From the NCBI GenBank assembly GCA_963776655.1, contig CAVZNL010000004.1, forward strand, positions 490,382 to 554,381: a stretch of DNA of 64,000 nt. Direction: 5' to 3'. The translations under genes and the position numbers were made by a program. This document shows, in pieces, positions 1-64,000 of the stretch (positions are counted from its first letter, which is position 1; the number at the start of each line of letters is the position of its first letter). The stretch is from an uncultured Alphaproteobacteria bacterium. Lineage in GTDB: Bacteria; Pseudomonadota; Alphaproteobacteria; Rhizobiales; Methyloligellaceae. Under the pieces are notes generated by a model. It saw nothing but the letters and a program-made list of their open reading frames with translations. It was not told where the DNA came from and made no database searches.

Positions 1-216
1 GCACAACGCCCAAATCGATGACCGAAAGACAGCTTTCTATAGCTGATTTGTGCGCGCTGTTCGCAACCTCGCAGACGCCCCGCGCGGCCTCTTGTTTCTC
101 CAATTTTTTCAATGTGTTAGCATGCCGAAAATACGCCGCTTCGGCCGGTCTCGCCGCAGGCCAATTCGTCAGCCTACGGAGATTCGTTCACAAGGTAAAT
201 CCAAGGAAATTTGGGG

Positions 217-241
217 GGAACGATGGTCTCGCCGAAACGTT
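217..241 (+). promoter_or_regulatory. EcfG/SigT (general stress response ECF sigma) promoter
   Basis: GGAAC-N16-CGTT, an exact match to the alphaproteobacterial EcfG consensus, ~90 bp upstream of the PRC-barrel gene. Confidence 0.7.
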
Positions 242-330
242 TTACCTCTACTAAGCCAGGGCCCCGCAGGCCTTGGCTCGATCGCACCGCGATCACCCCC
301 AAACTGATGCAAAAGACACGGAGCGAAACG

Positions 331-1047
331 ATGAATCGATTTCTGACATGCACGGCCGTGGGCCTTTTCTTGGGCTTGTCGCCTGCTATGGCGCAGACCT
401 CGCCCCCTGCCGACGACGCGCAGACTCCGCCTGCCGTGAATGAGCCGGCACTCCCGCAGGCCATGCCCGATCCGGCACAGCCTTCAGATCCGGCAGCGCC
501 GATCCCCGGCGATTCGACTGAGGTGACGCCTTCGCCGATGCAGCCTGGTGACGATGCCATGCCGCCGGCGCAGTCCTCACAGGCGCCGCAAGCGATCGAG
601 CCAGCGGCACCCCAGTCCTCAGAGGCGCCGCAAGCGATCGAGCCGGCGGCACCGAAGTCGGCGGACGCTTCCGGCAGCCCGCAGTTCCTGTCGAAGCAGG
701 CCAGCGACGATTGGCTCGCCAGCAACCTGATCGGCCAAACGGTCTATAACGGCCAGAACGAGGCGATCGGCGACATCAACGACCTCGTCACCGACCACAA
801 CGGCAAGATCGTCGCCGTCCTGATCGGCAGCGGCGGGTTCCTCGGCCTCGGCGAAAAGGACGTGGCCGTGCGTTTCGAGGACCTGAAGCTCGCGCGCGAG
901 GATAATGACAGCATCAAGATCGTCGCCGACCTGAATAAGGAGACGCTCGCCGCGGCGCCTGATTACGAGACGCTGGCCGAGCAGAAGGTCACCGTGGGTT
1001 CGACCAAGGACGACCGCGAGGATGTTGGCGGAGAGAAGACCTACTAA
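331..1047 (+). CDS. Secreted PRC-barrel domain protein with Pro-rich linker
   Basis: Signal peptide MNRFLTCTAVGLFLGLSPAMA; PRC motif ASNLIGQTVYNGQNEAIGDINDL...GGFLGLGEKDVAV. Confidence 0.88.
   Translation: MNRFLTCTAVGLFLGLSPAMAQTSPPADDAQTPPAVNEPALPQAMPDPAQPSDPAAPIPGDSTEVTPSPMQPGDDAMPPAQSSQAPQAIEPAAPQSSEAPQAIEPAAPKSADASGSPQFLSKQASDDWLASNLIGQTVYNGQNEAIGDINDLVTDHNGKIVAVLIGSGGFLGLGEKDVAVRFEDLKLAREDNDSIKIVADLNKETLAAAPDYETLAEQKVTVGSTKDDREDVGGEKTY
571..654 (+). repeat. 42-bp tandem repeat x2 encoding QSS(Q/E)APQAIEPAAP
   Basis: Two near-identical cagtcctca...gcggcacc units inside the PRC-barrel gene. Confidence 0.85.
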
Positions 1048-1084
1048 TCTTCCCTCCCTGTAACTCGTAAGCGTCAGAAGCATC

Positions 1085-1124
1085 GAGCCCGGCCCGTCGT
1101 CAAGACAGGCCGGGCTCTCTTTTT
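1085..1124 (+). terminator. Rho-independent terminator between the convergent PRC-barrel gene and ssb
   Basis: GAGCCCGGCC...GGCCGGGCTC stem followed by TCTTTTT. Confidence 0.8.
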
Positions 1125-1151
1125 GTCAGGCGCCGTGCGAGGATGAGCGCG

Positions 1152-1628
1152 TCAGAACGGGATTTCGTCGTCGAGCTCCTTGTCGAAGGAGCCGCCCTTG
1201 CCGCCGCCACCTGCAAACGGACCGGAGCGTCCGAAATCGCCGTTCCGCTGGTCGCCCTCCCCCGTGCCGTCGCGGGGCTTGCCGTCGAGCATGGTGAGTT
1301 CGCCGCGATATTGTTGCAGCACCACTTCGGTCGAATAACGATCCTGCCCAGACTGATCCTGCCATTTTCGCGTCTGAAGCTGGCCCTCGATGAAAACCTT
1401 CGAGCCCTTCTTCAAATATTGCTCGGCAATCTTTGCGAGGTTCTCGTTGAAGATGACGACGCGATGCCACTCGGTCTTTTCGCGCCGCTCGCCGGTCGCC
1501 TTGTCGCGCCAGTTTTCGCTGGTGGCGACGCGCAGATTGACGATCGGCCGCCCATCCTGGGTTTGACGGACTTCAGGGTCGGCGCCGAGATTGCCGACGA
1601 GGATGACCTTGTTCACCGATCCGGCCAT
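1152..1628 (-). CDS. ssb: Single-stranded DNA-binding protein
   Basis: [19 protein letters not shown]...; acidic C-terminal tail DDEIPF. Confidence 0.98.
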
Positions 1629-1747
1629 GAGATGAGACCTCCGCACGGGGCTTGGCTGGGCATTAACCCCGCTTACTCTACAGCCCTCAAGCCGCGGCCT
1701 GCCAGATGTCGAAGATCCTGTCCACAGGCCGAGGGCCAGAGGCATTT

Positions 1748-1762
1748 GTACACGTTTTGTTC
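1748..1762 (-). promoter_or_regulatory. LexA (SOS) box, alphaproteobacterial type
   Basis: Reads GAAC-AAAACGT-GTAC (GAAC-N7-GTAC) on the minus strand, 120 bp upstream of ssb. Confidence 0.75.
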
Positions 1763-1810
1763 TCACCTGTCCATCCCCTGCCATTTTTGAGACTTGCGGC
1801 GTCGCTACCT

Positions 1811-2500
1811 ATGCCTTACCCGCATGCCTCCGGAGACCCCTCCAGGGAACGCATAAGGCCCGAGCGCTCGTCCGTCGGGAAGGAAGACATGCAGCGGCCC
1901 GTCGAGCAACGGCACGGTCAAAAACGCCGCATAACCCCGCGGCCACACCCCCGCGCGCAAGTTCTCGGCTTCACCCAGCGGCAATGGCCGTTCATCTTCG
2001 TGCTGGTCGGCAATTGGCTGTTCTCGGCCACGTTCTTCGTGGTGGCCAAGCTTGTTTGGGACTGGGTTCCGTCAGAGTGGACCGTCGGCGATCGTATCGC
2101 TCTCGTCATCAAGGATGCGGTCGTCGCCATCTTGCCGGCCGTGGTCGCCATCTGCATCGTCGCCGCCCAGCGTCTCGATCCCTCGATGTTCGTCGGCCGC
2201 ATCCCCAAACCCAATTCGGCGGTCGACATCAACAACCGGTTCATCCTCAACACGGTCGAGCAGTTCATCCTGTATTTCATCGGCAACGCGGGACTGGCGC
2301 TCTACTGCCCGGCGCAGGAGGCTCGCGCGCTGATCGTGCTGACCGCGCTGTTCGTTCTTGGGCGCGTGTTGTTCTGGGTCGGCTATCATTACAACCCCTA
2401 TGTGCGCGCCTTCGGCTTCGGCATCACCTTCTATCCGACCGTGGCGGTCTATCTCTGGCTCATCCTCCGGATGGTGTTCGGCATCGAGATCCGGATTTGA
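1811..2500 (+). CDS. MAPEG-family membrane protein (start uncertain)
   Basis: Multiple TM segments; motifs NRFILNTVEQF and FVLGRVLFWVGY. Confidence 0.7.
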   Translation: MPYPHASGDPSRERIRPERSSVGKEDMQRPVEQRHGQKRRITPRPHPRAQVLGFTQRQWPFIFVLVGNWLFSATFFVVAKLVWDWVPSEWTVGDRIALVIKDAVVAILPAVVAICIVAAQRLDPSMFVGRIPKPNSAVDINNRFILNTVEQFILYFIGNAGLALYCPAQEARALIVLTALFVLGRVLFWVGYHYNPYVRAFGFGITFYPTVAVYLWLILRMVFGIEIRI

Positions 2501-2532
2501 GCCTCCGCGGGCGCGGCGCCACCGCCCCCGTC

Positions 2533-3103
2533 CTACCGCCCCTGTTGCCAGTGCAGGACCCCCTCGAGCGGCCACAGGAACATGAGCACGTTCAGCGTGA
2601 GATTGTCCCTGATCATGGCGCCGACGAAGAGTTCGAGCGCGACCGCGACGGTCACGGTGAGCCACACCGGCAAACGCGCCGCCATGAAGAAGCCGAGCAC
2701 CATGACGAGGACGTCACTCACGGAATTGATGACGCTGTCGCCATAGTAGTCGAGGGAGATCGTCATCTCGCGATAGTGGTTGATGACGAAGTCCGTGTTC
2801 TCGATCACCTCCCATGACGCCTCGAGGGCGACCGCCAGGACGAGCCGCGTCCCGAAGGATAGCGGCACGAAGCGCGAGAGGAGCCACAGTCGCCCAGTAG
2901 AACAAGAAGCCGTGGATGAGGTGGGAGGGCGTGTACCAGTCGATCAGATGCTGGGAGTTCTCCGCGCTCATGACGTCGAAATGCCAGAGCTTCACGCTGC
3001 CGCATTTGCAGATGAGCGGATGGCCCATCAGGTAAAGGGCGAGGCCTGCGGCCGCGACGATTGCCCCGACAATGAGCGTGGTCTTGGCGGGGGTGAGCTT
3101 CAT
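2533..3103 (-). CDS. DUF2585 (UPF0314) membrane protein; apparent frameshift near 2890
   Basis: [10 protein letters not shown]...[17 protein letters not shown] in one frame, WEVIENT...YYGDSVINS...IRDNLTLN in the next. Confidence 0.85.
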
Positions 3104-3168
3104 GGCGGCGCATCTATGCACGAGCCGCCTGCCGTCGTCATCCTTGCTCACGGCGATAGATACAAACT

Positions 3169-3250
3169 CGTCATGGCCGGGCTTGTCCCGGCCATCCACG
3201 ATTTGTACGGTTGAAATTCGCGGATCCCCGGCACAAGGCCTGGCATGACG
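3169..3250. repeat. Palindromic REP/RPE-like element (CGTCATGGCCGGGCTTGTCCCGGCCATCC family)
   Basis: CGTCAT...ATGACG termini with two internal hairpins; relatives at 14593, 17035, 37155, 49084, 63148. Confidence 0.8.
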
Positions 3251-3298
3251 GGTTAGATTGCGCTTTCATTGCCCATCGGGCGGGGAGGCACTGCCAGC

Positions 3299-4891
3299 AT
3301 GACGCAGGACGAAGCTCTCGCCTTGCTCCGGACCGGCGCGTCGATCTTCCTCACCGGGCAGCCCGGCAGCGGCAAGACGCACACCGTCAACCGCTATCTG
3401 CAATGGCTGAAGCAGCGGGGCATCGCCTACGCCTATACCGCCTCGACCGGTATCGCCGCGACCCACGGCCATGGCGTGACCATCCATGCCTGGAGTGGGA
3501 TCGGCGTGCGGGAGAGCCTGAGCGCGCGCGACCTCGACCTGCTTGCGTCCAATCGCCGGCTCGCGACCCGCATCGAGAAGACGCACGTGCTGGTGATCGA
3601 CGAGATCTCGATGCTTCCGGCGCGGAGCCTTGGCTTGGTCGATACGGTCTGCCGGCATGTCAGGAGCGTCCCCTCGCCGTTCGGCGGACTGCAGATCGTG
3701 CTGGTCGGCGATTTCTTCCAGCTTCCGCCGGTCGTGCGCCGTGAGGCGCAAGCCGCGATGCTGCCGCTTGTCGACGGCGAAGACCCGTTCGGCGCGGAGT
3801 TCGCGCATGCGTCCTCGGCTTGGCGCGACCTCGCGCCCATCGTCTGCTACCTGTCAGAGCAGCACCGGCAGAGCGACAAGCCGTTCCTCGACGTGCTCGC
3901 CGCGATCCGCGCCAACGATTGCGCCGGCATCCATCGCCAACAGCTCGCCTCGCGCCAGATCGGGCAAGACGCACCACCCGAGAATTGCACGCGGCTCTTC
4001 ACCCACAACGCCGCGGTCGACGAGATCAATCAGCAGCTTCTGGCGAAGCTCAGCGGCGAAACGCATGCGTTCAGCATGGCCGCCAAGGGAGAGGCGTCTC
4101 TCGTGCAAGCGCTGAAGCGGGGCTGCCTGTCGCCCGAGACGCTTCACCTCAAGCAGGGCGCCGCGGTGATGTTCACCAAGAACGACCAGGGCGGCCGTTA
4201 CGTCAACGGCACGCTCGGCATGGTCGAGAGCTTCGATGCCGAGGAAGGCTTTCCTGTGGTCGTCACGCGGAGCGGGAAGCGCATCGTCGCAGAGCCCTCG
4301 ACCTGGAAGATCGACGAGGCTGGCAAGGAGCGGGCCAGCATCACGCAAGTGCCGCTCCGCCTCGCCTGGGCAATGACGGTGCATAAGAGCCAGGGCATGT
4401 CGCTCGATGCCGCGGTGATCGATCTCTCGCGCGCTTTCGAATACGGACAGGGCTATGTCGCGTTGTCGCGGCTGAGGAGCCTGAAGGGTCTCTATTTGCT
4501 CGGGCTGAACGAGCGGGCTTTGCGTGTGCACCCGAAAGCTGTGGAAAAGGACGCCGAGTTCCGCGCCGCTTCGGAGAGCGCGCACGGCGCCATCTCGGCC
4601 AACGCGCTGGCCGCCGAGGAGGCCGCATTCCTCGCGGCTTGCCAGGCACGGCCGCAAGCAGCGCCGGCGGCCGAACCGCGCAAACCGCGATCCTCGGCCT
4701 ATCCCAAGAGCTACGAGGTAGCGGCGCTGCGCGAGACCCACGCCAAGGCTTATGCGCCCTGGACCACGGCAGAGGAGAACGACCTCGCGTCGCGCCACGG
4801 CCAAGGCGAGACCATCAACGCGATCGCCGCGAGCCTTGGACGAAAGCCTGGCGCCATAAGGTCGCGGCTGAAAAAACTCGCACTGATCTAA
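3299..4891 (+). CDS. Pif1-family SF1B DNA helicase with a C-terminal HTH-like domain
   Basis: Walker A GQPGSGKT, ASTGIAA, IDEISM, FGGLQIVLVGDFFQLPPV, LAWAMTVHKSQGMSL, GQGYVALSR; tail AYAPWT...LGRKPGAIRSRL. Confidence 0.92.
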   Translation: MTQDEALALLRTGASIFLTGQPGSGKTHTVNRYLQWLKQRGIAYAYTASTGIAATHGHGVTIHAWSGIGVRESLSARDLDLLASNRRLATRIEKTHVLVIDEISMLPARSLGLVDTVCRHVRSVPSPFGGLQIVLVGDFFQLPPVVRREAQAAMLPLVDGEDPFGAEFAHASSAWRDLAPIVCYLSEQHRQSDKPFLDVLAAIRANDCAGIHRQQLASRQIGQDAPPENCTRLFTHNAAVDEINQQLLAKLSGETHAFSMAAKGEASLVQALKRGCLSPETLHLKQGAAVMFTKNDQGGRYVNGTLGMVESFDAEEGFPVVVTRSGKRIVAEPSTWKIDEAGKERASITQVPLRLAWAMTVHKSQGMSLDAAVIDLSRAFEYGQGYVALSRLRSLKGLYLLGLNERALRVHPKAVEKDAEFRAASESAHGAISANALAAEEAAFLAACQARPQAAPAAEPRKPRSSAYPKSYEVAALRETHAKAYAPWTTAEENDLASRHGQGETINAIAASLGRKPGAIRSRLKKLALI

Positions 4892-4986
4892 GCTCCCTGG
4901 GGAGGGTTTACCCCTCCCCTTGCCCGCCAAGCCGTTGCGGACTAAGCCTTGCGGGGAGCCCCCTTCACCCCGACATTGCCGAGAGA

Positions 4987-7871
<2,885 letters not shown>

Positions 7872-7895
7872 TGGTCAAGTCTCGGAGTGTAGCAC

Positions 7896-8183
7896 TCATG
7901 CCGCGTCGGCCGGCCGCACCCGCCGCGCGATCTCTTTCCCCTTCTCGCGCTCGATCAGGGCAATGTCGTATTGGCTTTGCAGGTCGAGCCAGAATTGCGG
8001 CTGGTTGCCGAAATAGCGGCCGAGCTTGATCGCGGTGTCGGCGGTGATCGAGCGCCGTCCGTTGAGAATGTCGGTGATGCGGCCCGAGGGCACGCCGAGA
8101 TCGAGCGAGAGGCGGTTGGCGCTCAGGCCCCGCGCGGCAAGCTCGCGTTTCAACAAACGGCCGGGATGTGCGACAGGCGGCAT
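7896..8183 (-). CDS. higA: HigA-family addiction module antitoxin (HTH)
   Basis: HPGRLLKREL...LGVPSGRITDILNGRRSITADTAIKLGRYFG...FWLDLQSQYD. Confidence 0.92.
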   Translation of the reverse strand: MPPVAHPGRLLKRELAARGLSANRLSLDLGVPSGRITDILNGRRSITADTAIKLGRYFGNQPQFWLDLQSQYDIALIEREKGKEIARRVRPADAA

Positions 8184-8187
8184 GGTT

Positions 8188-8230
8188 CTATCCTTTGTGA
8201 TAATCGACGACTTCGACGTCATAGGCAAAA
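8188..8230 (-). pseudogene. higB: C-terminal remnant of HigB toxin
   Basis: AYDVEVVDYHKG* directly upstream of higA resembles the typical HigB ending; the rest of the gene is absent. Confidence 0.65.
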
Positions 8231-8463
8231 GATTCTGGGTGGCAAGCGCGCCGCCGCCGCGGAGTGATTTTCCAGCTTTCGGCCGATTCCGGTCTCGCCG
8301 TTTCCGGTTTGCATAGGTTAACGACTGCTAGTCGCTTGCCGGCGTTGCAGGCCCCGGTCATCATCCGGTTACGATATTTCGCCGTTGCCGGTCGCGAGCG
8401 CTGCCGCTGCGTTACAATCTCGCCTTCCCGCGATCGCACCGCGTCGCGGCAAGGAGATGAGAG

Positions 8464-8907
8464 ATGCTAAGAGCGCTGTTTCTATTCTTCCTCGCCTTGA
8501 GCGCGTGGCTCGCTCACAGCGAGATGATGGCCAAGGACGCCGACTCGGCGCCGGTCCCGAACCTCGTCGGCACGTGGACCGGTCCTTTCAAGGCGATGCG
8601 AGAGACGACTGTCGCCGATGGCGCTCTCACGGTCCGCGTGCTCGAGCAGGATGGGGCGCTGCTCAAGGCCGAGAAGTCCTGGGAGAGCCTGGGCGTTGCC
8701 GGCAATGTCGCGGGCAAGGCGGTGAAAGAGGCGACCGAGCCTCTCGTCGGCGTTATCGACTTCGACGGGAAGAGCGTGCATCTCGCCGAGCAGGACGATA
8801 ACGGCCTCTACGCCGGGCGGCTGACGGCGCCCGACACGCTCGAGCTCGTCTATATCGAGGCCGGCCACGCAACCGCCTATAGGGTGCGGCTCACGCGCGG
8901 GAAGTAG
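8464..8907 (+). CDS. Secreted hypothetical protein
   Basis: AGGAGA RBS, signal peptide, PNLVGTWTG beta-rich start. Confidence 0.75.
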   Translation: MLRALFLFFLALSAWLAHSEMMAKDADSAPVPNLVGTWTGPFKAMRETTVADGALTVRVLEQDGALLKAEKSWESLGVAGNVAGKAVKEATEPLVGVIDFDGKSVHLAEQDDNGLYAGRLTAPDTLELVYIEAGHATAYRVRLTRGK

Positions 8908-9136
8908 GGAGCGAGGGCAGAAGCACCGCTCAAAGACCCCTTTTCCGCTGGAATCTGTGCGTTTCTTCCGGCTTTTCCCGGTGAATTTGCTGACAAACCC
9001 CTCCGAATCGGCGAATTTCCCGGGGATTAGGCCTTTGTCGTCTGTTCGTTGTTGCGGCAAAGTCGCGATTGCGCTCAAGGCCGGAAGGCCATAGCGATGA
9101 TTGGCCTTATCGGCCGGGCAAAGGAGGAACACGCGC

Positions 9137-9428
9137 ATGATGTCGAAATCTGAGCTCATTCAAAAAGTTGCCGACGAGTGCTCGCTGGCGAAAAAAGACG
9201 TGAAGGCGGTGATGGAGGGGCTCGCCGGTGTTGCCTACAAGGAGCTGAAGAAAGAGCGGCACCTTCATGCTTCCGGGCTTTGCCAAGTTCATCGTCGTCA
9301 AGAAGCCGGCCACCAAAGAGCGCCAAGGCATCAACCCGTTCACCAAGGAGCCGACGGTCTTCAAGGCGAAACCCGCGCGCAAGATGCTGAGGGTCCGCCC
9401 GGTCAAGGCCGCCAAAGACGCCGTCTAA
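9137..9428 (+). CDS. HU-family DNA-binding protein; apparent frameshift near 9252
   Basis: AGGAGG RBS; MMSKSELIQKVA... then GTFMLPGFAKF...KERQGINPFTKE...KPARK in the second frame. Confidence 0.9.
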
Positions 9429-9434
9429 GGAGCC

Positions 9435-10403
9435 TTAGCCCGGGGGCGGCGCGGTGATGGCGCGGCGGATGGGCGCGAGCGTGGCGCTGTCGTCGAACCT
9501 CACGCGTCCGTCCTGCACGGAAACCCCGAGGTCGCGCCAGAGCGCGTCGAGGTCCGGCGCATAGGGCGCGGTTCCCATCTTCTTGTAGAGATCGGCAAGC
9601 ACGGTGGTGCCGGTCGCCTTGTCGCCGACGCTGAAGATGCGTGCGATGGGCCAATCCTGCTCGATCGTGCCGCCTGCCTCGACAATGCCGCGCAACGCCT
9701 GCTGCAAGCCGGCCCTGTTGCCGGTGCGCTTGCGTATCTCGATGTCGGCGACCAGGCAGAAGATCGCTCCGCCCCAATAGGTGCGCCCCCAAGTGGGCGT
9801 GCGGTCGAGCCCGCGGTCGCCGGGCTGCGGCAGCCCTTTGTTCATGTCGCGCACCATGTCGCCCCAGATCGTCTCGGCGCCGAGCTGTCCGGCCTGGACG
9901 CGCGCGATCGGCTCGACATAGGTGGCGATCCCTTCGGCGAGCCACAGATGCGGCGCGCGTATGTCGGGCTGTGCGAGATGCGTCATCTCGTGGACCGCGA
10001 CCCAGTCGTCGCGGAGATCCGCTTCCGTCGCGTCGGCGCCGACGATGAGGCGGATCGCGGGGCCGCGAAAGCCGAAGGACGTGCCGCCTTGCACGTCGCC
10101 GCCCTGCGCCGGAACGACCAGCACGCGCGCCGAGGCGGCCGGGAACTTGCCGAAATAGACCGAGGTTGCCTTCGCCGAGGCCTCGAGCCAGGCCATGAGC
10201 TTGGCGCGTGGCAGAGCGAAGTCGCCCGGCGCAAATGCGACATCGAGCGTGCCGCCGCCGATCGTGATCGGCGTCTTAGCGAGGCGGTCGAAGGCGCGAT
10301 AGGGAAAGCGCTCGCCGGTCAATTCGGACTGGGCGTAAGCGGGCGGGCACGCAACGATGCCCAGGACCAGCACGTGCGGGAGAATGCGCCCAACCAAACT
10401 CAT
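9435..10403 (-). CDS. Secreted putative gluzincin-type metallopeptidase
   Basis: Signal peptide; HEMTH (HExxH) followed by WLAEGIATY. Confidence 0.7.
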   Translation of the reverse strand: MSLVGRILPHVLVLGIVACPPAYAQSELTGERFPYRAFDRLAKTPITIGGGTLDVAFAPGDFALPRAKLMAWLEASAKATSVYFGKFPAASARVLVVPAQGGDVQGGTSFGFRGPAIRLIVGADATEADLRDDWVAVHEMTHLAQPDIRAPHLWLAEGIATYVEPIARVQAGQLGAETIWGDMVRDMNKGLPQPGDRGLDRTPTWGRTYWGGAIFCLVADIEIRKRTGNRAGLQQALRGIVEAGGTIEQDWPIARIFSVGDKATGTTVLADLYKKMGTAPYAPDLDALWRDLGVSVQDGRVRFDDSATLAPIRRAITAPPPG

Positions 10404-10554
10404 CGCGAGAGCATTTGCTGATCGCGCATTGCGGAAACAAGGGCGCTCGCGACATCGTGAGAACCCCACGAGGGGGAGGTAAAGAGCTGAAGGCGAACCG
10501 CGATCGCAGATCCGGGGCTACTGGGGGATCAGGGCTACTGGATCGTCTGGAACG

Positions 10555-10646
10555 CGTCATCCTGAGGTGGCCGCGAAGCGGCCCTCGAAGGATGGCCCGC
10601 AATCGTCATCCTTCGAGGCTCGCTTCGCTCGCGCCTCAGGATGACG
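10555..10646. repeat. Palindromic REP-like element (CGTCATCCTGAGG...CCTCAGGATGACG)
   Basis: 13-bp terminal inverted repeat with internal CTCGAAGGATG/CATCCTTCGAG arms. Confidence 0.85.
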
Positions 10647-10722
10647 GCATGCAACTTCCCGCTCTTCTCTTGGCGAGAGCACGCGCAGGTTTTCGATGGC
10701 GTGGAGGTGTCGATTGCTTCGT

Positions 10723-10856
10723 CCCTTCCCTCGATGGGGAGGGTGGCGAAGCTTGAGCGAAGCGAAAGCTGAGCCGGGTGGGTTTAAGCAGCTTGCCCCC
10801 CCACCCGGCGCGCAGACGCGCGCCGACCTCCCCACGAGGGGGAGGTTTTAAGTGGC
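10723..10856. repeat. Multi-hairpin intergenic repeat (CCCTTCCC..GGGGAGGG / CCCCACCC / CCTCCCCACGAGGGGGAGG family)
   Basis: Similar copies at 36953-37109 and 62906-63140; fragment at 10463-10480. Confidence 0.8.
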
Positions 10857-10962
10857 GCACGGCCAAGCTTGAAAGTGACCCCTCCCCCGCCGTCTGGAAC
10901 CTAGCGCAAAGTAAATCGGCGTCGTCGGACATCCCCACCAGGGGGAGTATGAAAGGGCTGCG

Positions 10963-11226
10963 CTAGGCGGTCATTTGCTTGAACAGCCGCACGATGACAA
11001 GCAGGATCACGGCGCCGATGAACGCGGTGAGAATGGCGCCTACTATGCCGCCTCCAAGCGTCAGAGCGAGGCCAAGGGCGGGAAACAGGAAGCCGGCAAG
11101 GATCGCTCCGAGGATGCCGACCACAATGTCTCCGACCAGGCCATATCCCGTCCCCTGCACGAGAAGGCCCGCAAGCCAACCCGCGATGCCCCCGACCACG
11201 CAGGCGATGATGATTGCTTCCAGCAT
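10963..11226 (-). CDS. GlsB/YeaQ/YmgE (transglycosylase-associated) stress membrane protein
   Basis: GGIAGWLAGLLVQGTGYGLVGDIVVGILGA...AFIGAVILL. Confidence 0.9.
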   Translation of the reverse strand: MLEAIIIACVVGGIAGWLAGLLVQGTGYGLVGDIVVGILGAILAGFLFPALGLALTLGGGIVGAILTAFIGAVILLVIVRLFKQMTA

Positions 11227-11278
11227 TGTTCTCCCCCCTTCCGCTGAATCAACGGTCGCTTAGTCTAGCACGAGTCGC

Positions 11279-12046
11279 TCAACGTCTCGCCCAGTTTGCG
11301 GGTGGGCTGGCCCCGGCCCGCTTCGCGGCACCTGTGCGGTCGATGCCGATGAGGAGCGAAGCGCGATAGGAACCGCCCGCCTCTTCGATCTCGGCCAGCG
11401 TGGCTTCACCGCCCTCCTCGCGGAAGATGAAGTCATTGGCGTTCACGGTGTCGCGGTCCTGCTTGCGCTCGCGATAGGGAGAATGTGCGGCGTAGATGCG
11501 TTCGCTGGCCGTATCGGGGAAATAGAGCTGGCCGGTGACGCGCTCCTTATCGTCAAGGATGACCTTGAAGTGAATATGCGGCGCGCGACCCGGATACCAG
11601 CCCGGATAGATGGTGTCGAAGGCTACCCTGCCGTCGACAGCGGTGAACTGCGTTCCGCGCAAGAACGTTTCGCCCTCGGCGGCGCCGGTCGCCTGGCGCG
11701 CATAGCCGGAATAGACGCCGAGCCCGTCGCAGTGCCAGACGTCGACGCGAGCTCCCTTGAGCGCGGCGCAGGTTTCGGCATCTGTCACCGTCAGAACCAG
11801 TGCAAGCGGTGCGCCGGCCTTTCCGTCGGCGATGCCGGCGCGCACGAGCTTGGGATCGAAATAGAAAGGACCTTCCATCGCCTCGGGCGTGAGAATGCAG
11901 ACCTTGCCGTTGGGTTTGGCGGCTCCGGCCGGGCCCGACTGCGCTGTTCTTGCCGGCAACCCGAGGACTGCCGACGCTGCGGTCGCAGCACCAGCCAAAA
12001 CTTGCCTGCGCGTGACTCTCTGTTTGGCGGCGTTCTTCCGGTTCAT
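11279..12046 (-). CDS. Tat-exported intradiol ring-cleavage dioxygenase-like protein
   Basis: TRRQVL Tat motif; EGPFY, VDVWHCDGLGVYSG, LRGTQ, YPGWYPGRAPHIH. Confidence 0.9.
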   Translation of the reverse strand: MNRKNAAKQRVTRRQVLAGAATAASAVLGLPARTAQSGPAGAAKPNGKVCILTPEAMEGPFYFDPKLVRAGIADGKAGAPLALVLTVTDAETCAALKGARVDVWHCDGLGVYSGYARQATGAAEGETFLRGTQFTAVDGRVAFDTIYPGWYPGRAPHIHFKVILDDKERVTGQLYFPDTASERIYAAHSPYRERKQDRDTVNANDFIFREEGGEATLAEIEEAGGSYRASLLIGIDRTGAAKRAGASPPANWARR

Positions 12047-12162
12047 GCTCGATTTCCCGATGGTGTTGGCAAAGCACCGCACAGAAAAGTGGCCTCGGCT
12101 TGACGCAGATTGTGAAAGATCGTCCCTCCCCTAGATGGGGTCCCACGGGGAAGAGGGAAGGC

Positions 12163-12624
12163 TCAGAGAAGGGCACCCAGAAAGGCGCGGGCCTTGGCGT
12201 AGATGCCCGGCGCTTCGCTTTCGCGCGGACCGGCGATGCAGACGCTCATGTCGCCTTGGCCGAGAAAAGCGCGCGCCCGCGCGAGAGCTTCGCTCGTATC
12301 GAGATCGAGGACGATGTGCGGCTTGCCGAGCGTCATCGCAAAATCGCGCGCGGTTTGGCTGCCTGGCGAGACCTCGAGACCGGCACTGTCAACCAGGACC
12401 ATCAACCTGTCGGCATCGCGCACATTCCATTGCGTCCGCTGTCCTGGATCGGCTTTTGTCGTCTCTCGCAATTGAGGGTATGCCGCCAGCAGGCCCGGCG
12501 GCTCCGGCAGGTCCTCGGCCCAACCGCCTTTGGGGCACCAGCCGCCATGGGCAAGGCCTTTCGCGACAGCCGTATCGAGCGCGGCCCGGTCGACGCCCGT
12601 CTGCCCGCCGGAAAGGATCTTCAT
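12163..12624 (-). CDS. Putative molybdenum carrier / YpsA-like SLOG protein
   Basis: MKILSGGQTGVDRAALD, GGWCPKG, RTQWNVRDAD, IAGPRES. Confidence 0.85.
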   Translation of the reverse strand: MKILSGGQTGVDRAALDTAVAKGLAHGGWCPKGGWAEDLPEPPGLLAAYPQLRETTKADPGQRTQWNVRDADRLMVLVDSAGLEVSPGSQTARDFAMTLGKPHIVLDLDTSEALARARAFLGQGDMSVCIAGPRESEAPGIYAKARAFLGALL

Positions 12625-12634
12625 CTTTCGGCCG

Positions 12635-13253
12635 CTAGGCCCGCGCCAGTTCCTGGTCGAGAGCGGTGGCGCGCTGCAAGGCTGGCCGCTGCTCGAGCCT
12701 GCCCACATAGGCGACGAACTCCGGCCCCTTGGGCACAAGGTCGAACATCATGCCCCAGCGCAGCGTCGAGCCCACGACCACGTCGGCGGCGGTGAATTGC
12801 TCGCCCATCAGATAGGGTCCTTCCGCCACCGCCTCGGCAACCACTTTCATCACCGTGTCGAATTCGCCATAGCCCAAGATGCCGCGGCGCGGCTCCTCTT
12901 GCCGCGGGAAGGCGCGATCGGTGATGGCAGGCTCGATGCAGGCGGAAGCGAAGAACAGCCACTTGAGATAGGCGCCGCGGCGCGGGTCGCCGACGGGAAC
13001 GTTCAGTCGGGCCTGCGGGGAACGCGTCGGCGAGATAGGTGCAGATGGCTGCCGCTTCGGTCACGATCGTCTCGCCGTGCCGGAGCGCCGGCACCTTGCC
13101 CATGGGATTGACGGCAAGATAGCCGGGCGCGTGCTGCTCGCCTTTCGCGAGGTTCAAGACGTGAAGGTCGTAGGGCTCGCCCAATTCCTCAAGCATCCAG
13201 CGGACGATCGAGGACCGCGACGGCGCCGCATGATAGAGCGTGAGCTTCGGCAA
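12635..13253 (-). CDS. Glutathione S-transferase; TTG start, apparent frameshift near 13015
   Basis: AGGAGG RBS; LYHAAPSRSSIVRWMLEELG, NPMGKVP, YLMGEQFTAADV. Confidence 0.9.
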
Positions 13254-13371
13254 TGGGTCCTCCTGTGCGAACCGGATGAGCAACTAGCGGCCGCTTGTGG
13301 CGTTAAGATGATGAGCCAATGCGGGGCCAGCCGTTGGACAAACCCTCGGAGATCTCAAGCGCGCAACGCGC

Positions 13372-14187
13372 CTAGCCCTGTTCGGCTTTGGCCCAGCCCT
13401 CGACCTCGCCGATCCAGTGCTCGGCGTGCTGGTTGAAGGTCGCGAGAACGGCATCGAAGGCCGCCTCCTCGGCCGGCTCGGCGCCGCGGTCCGTTTGCAA
13501 GTCCCCGAACACGTGGCGGTAGTCGGCGTAACCCTGCATCTCCTCGCGGCGGTGCCACCAGAGATCGCCGATGAAAAAGAACTTGATCCAGGAGAACAGG
13601 CAATCGGTCCAGTCTTCGAGGTAGTGGCGGAGGTGCACGCTGGGAGCGCAAAGGTAGAGGTCGGCGCCGTGCAGCACCCTGGAGCCGCTCGCCGCGCACT
13701 CCTCGCCGGTGGCGACCTCGACCAGCCTGCCGTCGAGAAAGGGATGCTCGGGATATTCGAGGAAGACGAAGCTCATGCGGTCGGCGCCGGGATAAAGCCC
13801 GCGCGGGTCGAACAGCTTGAAGTCGAGACCGCGCAGCCGCGCCTGCCTGAGCGCAATAAGCGGTGCGTTCTCGGCTTCCGGATTTTCGATGAGCTCGACG
13901 CCCGCAGCGCGGGCATTGGCGACGAGAGCGCCTTGGTTGGGGCTTACGAAGCTCGAGACGAGGATCGTGCCGGTCGTTTCTTCGTCGATGGTCTCGATAT
14001 TGGGCCGGGACCGTTGAGCCTCGCCGCGTTGCGCGTTCATCAGGTCCAGAATGCGCGGCCGTTCCGGCTGACGCAGGCGCAAGAACTCGTCACTGCGGCT
14101 CGCGAGCCGGTGCATATGGCCGAGGAGCCGGTACCGCGTGCGCGGATCGCGGCAGTTGCCTTTCCAGACAACGGATACCGAGGGCAT
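13372..14187 (-). CDS. Hypothetical protein
   Basis: 271-aa ORF with protein-like composition; no family recognised. Confidence 0.65.
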   Translation of the reverse strand: MPSVSVVWKGNCRDPRTRYRLLGHMHRLASRSDEFLRLRQPERPRILDLMNAQRGEAQRSRPNIETIDEETTGTILVSSFVSPNQGALVANARAAGVELIENPEAENAPLIALRQARLRGLDFKLFDPRGLYPGADRMSFVFLEYPEHPFLDGRLVEVATGEECAASGSRVLHGADLYLCAPSVHLRHYLEDWTDCLFSWIKFFFIGDLWWHRREEMQGYADYRHVFGDLQTDRGAEPAEEAAFDAVLATFNQHAEHWIGEVEGWAKAEQG

Positions 14188-14592
14188 GGGCCAAGTCCTG
14201 CCGCGACGCTACGAAACCGAGAGCGGGCACATTGCCCGCGCCGAGCCGGTGGTGCAAGCGATGTTCCGGAAAAGGGTTGCCTCCGGGTTCACCGATGCGC
14301 CCTCCCGGACTGTTCTCTCCGCCTCCCTACGAGGCTGGCCCATAATGACCGCGAAAGGTGGCGCGAATGGAGCGGGGGATGAACGACCGGGATGGTTTCT
14401 ACATTCTCGCCGCGAGCACGGCCGGAACGGGCTCATTTTTGTGGTTATCAGGTTCGGCATGGAACATGGTGAAGAAGGCGACAAATATCGAACGCGCCTT
14501 CTCGTCACGCCTGTTCTCGCTTATTACACGCCCTGGTCATGGTTCCGCCGCTATCGGCGGCCGGCGATCTTGAGGGAAAGGGCCCGTACCCT

Positions 14593-14693
14593 TCGTCATG
14601 CCGTTTCGTTTCAGCGAGATTGAAGCGCCAATGGAATGGATTGCCGGAGCCTGTCCCTGGACTTGATCCGGGGATCAAGCCCGGCAATGACGG
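14593..14693. repeat. RPE-like repeat with an inserted loop module
   Basis: Colinear with 49084-49157 (tcgtcatgccgtt...tgaagcgc..tggaatggattgccgg...tcaagcccggcaatgacgg) plus ~26 extra bp. Confidence 0.8.
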
Positions 14694-14795
14694 GCACCTT
14701 GGCTGTCCCTCATATCGCGCAGGTGCATCTCGAAGCATGACCACCCTCCCCTTGCTCGTGATGCAACCGGCGGCGGCGGTCTTGCCTACGTCATG

Positions 14796-14834
14796 AAAAA
14801 GAGGCGCAGCTCCGCAAGCGGAGACTGCGCCTCT
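14796..14834 (-). terminator. Rho-independent terminator downstream of the DUF1097 gene
   Basis: AGAGGCGCAG...CTGCGCCTCT stem followed by a T run on the minus strand. Confidence 0.75.
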
Positions 14835-14888
14835 CTGCATCGTGCGGGCCGGGGGTTCGAGTTACCCCGACGCCGACCCTGAAGTCGC

Positions 14889-15428
14889 TTACGCTTTCGC
14901 GTGGCGCGCGCCGTGCCCTGCGCCCGCCAGCATGCCGGCGAGCTTTTCGGACACATAGCCAAACACCGCGCCGATGATCATCGAAAGAATAACGACGACA
15001 ACGGGGTTCTCCAGAGAAGCCGCGGTCAGGCTTCCGGCCGCATCCTTCATCAGGGTATAGGCGACGACGGAGGCAAAGCCATAGACCTGCGCCGGGATGG
15101 TGGCGAACATCGGAACGTTGGCAAGCAGCACCATGGCGGCGACGCCGATGCCGACGCAGATCGCGGCCCATATCGGGAGCCCCATTGTGTCGGCCATGCC
15201 GGTCATGGTGGCGACGATCAGCGTAATGCCGGCAATGATCGCACCGGCGGCATTGTTCAGGACCGCCGTTTGCAGGCCCTGTTCCTTGCCACCGCAATGG
15301 AAGAAGCAACCCCAGGCGATGAAGGCGGCCCAAATCGCCAGCACGCCACCGAGCGGCCCCAGGAAGAGCCACGTGGCAATTGCGCCAAGTACGCCAACGC
15401 TGACTGCAAGAGCTGTATTCGCTGACAT
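14889..15428 (-). CDS. DUF1097 membrane protein
   Basis: ALAVSVGVLGAIATW, IWAAFIAWGCFFHCGG, GAVFGYVSEKL. Confidence 0.85.
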   Translation of the reverse strand: MSANTALAVSVGVLGAIATWLFLGPLGGVLAIWAAFIAWGCFFHCGGKEQGLQTAVLNNAAGAIIAGITLIVATMTGMADTMGLPIWAAICVGIGVAAMVLLANVPMFATIPAQVYGFASVVAYTLMKDAAGSLTAASLENPVVVVILSMIIGAVFGYVSEKLAGMLAGAGHGARHAKA

Positions 15429-15620
15429 CTCACCCCCCTTTCGTGGAAGAGCGGGCGGATGCGCCGGATCGCCGGCGGTCCACCGGCTCAATGGGTGGAA
15501 CCGTTTTGCTGCTGATTCGGCTCCCGCTTCAACACGAATTCCTCTTTTTTGCCCAATTCATCCATTCGCGCCCCGTACGGGTGGCTTGAGGAAAGGCGCG
15601 AGGCGGCCTAGCTATCGGGC

Positions 15621-17024
15621 ATGACGGGCACGGTCCATGTCATTGGCGGGGGACTTGCGGGAAGCGAGGCCGCCTCGCAGTTGGCGCAGAGCGGCGTGCC
15701 GGTGACGCTGCACGAGATGCGTCCAGGTCGTGCGACCGAGGCGCACAAGACCGGGGCACTCGCCGAGCTCGTTTGCTCCAATTCGTTCCGTTCGGACGAG
15801 TGGGAGACCAATGCCGTCGGCCTCCTCCATGAGGAGATGCGCCGCGCGTCCTCGCTGATCATGGCGGCAGCCGATGCGAACAAGCTGCCCGCCGGCGGCG
15901 CGCTCGCGGTCGACCGCGACGGATTCGCCGCCGACGTCACCCGAGCGCTCGAAACGCATCCGCTGATCGAGATTTCCCGCGAGGAGATCGCGGGCTTGCC
16001 GCCTCCGGAGTGGGACAGCGTCATCGTGGCGACCGGTCCCCTCACCTCGCCGGCGCTGGCAGACGCGATCAAGACACTGACCGGCGAAGCGGAACTTGCC
16101 TTCTTCGATGCCATCGCTCCGATCGTCCATGCCGAGTCGATCGACATGACGGTGTGCTGGCGCCAGTCGCGCTATGACAAAGCGGGGCCCGGCGGCGGCG
16201 GCGCGGACTACATCAACTGCCCGCTCGACAAGGCGCAATACGATGCCTTCCTTGCAGCCCTTCTCGCCGCCGAGAAAACGGCCTTCAAGGATTTCGAAAC
16301 GACGCCGTATTTCGAGGGCTGCCTTCCCATCGAGGTGATGGCAGAGCGCGGCCCGCACACGCTGCGCTATGGGCCGATGAAGCCGGTCGGCCTCTCCAAC
16401 CCCCACCGGCCAGGCGAGAAACCCTACGCCGTGGTGCAGCTCCGCCAGGACAACGCGCTCGGCAGCTTGTGGAACATGGTCGGCTTCCAGACCAAGCTCA
16501 AACACGGCGAGCAGGCGCGCGTGTTCCGCTTGATACCCGGGCTCGCACAAGCCGAATTCGCACGGCTTGGCGGACTGCATCGCAATACCTTCCTCAACAG
16601 CCCGAAGCTTCTCGATGCGGGTTTGCGGCTGAAGGCCGATCCCAGGCTCCGCTTTGCCGGGCAAATCACCGGGGTCGAGGGGTATGTGGAATCGGCGGCG
16701 ATCGGGCTCATCGCCGGGCGCTTTGCCGCGGCTGAACGGAGCGGCCGGGCCCTTTCGCCACCGCCTCCGACCACGGCTCTCGGCGCTCTTCTCAATCACA
16801 TCACGGGCGGCCATCTCAGCGCCGAGGACGAAACCGGCGGCCGCAGCTTCCAGCCGATGAATGTCAATTTCGGGCTGTTTCCCCCGATCGTGGCTCCGAC
16901 TTCGCGGCAGGAGAAGGGCCCGCGCAACACCAAGAGCTTCGCCAGGAAGCGTGCCCTTTCTCTGCGTGCTCTTTCCGATCTCGATCGCTGGCTTCGCCAG
17001 CCCGCTTCCATCGCGGCCGAGTAG
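15621..17024 (+). CDS. trmFO: Folate/FAD-dependent tRNA (uracil-54-C5)-methyltransferase
   Basis: [53 protein letters not shown]. Confidence 0.97.
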
Positions 17025-17034
17025 GCGGCTCTCG

Positions 17035-17092
17035 CGTCATTCCGGCACAAGCCGACAAGCGGCTCTGGATACCGGCTTTCGCCGGTATGACG
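17035..17092. repeat. RPE-like palindrome
   Basis: CGTCATTCCGGC...GGATACCGGCTTTCGCCGGTATGACG. Confidence 0.7.
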
Positions 17093-17137
17093 GCCAAGCG
17101 TCGTAAGCCACCCTGAGGAGGGCAAGCCCCAACCGTG

Positions 17138-17983
17138 TTAGCCGCGCCAACGGGCCAGACGCCAAAACCGGTAGAGCGGGTTGATGTCTATGATCTCCCG
17201 CAAAGGATCGCCCCCTCTCCGATCCAACGCTTCGAGCGCGGCGAGATAAGGCCCAACCAGAGAGAGCGGCAGAAAGGCCAAGTTTGCGGAGCGGTCGAGC
17301 CCGGTCGCCTGACGGCGCGCGTCTTCACATGAGGCACGCGCCTTATCTCGCAGCTCGGCGAGCAGAGCGCGAAGGCCCTGGCTTGCCGATCCTGCCAGAA
17401 CGGCTTCGGGTGAGGTGCCACGGGACCGGAGCAGATCGGCCGGGAGATAGACGCGGCCTCCCGCCGCATGGAACGGCAAGGCCCGCATCAGGCCGGTCAG
17501 GCCGTAAGCGAGACCCCCTTGGGCAGAAGCGCGGTCGAAGTCAGGCGCCTTCGCGCCGAGACACTCTGCCGCCAGGGCAAACATGGCGCCGGCCGTCTCC
17601 TTCACATAGGTTTCGAGCGCGCTCCAGCCGGGCATGATCCTGGTCGCGACGTCGAATTGGCGGGCATCGATCAGCATGGCGATGCGCTCGGCTGACAAAG
17701 CGTGACGCCGCATCGTCTCGCCGAAAGCGTCCGCCACGGGATGGCCGACGGGTTCCCCCTCGCGCGCACGCGCGAGCGCCTCGCGCCACCATTGCAGGCG
17801 GATGGCGCCAAGCTCCGGCTCCTTCACCTGCTCGGCGATGCGCGCGAGCTCGACATTGAGCGCGCAAAGAGCGAGGAGATCGGGCCGCACCGCGCGCGGC
17901 GCGAACGAGGCGGCGAGCGCCCGGTCGGGATCGCCCGACCGCGCGATGCGTCTTACCGTGTCGCCCGGCTCGGCCTCATGCAA
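17138..17983 (-). CDS. Phytoene/squalene synthase family protein (NDUFAF6-like)
   Basis: LCALNVELARI, GAIRLQWWRE, GRVYLPAD; usual neighbour of secF. Confidence 0.88.
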   Translation of the reverse strand: MHEAEPGDTVRRIARSGDPDRALAASFAPRAVRPDLLALCALNVELARIAEQVKEPELGAIRLQWWREALARAREGEPVGHPVADAFGETMRRHALSAERIAMLIDARQFDVATRIMPGWSALETYVKETAGAMFALAAECLGAKAPDFDRASAQGGLAYGLTGLMRALPFHAAGGRVYLPADLLRSRGTSPEAVLAGSASQGLRALLAELRDKARASCEDARRQATGLDRSANLAFLPLSLVGPYLAALEALDRRGGDPLREIIDINPLYRFWRLARWRG

Positions 17984-18004
17984 GGTCCGCTTGCCTCAAT
18001 CCGA

Positions 18005-18958
18005 TCAAGCGCGGGCGGCGGCCGGCCCCCTCCCCTTGGCAGAGGCCGGGGCCGCGCTCCACGCCTCGCGCCGCACGCCGAGAATGAGCTGCAACGGCGA
18101 GGCCACGAAAATCGACGAATAGGCGCCGATGACGATGCCCCAGCACATCGCCAGCGCAAACCCGAAGATCGTTTCGCCGCCGAAGAACAGGAAGGGCAAC
18201 ATGGCGAGGAACGTCGTCACATGGGTGAGGACCGCGCGTGCCAAGGTCTCGTTGATCGACAAGTCGAGAAGCTCGACCAGCGGCATCCGCTTGAACTTGC
18301 GCAAATTCTCCCGGATCCGGTCGAAGATCACGACCTTGTCGTTAAGCGAGTAGCCGATGATCGTGAGGATGGCGGCGATGCTCGACACGTTGAATTCAAG
18401 CTGAAACAACGAATAGAGACCGATGGTACCGGTCACGTCGTGGATCAGGGAGGCGATGGCCGCGACGGCAAACTGCCATTCGAAGCGGAACCAGACGTAA
18501 ATCAAGATTCCGATCAGGGCCACGACCACGGCGATCGTGCCTCCGGCGATCAGCTCGCCGGAAATCGTCGGGCCAACGATCTCGACGCGGCGATACTCGA
18601 CCGTGTCCCCGAGCGCGCCCTTGACCTTGGCGATCGACGCCTGCTGCTCCTGCTCGGTCGGCTGCGAGGCGATGCGAATGAGAACCGCGTCTGGCGCGCC
18701 GAATTCCTGGATCTGAACCTCGCCGAGGCCGAGGTCGCTCACTTTGCCGCGGATGTCGGCGAGGTTGGCGGGACTTTCCTTGGTCTTGACCTCGATCAGC
18801 GTCCCGCCCTGAAAATCGATGCCCATGTTCAGCCCGATGGTCGCGACCAGGATGAGCGGAACCACGGTCAGAAAAGCCGAGACGAGCCAGGAGATGGTCC
18901 GCAAGCCGACGAAGTCGATCTTGGTATCGGGAGGGACGAAATGGATGCCGCGAAACAT
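18005..18958 (-). CDS. secF: Protein translocase subunit SecF
   Basis: GLNMGIDFQGG, VGPTISGEL, GYSLNDKVVIFDRIRE. Confidence 0.97.
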   Translation of the reverse strand: MFRGIHFVPPDTKIDFVGLRTISWLVSAFLTVVPLILVATIGLNMGIDFQGGTLIEVKTKESPANLADIRGKVSDLGLGEVQIQEFGAPDAVLIRIASQPTEQEQQASIAKVKGALGDTVEYRRVEIVGPTISGELIAGGTIAVVVALIGILIYVWFRFEWQFAVAAIASLIHDVTGTIGLYSLFQLEFNVSSIAAILTIIGYSLNDKVVIFDRIRENLRKFKRMPLVELLDLSINETLARAVLTHVTTFLAMLPFLFFGGETIFGFALAMCWGIVIGAYSSIFVASPLQLILGVRREAWSAAPASAKGRGPAAARA

Positions 18959-18969
18959 TTGCCAGGTCC

Positions 18970-20586
18970 TTACAGCGGGATGTTTTGAGGCCGCGCCCAG
19001 CGCAGCCAATAAGCGACCATGAGGCGGGTGACGGTTACCGCGGTGAACATCGAGGCGATGATGCCGATGGTCAGCGTCACCGCAAACCCGCGCACCGGAC
19101 CCGAGCCGAGCCAGAACAGGACAAGCACCGCGATCAGCGTGGTCACATTGGAATCGATGATGGTAATGAGCGCGCGTGAATAGCCGGCATCGACGGCCGC
19201 GTAGGGCGACTTCCCGGTCCTGATCTCCTCGCGGATGCGCTCGTTGATGAGCACGTTGGCATCGACGGCGATGCCGATGACCAGCACGATGCCTGCGATG
19301 CCCGGTAGCGTGAGCGTCGCGCCCATGACCGAGAGCACGGCGAAAATCAGCGCAACATTTAGAATGAGCGCGACATTGGCGAACAAGCCGAACAGGCCGT
19401 AGCCCGCCAGCATGAAGACCATCACCAGAGCAAGACCCATCAACGCGGCCTTCTTGCCGGATTCGATCGAGTCGGCGCCGAGGCTCGCACCGACCGTCCG
19501 CTCCTCGATGACGCTGAGCTTGGCGGGGAGCGCGCCGGAGCGCAGCAGCACGGCAAGATCGTTCGCCCGCTGCACGGTGAAATTGCCGCTGATCTGCCCT
19601 GTGCCGCCGAGAATCGGTTCACGGATGACCGGCGCCGTTATCACCTTTTGGTCCAGCAGGATGGCGAACGGCAGGCCTACATTCTCCTGGGTGATCTTGC
19701 CGAAGCGCTTGGCGCCGGCCGCGTCGAACTTGAAGTTGACCACCGGCTCGCTCGTCTGCTGATCGAAGCCGGGCGAGGCGTCCTGAAGGTTTTCTCCCGT
19801 CAGCAGCGTCTGGCTCTTGAGCACATAGGGGATGGGCGGGGTCTCGTTCGAATAGACGAGCTCGTCGCCGGGCGGCACCTGCTTGCTGATGGCGGCTTGC
19901 TGCGGATCGGCGCTGGGATCGACCATCTTGAATTCGAGCTTGCCGGTTTCGCCAATCAGAGATTTGAGGCGCTCGACGTCGGAGATACCGGGCACTTGCA
20001 CGAGAACGCGGTTGCGCCCCTCGCGCTGGATGCTGGGCTCGGTCGTGCCGAAGGCGTCGACGCGGCGCCTGATGGTCTCGATCGAGGCCTGGATGGCCGA
20101 ATTGATACGGTGGGTCAGGCCGGACTCGGTGATCGTGAGGGCTAGGCGATTATCCGGCGTGCGCGCCACCTCGATGTCGTTGCCGGAAGCCCCGCCGAAG
20201 ACAGCGCCGCCCACGGGAGACGCGAGCTTCCTCAGCTCGGTCTCGGCCTTGTCCATGTCGGCGGGGTCACGGATGCTCACCGAAACCGACCGCCTGCCGA
20301 TGTCCTGGGCGAGGTCGGAATAGCCGATGCGGGCGCGGCGCAGCGTTTCGCGCACGTCGCCGCGAAGATTGCCGAGCTGGTCCTCGATCATCTCCTTTTC
20401 GTCGATCTGATAGAGCAGATGGGCGCCGCCTTGCAGGTCGAGGCCGAGATTGACCTGCTTGTGAGGAAGCCATGTCGGAATCTGCGCCATCGTCGCCGCA
20501 GGGAACAGGTTGGGAAGCGCGTAGATGAATCCGGCGACGGTGACGACGAACACCAGGATCAACTTCCATCTTTCGAAATGCAGCAT
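18970..20586 (-). CDS. secD: Protein translocase subunit SecD
   Basis: LGLDLQGG, GTTEPSIQ, LRSGALP, AVDANVLINERIREE. Confidence 0.97.
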   Translation of the reverse strand: MLHFERWKLILVFVVTVAGFIYALPNLFPAATMAQIPTWLPHKQVNLGLDLQGGAHLLYQIDEKEMIEDQLGNLRGDVRETLRRARIGYSDLAQDIGRRSVSVSIRDPADMDKAETELRKLASPVGGAVFGGASGNDIEVARTPDNRLALTITESGLTHRINSAIQASIETIRRRVDAFGTTEPSIQREGRNRVLVQVPGISDVERLKSLIGETGKLEFKMVDPSADPQQAAISKQVPPGDELVYSNETPPIPYVLKSQTLLTGENLQDASPGFDQQTSEPVVNFKFDAAGAKRFGKITQENVGLPFAILLDQKVITAPVIREPILGGTGQISGNFTVQRANDLAVLLRSGALPAKLSVIEERTVGASLGADSIESGKKAALMGLALVMVFMLAGYGLFGLFANVALILNVALIFAVLSVMGATLTLPGIAGIVLVIGIAVDANVLINERIREEIRTGKSPYAAVDAGYSRALITIIDSNVTTLIAVLVLFWLGSGPVRGFAVTLTIGIIASMFTAVTVTRLMVAYWLRWARPQNIPL

Positions 20587-20633
20587 GCCGCGCTCGCGCT
20601 AATTGATGGAACGGTCGGACGGTGAGGTGGTCA

Positions 20634-20984
20634 TCAGGATGCGGCCTTCGCTTTCGCTGTCGGTGCTGCCTCGCCCTTCTCGCCCTTGTGGCGCACCTCC
20701 GAAACCGTGGCGCGTACGAGCTTGATCCTGACGCCGTCGGCGATCTCGACCTGAAGCTCGTTGTCCTCGACTTTTGTCACTTTGCCGATGATGCCTCCGG
20801 AGGTCACGACAGTGTCGCCGCGGCGGATGGACGCGACCATATCGCGATGCTCCTTCAGCCGCTTTTGCTGCGGCCGGATCATCAGGAAATACATGATCCC
20901 GATGATGAGCATGGTGGGAATGATCAGGCTGTTCAGCATGTCGAAGGCGCTCGGGGCGGCTTGAGCGTAAACGAAACCTGGCAT
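20634..20984 (-). CDS. yajC: Preprotein translocase subunit YajC
   Basis: YFLMIRPQQKR...GDTVVTSGGIIG. Confidence 0.96.
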   Translation of the reverse strand: MPGFVYAQAAPSAFDMLNSLIIPTMLIIGIMYFLMIRPQQKRLKEHRDMVASIRRGDTVVTSGGIIGKVTKVEDNELQVEIADGVRIKLVRATVSEVRHKGEKGEAAPTAKAKAAS

Positions 20985-21114
20985 TGCTCCTGTCCTTTGC
21001 TTGGCTTAAGGATGGCCGCCCTCGACCGGCGCGGCCCGTCTGCCGTCATGCTGCGGGGCGCCTCGAAGGTGGCGCGACTATAGCCGCCCCGATAGGCTTT
21101 GCAACGGGCGCGAG

Positions 21115-21960
21115 ATGAACTTTCAGGAACCTCTTTCCGGCATTTTGGAGCGCATTGCCCGGGCGCTCGAGCGGCTCGGGCCGGGCCGGGCCGGTCGGCC
21201 CGATTTCGCCGCAGCCGATGCCTTTGTCTGGCATCCCGAGACCGACAACTTTCAACCCGTAAGCGACGTCAACCGCGTGCCGCTCTCGCTGCTCAAGGGC
21301 ATCGATGCCATGCGCGACACGCTGATCGCCAACACGCTCCGCTTCGCGCGCGGCCTTCCCGCGAACAACGCCCTGCTTTGGGGCGCGCGCGGCATGGGCA
21401 AGAGCTCGCTGGTCAAGGCCGTCCATCGCGAGATCCCCGGACTGAAGCTCGTGGAAATCCACCGCGAAGATCTCGGCTCGTTGCCGCGCCTGCTCGGCTA
21501 TCTGCGCGCGGACCAGGCTCATCGCTTCATCCTTTACTGCGACGACCTGTCCTTCGAGGCGTTGGACACGTCGTACAAATCGCTGAAGGCGGTGCTCGAA
21601 GGCGGCATCGAAGGGCGCCCCGGCAATGTGTTGTTCTATGCCACCTCGAACCGCCGCCACCTGATGCCGCGCGAGATGGTCGAGAACGAACGCTCGACGG
21701 CCATCAACCCCGGAGAGGCGGTCGAGGAGAAGCTTTCGCTGTCGGATCGCTTCGGCTTATGGCTCGGCTTCCACAATTGCAGCCAAGACGAGTATCTCGC
21801 CATGGTGCGCGGCTACGCCGATCACTACCGTCTCGCGGTTCCGGAGGCTGCGCTGCGCGAGGAGGCTCTGGCCTGGGCGCTTCAGCGCGGCAGCCGCTCG
21901 GGCCGCGTCGCCTGGCAATATATCCAGGACCTCGCCGGCAGGCTCGGCACGCCGCTCTAG
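21115..21960 (+). CDS. DUF815 AAA+ ATPase
   Basis: NNALLWGARGMGKSS, CDDLSF, YATSNRRHL, LSDRFGLWLGF. Confidence 0.92.
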   Translation: MNFQEPLSGILERIARALERLGPGRAGRPDFAAADAFVWHPETDNFQPVSDVNRVPLSLLKGIDAMRDTLIANTLRFARGLPANNALLWGARGMGKSSLVKAVHREIPGLKLVEIHREDLGSLPRLLGYLRADQAHRFILYCDDLSFEALDTSYKSLKAVLEGGIEGRPGNVLFYATSNRRHLMPREMVENERSTAINPGEAVEEKLSLSDRFGLWLGFHNCSQDEYLAMVRGYADHYRLAVPEAALREEALAWALQRGSRSGRVAWQYIQDLAGRLGTPL

Positions 21961-21963
21961 CCT

Positions 21964-23139
21964 CTACTCGGCGTTCGCAGCCTGATCGTTCATATGCTTG
22001 GTGGGGTCCACGGGACGCGATCCCTTGCGCAGCTCGAAATGGACCTGCGGCTGGCTCACGGCGCCCGTGGCGCCGGCCTTGGCAATGATCTGGCCGCGCC
22101 GCACCTTGTCGCCCCGCTTGACCAGGAGTTCCGCGTTATTGGCGTAGGCCGAGACCCAATTATTGGCGTGCCGGACCAGCACGAGATTGCCGTATCCCTT
22201 GAGCTCGTTCCCGGCATAGGCGACGACGCCGTTCTCCGCGGCTTTTACCGACGTGCCCTGCGGGACCGCGACATCTATGCCGTCATTGTGGCCGCCGTCC
22301 GGGCGCGTTCCAAAGCCTGAGATGACGCGGCCCTTGACCGGCCAGCGGAAGCTGTTGCCCGCCATGGGATCGGGCGCCGGCAATTGATCGACGCGCGCGA
22401 CACGCGGGGCACGTTCGCCGGTCGTCTCCGGCGATGCGGCAATGTCGTCCGCCGCGTTTTCCCGCTCGTTGTCGGCGGTGTTGTTCGCTTTTGCGCTTTC
22501 CTTGGCGCCCGCACCCTCGCCGGCAGCCTCCACCTCCTCTTCCTCGGCAAGGGAGGTTGCTTCCGGCGCGCGGATGGTCTCTGTCTTCACCACGCGCACG
22601 TTCGGCGCAGGCTTCGCCACCTTGGCCGCTTTCGCGGCCGACACGCCGGGCATGACCAGTTCCTGCCCGACCGCAAGACGCCCGTCGGGAAGATTGTTGG
22701 CGCTGACGATCGCCTCAACCGGAACACCGTAGCGGCGCGAGAGGCTGGAGAGCGTATCGCCCTTCGCGACCTTGACGCGGTGCCCCTGAACATCCCTGGG
22801 CGGATAGGTCGCCTCCGGGGCACCCATGCGTCTTTCGGGCGCGGGCGAATAGGCGGCGTTCGGACGTGGCGAGTAGGACGGCGGCGGTAGAGCGGCCCGC
22901 TCGAGCCGCGCATCGGCTCCCGACCCCGGGCTATAAACCGACTCTTCGGGAACCGGCAGCGACGAAGTCGCCGCGAGATCGGCATTGCCGCTTTCGTCGG
23001 AGCCGTTGAGGCTGAAGGCCGGAAAATCGAAGCGCGATACGCTCGAGCTGCAGCCGGAGACGGCCAGGCCTGAACACGCGGCCACGAGCGCCAGAAAAAC
23101 GCCCCGGCCAGACTCCGACAAGAACGACGCCCGCCGCAT
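21964..23139 (-). CDS. nlpD: LysM + M23 peptidase lipoprotein (NlpD/DipM-like)
   Basis: Lipobox VSGC, LysM (VAKGDTLSSLSRRYGV), M23 (FRWPVKGRVISGFG...VHFELR). Confidence 0.88.
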   Translation of the reverse strand: MRRASFLSESGRGVFLALVAACSGLAVSGCSSSVSRFDFPAFSLNGSDESGNADLAATSSLPVPEESVYSPGSGADARLERAALPPPSYSPRPNAAYSPAPERRMGAPEATYPPRDVQGHRVKVAKGDTLSSLSRRYGVPVEAIVSANNLPDGRLAVGQELVMPGVSAAKAAKVAKPAPNVRVVKTETIRAPEATSLAEEEEVEAAGEGAGAKESAKANNTADNERENAADDIAASPETTGERAPRVARVDQLPAPDPMAGNSFRWPVKGRVISGFGTRPDGGHNDGIDVAVPQGTSVKAAENGVVAYAGNELKGYGNLVLVRHANNWVSAYANNAELLVKRGDKVRRGQIIAKAGATGAVSQPQVHFELRKGSRPVDPTKHMNDQAANAE

Positions 23140-23192
23140 CCCTCTTACGCCCCTCAAACTACCCGTCACCGACAAGTAAAGCCCCGATGCGG

Positions 23193-23207
23193 TTAACAAG
23201 CTGTTAG
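23193..23207. promoter_or_regulatory. CtrA-like box upstream of nlpD
   Basis: TTAA-CAAGCTG-TTAG, one mismatch to TTAA-N7-TTAA. Confidence 0.45.
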
Positions 23208-23245
23208 CCCTCGGGCGGAGCAAGAAAGTTTCGACGGAAAGAGGG

Positions 23246-23932
23246 TTAGGCCTCTTCAGGCTTGGCGGCGCGCGGCCCCTTCAGAGCGCGCGCGGCGACC
23301 CCTGCCCTGCCGGGCACCAGCGGCACGAAACGGACAGGAAGCAACGGCGTCTCGGCGAGCCCCCCCTCAGTCTTGTCGATCTGCATGAGTTGTTGGGTGT
23401 CGCGCGTCTCGCCCAGGGGAATGATCATGCGGCCGCCCGGCTTCAGCTGATCGAGCAAGGCCGGCGGCGCGTGCCTTGCCGCCGCGGTGACGATGATGCG
23501 ATCGAAGGGGGCTTGCGGCGGCCAGCCGAGCCAGCCGTCGCCGATGATCGTGGTCACGTTGGTGATGCCGAGCTTGGCGAAACGCCGCTCGGCCGCCTTC
23601 TGCAATTCCCGCCAGCGCTCGACGGTATAGACCCGGCGGCAGAGATGCGAGAGCACGGCGGCCTGGTAGCCGGAGCCGGTGCCGATCTCCAGCACCTTGT
23701 GCCGCTCGTTCAGTTCGAGATTTTCGGTCATGAAGGCGACGACATAAGGCTGGGAGATGGTCTGCCCGCAATCGATGGGGAGCGGGATGTCCTGATAGGC
23801 ATGGCCGGCGAAGGCGGGATCGACGAACAGGTCGCGCGGCACCCGCTCGATGGCGCGCAGCACGGCATTGTCGCGAATGCCGCGACGCCTGAGCTGCATG
23901 ATCAACTCGATCTGGTCCTGCGCGCTGGCCAT
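23246..23932 (-). CDS. pcm: Protein-L-isoaspartate O-methyltransferase
   Basis: GQTISQPYVVA, VLEIGTGSGYQAA, APFDRIIVTAA. Confidence 0.95.
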   Translation of the reverse strand: MASAQDQIELIMQLRRRGIRDNAVLRAIERVPRDLFVDPAFAGHAYQDIPLPIDCGQTISQPYVVAFMTENLELNERHKVLEIGTGSGYQAAVLSHLCRRVYTVERWRELQKAAERRFAKLGITNVTTIIGDGWLGWPPQAPFDRIIVTAAARHAPPALLDQLKPGGRMIIPLGETRDTQQLMQIDKTEGGLAETPLLPVRFVPLVPGRAGVAARALKGPRAAKPEEA

Positions 23933-24038
23933 GGCCGGTCCCACCCGCTCGGTGGCTCAAGCCCAACATATCCGAGGATTCTTAGCACCGGTTTGGGAAA
24001 GTGTTGTGTCCGCCGCGCTTTCGCTCGGGGCGCGGCCG

Positions 24039-25433
24039 TCACTTCGAGGCTGCAATCCTGGTCATGCCGCCCATATAGGGCTGCAACGCCTCAGGCACGG
24101 TGATCGAGCCGTCGGCCTCCTGGTAATTCTCGAGCACCGCGATGAGCGCGCGGCCGACGGCGACGCCCGAGCCGTTCAACGTGTGCACGAGGCGGGGCTG
24201 CCTCTCGCCCTTGGGCCGGTAGCGCGCATTCATGCGGCGGGCCTGGAAGTCGCCGCAATTGGAGCAGGAGGAGATCTCGCGATAGGCCCCCTGCCCCGGC
24301 AGCCACACTTCGATGTCGTAGGTCTTCTGCGCGGCGAAGCCCATGTCGCCGGTCGAGAGCACGACGGTCCGGAACGGAATTTCGAGTCGCTTCAGAACCT
24401 CCTCCGCGCATTTCGTCATGCGCTCGTGCTCTTCGGCCGATTGCTCCGGCGTGGTGATGGAGACGAGCTCGACCTTGGAGAATTGGTGCTGACGGATCAT
24501 GCCGCGGGTGTCCTTGCCGGCGGCGCCGGCCTCCGCACGGAAGCACGGCGTCCAGGCGGTGACGCGCATGGGCAAGCCCGCCTCGTCGACGATGTCTTCG
24601 CGCACGAGATTGGTGAGCGGCACCTCCGCCGTCGGAATGAGCCAAAGTTTTTGTGAGAATTCGAGTACCGATAACCTATCCGGCGTTCCTCCAGCCCTCT
24701 CTTCCACATCGAAATCGACGGAAGTATGAGCAATCTCATCGAGTGTGACGCCTCTCCCCGCCTGGAACTGGTCCTCCGCAAATTTCGGCAGTTGCGCCGT
24801 GCCGAACATGGTGTCGTCGCGCACGAGAAGCGGCGGGTTGATCTCGGTATAGCCGTGCTCGCTCGTATGCAGGTCGAGCATGAACTGGGCCAGCGCCCGT
24901 TCGAGCCGCGCAAGAGGTCCTTTCAGGACGACGAACCGCGCGCCCGACAGTTTGGCTGCGGTCTCGAAATCCATGAGCCCGAGCGCCTCGCCGAGCTCGA
25001 AATGCTGCTTCGGCTGGAACGGAAATTTCTTCGGCTTGCCGACCTCACGCAGAACCTTGTTGGCGCCGGCGTCGGCGCCGACCGGCACATCGGGCGCGGG
25101 GTGGTTGGGAACGTTGGCGAGCAGCGTGTTCAACTCGTGATCGAGCCGCTTCTCCTCGGCCTCGCCCTCCTGGATCGTGGTCTTGAGGGCTGCGACCTCG
25201 TCCATGAGGCGCTTGGCAGTCCCCTCGTCCTTCTTGGCCTTGGCGCTGCCGATCTCCTTCGAGAGGGCGTTGCGGCTCGCCTGCGCCTCCTGCAATTGCT
25301 GAATCGTCTTACGGCGTTGCTCGTCGAGGCTCAGGATGCGTTTCAAGGCCGCGCGCGGATCGTCGAAGCCGCGATGGGTCAGCCCCTCGATGAAGGACTC
25401 TTGATTATCGCGGATCCATTTGATGTCGAGCAC
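24039..25433 (-). CDS. serS: Serine--tRNA ligase (GTG start)
   Basis: [45 protein letters not shown]. Confidence 0.98.
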
Positions 25434-25574
25434 GGCGTGGGCTTGTCCGCTTCGGCGATTCAGTTGCGCCTCTATAACCCGTCAGGTGGGCAAAGCGAAG
25501 CGTGGCTCTTGTGTCGCCCGAGGATAAGAGCCGATGCCCGTTTTCCCTCCCCTGAAACCGAGCAGGATTGCACG

Positions 25575-26405
25575 CTAGGCCGGTTTGCCGGCGGGACTGC
25601 CCGCAGGCTTCGCGGCCGTAGCCGCGGCGGCGGCAGCCTTTGTGGCGGCATGCTTCTTTTCGGCGAGCTTCACCGCGTAAATGGACAGCTCGTAAAGCAG
25701 CACGGTCGGCACGGCGAGCGCGATCTGGCTGACCGGATCGGGCGGGGTCAGCACGGCGGCGACCACGAACACGGCGAAAATCGCGTGGCGGCGATAGCGC
25801 TTCAGCCCGTCGGCGGTGATCAGCCCGGAGCGGGCGAGCAGCGTCAGCAGCACCGGCAACTGAAAGCAGATGCCGAAACCGAGGATCAGCGCCATGATGA
25901 GCGACAGATATTCGCTGACCCGCGCGGTGAGGTGGATCTGCACCTGCGAGTCGCCCGTCTGCTGCATCGACAGGAAGAATTTCATGGCGAGCGGCATCGC
26001 CATGAAATAGACGAGCGCCGCCCCGAGCAGAAACAGGACCGGCGTGGCGATGAGGAAAGGCAGAAAGGCCTGGCGCTCGTTGCGATAAAGCCCCGGCGCC
26101 ACGAACATATAGATCTGCGAGGCGAGCACCGGAAAGGCGATGAACACCGCGCCGAAGAAAGCGAGCTTGACCTGGGTGAAGAAGAACTCCTGGGGCGCGG
26201 TGTAGATCAGCTCGATCGGCGCGTCGGTGCCGGCAGCGAGCCGATAGGGGTACAGCAGGACATTGTAGATCGGCTTGGCGAACCAGAAGCAGACAAGAAA
26301 GGCGGCGAACACCGCCAGCAGTCCCCACATCAGCCGGCGCCTGAGCTCGACGAGATGCTCCATCAAAGGGGCCTTGCTCGCCTCGATGTCCTCCTCCTCC
26401 GTCAT
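25575..26405 (-). CDS. tatC: Twin-arginine translocase TatC
   Basis: PLMEHLVELRRRL, FVAPGLY, TPPDPVSQ. Confidence 0.97.
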   Translation of the reverse strand: MTEEEDIEASKAPLMEHLVELRRRLMWGLLAVFAAFLVCFWFAKPIYNVLLYPYRLAAGTDAPIELIYTAPQEFFFTQVKLAFFGAVFIAFPVLASQIYMFVAPGLYRNERQAFLPFLIATPVLFLLGAALVYFMAMPLAMKFFLSMQQTGDSQVQIHLTARVSEYLSLIMALILGFGICFQLPVLLTLLARSGLITADGLKRYRRHAIFAVFVVAAVLTPPDPVSQIALAVPTVLLYELSIYAVKLAEKKHAATKAAAAAATAAKPAGSPAGKPA

Positions 26406-26863
26406 GGACCGCCCTCGGCGCCGCTCTTGGCGCTCTTTCCGGGAGATTTCGCTTTAGGGGCCGCACGTTTTCGTTTCGGCTTCGCCGCCGGCATGGCCTG
26501 ATCGGGCGCGGGCCCAACCGGTGCCGGTTTTGCTTCCGGCGCCGGCGCGGCCTGATCGGACGCCGGCGCAACCAGTTGCGGTCTCGGTTCCGGCGTGTCC
26601 GGCATGAAGCGCTTTTCCATGGGCGCTTTCGCATCGAGCGCGGCGGTCTCGGTCCGCACGCTCTCGATCGCCTTCTTCACCTCGTCGATCTCGGCTTCGC
26701 GCATGGCGTCCTCGAACTGACGCTGAAACTCCGCGGCGGCGCGGCGGAGCTTGCCAGCATAGTGACCGAAGCCGCGCATGAGCTTGGGCAGCTCCTTCGG
26801 CCCGACCACCACGATCGCGACGACGGCGATGACGAGAAGCTCCGACCAACCGATGTCGAACAT
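26402..26863 (-). CDS. tatB: Twin-arginine translocase TatB
   Basis: MFDIGWSELLVIAVVAIVVVGPKELP. Confidence 0.96.
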   Translation of the reverse strand: MFDIGWSELLVIAVVAIVVVGPKELPKLMRGFGHYAGKLRRAAAEFQRQFEDAMREAEIDEVKKAIESVRTETAALDAKAPMEKRFMPDTPEPRPQLVAPASDQAAPAPEAKPAPVGPAPDQAMPAAKPKRKRAAPKAKSPGKSAKSGAEGGP

Positions 26864-26917
26864 GGGTCCGCTTCAGACGAGGGTTGCGCTTGGAGCGCAG
26901 GCAGACTTCCGGCGCGA

Positions 26918-27160
26918 CTAGCCCGTTTTCTGCTTGCGCGGGGCCTTGGCGCGAGAGGCCGTTTTGGGAGCGGGCTTGGCGCCCTGGTGCTCAAGGACCT
27001 TGGGCTTCTCGGCGGCCGCCTCTTCGTCCTCGGTGATTCCCTTCTTGAAGCTCTTGATGCCGTGGGCGACGTCGCCCATCAGCTCGGAAATCTTGCCGCG
27101 CCCGAAAAGGAGAACGAAGAGCACAAGCACGATCAGAATGTGCGACCAACTCAATCCCAT
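26918..27160 (-). CDS. tatA: Twin-arginine translocase TatA
   Basis: [25 protein letters not shown]. Confidence 0.96.
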
Positions 27161-27273
27161 TACGAATCTCCATCGCACCCAGGGCCGGCTTCAGCCTTCA
27201 GGCGCGCTCCGGTTTCTCGGAAGCACTATGGCAGCAAAGGGAGGGCGGTCGCAAGCCAGCGAATCTTCGGCCC

Positions 27274-28431
27274 TCAAGCGGCGGGCCGGTCGCCGTTTCC
27301 CGCCTCGAACACCAGGACAGCGCCGCTGTCGATGGCGATGCCCACTTCCGCGCCCTGCGGCGGCACGTCGCTCTCCTTGATGCGGGCGAAGAGCGGCGCG
27401 TCGAGCCCCTGGACGGCCACTTCGACCAATGCCACGTCGCCGAGAAAGCGGGCATCGAGCACGCGGGCGGGTACACCGTTCCCCGCGGCCAGCAGGCGCA
27501 CCCCCCTCTGGCGCACGCAAACGATGGCCTCGGCACCCTCGGGCACCCCATTGGCGGCAAACCGGCCAAGCGCGGTCGCGGCGCTCCCGCCTTCGATGCG
27601 CGCGGCAAGCTCGTTCAAGTCGGAGAAGGTGCGCGCGGCGAGGATGTCCTTGGGCGCACGGTAGAGATCGAGCGCCTTGCCGGTCTGCACCACCTGACCT
27701 TGTCGCATCAGCGCCACGCGGTCGCCCATGCGCATGGCCTCCTCGGCGTCGTGGGTGACGACGATCGCGGTGGCGCGCGTCTCATGCAGGACGGCGAGCG
27801 TCTCCTCGCGCATCCTTTCCCTGAGGCGCGAGTCGAGCCCCGAGAACGGCTCGTCCATGAGCAGGACACTCGGGCGCGGCGCGATGGCTCTGGCAAGCGC
27901 CACGCGCTGCTGCTCGCCGCCGGAGAGGATATGCGGATATTCGCCGGCATAGTGGGCGAGACCGACCCGCTCGAGTGCTGCGTGCGCCTCGGCCTTGGCT
28001 TCGCTTCGCGTCAGCGATTTGAGGCCGAAGGCGACATTGTCGCGGATGGTCAAATGCGGGAAGAGCGCGAAGTCCTGGAACATGAGCCCGATCCCGCGCT
28101 TCTCCGGCGGAACGAAGCCGTTCGGTCCGGCGACTTCCTGGCCGTCGAGGAGGATCGAGCCGGAGGATGGACGCTCAACCCCGGCGGCGACCCTGAGCAA
28201 GGTGGATTTGCCGCAACCGGACGGCCCGAGCAGGCAGAGGACCTCAGAGGGCGCAATGTCGAGGCTGACCCGGTCGAGCGCCAGGATTTCGCCATAACGG
28301 CGCGACACGCCCTCCAAAATGAGGCGTGCGGCGAAAGTGACGGCAGCCTTGCCCCGGCCGGTGTCGCTCGCCCACTTGCCGCCGCGGCCGGCGGCCGCGC
28401 CGAGCGCGCGCGATCTCAGAAACTTCAGCAT
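27274..28431 (-). CDS. ABC transporter ATP-binding protein (FbpC/PotA-like)
   Basis: GPSGCGKS, MFQDFALFPH, LSGGEQQR, DEPFS; TOBE-like C-terminus. Confidence 0.92.
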   Translation of the reverse strand: MLKFLRSRALGAAAGRGGKWASDTGRGKAAVTFAARLILEGVSRRYGEILALDRVSLDIAPSEVLCLLGPSGCGKSTLLRVAAGVERPSSGSILLDGQEVAGPNGFVPPEKRGIGLMFQDFALFPHLTIRDNVAFGLKSLTRSEAKAEAHAALERVGLAHYAGEYPHILSGGEQQRVALARAIAPRPSVLLMDEPFSGLDSRLRERMREETLAVLHETRATAIVVTHDAEEAMRMGDRVALMRQGQVVQTGKALDLYRAPKDILAARTFSDLNELAARIEGGSAATALGRFAANGVPEGAEAIVCVRQRGVRLLAAGNGVPARVLDARFLGDVALVEVAVQGLDAPLFARIKESDVPPQGAEVGIAIDSGAVLVFEAGNGDRPAA

Positions 28432-28550
28432 GGCGCTGATCTACGCACTCGCCGCCGAAAGGGCAACTGCTCGCGGGATGCTGAAACCTATCCAGGCACC
28501 AAGGCAGGTCCATCCGCCTCACAAGCGAAGGTAGACAGGCTGGTCGAGGA

Positions 28551-29330
28551 TCACGTGGACTCGTCGTGACCCTCGTCTTCGCCTTCGCCGAGCGGCTCGG
28601 CCGCAAGGGGCTCGTCCTCGAGCGGCTCTTCATCGTCGCGCAGATCGGGTGCATCGTCGGGGTTTGGCAAGGAAAAGCCGGGCGGCAGGTTGGAATCGAG
28701 GAGGCCCGCCCCCTTCAGTTCGTTGAGGCCGGGAAGGTCCTGGATCGAGTCGAAACCGAAATGGGTGAGGAAGGCCTCGGTCGTGCCATAGGTCACGGGA
28801 CGTCCAGGCGCCCGCCGCCGCCCGCGCATCTTGATCCAATCGGTCTCGAGCAGCACGTCGATCGTGCCCTTCGAGGTGCTTACGCCTCTGATCTCCTCGA
28901 TCTCGGCGCGGGTCACCGGCTGGTGGTAGGCAATGATGGCGAGCGTCTCCAGCGCCGCACGCGACAGGCGGCGCTGCTCGACCGCCTGCTTCTCGAGCAG
29001 GAAGGAGAGATCGTCGGCGGTGCGGAACGCCCATTTACCGGCGACGCGCACCAGATTGACGCCGCGCCCGTCGTAAAGGCTCTGCAACTCCTCGAGCAGG
29101 GCCTTCACATCTTCGCCTTCGATGAAGTGCCGCGCCAACGCCTGCTCGTCCAGGGGTTCGGCGGCGGCAAAGAGCAGCGCCTCGACGATGCGCAACTTCT
29201 CGCGCCGGTCGGTCGACTGCAACTTGATCACATTGGAGGGGAGCGGCAGAGGAAGGCGCGGTCGGCCTCGCTCGCGCTCCGTCTCGTCTTCCGGCATTGC
29301 CTCGACCTTACTCAGTTGCTTCGCTGTCAT
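28551..29330 (-). CDS. scpB: SMC-Scp complex subunit ScpB
   Basis: EALLFAA, LSRAALETLAIIAYHQPVTRAEIEEIRGV, GRPVTYGTT. Confidence 0.96.
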   Translation of the reverse strand: MTAKQLSKVEAMPEDETERERGRPRLPLPLPSNVIKLQSTDRREKLRIVEALLFAAAEPLDEQALARHFIEGEDVKALLEELQSLYDGRGVNLVRVAGKWAFRTADDLSFLLEKQAVEQRRLSRAALETLAIIAYHQPVTRAEIEEIRGVSTSKGTIDVLLETDWIKMRGRRRAPGRPVTYGTTEAFLTHFGFDSIQDLPGLNELKGAGLLDSNLPPGFSLPNPDDAPDLRDDEEPLEDEPLAAEPLGEGEDEGHDEST

Positions 29331-29366
29331 CCCCGTCCTCGTTGTTGTTGCTCGCTATGAAAGCAA

Positions 29367-30194
29367 TCATGCGGCGCGCTCGCGGCGGCGGATCAAGAGC
29401 GGCGCAAAAGATTTCGACTGACGCAGTTCGAGCGCGCCCTCGCGCGTCATTTCCAAAGTGGCGGTGAAACTCGACGCCAGCGCCGTGCGCCGAAGCTCGG
29501 GATCAACGAGGAACTCGGCGAGCAGCCGATCGAGCGGCGCCCAGTCGAGATCGATGCCGAGCAGCCGCTCAAGCTCGCCGCGCGCATCCTTCAACGACCA
29601 CACGCTGCGCGGCGGCATCCGCAAGCTGCGTACCGCCATGCGCTGGCGTTGCTGCGAATAGGCCTTGAGCAGGTCGTAGACATTGGCGCCGTACACGCTG
29701 CTGCGCGTGATGCGTATCGGCTCCGGCAGCCCGCGGGCGAACACGTCGCGACCGAGGCGCTTGCGCGTCATCAGCTGGGCCGAGGCCTCGCGCATGGCGT
29801 CGAGCCGCTTCAGCCTGAAGGCGAGCAGAGCGGCAAGCTCGGCACCCGTCGGCTCGCCCTCCTCGGACGGCTCGGCCGGCAGCAACAGCTTCGACTTGAG
29901 GAAGGCGAGCCACGCCGCCATGACCAGATAGTCGGCCGCGATCTCGAGCCTGAGCCGCCGGACTTCGGTGATGAAATCGAGATATTGCTGGGCCAGCGCC
30001 AGCACCGAGATCTTGGCAAGATCGACCTTCTGAGTGCGGGCGAGCGCAAGCAAGAGGTCGAGCGGGCCTTCGAAGCCCTCGACGTCGACCACCAGACGGT
30101 CGCCCGGCTCGAGTTGAGGCTCGCCACCCTCCCACTCGGAGATCGCGTCATGACCTTGCGGGGTTTCGCCTATCGGGGTCTCGATTGCGCTCAT
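29367..30194 (-). CDS. scpA: SMC-Scp complex subunit ScpA
   Basis: FEGPLDLLL, AADYLVMAAWLAFLKSKLLLP. Confidence 0.96.
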   Translation of the reverse strand: MSAIETPIGETPQGHDAISEWEGGEPQLEPGDRLVVDVEGFEGPLDLLLALARTQKVDLAKISVLALAQQYLDFITEVRRLRLEIAADYLVMAAWLAFLKSKLLLPAEPSEEGEPTGAELAALLAFRLKRLDAMREASAQLMTRKRLGRDVFARGLPEPIRITRSSVYGANVYDLLKAYSQQRQRMAVRSLRMPPRSVWSLKDARGELERLLGIDLDWAPLDRLLAEFLVDPELRRTALASSFTATLEMTREGALELRQSKSFAPLLIRRRERAA

Positions 30195-31240
30195 GCCGGC
30201 ACCGTCGGGTCGCGGCCCAAACTTGCGACTTGCGTGCCTGCGGCCTCGGTCACCAGCGCCAAGGCCTCGGCGGCGTCGAACGGCTCCGGCTCGCGCAGAT
30301 CGGCGCGCGCGCGGGCAAAACGTTCGGCGGCAAGACCCCCGAGCGAGGGCACCGCGTCGCCGACCTCCATCATTTCGTCAAGGATGCCGCTGCAATGAAG
30401 GGCCACGTCGCAGCCCGCGTCGATCACGCCGCGGGCGCGCTCGGCGAGTGAGCCGCCAAGAGCCTTCATGCCGAGATCGTCGCTCATCACCAATCCTGTC
30501 AAGCCGATCCGATCACGAATCACTTCGCCCATTATAGCTGGCGAAACGCTCGCCGGTCGCCGGTCGTCGAAGGCGGGCAGAAGCACATGGGCGGTCATGG
30601 CGAGCGGCGCGTGGCGGAGCGCATGGAAGGGTCGAAAATCGACCGCGGCGAGGTCGGACGCGCTCGCATCGATGCGCGGCAGATCAAGATGGCTGTCGGC
30701 GGTCGCTCGCCCATGGCCGGGCACGTGCTTGATGACGGGCAGCACGCCGCCGGAAAGACAGCCCTCGATAACGGCCTGTCCCAAGGCGATCACCGTCTCT
30801 GGATCGGTGCCGTAGGCGCGGTCGCCGATAATCTCATGCGCTCCTCTTTGCGGCACGTCGAGGACAGGCATGGTGTTGACGGTAACGCCCAGATCGTGAA
30901 GCTCCTGCGCCGTCAGTCTCGCCCCGGCGAAGGCCGCGCGCTTTGCCATCTCGGGATCGCCCTCATACAAGCGCCCATAGCAGCGCGCGGGCGGCATGTT
31001 CCACCAATCGGGCGGCCGCAATCGCTGCACGCGGCCGCCTTCCTGGTCGATCACCACGAGGATTTCGTCGCTCGCGACGAACTCCTTGAAGGCGGCGATG
31101 AGCGCGCGGATTTGCGCCGGCGTTTGGCAATTGCGCCTGAACAGAATGAGCCCGCAGGGGCGCGCGGCGGCAAAGAAGCGGCGCTCGGCATCGTCGAGCG
31201 CGGTTCCCGCGCAGCCGGAGATGAAGGCCTTGAAGTCCAC
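30191..31240 (-). CDS. nagZ: Beta-N-acetylhexosaminidase (GH3)
   Basis: IDQEGGRVQRL, KHVPGHGRATADSH, MSDDLGM. Confidence 0.95.
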   Translation of the reverse strand: MDFKAFISGCAGTALDDAERRFFAAARPCGLILFRRNCQTPAQIRALIAAFKEFVASDEILVVIDQEGGRVQRLRPPDWWNMPPARCYGRLYEGDPEMAKRAAFAGARLTAQELHDLGVTVNTMPVLDVPQRGAHEIIGDRAYGTDPETVIALGQAVIEGCLSGGVLPVIKHVPGHGRATADSHLDLPRIDASASDLAAVDFRPFHALRHAPLAMTAHVLLPAFDDRRPASVSPAIMGEVIRDRIGLTGLVMSDDLGMKALGGSLAERARGVIDAGCDVALHCSGILDEMMEVGDAVPSLGGLAAERFARARADLREPEPFDAAEALALVTEAAGTQVASLGRDPTVPA

Positions 31241-31303
31241 GACGCGGGTTAGCTTGCGCCGCCGCTCACGGTCAAGGCCGGAAAAGCGCCGGACGCCTGC
31301 GCT

Positions 31304-33455
31304 CTACTGCGCCATCACCAGGCAATCAGGCAGGCCTTGCGACTTGAGCTGGCTGCAGAGCTTGCTGGCGGCCGTCTTGTCGGTGATCGGACCGATGCGC
31401 AGCCGGTACCAGACCCCTTTGGTGCCAAGATCGGCCTTCTGCACGATGGGCCGGTAGCTGGCGAGGAGCGTCGGATATTTCTGCTGCATATCGGCGAAGC
31501 TTGCCAATGCCTCGGTCTGATTCTTCTTCGAGCCGACTTGCACGACATATTTGCTCCGAGCGGCGGCGGCCGGCGTCGCGGCGGCGGTCTGCTGCGGCTT
31601 TGCGGCAGGCTTGGGCTTGGGAGCCGGCGCCGGGGCGGCGACCTCTTGCGGCGCAGCCTGGGCCTCTTGCGGCTGAGCGGCGGCGGCCGGCGTTGGCGCA
31701 GCGGGCGCGGCAGGGGCCGCAGCCTCGGCCGGAGCAGCCTGGGCTGGAGCAGCCTGGGCTGGAGCAGCCTCGGCTGGAGCTGCCTCGGGAGCGGCCGGAA
31801 CAGGCGGCGTCTCGACGGAGCCGTCGGGACGCACGACCATCGTTTTCACCTTGCGTGGGCCACCGTCAGGCATCGCGGGGTCGTCAACCGCGGCCACGGG
31901 GATCGACGCGGCGCCAGGAAGCGCTTGAGTCGTGGGCGGGGCCGCATCGGTGGTTGCGACCGGCGCCGGCATTGCGGCCATATCGGGCCCGGGCAGAGCC
32001 GGCACGGCCACGTCTTCTTGACGCGACACAAGCCTCTCGGCCTCCGGCTCGTCGGCATTCTGCAAGCGGTCGTAAATCAGCTTGTTCTTGTGCGGGAATT
32101 CCTTCCCTCCCGGCTGATCGGGAACCTCCTTGACCGGACTGCTGTCGGCCTGGACCAGCGGAGGCGGCTCGCTGCCGAGGCCTCCTCCGCTCTGCTTATA
32201 GGCGAAGGCGAGCGCGCCGCCGAGGGCGATCGCGCCGAGCAGCGCACTTCCAACCATGAAGGCGCTACGGCTCTTGAGCGTCAGTCCAGTTTTGGCGGGT
32301 GCGCCAGGCGGCGGAAGGATTTGGCCTTCGTCGAGGAAATCGGCGTCGAGCCGCTCGCCCTCGTAGAACTCTTGGGGCTGACGGCGCGCGGGCTCCGTCG
32401 AACCCAAGGCAATCTGCGGCGGCTGATCGTAGATCGCGTCGAACGCCTGAAGCTGCCGCCTTGGGTCGATCTTCGGAAGCTGCTCGGCATAATCCGGCAA
32501 GGTGTCGTCGGCGAAGGATTCGAAGCCGTGATCGGAGTCGCCGGCCGGATGCCCGTAACCGTCGCGAGCAAGTTGCTCTTGATGATCGTGGGGGTGAGCG
32601 CTCGGAAAGACCTGCTCGGGAAAACTCGCGTCGAAACCTTGATGCTGCGGGTAGCCTGCCTCGGCGAAACTCTGATTGGCAAAATTCGCGTCGGCAAAGC
32701 TCTGATCGAAGCTCGTTTCGGGAAAGCTTGCGTCGCCCGCGCCCGAATTCGGGGAAACTTGCATCTGCAAAGCCCTGATCCCGGTAGGATTGGCCGTGGA
32801 GGCCCTGGGCACCGTCATAGCTCGAAGCCGGATAGGCCTGCGACCCGGAATGCTCGGCCCCGGAGAAGCCCGACGGGTGGGGCTGCTGATAGGCCTGGCC
32901 CCCAAATTCTGCCGGCTGGTAACTCGGCGCGGCGTGGTAACTGGGCGTCGCGTATTGCGAATTCTGGTAGCTCGGCGCGGCGCCGGGCTGAGGACTCTCA
33001 TAGCTCGCTGCCGGCTCGGCAAACGAGCTTGCATAGTTCAAGGGAGACGGCGCGTGCGGGCCCGGATAGCTCAGCCCCGAAGCGGGCTGCTGGCCGGACT
33101 GAGGCGGAAGAGGTTGAGCAGGCCGCTGCTGAGCGGCCGGGTAAGGCGCGTAGGCGGGCGGTTCGGGGATTTGCTGGCGCAGATCGGAGCCGCGGGTGAC
33201 GGGCGTATACGACGGCATCTGCGCAAAAACGGGGCTCCCCCCGCCAAACATCGGGCGCTGTCCGGTTGCCGGTCGGTCCGGTCTTCCCGCTCCTTGAGTC
33301 ATTAAGTTTACCTCGCTCGGCTGAGCATTGAGCGCATTGTTGCCCCAAGTCTGCGTGCCAGGGGCAGACGCCGTGCTCGGCCTATTGTTGAAATCCGTTT
33401 GCGACCCAGGGTCAGGATCGGCCTTGCGGCCAAATCCGTCATCTTGGCTAAACAT
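31304..33455 (-). CDS. Membrane-anchored SPOR-domain cell-division protein; apparent frameshift near 32743
   Basis: Low-complexity N-terminus, one TM (VGSALLGAIALGGALAFAY), PPLVQAD...KLIYDR, C-terminal SPOR (YVVQVGS...WYRLRIGP...C). Confidence 0.88.
31719..31793 (-). repeat. 15-bp tandem repeat x5 encoding APAEA/APAQA
   Basis: gcagcct(c/g)ggc(t/c)gga units in the SPOR linker. Confidence 0.8.
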
Positions 33456-33495
33456 GATAATCCCCCTTGAACCATCCCCCCTGCCCCGGATTGGC

Positions 33496-35256
33496 TCAGT
33501 GCAACTCGTGCATGGCGTGAACGCCGAGGATCCCCAAACCCGACGCCAGGACGCGCTTGGTAGCCGCTACGAGGGCAACGCGCGCGCGTGTTAACTCTCG
33601 GTCACTCTCGTAAATAAATCGTAATTGTGGCAAGTCTTTGCCTCGGCTCCACAGGGTGTGGAAGGCCCCCGCCAGGTCATACAGATAGAACCCGATGCGG
33701 TGGGGCTCGTGCGCGATCGACGCCGCCTCGACCAGGCGCGGGAAATGGGCGATGCGCCGGATCAGGGCCACCTCCCCCTCATCCGTCAGCCGGTCAAGAT
33801 CGCTCCTCGCCAACGCCCCCTCCTCGAGATCGAGATCCGGGAAGGTCTCCCGAACGTTACGCAGGACGGAACTCGCCCGTGCATGGGCGTACTGGACATA
33901 GAAGACCGGGTTGTCCCGCGACTGCTCGGTGACTTTGGCGAAGTCGAAATCGAGCGGCGCGTCGTTCTTGCGATAGAGCATCATGAAGCGAACGGGGCCA
34001 GCGCCCACCTCGTCCACAAGCTCCCTCAACGTGACGAACGTCCCGGCACGCTTGGACATCTTGACAGGCTCGCCGGCCCGAAACAAGCGGACCAGCTGAC
34101 AAATCTTGACGTCGAGCTCGGCCTCGCCGTCGGTCAGCGCGGCCATCGCCGCCTTCAAGCGCTTGACGTGGCCGCTATGGTCGGCGCCGAACACGTCGAT
34201 CATGGTCTTGAAGCCGCGCCTGAACTTGTCGCGGTGATAGGCAATGTCGCCGGCGAAATAGGCGTAGCCCCCATCGGATTTCACCAGCGGCCGGTCCATG
34301 TCGTCGCCGAACGCGGTGGAGCGGAACAGCAATTGCTCGCGGTCCTCCCAATCCTCGTCGACCTTGCCCTTGGGCGGCGGCAACCGTCCGCGATAGATCA
34401 GGCCCTTGGCCTTGAGATCGGCGATGGTCTCGGCGACCTCGTCGCGCGGTCCCTCCGTCAGCGATCGCTCGGAGGAGAAAACGTCGGGGCGGATGCCGAG
34501 CGCGCCGAGATCGTCTTCGATCATCACGAGCATCGCCTGCAGAGCCGCGGCCCGCGCGATGGGCAGCCAATCGCTTTCCGGCATGGCAAGAAGCTCTTTG
34601 CCGTGCTGGGTCGCGAGCTTCTCGCCGACCGGCTTGAGATAATCGCCGGGATAAAGCCCTTCCGGAATCGCGCCGATCTTTTCGCCGAGCGCTTCGCGAT
34701 AGCGCAAGAATGCAGAGCGCGCGAGCGCATCGACCTGAGCGCCCGCGTCGTTGACATAATATTCGCGGGTCACTGCAAAGCCGGTGAAGGCGAGAAGATT
34801 GGCGAGCGCATCGCCGAACACCGCGCCCCGGCAATGGCCGACATGCATGGGGCCGGTCGGGTTGGCCGACACATATTCGATGTTCACCGCTTCCCCTTTG
34901 CCGATCGAGCTCCTGCCGTAAGCGGCGCCCTGTTCGAGCACCATGCGCAGCACGCTCGGCCAAAAGGCCGAGGCAAGCGTCAGATTGATGAAGCCGGGTC
35001 CCGCGATGTCGACCTTGTCGATGTGACGGTCGGAGGCGAGCAGCGGCACGATCCGCTCGGCCAAGGCACGGGGCGGCACGCCCGCGGCCTTGGCGAGCAC
35101 CATGGCCGCATTGGTGGCGAGATCGCCATGCGAAGCGTCCTTCGGCGGTTCGAGCGTGATCCCTTCGATGCTCGCTTCGGCCGGGACCACGCCGTCATGC
35201 TTAAGCTGCTGGACCGCGGCGAGAACGCGCCCGTGGAACCCTGCAAAAACGTCCAT
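33496..35256 (-). CDS. argS: Arginine--tRNA ligase
   Basis: [30 protein letters not shown]. Confidence 0.98.
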
Positions 35257-35285
35257 GAAAGCTCCGGAGCGATTATGGGGCGCGA

Positions 35286-36542
35286 CTAACGCAAATCGGG
35301 GGTGGCGTCAAACAGGCGGCGATGCTCGGCAAGCGCGAAGCGATCGGTCATGCCGGCGATGAAGTCGGCGACGTGGCGGGCATAGGCACGCGTGCCCTGC
35401 GGCGGCGCTTCCCCGCGCCAGTCGGGCGGGAGCGCCTCGGGCTCGGCGCCGTAACGCTGGAACAAGTCACGCACCACACGCTCGGCGTCGGCCATGACGC
35501 GAACGATGCGCTCATGCCGATAAACGCGCGCGAAGAGGAAGGCGCGAAGGCCGTCGAGATCGCGGCGCATCGCCTCGGAAAAGGCGACGACGGCGTGCGG
35601 CGCGGCGCGTATGCCGGCGGCGCTCAGGGGCTTGAGCGCCGCAATCCGCCGCCCGCTCTCGGCGACGGCGTCTTCGATCATCGCGCTGATCAGTCGGCGA
35701 ATGGCTTCATAAAGGAGCCGCGTGCCGTCGATCCCGGGATAAGCTTCCCGCACCTCGGTGAGGGCGCGCGCCGCGATCGGCACTTCGGCAAGCTCGGCGA
35801 AGGTGAAGAAGCCGGCGCGGTATCCGTCATCGACGTCGTGATTGTTATAGGCGATGTCGTCGGCGAGAGCGGCGGCTTGGGCCTCGACCGAGGCGAAGGT
35901 CGCAAGTTCGAGGTCGTGCCTGGCGCAATAGTCGCGGATCGGCTCCGGCACCTCGCGCGGCTGGGCGGCGCGGGGCCCTGTCAGCGGACCGTTATGCTTG
36001 ACCAGGCCTTCGAGCGTCTCCCAGGTGAGGTTGAGGCCGTCGAAGCGCGCGTATTTCTTCTCCAAGGCGGCGACCACGCGCAGCGACTGGGCATTGTGGT
36101 CGAAGCCGCCGGACTCCGTCATTGCGGCATCGAGCGCGCGCTCGCCGGCATGGCCGAAGGGCGGATGGCCGAGATCGTGAGCGAGCGCAAGCGCCTCGGT
36201 GAGATCCTCGTCGACTCCGAGCGTCCGCGCGAGCGCGCGGGCGATCTGCGCCACTTCGAGGGTGTGGGTCAGGCGCGAGCGGTAGTGATCGCCTTCGTGA
36301 TAGATGAAGACCTGGGTCTTGTAGTTGAGCCGCCGGAAGGCCGTCGCGTGCAGGATGCGGTCGCGGTCGCGGGCATACGGCGAGCGCGTAGGGCAAGGCG
36401 GCTCGGGCTCAAGCCGGCCGCGGCTTGTGCCGGGATCGACGGCGTAAGGGGCGCGGGCGCGCGGTCCCTCTCCCGCGGCGGCGCGACCCCCTTCCCGCGC
36501 CGGACTGGTCCCCTCGGCCTTGGCTTCACGGTCGATTGACAA
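35286..36542 (-). CDS. dgt: Deoxyguanosinetriphosphate triphosphohydrolase (start uncertain)
   Basis: [49 protein letters not shown]. Confidence 0.95.
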
Positions 36543-36587
36543 GCGCCGTTACCACCCTATGTTTCAATGAAATTGGCTACACCCAAG

Positions 36588-36920
36588 ATGAGCGAAGCGT
36601 CCATCACCATAAGCGAGCGCGCCGCGAGCCGCATCGCCGAGATCCTCAAGGCCGAGGCGGCCTCTGCCCTGTTCCGCGTGAGCGTCGAGGGCGGCGGCTG
36701 CTCCGGCTTCCAGTACCGCTTCGATCTGGTGGCGGAGCGCGCCCCCGACGATCTCCTGATCGAACGGGGCGGCGCCCGGGTGGTGGTCGATCCCGTCTCG
36801 CTCGGATTCATGCACGGTGCCGAGCTCGATTTCGCCGACGATCTGATCGGTGCCCAGTTCAAGTTGAACAACCCGAACGTCACCGCCGCCTGCGGCTGCG
36901 GCACCAGCTTCTCGATCTAG
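36588..36920 (+). CDS. erpA: Iron-sulfur cluster insertion protein (HesB/IscA family)
   Basis: VEGGGCSGFQY...NPNVTAACGCGTSF. Confidence 0.92.
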   Translation: MSEASITISERAASRIAEILKAEAASALFRVSVEGGGCSGFQYRFDLVAERAPDDLLIERGGARVVVDPVSLGFMHGAELDFADDLIGAQFKLNNPNVTAACGCGTSFSI

Positions 36921-36952
36921 TGGAAATCGCCTGTCCACCTGAGGGAGATTAT

Positions 36953-37109
36953 CCCTTCCCTTGATGGGGAGGGCGGCGAGGCCAAAGGCCGAGCCGGATG
37001 GGGTGACGATCTTTCAATGCGCTGCGGCTTGACCGCCTTGCGCTTGAAGCGCAAGCCCCCCACCCCGACGCCGCCTTCGGCGGCGTCGGACCTCCCCCCA
37101 GGGGGAGGT
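36953..37109. repeat. Multi-hairpin intergenic repeat, same family as 10723-10856
   Basis: CCCTTCCCTTGATGGGGAGGG...CCCCACCCC...ACCTCCCCCAGGGGGAGGT. Confidence 0.78.
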
Positions 37110-37154
37110 AAGGAGAGGGTGCTCGCGTTTGATGCTTTGCGGCGCTTGGGTTAC

Positions 37155-37219
37155 TGGATGCCCGGACTCGAGCCTGCGGCCGGGCCGGCGGAGCCGGACC
37201 CGGGTGTCCGGGCATGACG
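37155..37219. repeat. RPE-like half element with an inserted loop module
   Basis: TGGATGCCCGGAC...[GAGCCTG...CCCGGG]...GTCCGGGCATGACG. Confidence 0.7.
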
Positions 37220-37242
37220 AGATGACGGTTAACGCCACCCCC

Positions 37243-38025
37243 ATGAAGATCGCGACCTGGAACATCAACGGCATCAAGGCGCGCATCGAGGCCGCCACGA
37301 CATGGCTCAAGGGAGCTTCCCCCGATATCGCCTGTCTCCAGGAGATCAAATGCGTCGACGAGGCGTTCCCCAAGGACCTGTTCGAGGAGCTTGGCTATAA
37401 CGTCGCCGTGCACGGGCAGAAGGGCTTCAACGGCGTGGCGCTTCTTTCGAAGCTTCCCTTCGACGAGGTTCGCCCCAGGCTCGCCGGCGATCCCGACGAC
37501 GTGCAGGCGCGCTATCTCGAAGCGGTGATCTCGGTCCCTTCAGGCGCGCTCCGTCTCATCAATATCTACCTGCCGAACGGCAATCCGTTCGGCACCGAGA
37601 AGTTCGCTTACAAGCTCGCCTGGATGACGCGGCTCAAGGAGCGCGTGAAAGGGCTGCTTGCCAACGAGGAGAAGATGGTCGTCGCCGGCGACTTCAATGT
37701 GATCCCTGCGCCGGAGGACGTCTACAATCCGAGTGCGTGGATGGATGACGCCCTGTTCCGGCCCGAGACCCGCGCCCATTTCCAGGCGCTCCTCAATCTC
37801 GGGCTGACGGACGCCTTCCGCGCCTGTCACGACGAGCCGCATCGTTACACGTTCTGGGACTATCAGGCCGGCGCCTTCCAGAAGAACCAGGGCTTGCGCA
37901 TCGACCACCTGCTGCTGTCGCCACAAGCCGCGGACCGGCTCCAGGCCTGTGAGATCGACGCCGGCCCTCGCAGCTGGGAGAAGCCGTCGGATCACGTGCC
38001 GATCGTGGCGGAACTCGCCCTTTAG
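37243..38025 (+). CDS. xth: Exodeoxyribonuclease III
   Basis: MKIATWNING, LQEIK, GDFNV, YTFWDY, GLRIDHLL, SDHVP. Confidence 0.97.
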   Translation: MKIATWNINGIKARIEAATTWLKGASPDIACLQEIKCVDEAFPKDLFEELGYNVAVHGQKGFNGVALLSKLPFDEVRPRLAGDPDDVQARYLEAVISVPSGALRLINIYLPNGNPFGTEKFAYKLAWMTRLKERVKGLLANEEKMVVAGDFNVIPAPEDVYNPSAWMDDALFRPETRAHFQALLNLGLTDAFRACHDEPHRYTFWDYQAGAFQKNQGLRIDHLLLSPQAADRLQACEIDAGPRSWEKPSDHVPIVAELAL

Positions 38026-38054
38026 GCCTGCCTCGTGTTGCGGCTCGAGAGACC

Positions 38055-39012
38055 CTAAGGCTTCTGCGCGCCGGGCCCGGCATTGCCGCCGAAGCCGACG
38101 GAAAGCCCGATCGGGGCGGGCGCCCGGCCGCTCGCGGCCAAGGGCCGCATCGGAACCCGCCGTGACAGGTTTCTCGACGTCCTCGGCAGCCGGAATGGCA
38201 AGGATTTCCGCCGGGCTCGCCTTGACGCCGCCGAGTTCCGTTAACAGCGCTTGGGCACCCTTGCGGGTCGGGGTGTCGGACGTGGCGAAGGCTTCCTTAT
38301 AGAGCGCGCCGATCCACTTCCGCTCTTTCCCGTCGGCCATGGCATTCTCATGCGCGAGGATGATCAAGGCGAGACCCCGCGCGCGTCTTTCCGGGACCTC
38401 CTGGCCGCGCCACAGAATCTCGCCGAGCGTCGCTTGCGACGCCGCGTGCTGCTTCTTGGCGGCGATGGCAAGCCAATTGACGGCCAGCCCCACATTCTTC
38501 TCGACGCCGGTCCCGTTCATATAGAGACGGGCGAGCCGGTACTGCGCTTCGGCGTTGCCGAAATAGCTCGCGGCATGGCGGAACAGATCCGCCGCATAGG
38601 ACGGATTGGCCGCAAGCGGCAGCGAAGGAATGCCGTCCAAATAATATTGGCCGAGGGCGACGAAAGCCTCGGCGGCATATTTTGCGACGGGACTTGTCGG
38701 GCTGATGTCGGCCTGCTGGTCGGCGATCTGCTCGAAATAGGAGAACGCCTTGGCGTCGTCCTTCGGCATGTCCCGGCCCGAGGCGTAGCCGCGCGCGAGC
38801 TTGACCTGCGCACCGAGCACGCCGCGCTTGGCGGCATATTCGAGCGCCGGCATTGCCGTGACCGGGCGCCCGGCCTTGAGCGCCTTCACGCCCTGGCGAT
38901 ACGCCTCGGTGGCTGAGGGATAAGGCGGCGGGTCGTCAGCCGCGACCGCGATCGAGCCTATCGTCACGAGGGCAGCCAGCGCCCCCAACGCCCATCTGTT
39001 ACACATCAGCAT
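38055..39012 (-). CDS. exoR: Periplasmic Sel1-repeat protein, ExoR-like; apparent frameshift near 38135
   Basis: Sel1 repeats ([30 protein letters not shown]); conserved position beside xth; second frame ends [13 protein letters not shown]. Confidence 0.75.
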
Positions 39013-40723
39013 AGCACGCAACTTCCACTCCACCGCCGGGATGGGTCACGGCACCGGTCCGCGCCGGCCCAACCTCGTTCGCATATTTCCACAAGGTGCC
39101 GCTGGTGAACGCCATCGGCGGCGCCTTCCACGCCTTGGCACGCTTTTTCAGCTCAGCCTCGTCAAGCTCGACATCGAGGGTGCCTTTCTCGGCGTCGAGC
39201 ACGATCATGTCGCCGTCGCGGAGGAGCGCGATCGGCCCGCCGACCGCCGCCTCGGGCCCGACATGCCCGACGCAGAAGCCGCGCGTGGCGCCCGAGAAGC
39301 GCCCGTCGGTGATGAGCGCGACCTTGTCGCCCATGCCCTGGCCGTAGAGGGCTGCGGTCGTGGACAGCATCTCGCGCATGCCGGGGCCGCCTTTCGGGCC
39401 CTCATAGCGGATGACGATGACGTCGCCTTCCTCGTAGCGCTTGGCGCTCACAGCGGCGAAGGCGTCTTCCTCGCAATCGAAGCAGCGCGCAGGGCCGCGG
39501 AATTTCAGTCCCTTCATGCCGGCCACCTTGACGATGGCCCCGTCGGGGGCGAGCGAGCCCGTTAGCCCCACCACGCCGCCGGTCGGCAGGATTGGATCGT
39601 TGGCCGGCCGCACCACGTCCTGGTCCGGATTCCATTTCACCTTGGCGAGGTTTTCTTTCAGGCTCCGGCCCGTCACGGTCAGGACCTCGCCGTGCAAATA
39701 GCCGTGATCGAGAAGGGTCTTGAGCAGGAGCGGCACCCCGCCAGCTTCGAACAAGTCCTTGGCGACATAGCGGCCGGACGGTTTCAAATCCGCGATATAA
39801 GGTGTCCGTTTCATGACCTCGGCCACGGCGAACAGGTCGAAGTCGATGCCGCATTCATGCGCGATCGCGGGCAGATGGAGCGCGGCGTTGGTCGAGCCGC
39901 CGGTCGCGGCGACGATTGCGGCGGCATTCTCGAGCGCCTTGCGGGTGACGATGTCGCGCGGCCGGATGTTCAGGGCGATGAGATCCATGATCTTTTCGCC
40001 CGCAGCCTCGCAGAACCGGTCCCTGATCTCGTAAGGCGCCGGCGCGCCGGCCGAATAGGGCAGCGCAAGGCCGATGGCTTCGGAGACGCACGCCATCGTG
40101 TTGGCGGTGAATTGCGCCCCGCACGCCCCAGCCGACGGGCAGGCCACCTGCTCAAGCTCGTCGAGATCCTCCGTCGACATCTTGCCGACCGAATACTGGC
40201 CGACGGCCTCGAACAGATCCTGCACGGTGACGGGGCGCCCCTTGAACGTGCCGGGGAGGATCGAGCCGCCGTAGATGAAGATCGACGGAACGTTGAGCCT
40301 GCACATGGCCATCATCATGCCGGGCAGGGATTTGTCGCAGCCCGCCACGCCGATCAGCGCATCGTAGCAATGGCCCCGCATGGTGAGCTCGACGCTGTCG
40401 GCTATGACCTCGCGTGACGGCAGCGAGGACTTCATGCCCTGATGACCCATGGCGATGCCGTCGGTCACGGTGATGGTGCAGAACTCGCGCGGCGTCCCAT
40501 TGGCGGCAACCACACCCGCCTTGACGGCTTTCGCCTGGCGCATCAGCGCGATGTTGCAGGGCGCGGCCTCGTTCCAGCAGGTGGCGACGCCGACAAAGGG
40601 CTGGTGGATCTGCTCGCGCGACAGCCCCATCGCGTAATAGTACGAGCGGTGGGGGGCCCGGGACGGGCCCTCGGTCACATGCCGGCTCGGCAAGCGCGAC
40701 TTATCGAACGTCTTCGCGTCCAT
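38999..40723 (-). CDS. ilvD: Dihydroxy-acid dehydratase
   Basis: [44 protein letters not shown]. Confidence 0.98.
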
Positions 40724-41062
40724 CTGCTAACGCCCGGATGAGGTGCGAGGGGAATATGTGGCTTGAGCCGCTCTTCCCCAATGGCCCGGCCTGTCGTTTT
40801 CTCCTGGCTCGTCCCCCGTTTGAGCCTCGGAAAGCGTTCCGGCCGACGCGCCTCCTGCAAGTCCTCGATGTGTCAAAGTTTTATGGCGCAAACGAGGCGA
40901 AAATGCCGCAGGTTGTTGCAATTAGGCTACAGTTGTCGAGATTTTAGGTGAGCAAGGTAAATTCTTCGCTTGCGCTTGCATTAAGGGGCGGAAAGGGCAA
41001 AACCCCTCCCTCTGCCGCGCACGCGCCCGCCAAGGCTCTTGCCGGCTTTAACGGGGAAATCA

Positions 41063-41902
41063 ATGGCGAAAATTGCAGAGCGTGCCCCGCCTCGCCGGCC
41101 GCAGCCGAGGCAAAAGCGAGAACGCCTGAAAGCGACGGCGCAGCCTCATCTTCCCGATCCGAGGCGCGCCAAGGGTCCGTTCCGGCCCTTCACCTCCGAT
41201 CCCGGCTGGAACGAGGCTTGGTGGTGGCTCGGCATTCCTCTCGCCGCCGCGCTCTTTGTGATCGGGACCTATTGGATCGATGCGGATTGGCATCGGCGGT
41301 GGATCACCGCGGAATCCGGCGTCCTGGAAACGGCGCAGTTCATTCTCATGGTCGTCGGCCTCGCAGTCGCCGTGCAGCTCCTGTTCGATCCCTTCGTGCG
41401 GCGCCGCCCTCTGGTGCTCGCCGTCACCGCTCTGGCGGCGCTGGCATGTCTCTTTATCGGGGGCGAGGAGGTGAGCTGGGGCCAGCACATTTTCTTCTGG
41501 CAGGATCAGAGCCTCGTCACCGCGGTCAACGACGAAGGCGAGCTCAGCCTTCACAACATGAACAAGGGCTTCGAACGGCTGCCGCGCACCTTGCTTGAAA
41601 TCGGAGTCGTCGCCGGAGGGTTGCTTGTCCCCCTCTTCTGCGCATACGCCCCTTGGCTCAGGCAAAGCCGGATGGCGCTGTTCCTGCCCCCCGCAGCTTT
41701 GGTGCCGGCAGCGCTGTTGGCGGTCGCGTTCAAGGGTGCCGGGATGCTCGCGACTCATCTCGGAGCGAGCGTTGCCGCCCGCCCAAGCGAGGCGGTCGAA
41801 GTCTTCCTCTACTTCTTCATGATGGCTTACCTGATCGTGTTCGAGCGGCGCATCCGCGAGCTCGAGACGGAAGGCTCGGGCGCCGAAACCAATAAGGCAT
41901 GA
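41063..41902 (+). CDS. Uncharacterised multi-pass membrane protein, paralog 1
   Basis: Multiple TM segments; GEEVSWGQH and ELSLHN motifs. Confidence 0.8.
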   Translation: MAKIAERAPPRRPQPRQKRERLKATAQPHLPDPRRAKGPFRPFTSDPGWNEAWWWLGIPLAAALFVIGTYWIDADWHRRWITAESGVLETAQFILMVVGLAVAVQLLFDPFVRRRPLVLAVTALAALACLFIGGEEVSWGQHIFFWQDQSLVTAVNDEGELSLHNMNKGFERLPRTLLEIGVVAGGLLVPLFCAYAPWLRQSRMALFLPPAALVPAALLAVAFKGAGMLATHLGASVAARPSEAVEVFLYFFMMAYLIVFERRIRELETEGSGAETNKA

Positions 41903-42675
41903 ACCCGATGGCGGAGCCTCATCTTCCCGATCCGAGGCGCGCGAAGGGTCCCTATCGGCCCTTCGCCTCCGACCCCGCCTGGAACGAGGCGTGGTGGTGG
42001 CTCGGCCTGCCCGTCCTCGTTGCGGCGTTCACGGTCGGGACGTATCAGGTCGCGCCGGATTGGTACCAGCGCTACGTCCGTCCGGAAGGGTATGGCATTC
42101 TTGAAATTTCGCACTTCCTCATCCCGCTGTTCGGTCTCTTGATCGCGGGCGGCCTGCTGTTTCTGCCCTTCGTCAGGGCGCGGCCCCTCGTCTTCAGCGT
42201 GGCGCTGCTCGGCGCGTTGAGCTGCATCTACATCGCCGGCGAAGAGATGAGCTGGGGCCAGCATATCTTTCAGTGGAACACGCCCGAGTACTGGGCGATG
42301 GTCAATCGGCAGCAAGAGACCAATCTGCACAACACCTATGCCATCTTCGAAAAGATCCCGCGCACAATCCTCGAACTCCTGATTTTTGCCGGCGGCCTGC
42401 TTGTGCCGCTCGCCGCCGTTTTTTACCCCTGGCTCCGCAGCGCACGCTTGTCGCTGTTCTTGCCTGCGGCGGCGCTGGTGCCGACGGCGCTCGGCGCCAC
42501 AATCTTCAAGGTGATCGACCGGCTCCAGCAAGGCAACTACGTGCCGACCGTCGTCTACCGGCCGAGCGAGACCATCGAGACCTATCTCTATTTCTTTATC
42601 TTCGCCTATCTCCTGATCTTCGCGCGCCGCATCAAAGAGCTCCAAACTGGCGGAAGGCGCGCTGCCGAGGTGAGA

Positions 42676-42702
<27 letters not shown>
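41899..42702 (+). CDS. Uncharacterised multi-pass membrane protein, paralog 2
   Basis: [19 protein letters not shown]; ATGA overlap with paralog 1. Confidence 0.82.
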
Positions 42703-45408
<2,706 letters not shown>

Positions 45409-45484
45409 TGAGGCGGGCCGGACGTAAAGGTCGATCGGCCCGCGTCCTACGCGCTTGCCTTCCGCACTGTCAACTCAAGAGGGC

Positions 45485-46448
45485 TTATTCGCCTTGGCCG
45501 CGCGCCCGGCGTTCGCCAAGCTCGTCCTTAAGCGCGGAGGTCACCATGCGTGGCATGTGCTCGTCGAGCCATTGCCTGAGCATCGGGCGGAGCATGTCCT
45601 TGACGCTGTCCTCGAGCGATTTGTGCGAGGTGTCGAGCGGCGAGGCGTCATGCGAGCCGCCATTGCCGCGGGCGGCGGGACGCTCGGGCTCGACCAGCGG
45701 CTCAGGAGCTCGAGCCCAAGGCACCGTCTCAATCGGCTCGAAGGCGCTTTCCTCGGGATTGCTCTCGACCGGCGGCTCGACCACGACGGTCTCCTCGACG
45801 ATCGTCTCCGCAATGAAGTCCGTCATGACCAATTGCGGCTCCGGTTCGAGGTCAAAAGCCGCATCAGGCTCAGGAGCGGGTTCAGTCTCAGGAGCAGATT
45901 CGACCGCCGCCTCGGGCGGAGGCGCCCAAGATTGCGGTGCAGGCGCGGGCTCGGCCGCGGGCATGAACTCGGAAACCGAGGTCGGAAGCTGTCCGGCCCG
46001 CAAGGCGGCGATTGCCCGCTCGAGTGCCGACGCGGCCTCTTCGCTCGCCGAGAGCGGCGGCGCGACCTCGGCTTGCGCTGCGGGTGTCTCAGATTCGGCT
46101 GCCGTCGCGCATCGCCGGTTGCGCGATCTCGGACGGGGGCATCTCGACCGGTGCGGTCACTTCTGCGACCAGCACCTCCTCGAAGATTTCCGCTCCGCCA
46201 AGCTCGGCCGTGAGGTCGAGGATGTCCTCTTCGTCCTCGACCGGAGGCTGGCTGCTGCTCAGCACGCGCGCGATGTCGTCGATGATCTTGTCGTCGGCCT
46301 CGCCTTCGGCAGTCTCGAGACCCTCGTCGTGTTGCTGCTTGGCGGGACGCTGCCGTTCCGAACTCAACTCGTCGTCAGAGATGATCCGACGGATGGAGGC
46401 TAAAATCTCCTCCATTGTCGGCTCAGGAGCCCGCTCAGTGCTGCTCAT
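45485..46448 (-). CDS. popZ: Polar organizing protein PopZ (DUF2497); apparent frameshift near 46115
   Basis: EPTMEEILASIRRII; Pro/Glu-rich linker; SLEDSVKDMLRPMLRQWLDEHMP; tolC-popZ-valS synteny. Confidence 0.92.
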
Positions 46449-46526
46449 CACTTGATCCCTTGCCGCCATATCAAACCCCCGCATTACCCGGCGGTCAAAA
46501 CACCAGGGTCGGCTTCTCTTTCTAGC

Positions 46527-46541
46527 TTAACACACCGTTAA
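46527..46541. promoter_or_regulatory. CtrA-binding box upstream of popZ
   Basis: Perfect TTAA-CACACCG-TTAA. Confidence 0.65.
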
Positions 46542-46606
46542 TGCCCAAGTCCCGATTTGGTTCGGCCGAATCTTGCCGTTGGTTAACGTTCGGAGCCGTT
46601 TTTCGT

Positions 46607-48157
46607 TCATTCGTCGGGGGCGGGCGGGGGCGGCGGCCGCAGGCCGAAAAGCTTCTTCTTCACGATATCGTAGTGCTCGATCGGATCGTAATAAGGCACT
46701 GGCAGACCGAGGGTTTGCGCGTCCATCCGGCCGACGGCCGTGTAGAGGGAATATTCGGCGACGACGCGGTCCCTGAGTGCGGTGACGAGGCCGATCTGCG
46801 AGTTCAGGAGTTCCCTCTGGGCGTCCAGCACATCGAGCGTCGTGCGCTGGCCAACCTTCTCCTCCTCGCGAACGCCGGTGAGCGCGATCTTGTTGGCGTC
46901 GACGGCCGCTTCGGCTGAGGTGATCGCCGGCCCCGAGGATTGCAGGATGCCCCAATTCGCGATCACGTCGGCATGGACCCTGAGCCGCGCGTCCTCGACT
47001 TCTTTCTTGAGCTGATTGTTGGTCTCCTTGGCCTGGCGCACGCGCGCCGACACGCCGCCGCCCTGATAGAAGGGAACGTTGAGGCGCCCTACCACGCTGC
47101 GTCTGCTCCTTGAGCGAGCTTCGAGGGTCGAGCCGAGATCGAAACGCTTCTCGTATTGTGCCTCGAGCGTGCACCTCGGGAAGCATCTCGCCCATGATCT
47201 GCTGGACGGCGTAGAGGGACGACTCCTCGGTATAGACGGAGGCGAGGATGATGGGGTTCTCGCCATCGCCCTGCGTCATGGCTTCGTTTATGGTCGGAGG
47301 CAGGAGGTGCATGATCGAGGGCGGCGTGACGAGGTTGCCCGGGGGATGGCCGATGATCTGCTCAAAGGCGGCGCGGCTCGTCTTGAGATTCGCCTGAGCG
47401 GCGGCAAGGGTGGCCAGCGCTTCCGAGCGCCGCGCTTCGGCTTGCGCCACATCGGTGCGCGTCACCTCGCCGACATCGAAGCGGTCCCTGGTCGCCTTGA
47501 GCTGCTCGCTGAGCACGGAGACGTCGTTCTCGCGCAAGCGGACGATGGCCGTATCGCGCACGACATTGACATAGGCGGTCACGGCATCGAGCAGGACCGT
47601 CTGCTCGACGATGCGCAGCGCTTCGCGCGCCGCTTGCACGGTAGCCTTCGCCCCCCTGATGGCGTTGAGATTGCGGAAAGCCCTGGAAGATCGGCTGGGT
47701 CAGATTGACCGCATAGCCACGCGGATTGGTCACCCCGTCATCCTCGCCGGCCTCGCCCTCACCGAATGCATCGGCTAAGGGGAATTGCTCCGTGCTGATG
47801 CGGCGGTCAGGCCGGCAGGGAATGCCTGCTGACAGGCCCGGTCAACAAACCGACATCGGAAGGTATAGTGCTGCCCCCGCTGCCGCCGATCTTGGTGTTG
47901 GTATTCTGGAAGGCCGTATCGGCTGTGCCGAAGATGAAGGGACGCAAGCCCGATTTGGCGACCGCGACCTCTTCGTCGGTCGCCCGCAACCGCGCGCGTT
48001 CGGCATTGAGGACAGGATTGATGAGGTAGGCGTCAGCCAAAGCTTCTTCGAGCGTCTCGGCGTTAGCCGGACGGCCGAAGGCAGTCATGACGAGGAACGC
48101 GCATACAAGAAGGGCCCCGCCACGCAGCCGAAATGACAATGCCGCGCAGGACGACAT
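46607..48157 (-). CDS. tolC: TolC-family outer membrane efflux protein; several apparent frameshifts
   Basis: AETLEEALADAYLINP, RFDVGEVTRTDVAQAEAR, VGQRTTLDVLDAQRE. Confidence 0.93.
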
Positions 48158-48355
48158 GTCGTGCCCGCTCACGACGCCTTGCACCCGAATTTCTCCCGCA
48201 GTGCGTGAAGTCCCCCGACTCCCCAACTGCGGTCAAAGCTTAGTGCACGCCAGTCGGGGTGCGATACCCACGAAACGTTGGTTTGAGGGGAAATCGGCAA
48301 AAAAACCGGGACATGTGGGATCGGAGCAACAGTGCCCCCGGAGGGCACCGAATCC

Positions 48356-49036
48356 TCAGAAAATGAAGCTTGGCGCAGGCGAAAAGCCCGGGAGCGGCCG
48401 GGCGCCGGCGTCGAAATGTGGCACGCCGCTCGCCTCCCCGCCGTCTTTGACGAAGAGATAGGCCTTTCCCTGGGTCCCGGGGCCGCCGCGCAGCAGAATC
48501 GCCGCAAGCCTGCCGCCTTCCTTGAGCTGCGCAAACAAAGGCTCGGGCGGGGCCGGTACGCTGCCGTTCAACACGATCACATCGTAAGGCCCTTTCTCCG
48601 GGCACCCTGCGACAAGCGGGCCTTCGACAATTTGTGCGTTGGGAAGCCGGAGATCCGGCAAAGCGCGGCGCGCCACACTGGCAAGCTCGGGCTCGGGCTC
48701 TAGCCCGACCACCGTCCGGCCAAGCCGTGCAAGAACGGCCGTGGAATAGCCCGTGGCGCAGCCGATATCGAGCACGGTGTCCTGTGGCTCGACGGCGGCA
48801 AGCTGCACGAGCCTTGCCAAGACCATGGGCGCAAGCAGGTAGCGTGCCGGGGCGGCGTCGGTCGCGGGAAAGACTTCGATCCCCTCATCGATATAGGCGA
48901 GTGCCCGCAGCCGCTCAGGGACAAACCGCTCGCGCGGCAGCGCGCTCATGGCGGCGAGGAGGCGCGCATCGGTCACCTCGTTTGGCCGGAGCTGGGTCTC
49001 GACCATGGTGAGCCGCTGACGCACAAAGTCGACCAT
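48356..49036 (-). CDS. Protein-L-isoaspartate O-methyltransferase-like protein (second copy)
   Basis: RLTMVETQLRPNEVTD, VLDIGCATGYSTA, GPYDVIV; conserved upstream of tolC. Confidence 0.9.
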   Translation of the reverse strand: MVDFVRQRLTMVETQLRPNEVTDARLLAAMSALPRERFVPERLRALAYIDEGIEVFPATDAAPARYLLAPMVLARLVQLAAVEPQDTVLDIGCATGYSTAVLARLGRTVVGLEPEPELASVARRALPDLRLPNAQIVEGPLVAGCPEKGPYDVIVLNGSVPAPPEPLFAQLKEGGRLAAILLRGGPGTQGKAYLFVKDGGEASGVPHFDAGARPLPGFSPAPSFIF

Positions 49037-49083
49037 GCCGTTTGCCCCGCCCTTTCGATTTCACTGACGCCCGCGGTCGTCAC

Positions 49084-49157
49084 TCGTCATGCCGTTACCC
49101 CTCAACAAACTGAAGCGCTAGTGGAATGGATTGCCGGGTCAAGCCCGGCAATGACGG
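49084..49157. repeat. RPE-like repeat, uninterrupted homolog of 14593-14693
   Basis: TGGATTGCCGGGTCAAGCCCGGCAATGACGG. Confidence 0.8.
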
Positions 49158-49304
49158 TTTTGGTCGAGACGCTAGACCGAGCCAGGGTCGACGCCGCCTC
49201 GCTGCGCCTTGATGCCGTGGGATAGCCTCGTCCGACGGGCTCGATCGCGTATTGACATAGCGGGGACGATCATCACTTAGTCTCGTGACTTCTCTGCACA
49301 AATC

Positions 49305-49378
49305 GGCCACGTGGCGGAGTGGTTACGCAGCGGACTGCAAATCCGTGCACACCGGTTCGATTCCGGTCGTGGCCTCCA
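49305..49378 (+). tRNA. tRNA-Cys (GCA)
   Basis: Acceptor stem GGCCACG/CGTGGCC, anticodon loop CTGCAAA, GTTCGA T-loop, encoded CCA. Confidence 0.97.
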
Positions 49379-49611
49379 ATACTTACCTCGCATCGAGAGC
49401 TCAATTTTGCAGTCCGCTTTGCAGAATCCGTTCATCCTCTGTGCTTCTCCAGCTTGAAGATCGCCGCGCCAGCGAGCGCATCGGTGCGCGCGCAATAGCG
49501 CTCGATGGGCTTCTATTGGCTGTACTGATGCGTCGGCGTGGTGCGCTGGCGACGTTTGACGAGTTAACGACATAAGATCCTAGCAAACTGCTTCCTTTAG
49601 CCCGCGCACCA

Positions 49612-49685
49612 ATTTCCGCTTCACCTCACTTAGCGGAGATTTTTGGCTTCCGCGTCGACGTCCGCTAAGTGCCATTAGCCGACAA
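49612..49685. repeat. Pair of palindromic GTCCGCT..AGCGGAC sites
   Basis: ATTTCCGCTTC-ACCTCAC-TTAGCGGAGAT, 17-bp spacer, ACGTCCGCTAA-GTGCCA-TTAGCCGACAA. Confidence 0.8.
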
Positions 49686-49713
49686 GAGCCAAGGATCGCG
49701 CCCCCAAACGCCT

Positions 49714-49977
49714 TCAACGATGCGGACAGCCAGGCCAACAACAGGGTCTCCGCTTTCCGTCTTTGAGGCTGGAACACCCCCATTCGATCCGGCGAGTTCT
49801 TGTTTCTGGTTTCTTGGCCAACTCGATCCAGCAGATCCATTCATTTCGCGCGAGCGGCGTAATGTCCTCCCACGTCTCCAACGCTTCGGCGTCGGAGGTC
49901 AGTGCCTTTTTCAGGTCCGCGGGCAGATCGTGGACCACACCGCCTGAGATCTCTTTTACGCTCAAAGTTTCGCTCAC
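49714..49977 (-). CDS. YdeI/OmpD-associated family protein
   Basis: LPADLKKAL...ITPLARNEWICWI..AKKPETRTRRI...RRPCCWPGC. Confidence 0.88.
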   Translation of the reverse strand: MSETLSVKEISGGVVHDLPADLKKALTSDAEALETWEDITPLARNEWICWIELAKKPETRTRRIEWGCSSLKDGKRRPCCWPGCPHR

Positions 49978-50125
49978 AAGTGTATCGCCCGTTGCATTTT
50001 AGCGAGCCCCGGCGTACTGGCCTCAGTTAAACATTCAGGCTTTTAGCCTGAATTATGCTCGGCAATACGGGTATTTCGGGATTTGTTTGGTCTCCGTGAC
50101 ACCTGGAAGTTCTCGTGGTGGAACG

Positions 50126-50599
50126 TCAGCCACGCCGCGCCGCCTTGATCGCGGCGATGTCGATCTTCTTCATGCCCATCATCGCATCAAACGCGCGCTT
50201 TGCTTCATCGCCGCCGGCCGCCAGCGCCTCGGTCAGCACGCGCGGCGTTATTTGCCAGGAGACGCCCCACTTGTCTTTGCACCAGCCGCACTGGCTCTCC
50301 TGCCCGCCATTGCCGACGATGGCGTTCCAGTAGCGGTCGGTCTCTTGCTGATCATCGGTGGCGATCTGGAACGAGAAGGCTTCGTTATGCTTGAACGCGG
50401 GACCGCCGTTGAGGCCGATACAGGGGACGCCGGCGACTGTGAATTCGACCGTCAGCACGTCTCCCTCCTTGCCGGCTGGGTAGTCACTGGGGGCACGGTG
50501 CACGGCACCCACCGCGCTGCCGGGAAAGGCCTCGGCGTAAAAGCGGGCAGCAGCCTCGGCCTCCTTGTCGTACCACAGGCAAATCGTGTTCTTGGCCAT
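50126..50599 (-). CDS. VOC/PhnB-like (3-demethylubiquinone-9 3-methyltransferase family) protein
   Basis: CLWYDKEAEAAARFY, LNGGPAF, CGWCKDKWGVSWQI. Confidence 0.92.
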   Translation of the reverse strand: MAKNTICLWYDKEAEAAARFYAEAFPGSAVGAVHRAPSDYPAGKEGDVLTVEFTVAGVPCIGLNGGPAFKHNEAFSFQIATDDQQETDRYWNAIVGNGGQESQCGWCKDKWGVSWQITPRVLTEALAAGGDEAKRAFDAMMGMKKIDIAAIKAARRG

Positions 50600-50807
50600 T
50601 GCTTATCCTTTCGCTTCCTTTCGCATCATTTGCCGCACCCCGACGTGTAGTCGAGCTTGGGTTGGAATCGTTGACTGCGGGCTTACCGCATAAACATCCC
50701 GTGCGATTTGGCAGTTCCGCCCAGGCACGAGGAGTTGAAGATCCTTCGCGTGCGCCTCGATTGCCGTGAGCTTGCCTGAAGGAGCCCCATAGTGAAGGGC
50801 ACGCGTT

Positions 50808-50925
50808 GAGTCCGCTTTGGGTCATTAGCGGACACTCTGGCGCGGACTGGATGTCCGCTCCACCCTCCAATAGCGGACATGCTCAGAGTCAGCATCGATG
50901 TCTGCTAAGTGCCATTAGCGGACAT
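50808..50925. repeat. Triplet of palindromic GTCCGCT..AGCGGAC sites
   Basis: GAGTCCGCTTT-GGGTCA-TTAGCGGACAC; ATGTCCGCTCC-ACCCTCCA-ATAGCGGACAT; ATGTCTGCTAA-GTGCCA-TTAGCGGACAT. Confidence 0.85.
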
Positions 50926-50941
50926 GTGGCCGGCTTTCCCC

Positions 50942-51270
50942 TCAGTCCTCAGCGGCTGAGGGTTCCGTCGTAACGGGCCCTAAATACTTCACGTTGATCG
51001 TATCGATTTTACCGTTGAACCTGAATGGCGCCCGATCGAAATAAGCTAGCGAGACTGGCGAATAGCTGTCCATGCCGACATCAAAGGTGTCGTTTGCCGT
51101 GAATAGGACCGGCGCGTTACACGGCACGCGCCCCTTGGCGACCTCATCTCCATTGATGCGAATTGTAACGTCCATGGGCCGACTGTGACCCTTACCGGAA
51201 AGACGCGACTCAACTCAATCTTGACCCTGCCGATAGGCAAGGGCTTCTCAGTGGAAATTCGAGTGCGCGT
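50942..51270 (-). pseudogene. C-terminal fragment of an arylsulfatase-like protein
   Basis: VAKGRVP...FTANDTFDVGMDSYSPVSLAYFDRAPFRFNGKI resembles long-sulfatase C-termini; no 5' part or catalytic motif present. Confidence 0.7.
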
Positions 51271-51452
51271 AGAGCACCCCGCTTGCAGGTTAGCCTAGCC
51301 AAAGTCGGTGCAAGCGATCACAGAGAGCGAAGTTTGGAGAATGGTGGGGCGCACTAGGCGCAAATTCTCCGTTCGGCAATTCGGCGGTCCGGTTAGGTGC
51401 GGTCGAGATCACAGCGCATCATCGAGGATTGGTACACGTGGTACATTCGCTG

Positions 51453-51480
51453 ATGTCTGCTAAGTGCCATACCGGACATT
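51453..51480. repeat. Single GTGCCA-core palindromic site
   Basis: ATGTCTGCTAA-GTGCCA-TACCGGACATT. Confidence 0.75.
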
Positions 51481-51530
51481 TAGGTGCGAGAGAATGGAAA
51501 CTTATTCGCAAGGAGACGCGGACGCTTCCC

Positions 51531-52016
51531 TTAACATCCCGCCGTTCTTCGCTCGCAATTCACCGTCCTGATCCAGGCGATGATTTTCCAGATCTCATCT
51601 TCGCTCTTGATGATCTCACCATAGGGGGGCATCGGCCCGACCACGTGCTCGGAGCCCTTTCGCACGAAGCCCTGCTTCTCGAAAGCGCCTCCCGGGCTGA
51701 GACTGCCTGTGCCGAGCGTGATCAGCCGGAACAGAGTATCGTCGTCATCGCCATAGATCCAAACCTCGTTGGTGAGCGGTGCGGCCATGCCCCCACCTCC
51801 ACCGCCTCCGTGACAACCGCCGCAGTCGAGCGAGCGGTAAATCTTGCGGCCTTGCTCGGCGACAGTCGAGACATCCGTATAAGGGCTCTTAAGCTGCCCC
51901 TTCGGCGCGCTCGCCACGCGATCCGGGAGCGTCATGATCTCGGCCGACGCCACAGGCCAACCGAAAAGGGTCGCCGCGATGAAGCCCATCACAATCCTGT
52001 CGAGCATTCCGCACAT
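51531..52016 (-). CDS. c-type cytochrome, XoxG/cytochrome cL-like (start uncertain)
   Basis: Signal peptide; CGGCHGGGGGGGM, LTNEVWIYGDDDDTLFRL, VVGPMPP, WKIIAWIR. Confidence 0.85.
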   Translation of the reverse strand: MCGMLDRIVMGFIAATLFGWPVASAEIMTLPDRVASAPKGQLKSPYTDVSTVAEQGRKIYRSLDCGGCHGGGGGGGMAAPLTNEVWIYGDDDDTLFRLITLGTGSLSPGGAFEKQGFVRKGSEHVVGPMPPYGEIIKSEDEIWKIIAWIRTVNCERRTAGC

Positions 52017-52322
52017 CGCGCTTGCCTCATAGCCTCAAAAAGCGCCCTCAGGCCGTCGAACCTGAGGGGCTTTCGCGAAGCGGTGTCATGTTCGAAGATC
52101 CCGATTGACCACGGGTTTATTGGGCAGCCCCGGCTGCAATCACTTTGCTCGTATCGACGATCGCCAGCGTGTCGGCATGGTCGCCGCACTGAAGGTTCAG
52201 CGACGTGTTCTCGGCGCTGTCGATATGAACCATTTGCCGAGGGTTCAGGGCCACGCGGACGCGTGCCGCTGAACCGCCGCTGACGTCGGCGCGGTCCCAC
52301 ACCAATCCCCCCGCCACGAGGT

Positions 52323-54788
52323 TTAGCCATTCGCCCCTGTAGAGGTACTGTGACTCCACTTGCGAACTCTTGTTTCGGCAGCCGCGGTGCAGCCTGGACA
52401 GGACGTCTCTTCCTGGAGAATGGTGCTCGATATGTACGAAAACAACAGATCCGAATTGGGTGTCAGGGAGTAGCGTGTCCCAACTCGCCATGTGTCGAGA
52501 TCAATTGAGCGGCTGAAATCTGGATTGAAGAACTCAGGATCAAAGTTGAACGCCAAGTCGCCCTGCTCAGATTTTCGATGCCGCAGCTCGACCTGCACGT
52601 TCAACTCCGGTGTAACCGCAGCCTGTACGAATAAATTGTATATTTCGTGCTCGAAGCCGGCATTGGGCCTCCAGCCATCTGTGTCGAATTGAAAGGCACC
52701 GGCACTGATCGAAAACCTGTCGTGTAACGCTGACGCGATGCCCTCAAAACCAAGCGTATCGTCCTTTCCGTCAAGGCCCGCTGGAGTAGGCGTGACGCCC
52801 TCGAAATCAAGCCTGTCTCCTCGTCCAGCGAGGCCGGCGCCTACAAGCTGAATGTCGTTACGCTCAAACAGCGGCGTATATTCGTTTAACCCCGGAATGA
52901 AGGGGCCGCCCCGCGACAGCAGGCTGAGGTTCGTCTCGGCCAGACTCGGTTGCACCGGGTTGATGTTGATGTCCTGCAGCATTTGCGCCTGGAGCAGCTC
53001 GCTCACCCGCGCAATGTCCCGGCGTGGCACCCCAATATAGGCGTCGGCGAGAAAGCGATGAGCGGCGCTGTTATCCGGAGCAAACATCAGGGAATCATAG
53101 CCCTGGTTTAAACCCAGCTGCTCGAATCCAAGATTGGTGTAAATCTGCGCCAAATTGGCTTGGCGCGTGGCCCGGTCCGAATCGAGGAGCTGACGGCTAC
53201 GGTAAACGGCGCGATTATCGTTGAGCTCGATCGACTTCTGCATATTGAGCATGGCGTCGACGGGCCGATTGATGCTCTGCAAGCGGATGGCGTCGTAGAG
53301 ATAGGGCGTTGGATCGAGCGGATCGAGCTGCTTGGCCAGGGCGAATTGCCTGGCGTCGAGCGGGTCGCGTTTCTCCTCGAAATAGGCCTTGCCGAGATAG
53401 GAGCGAAGCAGAGAGTTGGTGGAATCGAGGCCTACGGCCATCTCCAGGTAACGACGCCCTTCCGCAAGCGCGCCGTCGCGGATGATGGCGAGCCCAAGGC
53501 CGAAGCGGGCGAGCGGATCGGCCGAATCGAGTTCGATGGCTCGGGTAAAGGCTTCGCGCGCTACCTTGGTGCGGAACTCGGTGAGCGCGGTAAAGCCGAA
53601 CACAAGGTGCACCCGCTCCAGGTCGGGCATCAGGCTAACCGCGGTCTCGGCCGCCTCGCGCGCGCGCTTGCGATACCCGAACATCAGCCACAACTCGCCG
53701 AGCCGGGCCCAGGCCAGCGCGTTTTGCGGCTGAACTGCGGTCGCCTCAAGCAGGGTGTCGCGGGCGCCCTTCAGATCGAAATTCGCCTGCTGGGCATAGG
53801 ACAAAGCAATTCTGGGCGCTGCCGCCTTTGGCTCGAGCGCGACGCCGCGCTTTGCGTCTTGAAGCGCCTTGACCTTCTCGTTCTTGACCACCTCGATCAC
53901 GGCGCGCAAGGCATAAGCAAGTCCTGCGCGCTCATTCCGTGCGATTGCTTGATTAATGATTTTCAGGGCCTCGTCTACACGTCCAACGGACAAGAGAAAC
54001 GCGGCTTCGAGCAGATAAAAGGAAGCGTCCCGCTCGTCGGGTGGCACCCGATTAAGAGCAGCGAGGGCACCGGCGATGTCGTGCCTCTTTGCCCGCTCTA
54101 GAGCGGCGGCCAATTCCGGCCTCAGACCGCTGGTTTCCCCAATCGCGAGGATCGGCGGATAATAGAGGCCCCACTGCACCGTATCCCAGGGCCGGACTAA
54201 AATGTACGAACGCGGCGCCCGCCCCGCCGATGCGGATATTGAATGGCCGCTGGTAACTGCCACCCTCCCGTGCCTGTTGCCGGCGGCCACTGTCCCTTCG
54301 AACACCGTAAGGCTGGTTTGACGCGCTTCCGCGCGGATGACGAATTCCGTACCACGGACGGCAGCGTTCAAATAGGGCGTGTTGACCTCAAGGGCGCGCG
54401 GCCGCCGGCTGAAGGATTGGAATGCTCCAATCGTCAAATCGAGCATGGAGGGCTGTTGCTCGTCGGTGGCGATATCGACGAGATAGACCGTGGTATCCTG
54501 GTCGATACGCAGTACCGCCTCATTGGTGAGCATCACCGCGGCGCGGCTCAGCGAGCCCGTGCGGACCGCATCGCGCTCGCAGAGCGATTGGTTCAGGGCA
54601 GCCGGCTGCCACACGCCGTTGCGCTGCACCTCGACTTGACCGTCGAGCGAGTAGAGCTGGCCTACGGCTTGGCAATCCTGTGCGCTGGCCGTCCCTGCTT
54701 GCACCGCGACGATGAGCAGAGAAAGCAGAGAAAGAAGAGTGAGTTCGCGTTCCCCCCTGAGCCATGGCCCCCCCAAAAGGCCAAGCAT
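52323..54788 (-). CDS. FecR-domain + TPR + beta-barrel (TonB-receptor-like) protein, apparently 3'-truncated
   Basis: Signal peptide; FecR (VNTPYLNAAVRGTEF); TPRs; NDNRAVYRSR, SELLQAQMLQ; barrel strands; frame break near 52370. Confidence 0.8.
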   Translation of the reverse strand: MLGLLGGPWLRGERELTLLSLLSLLIVAVQAGTASAQDCQAVGQLYSLDGQVEVQRNGVWQPAALNQSLCERDAVRTGSLSRAAVMLTNEAVLRIDQDTTVYLVDIATDEQQPSMLDLTIGAFQSFSRRPRALEVNTPYLNAAVRGTEFVIRAEARQTSLTVFEGTVAAGNRHGRVAVTSGHSISASAGRAPRSYILVRPWDTVQWGLYYPPILAIGETSGLRPELAAALERAKRHDIAGALAALNRVPPDERDASFYLLEAAFLLSVGRVDEALKIINQAIARNERAGLAYALRAVIEVVKNEKVKALQDAKRGVALEPKAAAPRIALSYAQQANFDLKGARDTLLEATAVQPQNALAWARLGELWLMFGYRKRAREAAETAVSLMPDLERVHLVFGFTALTEFRTKVAREAFTRAIELDSADPLARFGLGLAIIRDGALAEGRRYLEMAVGLDSTNSLLRSYLGKAYFEEKRDPLDARQFALAKQLDPLDPTPYLYDAIRLQSINRPVDAMLNMQKSIELNDNRAVYRSRQLLDSDRATRQANLAQIYTNLGFEQLGLNQGYDSLMFAPDNSAAHRFLADAYIGVPRRDIARVSELLQAQMLQDININPVQPSLAETNLSLLSRGGPFIPGLNEYTPLFERNDIQLVGAGLAGRGDRLDFEGVTPTPAGLDGKDDTLGFEGIASALHDRFSISAGAFQFDTDGWRPNAGFEHEIYNLFVQAAVTPELNVQVELRHRKSEQGDLAFNFDPEFFNPDFSRSIDLDTWRVGTRYSLTPNSDLLFSYISSTILQEETSCPGCTAAAETRVRKWSHSTSTGANG

Positions 54789-54946
54789 AAAACCGGTCCC
54801 CGCTTCCTAGACGCCATTATAGGCCTCTAGGATAAGGAAAAACAACCTGAGGCCGTGGGAATTGCGTATTACCCGCGAGGCCATCATGACATGTGAACGG
54901 TCACGGCTAACCGACAAGCCTGACTCACGAAAGTTAAGTACCCGGG

Positions 54947-55614
54947 CTATTCGCCAGTCATCTCATGCAGCATTTCGACAAGCCGATCCACATCCCAAAT
55001 GACCAACATTCCGGGCTGGCGCTCAATCAGGCCTACCCGCGAAAGTCGATTAAGCTCTCTTGTAACAGCCTCCCGATGCGTGCTGACGCGGCTTGCGATC
55101 TCAGCATGGGTGGGCGGTGGAACCAGCCGCACGCTCCTGCCCTCTCGCGGCGCCCGGCTTGCCAATCGCAGCAGTTCGGCTTGGATGCGATTGTTCACGG
55201 CGAGCGTGCTAAATTCGTACACGCGCTTCGTCAACGTCCGAACATTGCTTACGAGCTCTTTGATGAGAGCCTGTGCTACGGCCGGCTCAGCTAACAACAG
55301 CTGTCGGAAGGCTTTGGCGGACATCGAGGCGATCTGGCACTCGGTCCTAGCCACGACACTGGCACAGCGGGGGTTGCCATCGATTGCGGCATACTCGCCG
55401 AATAGGGCGCCCGGCCCCAAATTACGAAAACTGACTGCCTTGCCCGAGAGGGAATAGATCGTGACGCAAACTTCTCCTTGCGTGACGAAGAACACGTTGT
55501 CGGAAGCGTCGAGATAATCGACGATTGGCGCGCCCGGCTTGTAGTGTTCCCACGAACAGGTCTGGCCACACCCGCGAGTGTGTGGTCGAGTTCTGTCGTG
55601 TGAGACCGCTCCAT
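54947..55614 (-). CDS. Crp/Fnr-family transcriptional regulator, 5' end disrupted
   Basis: cNMP-binding FGEYAAIDGNPRCASV; HTH THAEIASRVSTHREAVTREL; frame break near 55565. Confidence 0.85.
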
Positions 55615-55873
55615 GCGTGGCCGCTGAGGACGCCCGCCAAGTGCGCGAGCATGGCTGGGAGGTCCTTTAATGCGCGTGGCAGCGCAAACAGGCCTAGCGA
55701 AACATCCTTGAGCAGATTTGGTCAAGGTTCTGCGAATTCCTTGCTTTACCCGCGTCCCCGGGGCCTGAGATATTGACGACGGTCCTAGATGGTTAATAAC
55801 ACTCGCGCACGCAGAACTGCTTCGCGTTTGCGGAGAATGAGGCGTCCCCTCTCTAAGATGGTGTGTCTTCGCA

Positions 55874-55980
55874 ACCAGCCGCGAGGTTAGTCCCCAATCC
55901 ACCGTCCCCCGGCTGGTTAGGCCCGGCACCGTTCATGTCCTGCGAACGCGTTTTTGCGCATCGGGACGAGTGTCGGCCGC
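55874..55980 (+). ncRNA. Candidate structured RNA, copy 1
   Basis: ACCAGCCG..CGGCTGGT hairpin, then TAGGCCCGGCAC..GTGTCGGCC hairpin; shares an 18-nt core with copy 2. Confidence 0.4.
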
Positions 55981-56438
55981 TTCATGTCTGCTGTTCCTCT
56001 GCCTGTCACAGTCGCACGCAAGGATCGACCGCCTCTTTTGCTTCCTCGTATGTTTCGGCTTTGTGGAGATTCTCGTCTGGCCTTTGCTGGTTCTCGGGTT
56101 TCTCTCATGAGCCGAGCGCCAGTGGAGCATGCCTCGCCGGTAACGTAGTGACGGGCGATTTCGCGTTGGATCCACCCACCCCGGCGGAGGTCGCGCGGCG
56201 CGATCGGATGAACCGCGAGGGTTGATGGCCGCTCGCCCCAGCCACAGCCCGGTATGTCATGATCACTCGCCAAGAAGCATTGGATGATAGGGCGACACTC
56301 CACGAGTGTATCCGCACGGCTGACCTCGGCGAGGCATCCGCAATCAACGATGCCGCCTCACGGTCGGCGCGTTGGGTACCTCGGAATTGTCACGGCGGGC
56401 AGGAGAGCAGTGATCTACCAGTAACTCGGGAGATCGCC

Positions 56439-56720
56439 ATGCCTTCTAAGCTCTTGATTATTGCTGCCACCCTAGCTCTCGCGTTGCTCGCCCCAGTGGC
56501 ATTCGCAGCCGAGTCAGAAGATCAGCAAGACGAATGGCCCGCGCTGACTCTTGATTTCGTCGTACCAGGTACGCATACGACCTGCCTCCAGGGCTTTGGC
56601 ACGATAGAGTGCACGTCTATCCGCACGACCCCCGATCCGGAAGATTGTCCGCCTGGCGAGAGCTTGATCGCGGTTAGGCGCTTTGGCAATCTCAGCCACG
56701 TGTGCGCACCCAGCAAGTGA
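56439..56720 (+). CDS. Small secreted protein with 4 Cys
   Basis: GGAG RBS, signal peptide MPSKLLIIAATLALALLAPVAFA. Confidence 0.7.
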   Translation: MPSKLLIIAATLALALLAPVAFAAESEDQQDEWPALTLDFVVPGTHTTCLQGFGTIECTSIRTTPDPEDCPPGESLIAVRRFGNLSHVCAPSK

Positions 56721-56755
56721 ATCTTTTTTGCCTGTTCGCGACAAACAAAAGAGAA

Positions 56756-56791
56756 AGCCCCGGCCTGGAGGTGTCAGCTCAGACCGGGGCT
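56756..56791 (-). terminator. Probable terminator between convergent small genes
   Basis: AGCCCCGG...CCGGGGCT stem with a T-rich tail on the minus strand. Confidence 0.55.
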
Positions 56792-56920
56792 AAGTCTTAG
56801 ATTCCAGAAGTGCGAGTTACCGTTCGCTATCTCACGCTCGGCGTCCGAGTGGCTTGCCTAGTACGACTTCCATTCGCCACGGCTTGACCGAGTGCAACTG
56901 ACCACCGCACCCGCGCCCGA

Positions 56921-57124
56921 CTACGGTCCGATAGGTGCCGGTGACTCGGTGGGTGGCTGCGATGGGCTTAGAGTTAGGCCGTCGGATTTGTAGGCGGCGC
57001 TGCCAAACACAGCGAGCAGCGCAATCAGGACTCCGGCCACAAGTACACCAATCACAAGAGGATTAACTACCGGTCTGTCGGGCATGTCGGGCGTGACGAT
57101 TTCTCCAGTTTCGTTGTCCCACAA
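56921..57124 (-). CDS. Small single-TM hypothetical protein
   Basis: Hydrophobic stretch PLVIGVLVAGVLIALLAVFG; GAGG upstream of TTG. Confidence 0.5.
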   Translation of the reverse strand: MWDNETGEIVTPDMPDRPVVNPLVIGVLVAGVLIALLAVFGSAAYKSDGLTLSPSQPPTESPAPIGP

Positions 57125-57229
57125 ACACCTCGGACCAGGGGCGGCTCCTAAGCAGGTGGCATGTCGGGGCTAGTTTTTCTTCTCCCCCCTAAGGCCCTTC
57201 CGACGAGCGCATGGAAGGTCACTCAGTTC

Positions 57230-57634
57230 TTAGCCTGGGCCTCCTTTTGCGGAATCAGGAGCGGGGAGCGGTCCAATGATGATCTTGCAGCCCCCACCTG
57301 GCCCCCAGCAGCCAAGTGAACCGTCTGGCATTGTGTGCGCCTTCATATTCACGAAAGTTGGACCAGCAGTGGGGCCTGGTGGCAGGGCCTTAATCATCTG
57401 GACCAATGAATCTTTTCGCACGAGGCAAGTCCTGCCAGGAGCATCGGTAGCATAGGCGCTTAGCACGGTAACGGTGCCCAGGCCCTCGACGTTGAGCTTG
57501 TATTCCTTTGCTTGCTTAGTTTCGTCTGAGGATATGAAGTCCGAGCTCTTAAGACTCTGCGCTGAAGCCATCTGCGGAACAGCTGCACAAATTGGAACGG
57601 TCAGCACTATCGCAGAGAGAATCTGCTTCATCAT
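57230..57634 (-). CDS. Secreted hypothetical protein
   Basis: GGAGG RBS, signal peptide MMKQILSAIVLTVPICAAVPQMASA. Confidence 0.72.
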   Translation of the reverse strand: MMKQILSAIVLTVPICAAVPQMASAQSLKSSDFISSDETKQAKEYKLNVEGLGTVTVLSAYATDAPGRTCLVRKDSLVQMIKALPPGPTAGPTFVNMKAHTMPDGSLGCWGPGGGCKIIIGPLPAPDSAKGGPG

Positions 57635-58125
57635 GGTGACCTCCGTAGGTGTTAGCACCCCCATCCGGCCCACACGAAGCTCTAGACAGTTTAGCTGACC
57701 ATTTTGGGCATTTTGGGATCGCGGGTCGATCCACCTTGACCGGGGCTTCTTCTTTGCGTCATGCCGACGAATGAGCGCAGAACACCAAACCCGTGAAAGT
57801 GCAAACGGTATGGTCTAGAGGTTATCGGGCTTTAGGCGCTCGCTTCGGCCGGCGCGTTTGCTCTCGCAAAAGATCAGGCCCCGCGCGGGCCTGAGCGCGG
57901 GGCCCCCATTTGCGAGGATAATTGTGTTCTGCGGGTTCCCTCAGCCTTGCCATTCAAACTCCCCCGGTTTGAACAGCCTGCCCGCAGTCCTTTAACGTAG
58001 CAGTTCCAAGATGCTTCCGGTCGTGGCCTCCAACATCCGGTCGATATGGAGGGCAATTGGCATGAGCGCCCTCAGCCGCGGTTCCGTGCCGGAGGTATTG
58101 GAACGATAGGCGCTCGCTTCGGCGC

Positions 58126-58242
58126 CTATTTTTTTGGCTTCTTCCTGGCCACCGTCTTGCGTTTCGTCTTGATGACGGTCTTGCCCCGCCGCGCCTTTAC
58201 GACCGTCTTGCTGCGTGCACGCCGTTTCGTCTTCGGTGCCAT
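58126..58242 (-). CDS. 38-aa Lys/Arg-rich peptide (not in ORF track)
   Basis: GGGAGG-5nt-ATG; MAPKTKRRARSKTVVKARRGKTVIKTKRKTVARKKPKK*. Confidence 0.7.
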   Translation of the reverse strand: MAPKTKRRARSKTVVKARRGKTVIKTKRKTVARKKPKK

Positions 58243-58390
58243 GGCTGCCTCCCAATGCTATGAGGCATCAGTGTAGCAGCATTGCCGCTAAGAACGCGAG
58301 TGCACATAGCCAGCGGGATGCGATAAGCGGTGACACCACAAAAGGTGCTCACGATGGACGCTCAGTTTCAGTGCAGCCTTTGCCCTGACA

Positions 58391-58702
58391 CTACGGCCGT
58401 CGATCGCGACCGAGAGTCGTATCCTTCTTGGAAGCCAGCGCGGCGGTGTCTTCGGTGTCGGAAATCTCGTCCTCCTCGCCCTTCCTGCGGTGCCACCACA
58501 CGGTAAGCTGACGCCGCCAGCGCCGCACGATGGGGAGGTCGACCGAGAGCACGAGAAGGCCAAGCGGGATCATCCAGAACCCGAGCACCGGAAGGAAGCC
58601 CACAATTCCGCCGACGATGAGGAGGATGCCGATCCCGATGCGGATCGGCTTCGATTTCGGCAGATGCCAATGTCGGTCGAAGATGCGGATCTTAGGGGCC
58701 AT
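58391..58702 (-). CDS. PGPGW-like small membrane protein
   Basis: IGIGILLIVGGIVGFLPVLGFWMIPLGLLVLSVD..VRRWRR. Confidence 0.85.
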   Translation of the reverse strand: MAPKIRIFDRHWHLPKSKPIRIGIGILLIVGGIVGFLPVLGFWMIPLGLLVLSVDLPIVRRWRRQLTVWWHRRKGEEDEISDTEDTAALASKKDTTLGRDRRP

Positions 58703-58803
58703 GGGCTCCCGCGCCGTGGTTGGGTCGAAGGCCGGAGATAGGGTCTAACGCGGGGCGCCGCAACCTCAGTCTTTCGCGCCCGCCGTCCCGCGCCCCCGCG
58801 GGT

Positions 58804-60073
58804 TCAAGCGCGCCCGCCGCCATCGCTCTCTTGCTTGAGAAGCCAGGTGTTGACGCGGCCGACCCCTTTCACCTGGATTTCGCCCCGCGGCTCGAACACG
58901 AAGCTGTCGCGGAGCGTCTCCCTGACCGCGTCGGAGACTTAGAATCTCGCCGGGAAGCCCGTGCAACTCCAGCCGCGAAGCCAAATTCACCGTCTCGCCC
59001 CAGACGTCGTAGGAGAACTTATCGCTGCCGATGATCCCGGCCATCAGCGGGCCCGTGGCAAGGCCCGCCCTGATCCTGAGATCGACGCCGTGCGCGGCCG
59101 AGAGCCGCTCGACCAGATCGGGCAGAAGCAGCGCCATGCGGGCGAGCCGCGAAAGATGGTCGGACTGCGGCCGGCTCACGCCCGCGACGGCGAGGTAGCC
59201 GTCGCCGATGGTCTTGATCTTCTCCACGCCATGCACCGCCGCAAGCCTGTCGAACTCCGTGACGATCTCGTCGAGAAGCGCCACGGTGCGCTTGGCGCCG
59301 AGCTTTTGCGCAAGCTCGGTGAAGCCGACGAGATCGGTGAAGAGCACCGAGGCGTCGCCGACGCTGTCGGCCACCTTGTCGCCCGGACGCGCCTTGAGGC
59401 GCTCTGCGATCGCCTCGGGCAGGATATTGGCCAGCAGCGTATCGGCTTCGGCGCGCGCGCGGTCGGCCATGGTGAAGGCATAGCCGACGATCAGCGCGAT
59501 GATGCTGAAGGTCGTGGCGGCCGAGGAGATGTAGAGATTGGCGAGCAGGCCGGGATCGGCGGCGATCCCCGCGCGCTCGGGCGGATAGAGGAACCAGGCC
59601 GCCACATGCAAAACAAGCCCGATCGCGATCATCGCGGCGACGAGGCGGAGCCGGCCCACGCCAAGAACGGCAAAGGCGACCGCGGCGGCGATGATGTAGT
59701 TGATCTGGATACCGGAGTCGTGGCCGAGCGCGCGCACGAAGAAGAAGAGCGCGACATACTCCGCGGCCGCGAGCAGGATCGCCGCGGCGATGTCGTTGAT
59801 GCGGTGCGCGAGCGGCACGAGGAGCGCGACCGCCATCAACACGACATTGACGACGATCAACGGCAGGTAGGTGGCGAGGCCGTAAGAGGCGAACACGCCG
59901 GCATAGACGGCCGAGAAGACGGCGATCAGGAACGCCATGACGTTGACGATGCTGAGCCGCCGGCGGACCGCGCGGGGGTAGCCCGCGGTGCCGAGCTCGG
60001 CCAAGCCGGAAAGCGGCCCAAGCCAAGCGAAGAGCGGCGCATCGCGCGCCGCCAACGTTCCGTGTGTCTTCAT
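58804..60073 (-). CDS. Membrane-anchored class III adenylate/guanylate cyclase; apparent frameshift near 58940
   Basis: About six TM; LLANILP, VLFTDLVGFT, KIKTIGDGY, YDVWGETVNLASRLE; tail VKGVGRVNTW in the second frame. Confidence 0.92.
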
Positions 60074-60349
60074 CGACAAGCTCGCACTAGCGCGCGCAAT
60101 CGTAGCCGAGCTTGTGGCAGCAGGTCATTAACGGGACTGTTTTTCTTGCGTGCTCTTCTTGCGTGCTCTTCCTCAACCTGCGCGAAGCCGAGGCTTCGCG
60201 CAGGTTGGTCCGCTGCGTTAGCGCATAGTGCGCCGGGTGGGAGACCACGGGGGTGGCCGTGCCCCTGCGCCTCGCGCGCAAAGCTCTGGAAAGCCCCCTG
60301 CCCTTTTGCTATCTACCCCTTTACGGCGCCGTCACATGGCGCGCCCTGA

Positions 60350-60425
60350 TCCCCGGTAGCTCAGCTGGTAGAGCAAGCGGCTGTTAACCGCTGGGTCGCT
60401 GGTTCGAATCCGGCCCGGGGAGCCA
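60350..60425 (+). tRNA. tRNA-Asn (GTT)
   Basis: TCCCCGG/CCGGGGA acceptor, anticodon loop CTGTTAA, GTTCGAA T-loop, CCA. Confidence 0.97.
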
Positions 60426-60666
60426 GTTTTTTCAAGGGTTTCAGCACCACACCTCAACAGCGTCCATAGTCCAAGGTACGGCATAGGTACGGGCAATTGC
60501 CGCGCCGCTCTAGCCCCGCCCCTTCGTTCTTGCGATGTTGTGTCCGTGCGGGAGCCAAAGGTGAGACTGGTTCCCAAACTTATTGCAGCCACTTTGCTCA
60601 TGGGCTGCAATCAAGTCACGTCACTACCGGCGACACAATGGCGCCCGGGCGCAAGAGGAGTTGATC

Positions 60667-60996
60667 ATGCCCAACCTTCCGTTGGCGGCCACCGCCGTCG
60701 CTTCAGTCCTTGTCACCTTGGCGACTGGATCTGTCGCCCAAACGGTTCCCCCCGACCTCCCGCTCGCAGTCATCTGCTTCAATGAGCAGACCCAGACGTG
60801 GACGGTCGGCTATCTCACCCTCATCAGCAAGGATGGTTCTGCCACCTACGTCTCCGGAGATCTTTCAGTTACGGTGGACGTCAAGGGCCTAGTGCAGCCG
60901 CCCTCTGATCGCCCAGCCGCCGGCGACTGCTTCGGCAAGACCTTGAAGGAGTTGCGCGCTGCCGGCCGCGTCATGGAGTTTAAGCGCACGCAGTAA
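60667..60996 (+). CDS. Secreted hypothetical protein (2 Cys)
   Basis: GAGGAG RBS, signal peptide. Confidence 0.72.
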   Translation: MPNLPLAATAVASVLVTLATGSVAQTVPPDLPLAVICFNEQTQTWTVGYLTLISKDGSATYVSGDLSVTVDVKGLVQPPSDRPAAGDCFGKTLKELRAAGRVMEFKRTQ

Positions 60997-61091
60997 GGCG
61001 GCCGTTCATTACCTCCGTTGAAAGTGATCGGGCCCGGGAACCTGCTAAGCTAAGCCGTGCCACGCTTCGAGAATTGCGAGGAGGCAACCCC

Positions 61092-61316
61092 ATGAAGTTC
61101 GTTCCGATGATCTGTCTCGCTCTGGTTTTCGCGACCCCGGCCTTTGCCGCACCCCAATGGGTTGAAACTGCCTGTTGGCGGGCCGCCAATCGCGTTCTCC
61201 CGGCGCTTAATGCGAGGGAAAGGGAAGGCTATATTGCCAATTGCATAGCCGACTGGAAGGCTGGAACGCCGCCGCCGTCACGGGGCAGCAAGAACACAGA
61301 CCGCAACAGATATTGA
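61092..61316 (+). CDS. Small secreted protein with a Cys pair
   Basis: GAGGAGG RBS, signal peptide MKFVPMICLALVFATPAFA. Confidence 0.72.
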   Translation: MKFVPMICLALVFATPAFAAPQWVETACWRAANRVLPALNAREREGYIANCIADWKAGTPPPSRGSKNTDRNRY

Positions 61317-61347
61317 TTGGCGGGCTCGCTGCATCTGACAAAAAGGA

Positions 61348-61369
61348 GGCGCCCGCCGAAGCGAGCGCC
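61348..61369 (-). terminator. UUCG-tetraloop hairpin, copy 1
   Basis: Minus strand GGCGCTCGC-TTCG-GCGGGCGCC then TCCTTTTT; identical 22 bp at 61750-61771. Confidence 0.6.
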
Positions 61370-61451
61370 GGACAATTATGCCAAGCACAACACTGTGATT
61401 TCTAGGCCGCACGCTGCGGGGCTAAACTGACGGTCGAAGGAGGAAATTCCC

Positions 61452-61718
61452 ATGAAACACGTTGCCAAAAAATCCGGCGCCGCCATTGCGACCGCCGTGG
61501 CCTCGCTCATTTTCACGGCCGCCGTTCCGACGGCAGCTCACGCTGAGGCAACAGGCAAGTGCATGGGCGCCAATGCCTGCAGGGGTAAAAGCGACTGCAG
61601 TACCGGCGCCAGCGCGTGCGGCGGTGCAACCTCAAACTCCTGCAAAGGCAAGGGTTATCTCCTGCTGACCAAGGCTCAGTGCAACAAGATTCCCGGCACC
61701 AAGTTCGTGGCGAAGTAA
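61452..61718 (+). CDS. BufA2-like six-Cys secreted peptide (bufferin-type precursor family)
   Basis: GGAGG RBS; signal peptide; KCMGANACRGKSDC...AC...NSCKGKG...QC. Confidence 0.75.
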   Translation: MKHVAKKSGAAIATAVASLIFTAAVPTAAHAEATGKCMGANACRGKSDCSTGASACGGATSNSCKGKGYLLLTKAQCNKIPGTKFVAK

Positions 61719-61749
61719 TCGTCCGATAGGGGCGATAGACAGCAGAAAG

Positions 61750-61771
61750 GGCGCCCGCCGAAGCGAGCGCC
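61750..61771 (-). terminator. UUCG-tetraloop hairpin, copy 2 (terminator of 61799-61957)
   Basis: AAGGGCGCTCGC-TTCG-GCGGGCGCCCTTT on the minus strand. Confidence 0.7.
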
Positions 61772-61798
61772 CTTGCCAACTGTGAGGAGCACTGGTGC

Positions 61799-61957
61799 TT
61801 ACATCTTCTCAGAGCACTTCTTGGCGGTGTCGTCCCAAGTGCCGCCAGCCTTGTCGCAACTGGCCTTGTCGGTTGCTTTCGTGACGTCGCCGGCCGAGGC
61901 AGGGCCTGCAAGGGCTAAAGCCAAGGCCAATACGAATGCAGAAATTGCGGTTTTCAT
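61799..61957 (-). CDS. 52-aa secreted two-Cys protein (not in ORF track)
   Basis: GGAGG RBS; MKTAISAFVLALALALAGPASA-GDVTKATDKASCDKAGGTWDDTAKKCSEKM*. Confidence 0.82.
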   Translation of the reverse strand: MKTAISAFVLALALALAGPASAGDVTKATDKASCDKAGGTWDDTAKKCSEKM

Positions 61958-61999
61958 GACGTTTCCTCCATGACGCTGTTACTGCTTGGGCTTAGGAAA

Positions 62000-62024
62000 A
62001 ACGGCTGACGCTCGGACTGGTTCC
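62000..62024 (-). promoter_or_regulatory. EcfG/SigT promoter
   Basis: GGAAC-N16-CGTT on the minus strand, ~42 bp upstream of the 52-aa gene. Confidence 0.7.
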
Positions 62025-62222
62025 AGCTCCAAATGAAAAGCATTGCAGGCGCCTCTAGGACGTTTGCAGGGGCCTCTCGTACGAGCCAGCCAAGCCCCGG
62101 CGCCGGTCTCTCGCAATCTTCTGAGCCTCTGTCGCGCGGTCCTGATCTCCTGGCGCGCCGATGCGCGGTCATAGACGCGTCATCGGGGATGTCTAATATG
62201 ACCGCCGTTTGCTATCATTGGC

Positions 62223-62305
62223 CCAGCCAGTCCTAGTATGGGGTATCGCGCGGCTGGTTAGGCCCGGCCCACCTTCCCTGCACCCCCAGCAGCGAGCCGG
62301 GCCGC
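62223..62305 (+). ncRNA. Candidate structured RNA, copy 2
   Basis: CCAGCC..GGCTGG hairpin, then TAGGCCCGGC..GCCGGGCC hairpin with a C-rich loop. Confidence 0.4.
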
Positions 62306-62345
62306 CTCTTAAGCCGCATTCGAATCATGCAACGATGACGAAGCG

Positions 62346-62885
62346 ATGAGAGTGCCGAGCCCAATCTCCACTCTCTGTGCGGCGCTCGCGTCTGTCTTTC
62401 TCGGTCTCACCGCCACGCAAGCGGCCGACGAGCCGTTCACAGATGCGGCGGCGTACTGTCAGGCTGTGGGCAATGCCGATGCGCCGGATGCGCGCTACAC
62501 GGGGCCCGCGGTGCCGGACTGGATGGTGACCGCGCTCTACAGCAAGGACGAGATCAAGGCGCAGAAGGCCTCCAAGGTCGATCCCGCACGCGCCGTCGTC
62601 TGGCGCTGCATGGGCGCGAAGGTCTGGGGGTGCGTTCAGGGCAACAGCCCGATCTGCGGCAAGGCGAACCAGGAGATGGCGCCGACCAAGGCGATGGGCG
62701 CGTTCTGCGCGAGCCAGCCCAACGCCGAGGCGATCCCGCTCTCGGTGATCGGGCACGAGAATCCCATGATCTACGACTGGAGCTGCAAGGGGAAGAAGCC
62801 GGCCATCGCGCGGCAGATCTTCACCGTCGATGCACGCGGGTTTCCCGCCGAGCTGTGGAAAGAGATCGCACCGGCGAAGAACTAG
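62346..62885 (+). CDS. Secreted Cys-rich hypothetical protein
   Basis: Signal peptide; six Cys in the mature part. Confidence 0.78.
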   Translation: MRVPSPISTLCAALASVFLGLTATQAADEPFTDAAAYCQAVGNADAPDARYTGPAVPDWMVTALYSKDEIKAQKASKVDPARAVVWRCMGAKVWGCVQGNSPICGKANQEMAPTKAMGAFCASQPNAEAIPLSVIGHENPMIYDWSCKGKKPAIARQIFTVDARGFPAELWKEIAPAKN

Positions 62886-62905
62886 CTGCGGCGCCGATCA
62901 GAAAA

Positions 62906-63175
62906 CCATCCCCCTTGATGGGGAGGGCGGCGAGCGCAGCGAGCCGGGTGGGGTGATGTTTTTGAACGCGCGATGGCCGCGCCACTTACAGCGTAACCCC
63001 CCACCCCAGCGCGCAAGAGCGCGCCGGACCTCCCCACGAGGGGGAGGTTTGGAGAGACGCGCGCCCGAAAGTTTCCCATCGCCCTTTCAAGGGAAGGACG
63101 ACAAAGCTTGAGCGAAGCGAAAGCTTCGCCGGGTGGGGTGAACAATGCGTCATACCGGCGGAAGCCGGTATCCAG
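62906..63175. repeat. Composite of intergenic hairpin repeats plus an RPE half element
   Basis: Shares blocks with 10723-10856 (CCCCACGAGGGGGAGGT, AAGCTTGAGCGAAGCGAAAGCT); CGTCATACCGGCGGAAGCCGGTATCC. Confidence 0.78.
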
Positions 63176-63180
63176 ACTCA

Positions 63181-64000
63181 CTAACGCGCCGCGGTCAGGC
63201 CGGGACGGCCTCGATCACGCAGATCGGGCGCGACGTCGGCACGATGCGGTTGAGCCGCAAGCCGGAAGCGGCGAACAGGCCCGCGAATTCCTCTTCCGTG
63301 CGCTCCTTGCCGCCCACCGTCACCACCAGCATCTCGATGTCGAGCAGCTTGGCGGGCGTGGGCCCGGGTTCGTCCGGTCACCACCATCTCGCAGAGGAGC
63401 ACGCGGCCGTGCGGCGGCAGCTTCTCGCGCATGAGGGTGAGAATGGTGCGGCAATGCGCGTCGCTCCAGTCGTGAATGATGTACTTCATCAGGTACGCGT
63501 CGCATGCGTCGGGCACGCGCTCGAAGAAGCTTCCCGCCTCGAGGTCGACACGGCCTTCGAGGCCCGCGAACTGCTCCTTCGGCACCGACGCGATCACCTC
63601 GGGCCGGTCGAACAGCACGCCGTGCAGATTGGGATAGGCGCGCAGGATGGAGGCGAGCAGCAGCCCGTGGCCGCCGCCGACATCGGCGAGGCGCTCGATC
63701 CCGGAAAAGTCGTAAGCCTCGACGATCGCCTCCGCCGCAATCGCGGTCGATGCGGTCATGGCGTTCTGGAAGGTCTCGCATTGCGAGGGCCTTTCGGCGA
63801 GCACGTCCCAGATCGGCTTGCCGTAGGCCTTGCTGACGCCGTCTGTGCCGGTGCGCAGACAAGCGGTGATATGTTCATAGGCGCGGGTGGAGAATTCCTC
63901 GCCGAACATCATGGCCGTGCAACGCATGCGATGCCGGGCGCGTCGGTCCTGAGCAGCTCGCCGTCGGGGTGAGCGCGAATTGGCGCCGCGTTCCTCGCGG
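63181..64000 (-). CDS. SAM-dependent O-methyltransferase (Methyltransf_2); 5' end beyond window, apparent frameshifts
   Basis: ADVGGGHG, LFDRPEV, GSFFERVP, YLMKYIIHDWSD, GGKERT. Confidence 0.9.
   Translation of the reverse strand, partial: REERGANSRSPRRRAAQDRRARHRMRCTAMMFGEEFSTRAYEHITACLRTGTDGVSKAYGKPIWDVLAERPSQCETFQNAMTASTAIAAEAIVEAYDFSGIERLADVGGGHGLLLASILRAYPNLHGVLFDRPEVIASVPKEQFAGLEGRVDLEAGSFFERVPDACDAYLMKYIIHDWSDAHCRTILTLMREKLPPHGRVLLCEMVVTGRTRAHARQAARHRDAGGDGGRQGAHGRGIRGPVRRFRLAAQPHRADVAPDLRDRGRPGLTAAR

Follow-up and report, generated by a model that had tools for sequence, protein, structure and literature searches.

Within the window, the stretch of 64,000 nucleotides of DNA that was analyzed, an 8.7-kb island is integrated at a tRNA-Cys gene and carries a short array of palindromic sites and small genes (Table 1). 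A direct repeat marks both ends of the island, the GC content of which is 0.59, compared to 0.64–0.65 in the flanks. In most relatives, tRNA-Cys lies about 0.2 kb or less from the gene at 58391–58702. None of the 20 orthologous stretches that we fetched had the window's cargo beside tRNA-Cys, and most of them represent the empty site; in six of the 20, islands at tRNA-Cys or the neighboring tRNA-Asn contain members of this site family. The remnant of the island's integrase is nearly identical to the C-terminus of a 363-aa ORF beside tRNA-Cys in L019. We rejected this remnant as the cassette enzyme because it belongs to the tRNA-Cys island.

Table 1 Features of the tRNA-Cys island and its array (window coordinates)
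Feature	Coordinates	Strand	Remarks
tRNA-Cys gene	49305–49378	+	Integration site of the 8.7-kb island carrying the array
Left att core of the island, 3′ end of tRNA-Cys	49360–49378	+	19-bp direct repeat with 58014–58032
Remnant of the island's own integrase, last 24 codons	49432–49506	−	C-terminus match, 363-aa ORF
M site of truncated linker, 7-bp core	49612–49640	−	Matrix scan
A site, core TGGCAC at 49669–49674 (minus)	49658–49685	−	One end of the ydeI+VOC module
Cargo module, ydeI and VOC-type gene, 1156 bp core to core	49669–50824		
YdeI/OmpD-associated family gene, 87 aa	49714–49977	−	PF13376, E 1e-19
VOC-type (3-dmu-9_3-mt) gene, 157 aa	50126–50599	−	PF06983, E 1e-49
B site, core TGACCC at 50819–50824 (minus)	50808–50835	−	Other end of the ydeI+VOC module
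M site, 8-bp core, middle of full A-M-B linker	50851–50880	−	Likely accessory binding site (predicted)
A site closing the A-M-B linker	50898–50925	−	Matrix scan
Arylsulfatase C-terminal gene fragment, decayed cargo between two A sites	50942–51175	−	
A site with degenerate right arm	51453–51480	−	GTGCCA core; partner site not detected
Cytochrome c gene, 3′ end 50 bp from the final A site	51531–52016	−	Profile match
Right att core of the island	58014–58032	+	1 mismatch to 49360–49378

The palindromes fall into three types. A sites have the core TGGCAC and B sites the core TGACCC (GTGCCA and GGGTCA on the other strand), and M sites have the same arms as A and B sites around a G-rich, variable, 7-bp core. 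The array in the window has one complete linker and one complete module; a second linker is truncated, a second module is decayed, and one A site is unpaired. No B site was detected 17 bp to the left of the M site at 49612–49640, and a closing B site for the cytochrome c gene was not found within the window. The array carried by the tRNA-Cys island is small and has partly decayed. The sulfatase fragment corresponds to the C-terminal end of ~790-aa arylsulfatases. The spacer between the B and M sites is 15 bp in the window, metagenome contigs with a similar junction have two additional bases, and an exact three-site pattern had no match in the window. A preliminary description, made from the sequence alone, had placed six palindromes with these cores at the positions in Table 1, two of them with C-rich cores and each 17 bp before a GTGCCA site, and had given distances of 28, 16 and 50 bp between GTGCCA sites and neighboring stop codons. 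All of this was found in the sequence, and its gene labels all hold, with matches to PF13376 (YdeI/OmdA), PF06983 and cytochrome c as well as the arylsulfatase match of the sulfatase fragment. Its view of the cargo as stress and detoxification genes proved too narrow, the cargo being broader.

In this genome (G000), about 115 sites form the family of which the six palindromes are members. A weight-matrix scan of the 2.77-Mb genome, as proposed in the preliminary description, returned 114 sites, compared to 3 and 4 when two shuffles were scanned with the threshold unchanged; at the strictest threshold, it returned 103, compared to 0 and 0. The window contains no such sites beyond the six. Sites with a 6-bp core span 28 bp in an 11-6-11 layout, as in the definition of pdif and dif sites. 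A 6-bp core is present in 78 of the 114 sites and a 7-bp core in 29; 74 of the 114 cores are within one mismatch of the A or B sequence. Both arms of a site follow one shared consensus. The 11-bp arms initially described are correct as a layout but not as a unit of conservation, which is limited to the outer 9 positions, the inner 2 being variable.

In the arrays, an A site is followed by a linker, a B site, cargo and the next A site, with A and B cores alternating in direct orientation. Linkers, which run from A to B, are short (45 or ~90 bp, without or with an M site), and the cargo between B and A is long. The junctions read A, 17 bp, M, 17 bp, B or A, 17 bp, B, and 17-bp spacers predominate in linkers. 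Among 90 array stretches, 140 of 153 short gaps ran from A to B. The 326 long gaps comprised 164 from B to A, 63 from A to A, 37 from B to B, 31 from A to B and 31 with a strand change; missed decayed sites explain some of the 162 that did not run from B to A. Neighboring sites lay on opposite strands in 33 of 479 pairs. Linkers group into families that are attached to unrelated flanks. The arrays are low in GC and extend up to 50 kb: genome-wide, 88% of the sites lie in DNA of less than 61% GC, compared to 12.5% of random positions, and the largest cluster contains 41 sites over 48 kb, with 27 of its 28 A/B sites on the same strand. The fixed orientation of sites relative to genes that was seen in the window does not hold genome-wide, where crude home-made gene calls placed the cargo gene beside an A site with the site direction in 14 cases and against it in 10, and that beside a B site with it in 7 and against it in 15. 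By similarly crude calls, 29 gene 3′ ends and 17 gene 5′ ends face sites.

The palindromes mark the precise boundaries of gene blocks that related genomes carry at different loci. The ydeI+VOC block of the window is present at an unrelated locus in L224, where it is bounded by A and B cores and joined to different linkers; L224 diverges past the B site. In G037, the block lies between hydrolase-like and amidohydrolase-like ORFs (labels from reading the sequence); similarity to contig G037:C38 sets in within the A site at 49658–49685, and a different linker follows the B site. L225 contains a decayed copy. A soil-metagenome contig (run X1) matches 50583–50824 with one difference and departs at the last base of the B core. 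An 812-bp B-to-A block is common to L097 and L117, with different linkers, and one cargo end is joined at the A core to linker-position sequence in L293 and to the 3′ end of a recombinase gene, discussed below, in L298. The expectation that the same block would occur at another locus with breaks at the cores was thus borne out by ydeI+VOC, which a related genome carries between the same two cores. Duplicates within G000 may stem from co-binned strains (3.96% contamination). One assembled contig (run X12) linking 50834 to 49660 was discounted as a circle junction, since any short B-A linker maps in this way.

Breakpoints were examined in an all-against-all comparison. Alignments ended inside a site in both partners in 15 of 192 informative cases (14 distinct); a random position does so in 2.4% of cases, giving p 2.5e-4 for 14 of 191, where kin are not independent, as in all counts reported here. 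The in-site breakpoints comprised 12 A-A and 3 B-B pairs, with none mixed and none at M. These like-core breakpoints support the modular exchange at tyrosine-recombinase-type sites that had been proposed from the window. The remaining 177 ends lay outside a site in one or both partners, and most of them are presumably ends of conserved coding sequence. In 11 distinct A pairs, counted by hand, the two variable arm bases adjacent to the core were the same at 21 of 22 positions where the sequence is shared and at 10 of 22 on the far side (p 6e-4). Because the inner arm bases match on the shared side and not on the far side, the crossover is located within the 6-bp core. One pair (C1:27675 / C3:278889) forms an exception, the whole far arm being common and the break lying outside the core. 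The middle palindrome had been interpreted as an accessory binding site, and a non-crossover role is supported by the presence of M at 0 of 14 breakpoints (chance about 0.025). We consider it very probable that the palindromes are recombination sites.

Several properties of the arms bear on the form in which the sites are used. The pairing of the two arms was 0.756 in A sites and 0.754 in B sites, compared to 0.748 and 0.749 with shuffled partners. At position 6, the most variable inner position, 7 of 73 changes were compensated. The linker spacers are not complementary (0.24). Because the arms lack covariation and the spacers are non-complementary, the sites are better explained as protein-bound duplex sites than as attC or REP hairpins, and they are likely double-stranded crossover sites, judging from these sequence patterns. 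For the same reasons, we rejected an attC-like long hairpin of the A-M-B linker. The features of REP elements and terminators, namely a variable loop, compensatory stem changes and a T tail, were not found at the sites. The early assessment that the sites are neither dif nor attC is supported by the symmetric arms and the absence of covariation.

The recombinase was initially proposed to act from outside the window. Consistent with this, the window contains only the 24-codon integrase end, a profile search with PF00589 found no match on the window's contig, and a candidate enzyme is encoded on another contig. Of the eight PF00589 matches in G000, a 210-aa recombinase (C3:283104–283736) is the only one located within 100 bp of a site, the others being at least 1349 bp away. 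Its gene lies between a B site and an A site, in a unit of 795 bp core to core. Among 24 recombinase sequences, residues R62, K90, R161, H184 and Y193 are invariant and H158 is nearly so. The predicted model (pLDDT 68) features the catalytic domain alone: 24 disordered residues precede the first helix at residue 31, and a core-binding domain is absent. Structure comparison matched the fold to XerA and Cre. Near-length relatives number 7999, compared to 29 longer ones, which are mostly mixed fusions. The lack of a core-binding domain in the model suggests that the recombinase may need a partner. No NCBIfam family reached its cut-off for this protein, and none of the recombinase subgroups listed in PMC8138268 is described, in the passages concerned, as catalytic-domain-only. 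The recombinase gene was found in 62 of 401 Pseudomonadota genomes and in 354 plasmid records. As candidates for the enzyme, we discarded the 338- and 361-aa recombinases that head the C6 array, which lie 1.7–1.8 kb from any site, and a second short recombinase (L321), which is found beside sites but was considered too rare, occurring in 3 of 100 genomes.

The surroundings of the candidate gene resemble a linker. A B core is present upstream at 15 of 27 loci, compared to a background of 8%. An A-type half site lies 3′ of the stop codon at 19 of 26 scorable loci of the genus (15 of them at one offset) and at 14 of 29 loci of the phylum, each against a background of 2% and with a pattern that was relaxed after the loci had been seen (strict GTGCCA, 4 of 29). 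Because of the B core upstream and the A-type half site downstream, we assign the recombinase gene to the linker slot. A hairpin likewise lies 3′ of the stop codon at these loci. The flanking cores vary by lineage, with TCGCTC and GTGCCA at enterobacterial-type homologues and CGGCCA or GGGTCG at others. The Klebsiella homologue is 56% identical to the candidate, and the same A site occurs in Klebsiella.

The preliminary description expected sites and recombinase to co-occur, and this is partly the case. Across the phylum, the gene was present in 10 of 23 site-positive genomes, and absent from the other 13, compared to 51 of 377 site-negative genomes (OR 4.9; 400 genomes counted by hand, a site meaning an A site), in a scan where a reversed control pattern matched 14 genomes and single two-mismatch matches are partly due to chance. 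Within the genus, where the tallies include one row from G088, 26 of 100 genomes had the gene and 80 of 100 had B sites. The gene was present in 13 of 27 genomes with at least 14 B sites compared to 13 of 73 with fewer (p 0.004), a cut-off picked after inspection; with a cut-off of one site, there was no association (p 0.58). A low-stringency re-search of five site-rich genomes (45–115 B sites, 91–99% complete) revealed no intact gene copy; two of the five retain 3′ remnants with the hairpin.

On the basis of the sequence comparisons, we think it likely that the palindromes serve as duplex crossover sites for the 210-aa tyrosine recombinase and that modules are exchanged at like cores. By analogy to Xer and Cre chemistry, one protomer would bind each symmetric arm and the strands would be swapped across the 6-bp core, the identity of which would license only A × A and B × B events. 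A single crossover could excise or insert a circle of linker plus cargo, and a pair of crossovers could substitute one block for another in the manner of recombinase-mediated cassette exchange. With the recombinase gene in the linker slot, the short linkers would be its gene-less counterparts, and M would provide an accessory binding site. Arrays would outlast the loss of the gene, and gene-less arrays would presumably be served only when a mobile copy passes through.

It is also conceivable, if unlikely, that the crossover sites are genuine and that host XerC/XerD or another recombinase acts on them, with the small gene being a frequent passenger. The 11-6-11 geometry is that of dif and pdif, and the site-rich genomes that have no intact small recombinase gene do contain XerC- and XerD-like genes (all five). 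However, the two arms share one consensus instead of forming distinct XerC and XerD arms, and the genome's own dif-like site, found with a dif motif, differs from the family and scores below zero on the arm matrix (−8.4 and −3.2). True passengers are near a site at just 5 of 18 loci, and their distance from it is not constant, which argues against a passenger gene; the rarity of the second short recombinase beside sites argues against another enzyme.

The B-recombinase-A unit of about 800 bp could instead represent an IS-sized element, with linkers as non-autonomous miniatures and cargo movement as a side effect. We regard this as improbable: cargo blocks retain their inner arms and swap linkers at the cores, sites are limited to low-GC arrays in one orientation, as in the 48-kb cluster, rather than scattered, and no empty target site was identified. 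A fixed-size module with conserved ends, linker families joined to unrelated flanks and mixed cargo orientation would nevertheless fit such an element. The IS-like reading and the module-exchange reading have the enzyme and the sites in common.

Finally, it is very improbable that the palindromes are REP-like or terminator hairpins which build up in accessory DNA and seed rearrangements only incidentally. In favor of this explanation, the single-stranded three-site junction is predicted to fold well (z −4.65), and more gene 3′ ends than 5′ ends face sites. Against it, the loop length is fixed, most cores are close to two sequences, the arms do not covary, no terminator-like match was found at the sites, an Rfam search returned tRNA only with no match at the sites, and the breakpoints join like cores only.

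We conclude that the arrays are a real module-exchange system that works like dif modules and whose sites are distinct from dif. According to passages in PMC13141974 and PMC6449649, pdif/dif modules of Acinetobacter Rep_3/OrfX plasmids consist of one or several genes bounded by 28-bp 11-6-11 sites; matching 6-bp spacers recombine, and two module types alternate. The arrays share with them the 11-6-11 sites, their position at module boundaries and the exchange at like cores (15 of 15 in-site breakpoints). In contrast, a pdif site pairs an XerC arm with a different XerD arm, and both resemble dif, whereas the arms here are symmetric and unlike dif; pdif spacers vary and neighboring sites are inverted, whereas two fixed cores alternate here in direct orientation; and the pdif enzyme is that of the host, whereas a dedicated mobile enzyme is the candidate here. 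The XerC-like/dif-like system of Tn6022, which passages of PMC11014353 describe with a full-length XerC homologue, was set aside as a different system.

Like integrons, the arrays are long, one-directional and accessory, the enzyme gene runs opposite to the site order, and orphan arrays without the enzyme occur. Unlike in integrons, the arms show no covariation, the cargo orientation is mixed and blocks contain several genes. The integron-integrase model had no match among four recombinases of G000 and Klebsiella, which gave only below-cut-off Xer-type matches. The tyrosine invertases of the FimB/FimE type are ~200 aa long and comprise the catalytic domain only. The candidate resembles them in size and in having only this domain, but the Klebsiella homologue gives just a weak match below the cut-off, and the sites here are direct and repeated rather than forming a single invertible switch.

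An estimated 1900 GTDB stretches contain the exact A site. Named matches include Methyloceanibacter, Pseudolabrys and other Xanthobacteraceae, as well as Pantoea, Klebsiella, Citrobacter and Pseudomonas. Judging from the closest named homologue of the recombinase, G000 probably belongs to Methyloceanibacter. The range is patchy, since 12 genomes from other families of the order had no A-site match at one mismatch. BLASTN of the junction against plasmids gave no match.

In phage P2, fun(Z) is flanked on one side by a GTGCCA site at 15333 and on the other by a site at 17430–17457 with the core TCGCTC and the same arms, which was read by eye after the scan missed it. P2-like prophages contain different cargo between sites of the same family. 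The enterobacterial/P2 form has the partner core GAGCGA and a 14-bp linker, whereas the partner core here is TGACCC and the linker has 17 bp plus an M site. The repeats around P2 fun(Z) were reported in 2004 by Nilsson, Karlsson and Haggard-Ljungquist (PMID 12949155), as cited in the review PMC8987985, a passage of which states that they enable site-specific exchange; passages in PMC9122126, PMC13100340, PMC6379469 and PMC3091744 also cite the 2004 study. The Alphaproteobacteria studied here have chromosomal arrays of up to 50 kb, whereas the P2 literature passages name no arrays and no enzyme. A literature search, with most subscription papers outside its coverage, found no description of the candidate enzyme or the arrays. 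The preliminary description knew of no named system for these repeats; this stands for the enzyme and the arrays and falls for the sites, the enterobacterial form of which flanks P2 fun(Z). The sites thus appear to be partly known from P2, and the probable enzyme, the two-core grammar and the alphaproteobacterial arrays appear to be undescribed.

We lean towards a third gene-cassette system of Proteobacteria, independent of integrons and XerCD, in which a minimal, self-mobile tyrosine recombinase would occupy the linker slot of its own arrays and carry out a natural form of dual-site cassette exchange. It would build 50-kb arrays in soil Alphaproteobacteria and would be the missing enzyme for the Z/fun hotspot of P2. 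Integrons are reportedly scarce in Alphaproteobacteria, as Cury et al. are said to have found in 2016, and such a system would explain how large accessory regions are assembled in this group. The repeats around fun(Z), which is a slot for anti-phage genes, would also gain a candidate enzyme. At 210 aa and with two non-cross-reacting 6-bp cores, the recombinase would make an unusually small tool for exchanging cassettes, and it would test how such enzymes function without a core-binding domain. In viral contigs, most of 19 matches are of the enterobacterial form with A and GAGCGA cores, and several of these sites lie between tail-fibre and tail-sheath genes.

The 3' hairpin of the candidate recombinase gene, which encodes a catalytic-domain-only tyrosine recombinase, includes a sequence resembling the right arm of the site. 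In enterobacterial-type copies of the gene, this hairpin stands where the A site would have its left arm. Genus genome G074 encodes another short tyrosine recombinase, with 30% identity over 159 aa, which is present in 3 of 100 genus genomes. The two neighbouring tyrosine recombinase genes on contig C6 of the window's own genome (G000) form, with an excisionase-like ORF, an insertion close to the beginning of its largest array.

The lone dif-like site of G000 differs from the arms of the repeat family. In P2-like prophages, the cargo between sites at the tail-fibre/FI locus varies (viral contigs L035-L053); one copy lies just beyond an operon that reads, from its sequence, as arsenic-resistance-like (L051).

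In the window, the right att repeat and an integrase remnant delimit the 8.7-kb tRNA-Cys island, the distal part of which (FecR/TPR gene, Crp-like regulator, small secreted proteins) contains zero sites of the family. The palindrome upstream of tRNA-Cys, which we take to resemble a REP-type repeat, is distinct from, and unrelated to, the sites of the family.

Several kilobase blocks are common to different G000 contigs at 91–99% identity, which points either to recent copying of modules or to strains that were binned together. The valyl-tRNA-synthetase-like gene is broken across frames, suggesting indel errors in the window's assembly; single-base oddities within sites should be viewed with caution.

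Coordinates of recombinase genes, island features and repeats
Feature	Location	Remarks
Candidate recombinase gene	G000:C3:283104-283736	= L005:1363-1995
Second short tyrosine recombinase	L321:1483-2049 (G074)	188 aa; sites on either side
Recombinase pair, excisionase-like ORF	G000:C6:498710-501026	L009
dif-like site	G000:C4 near 260043-260070	minus strand
Right att repeat	window:58014-58032	
Integrase remnant	window:49432-49506	
Upstream palindrome	window:49126-49156	
Valyl-tRNA-synthetase-like gene	window:42632-45408	
Recurring blocks	G000:C1:1-55000; C6:497000-553000; C2:491207-502593; C7
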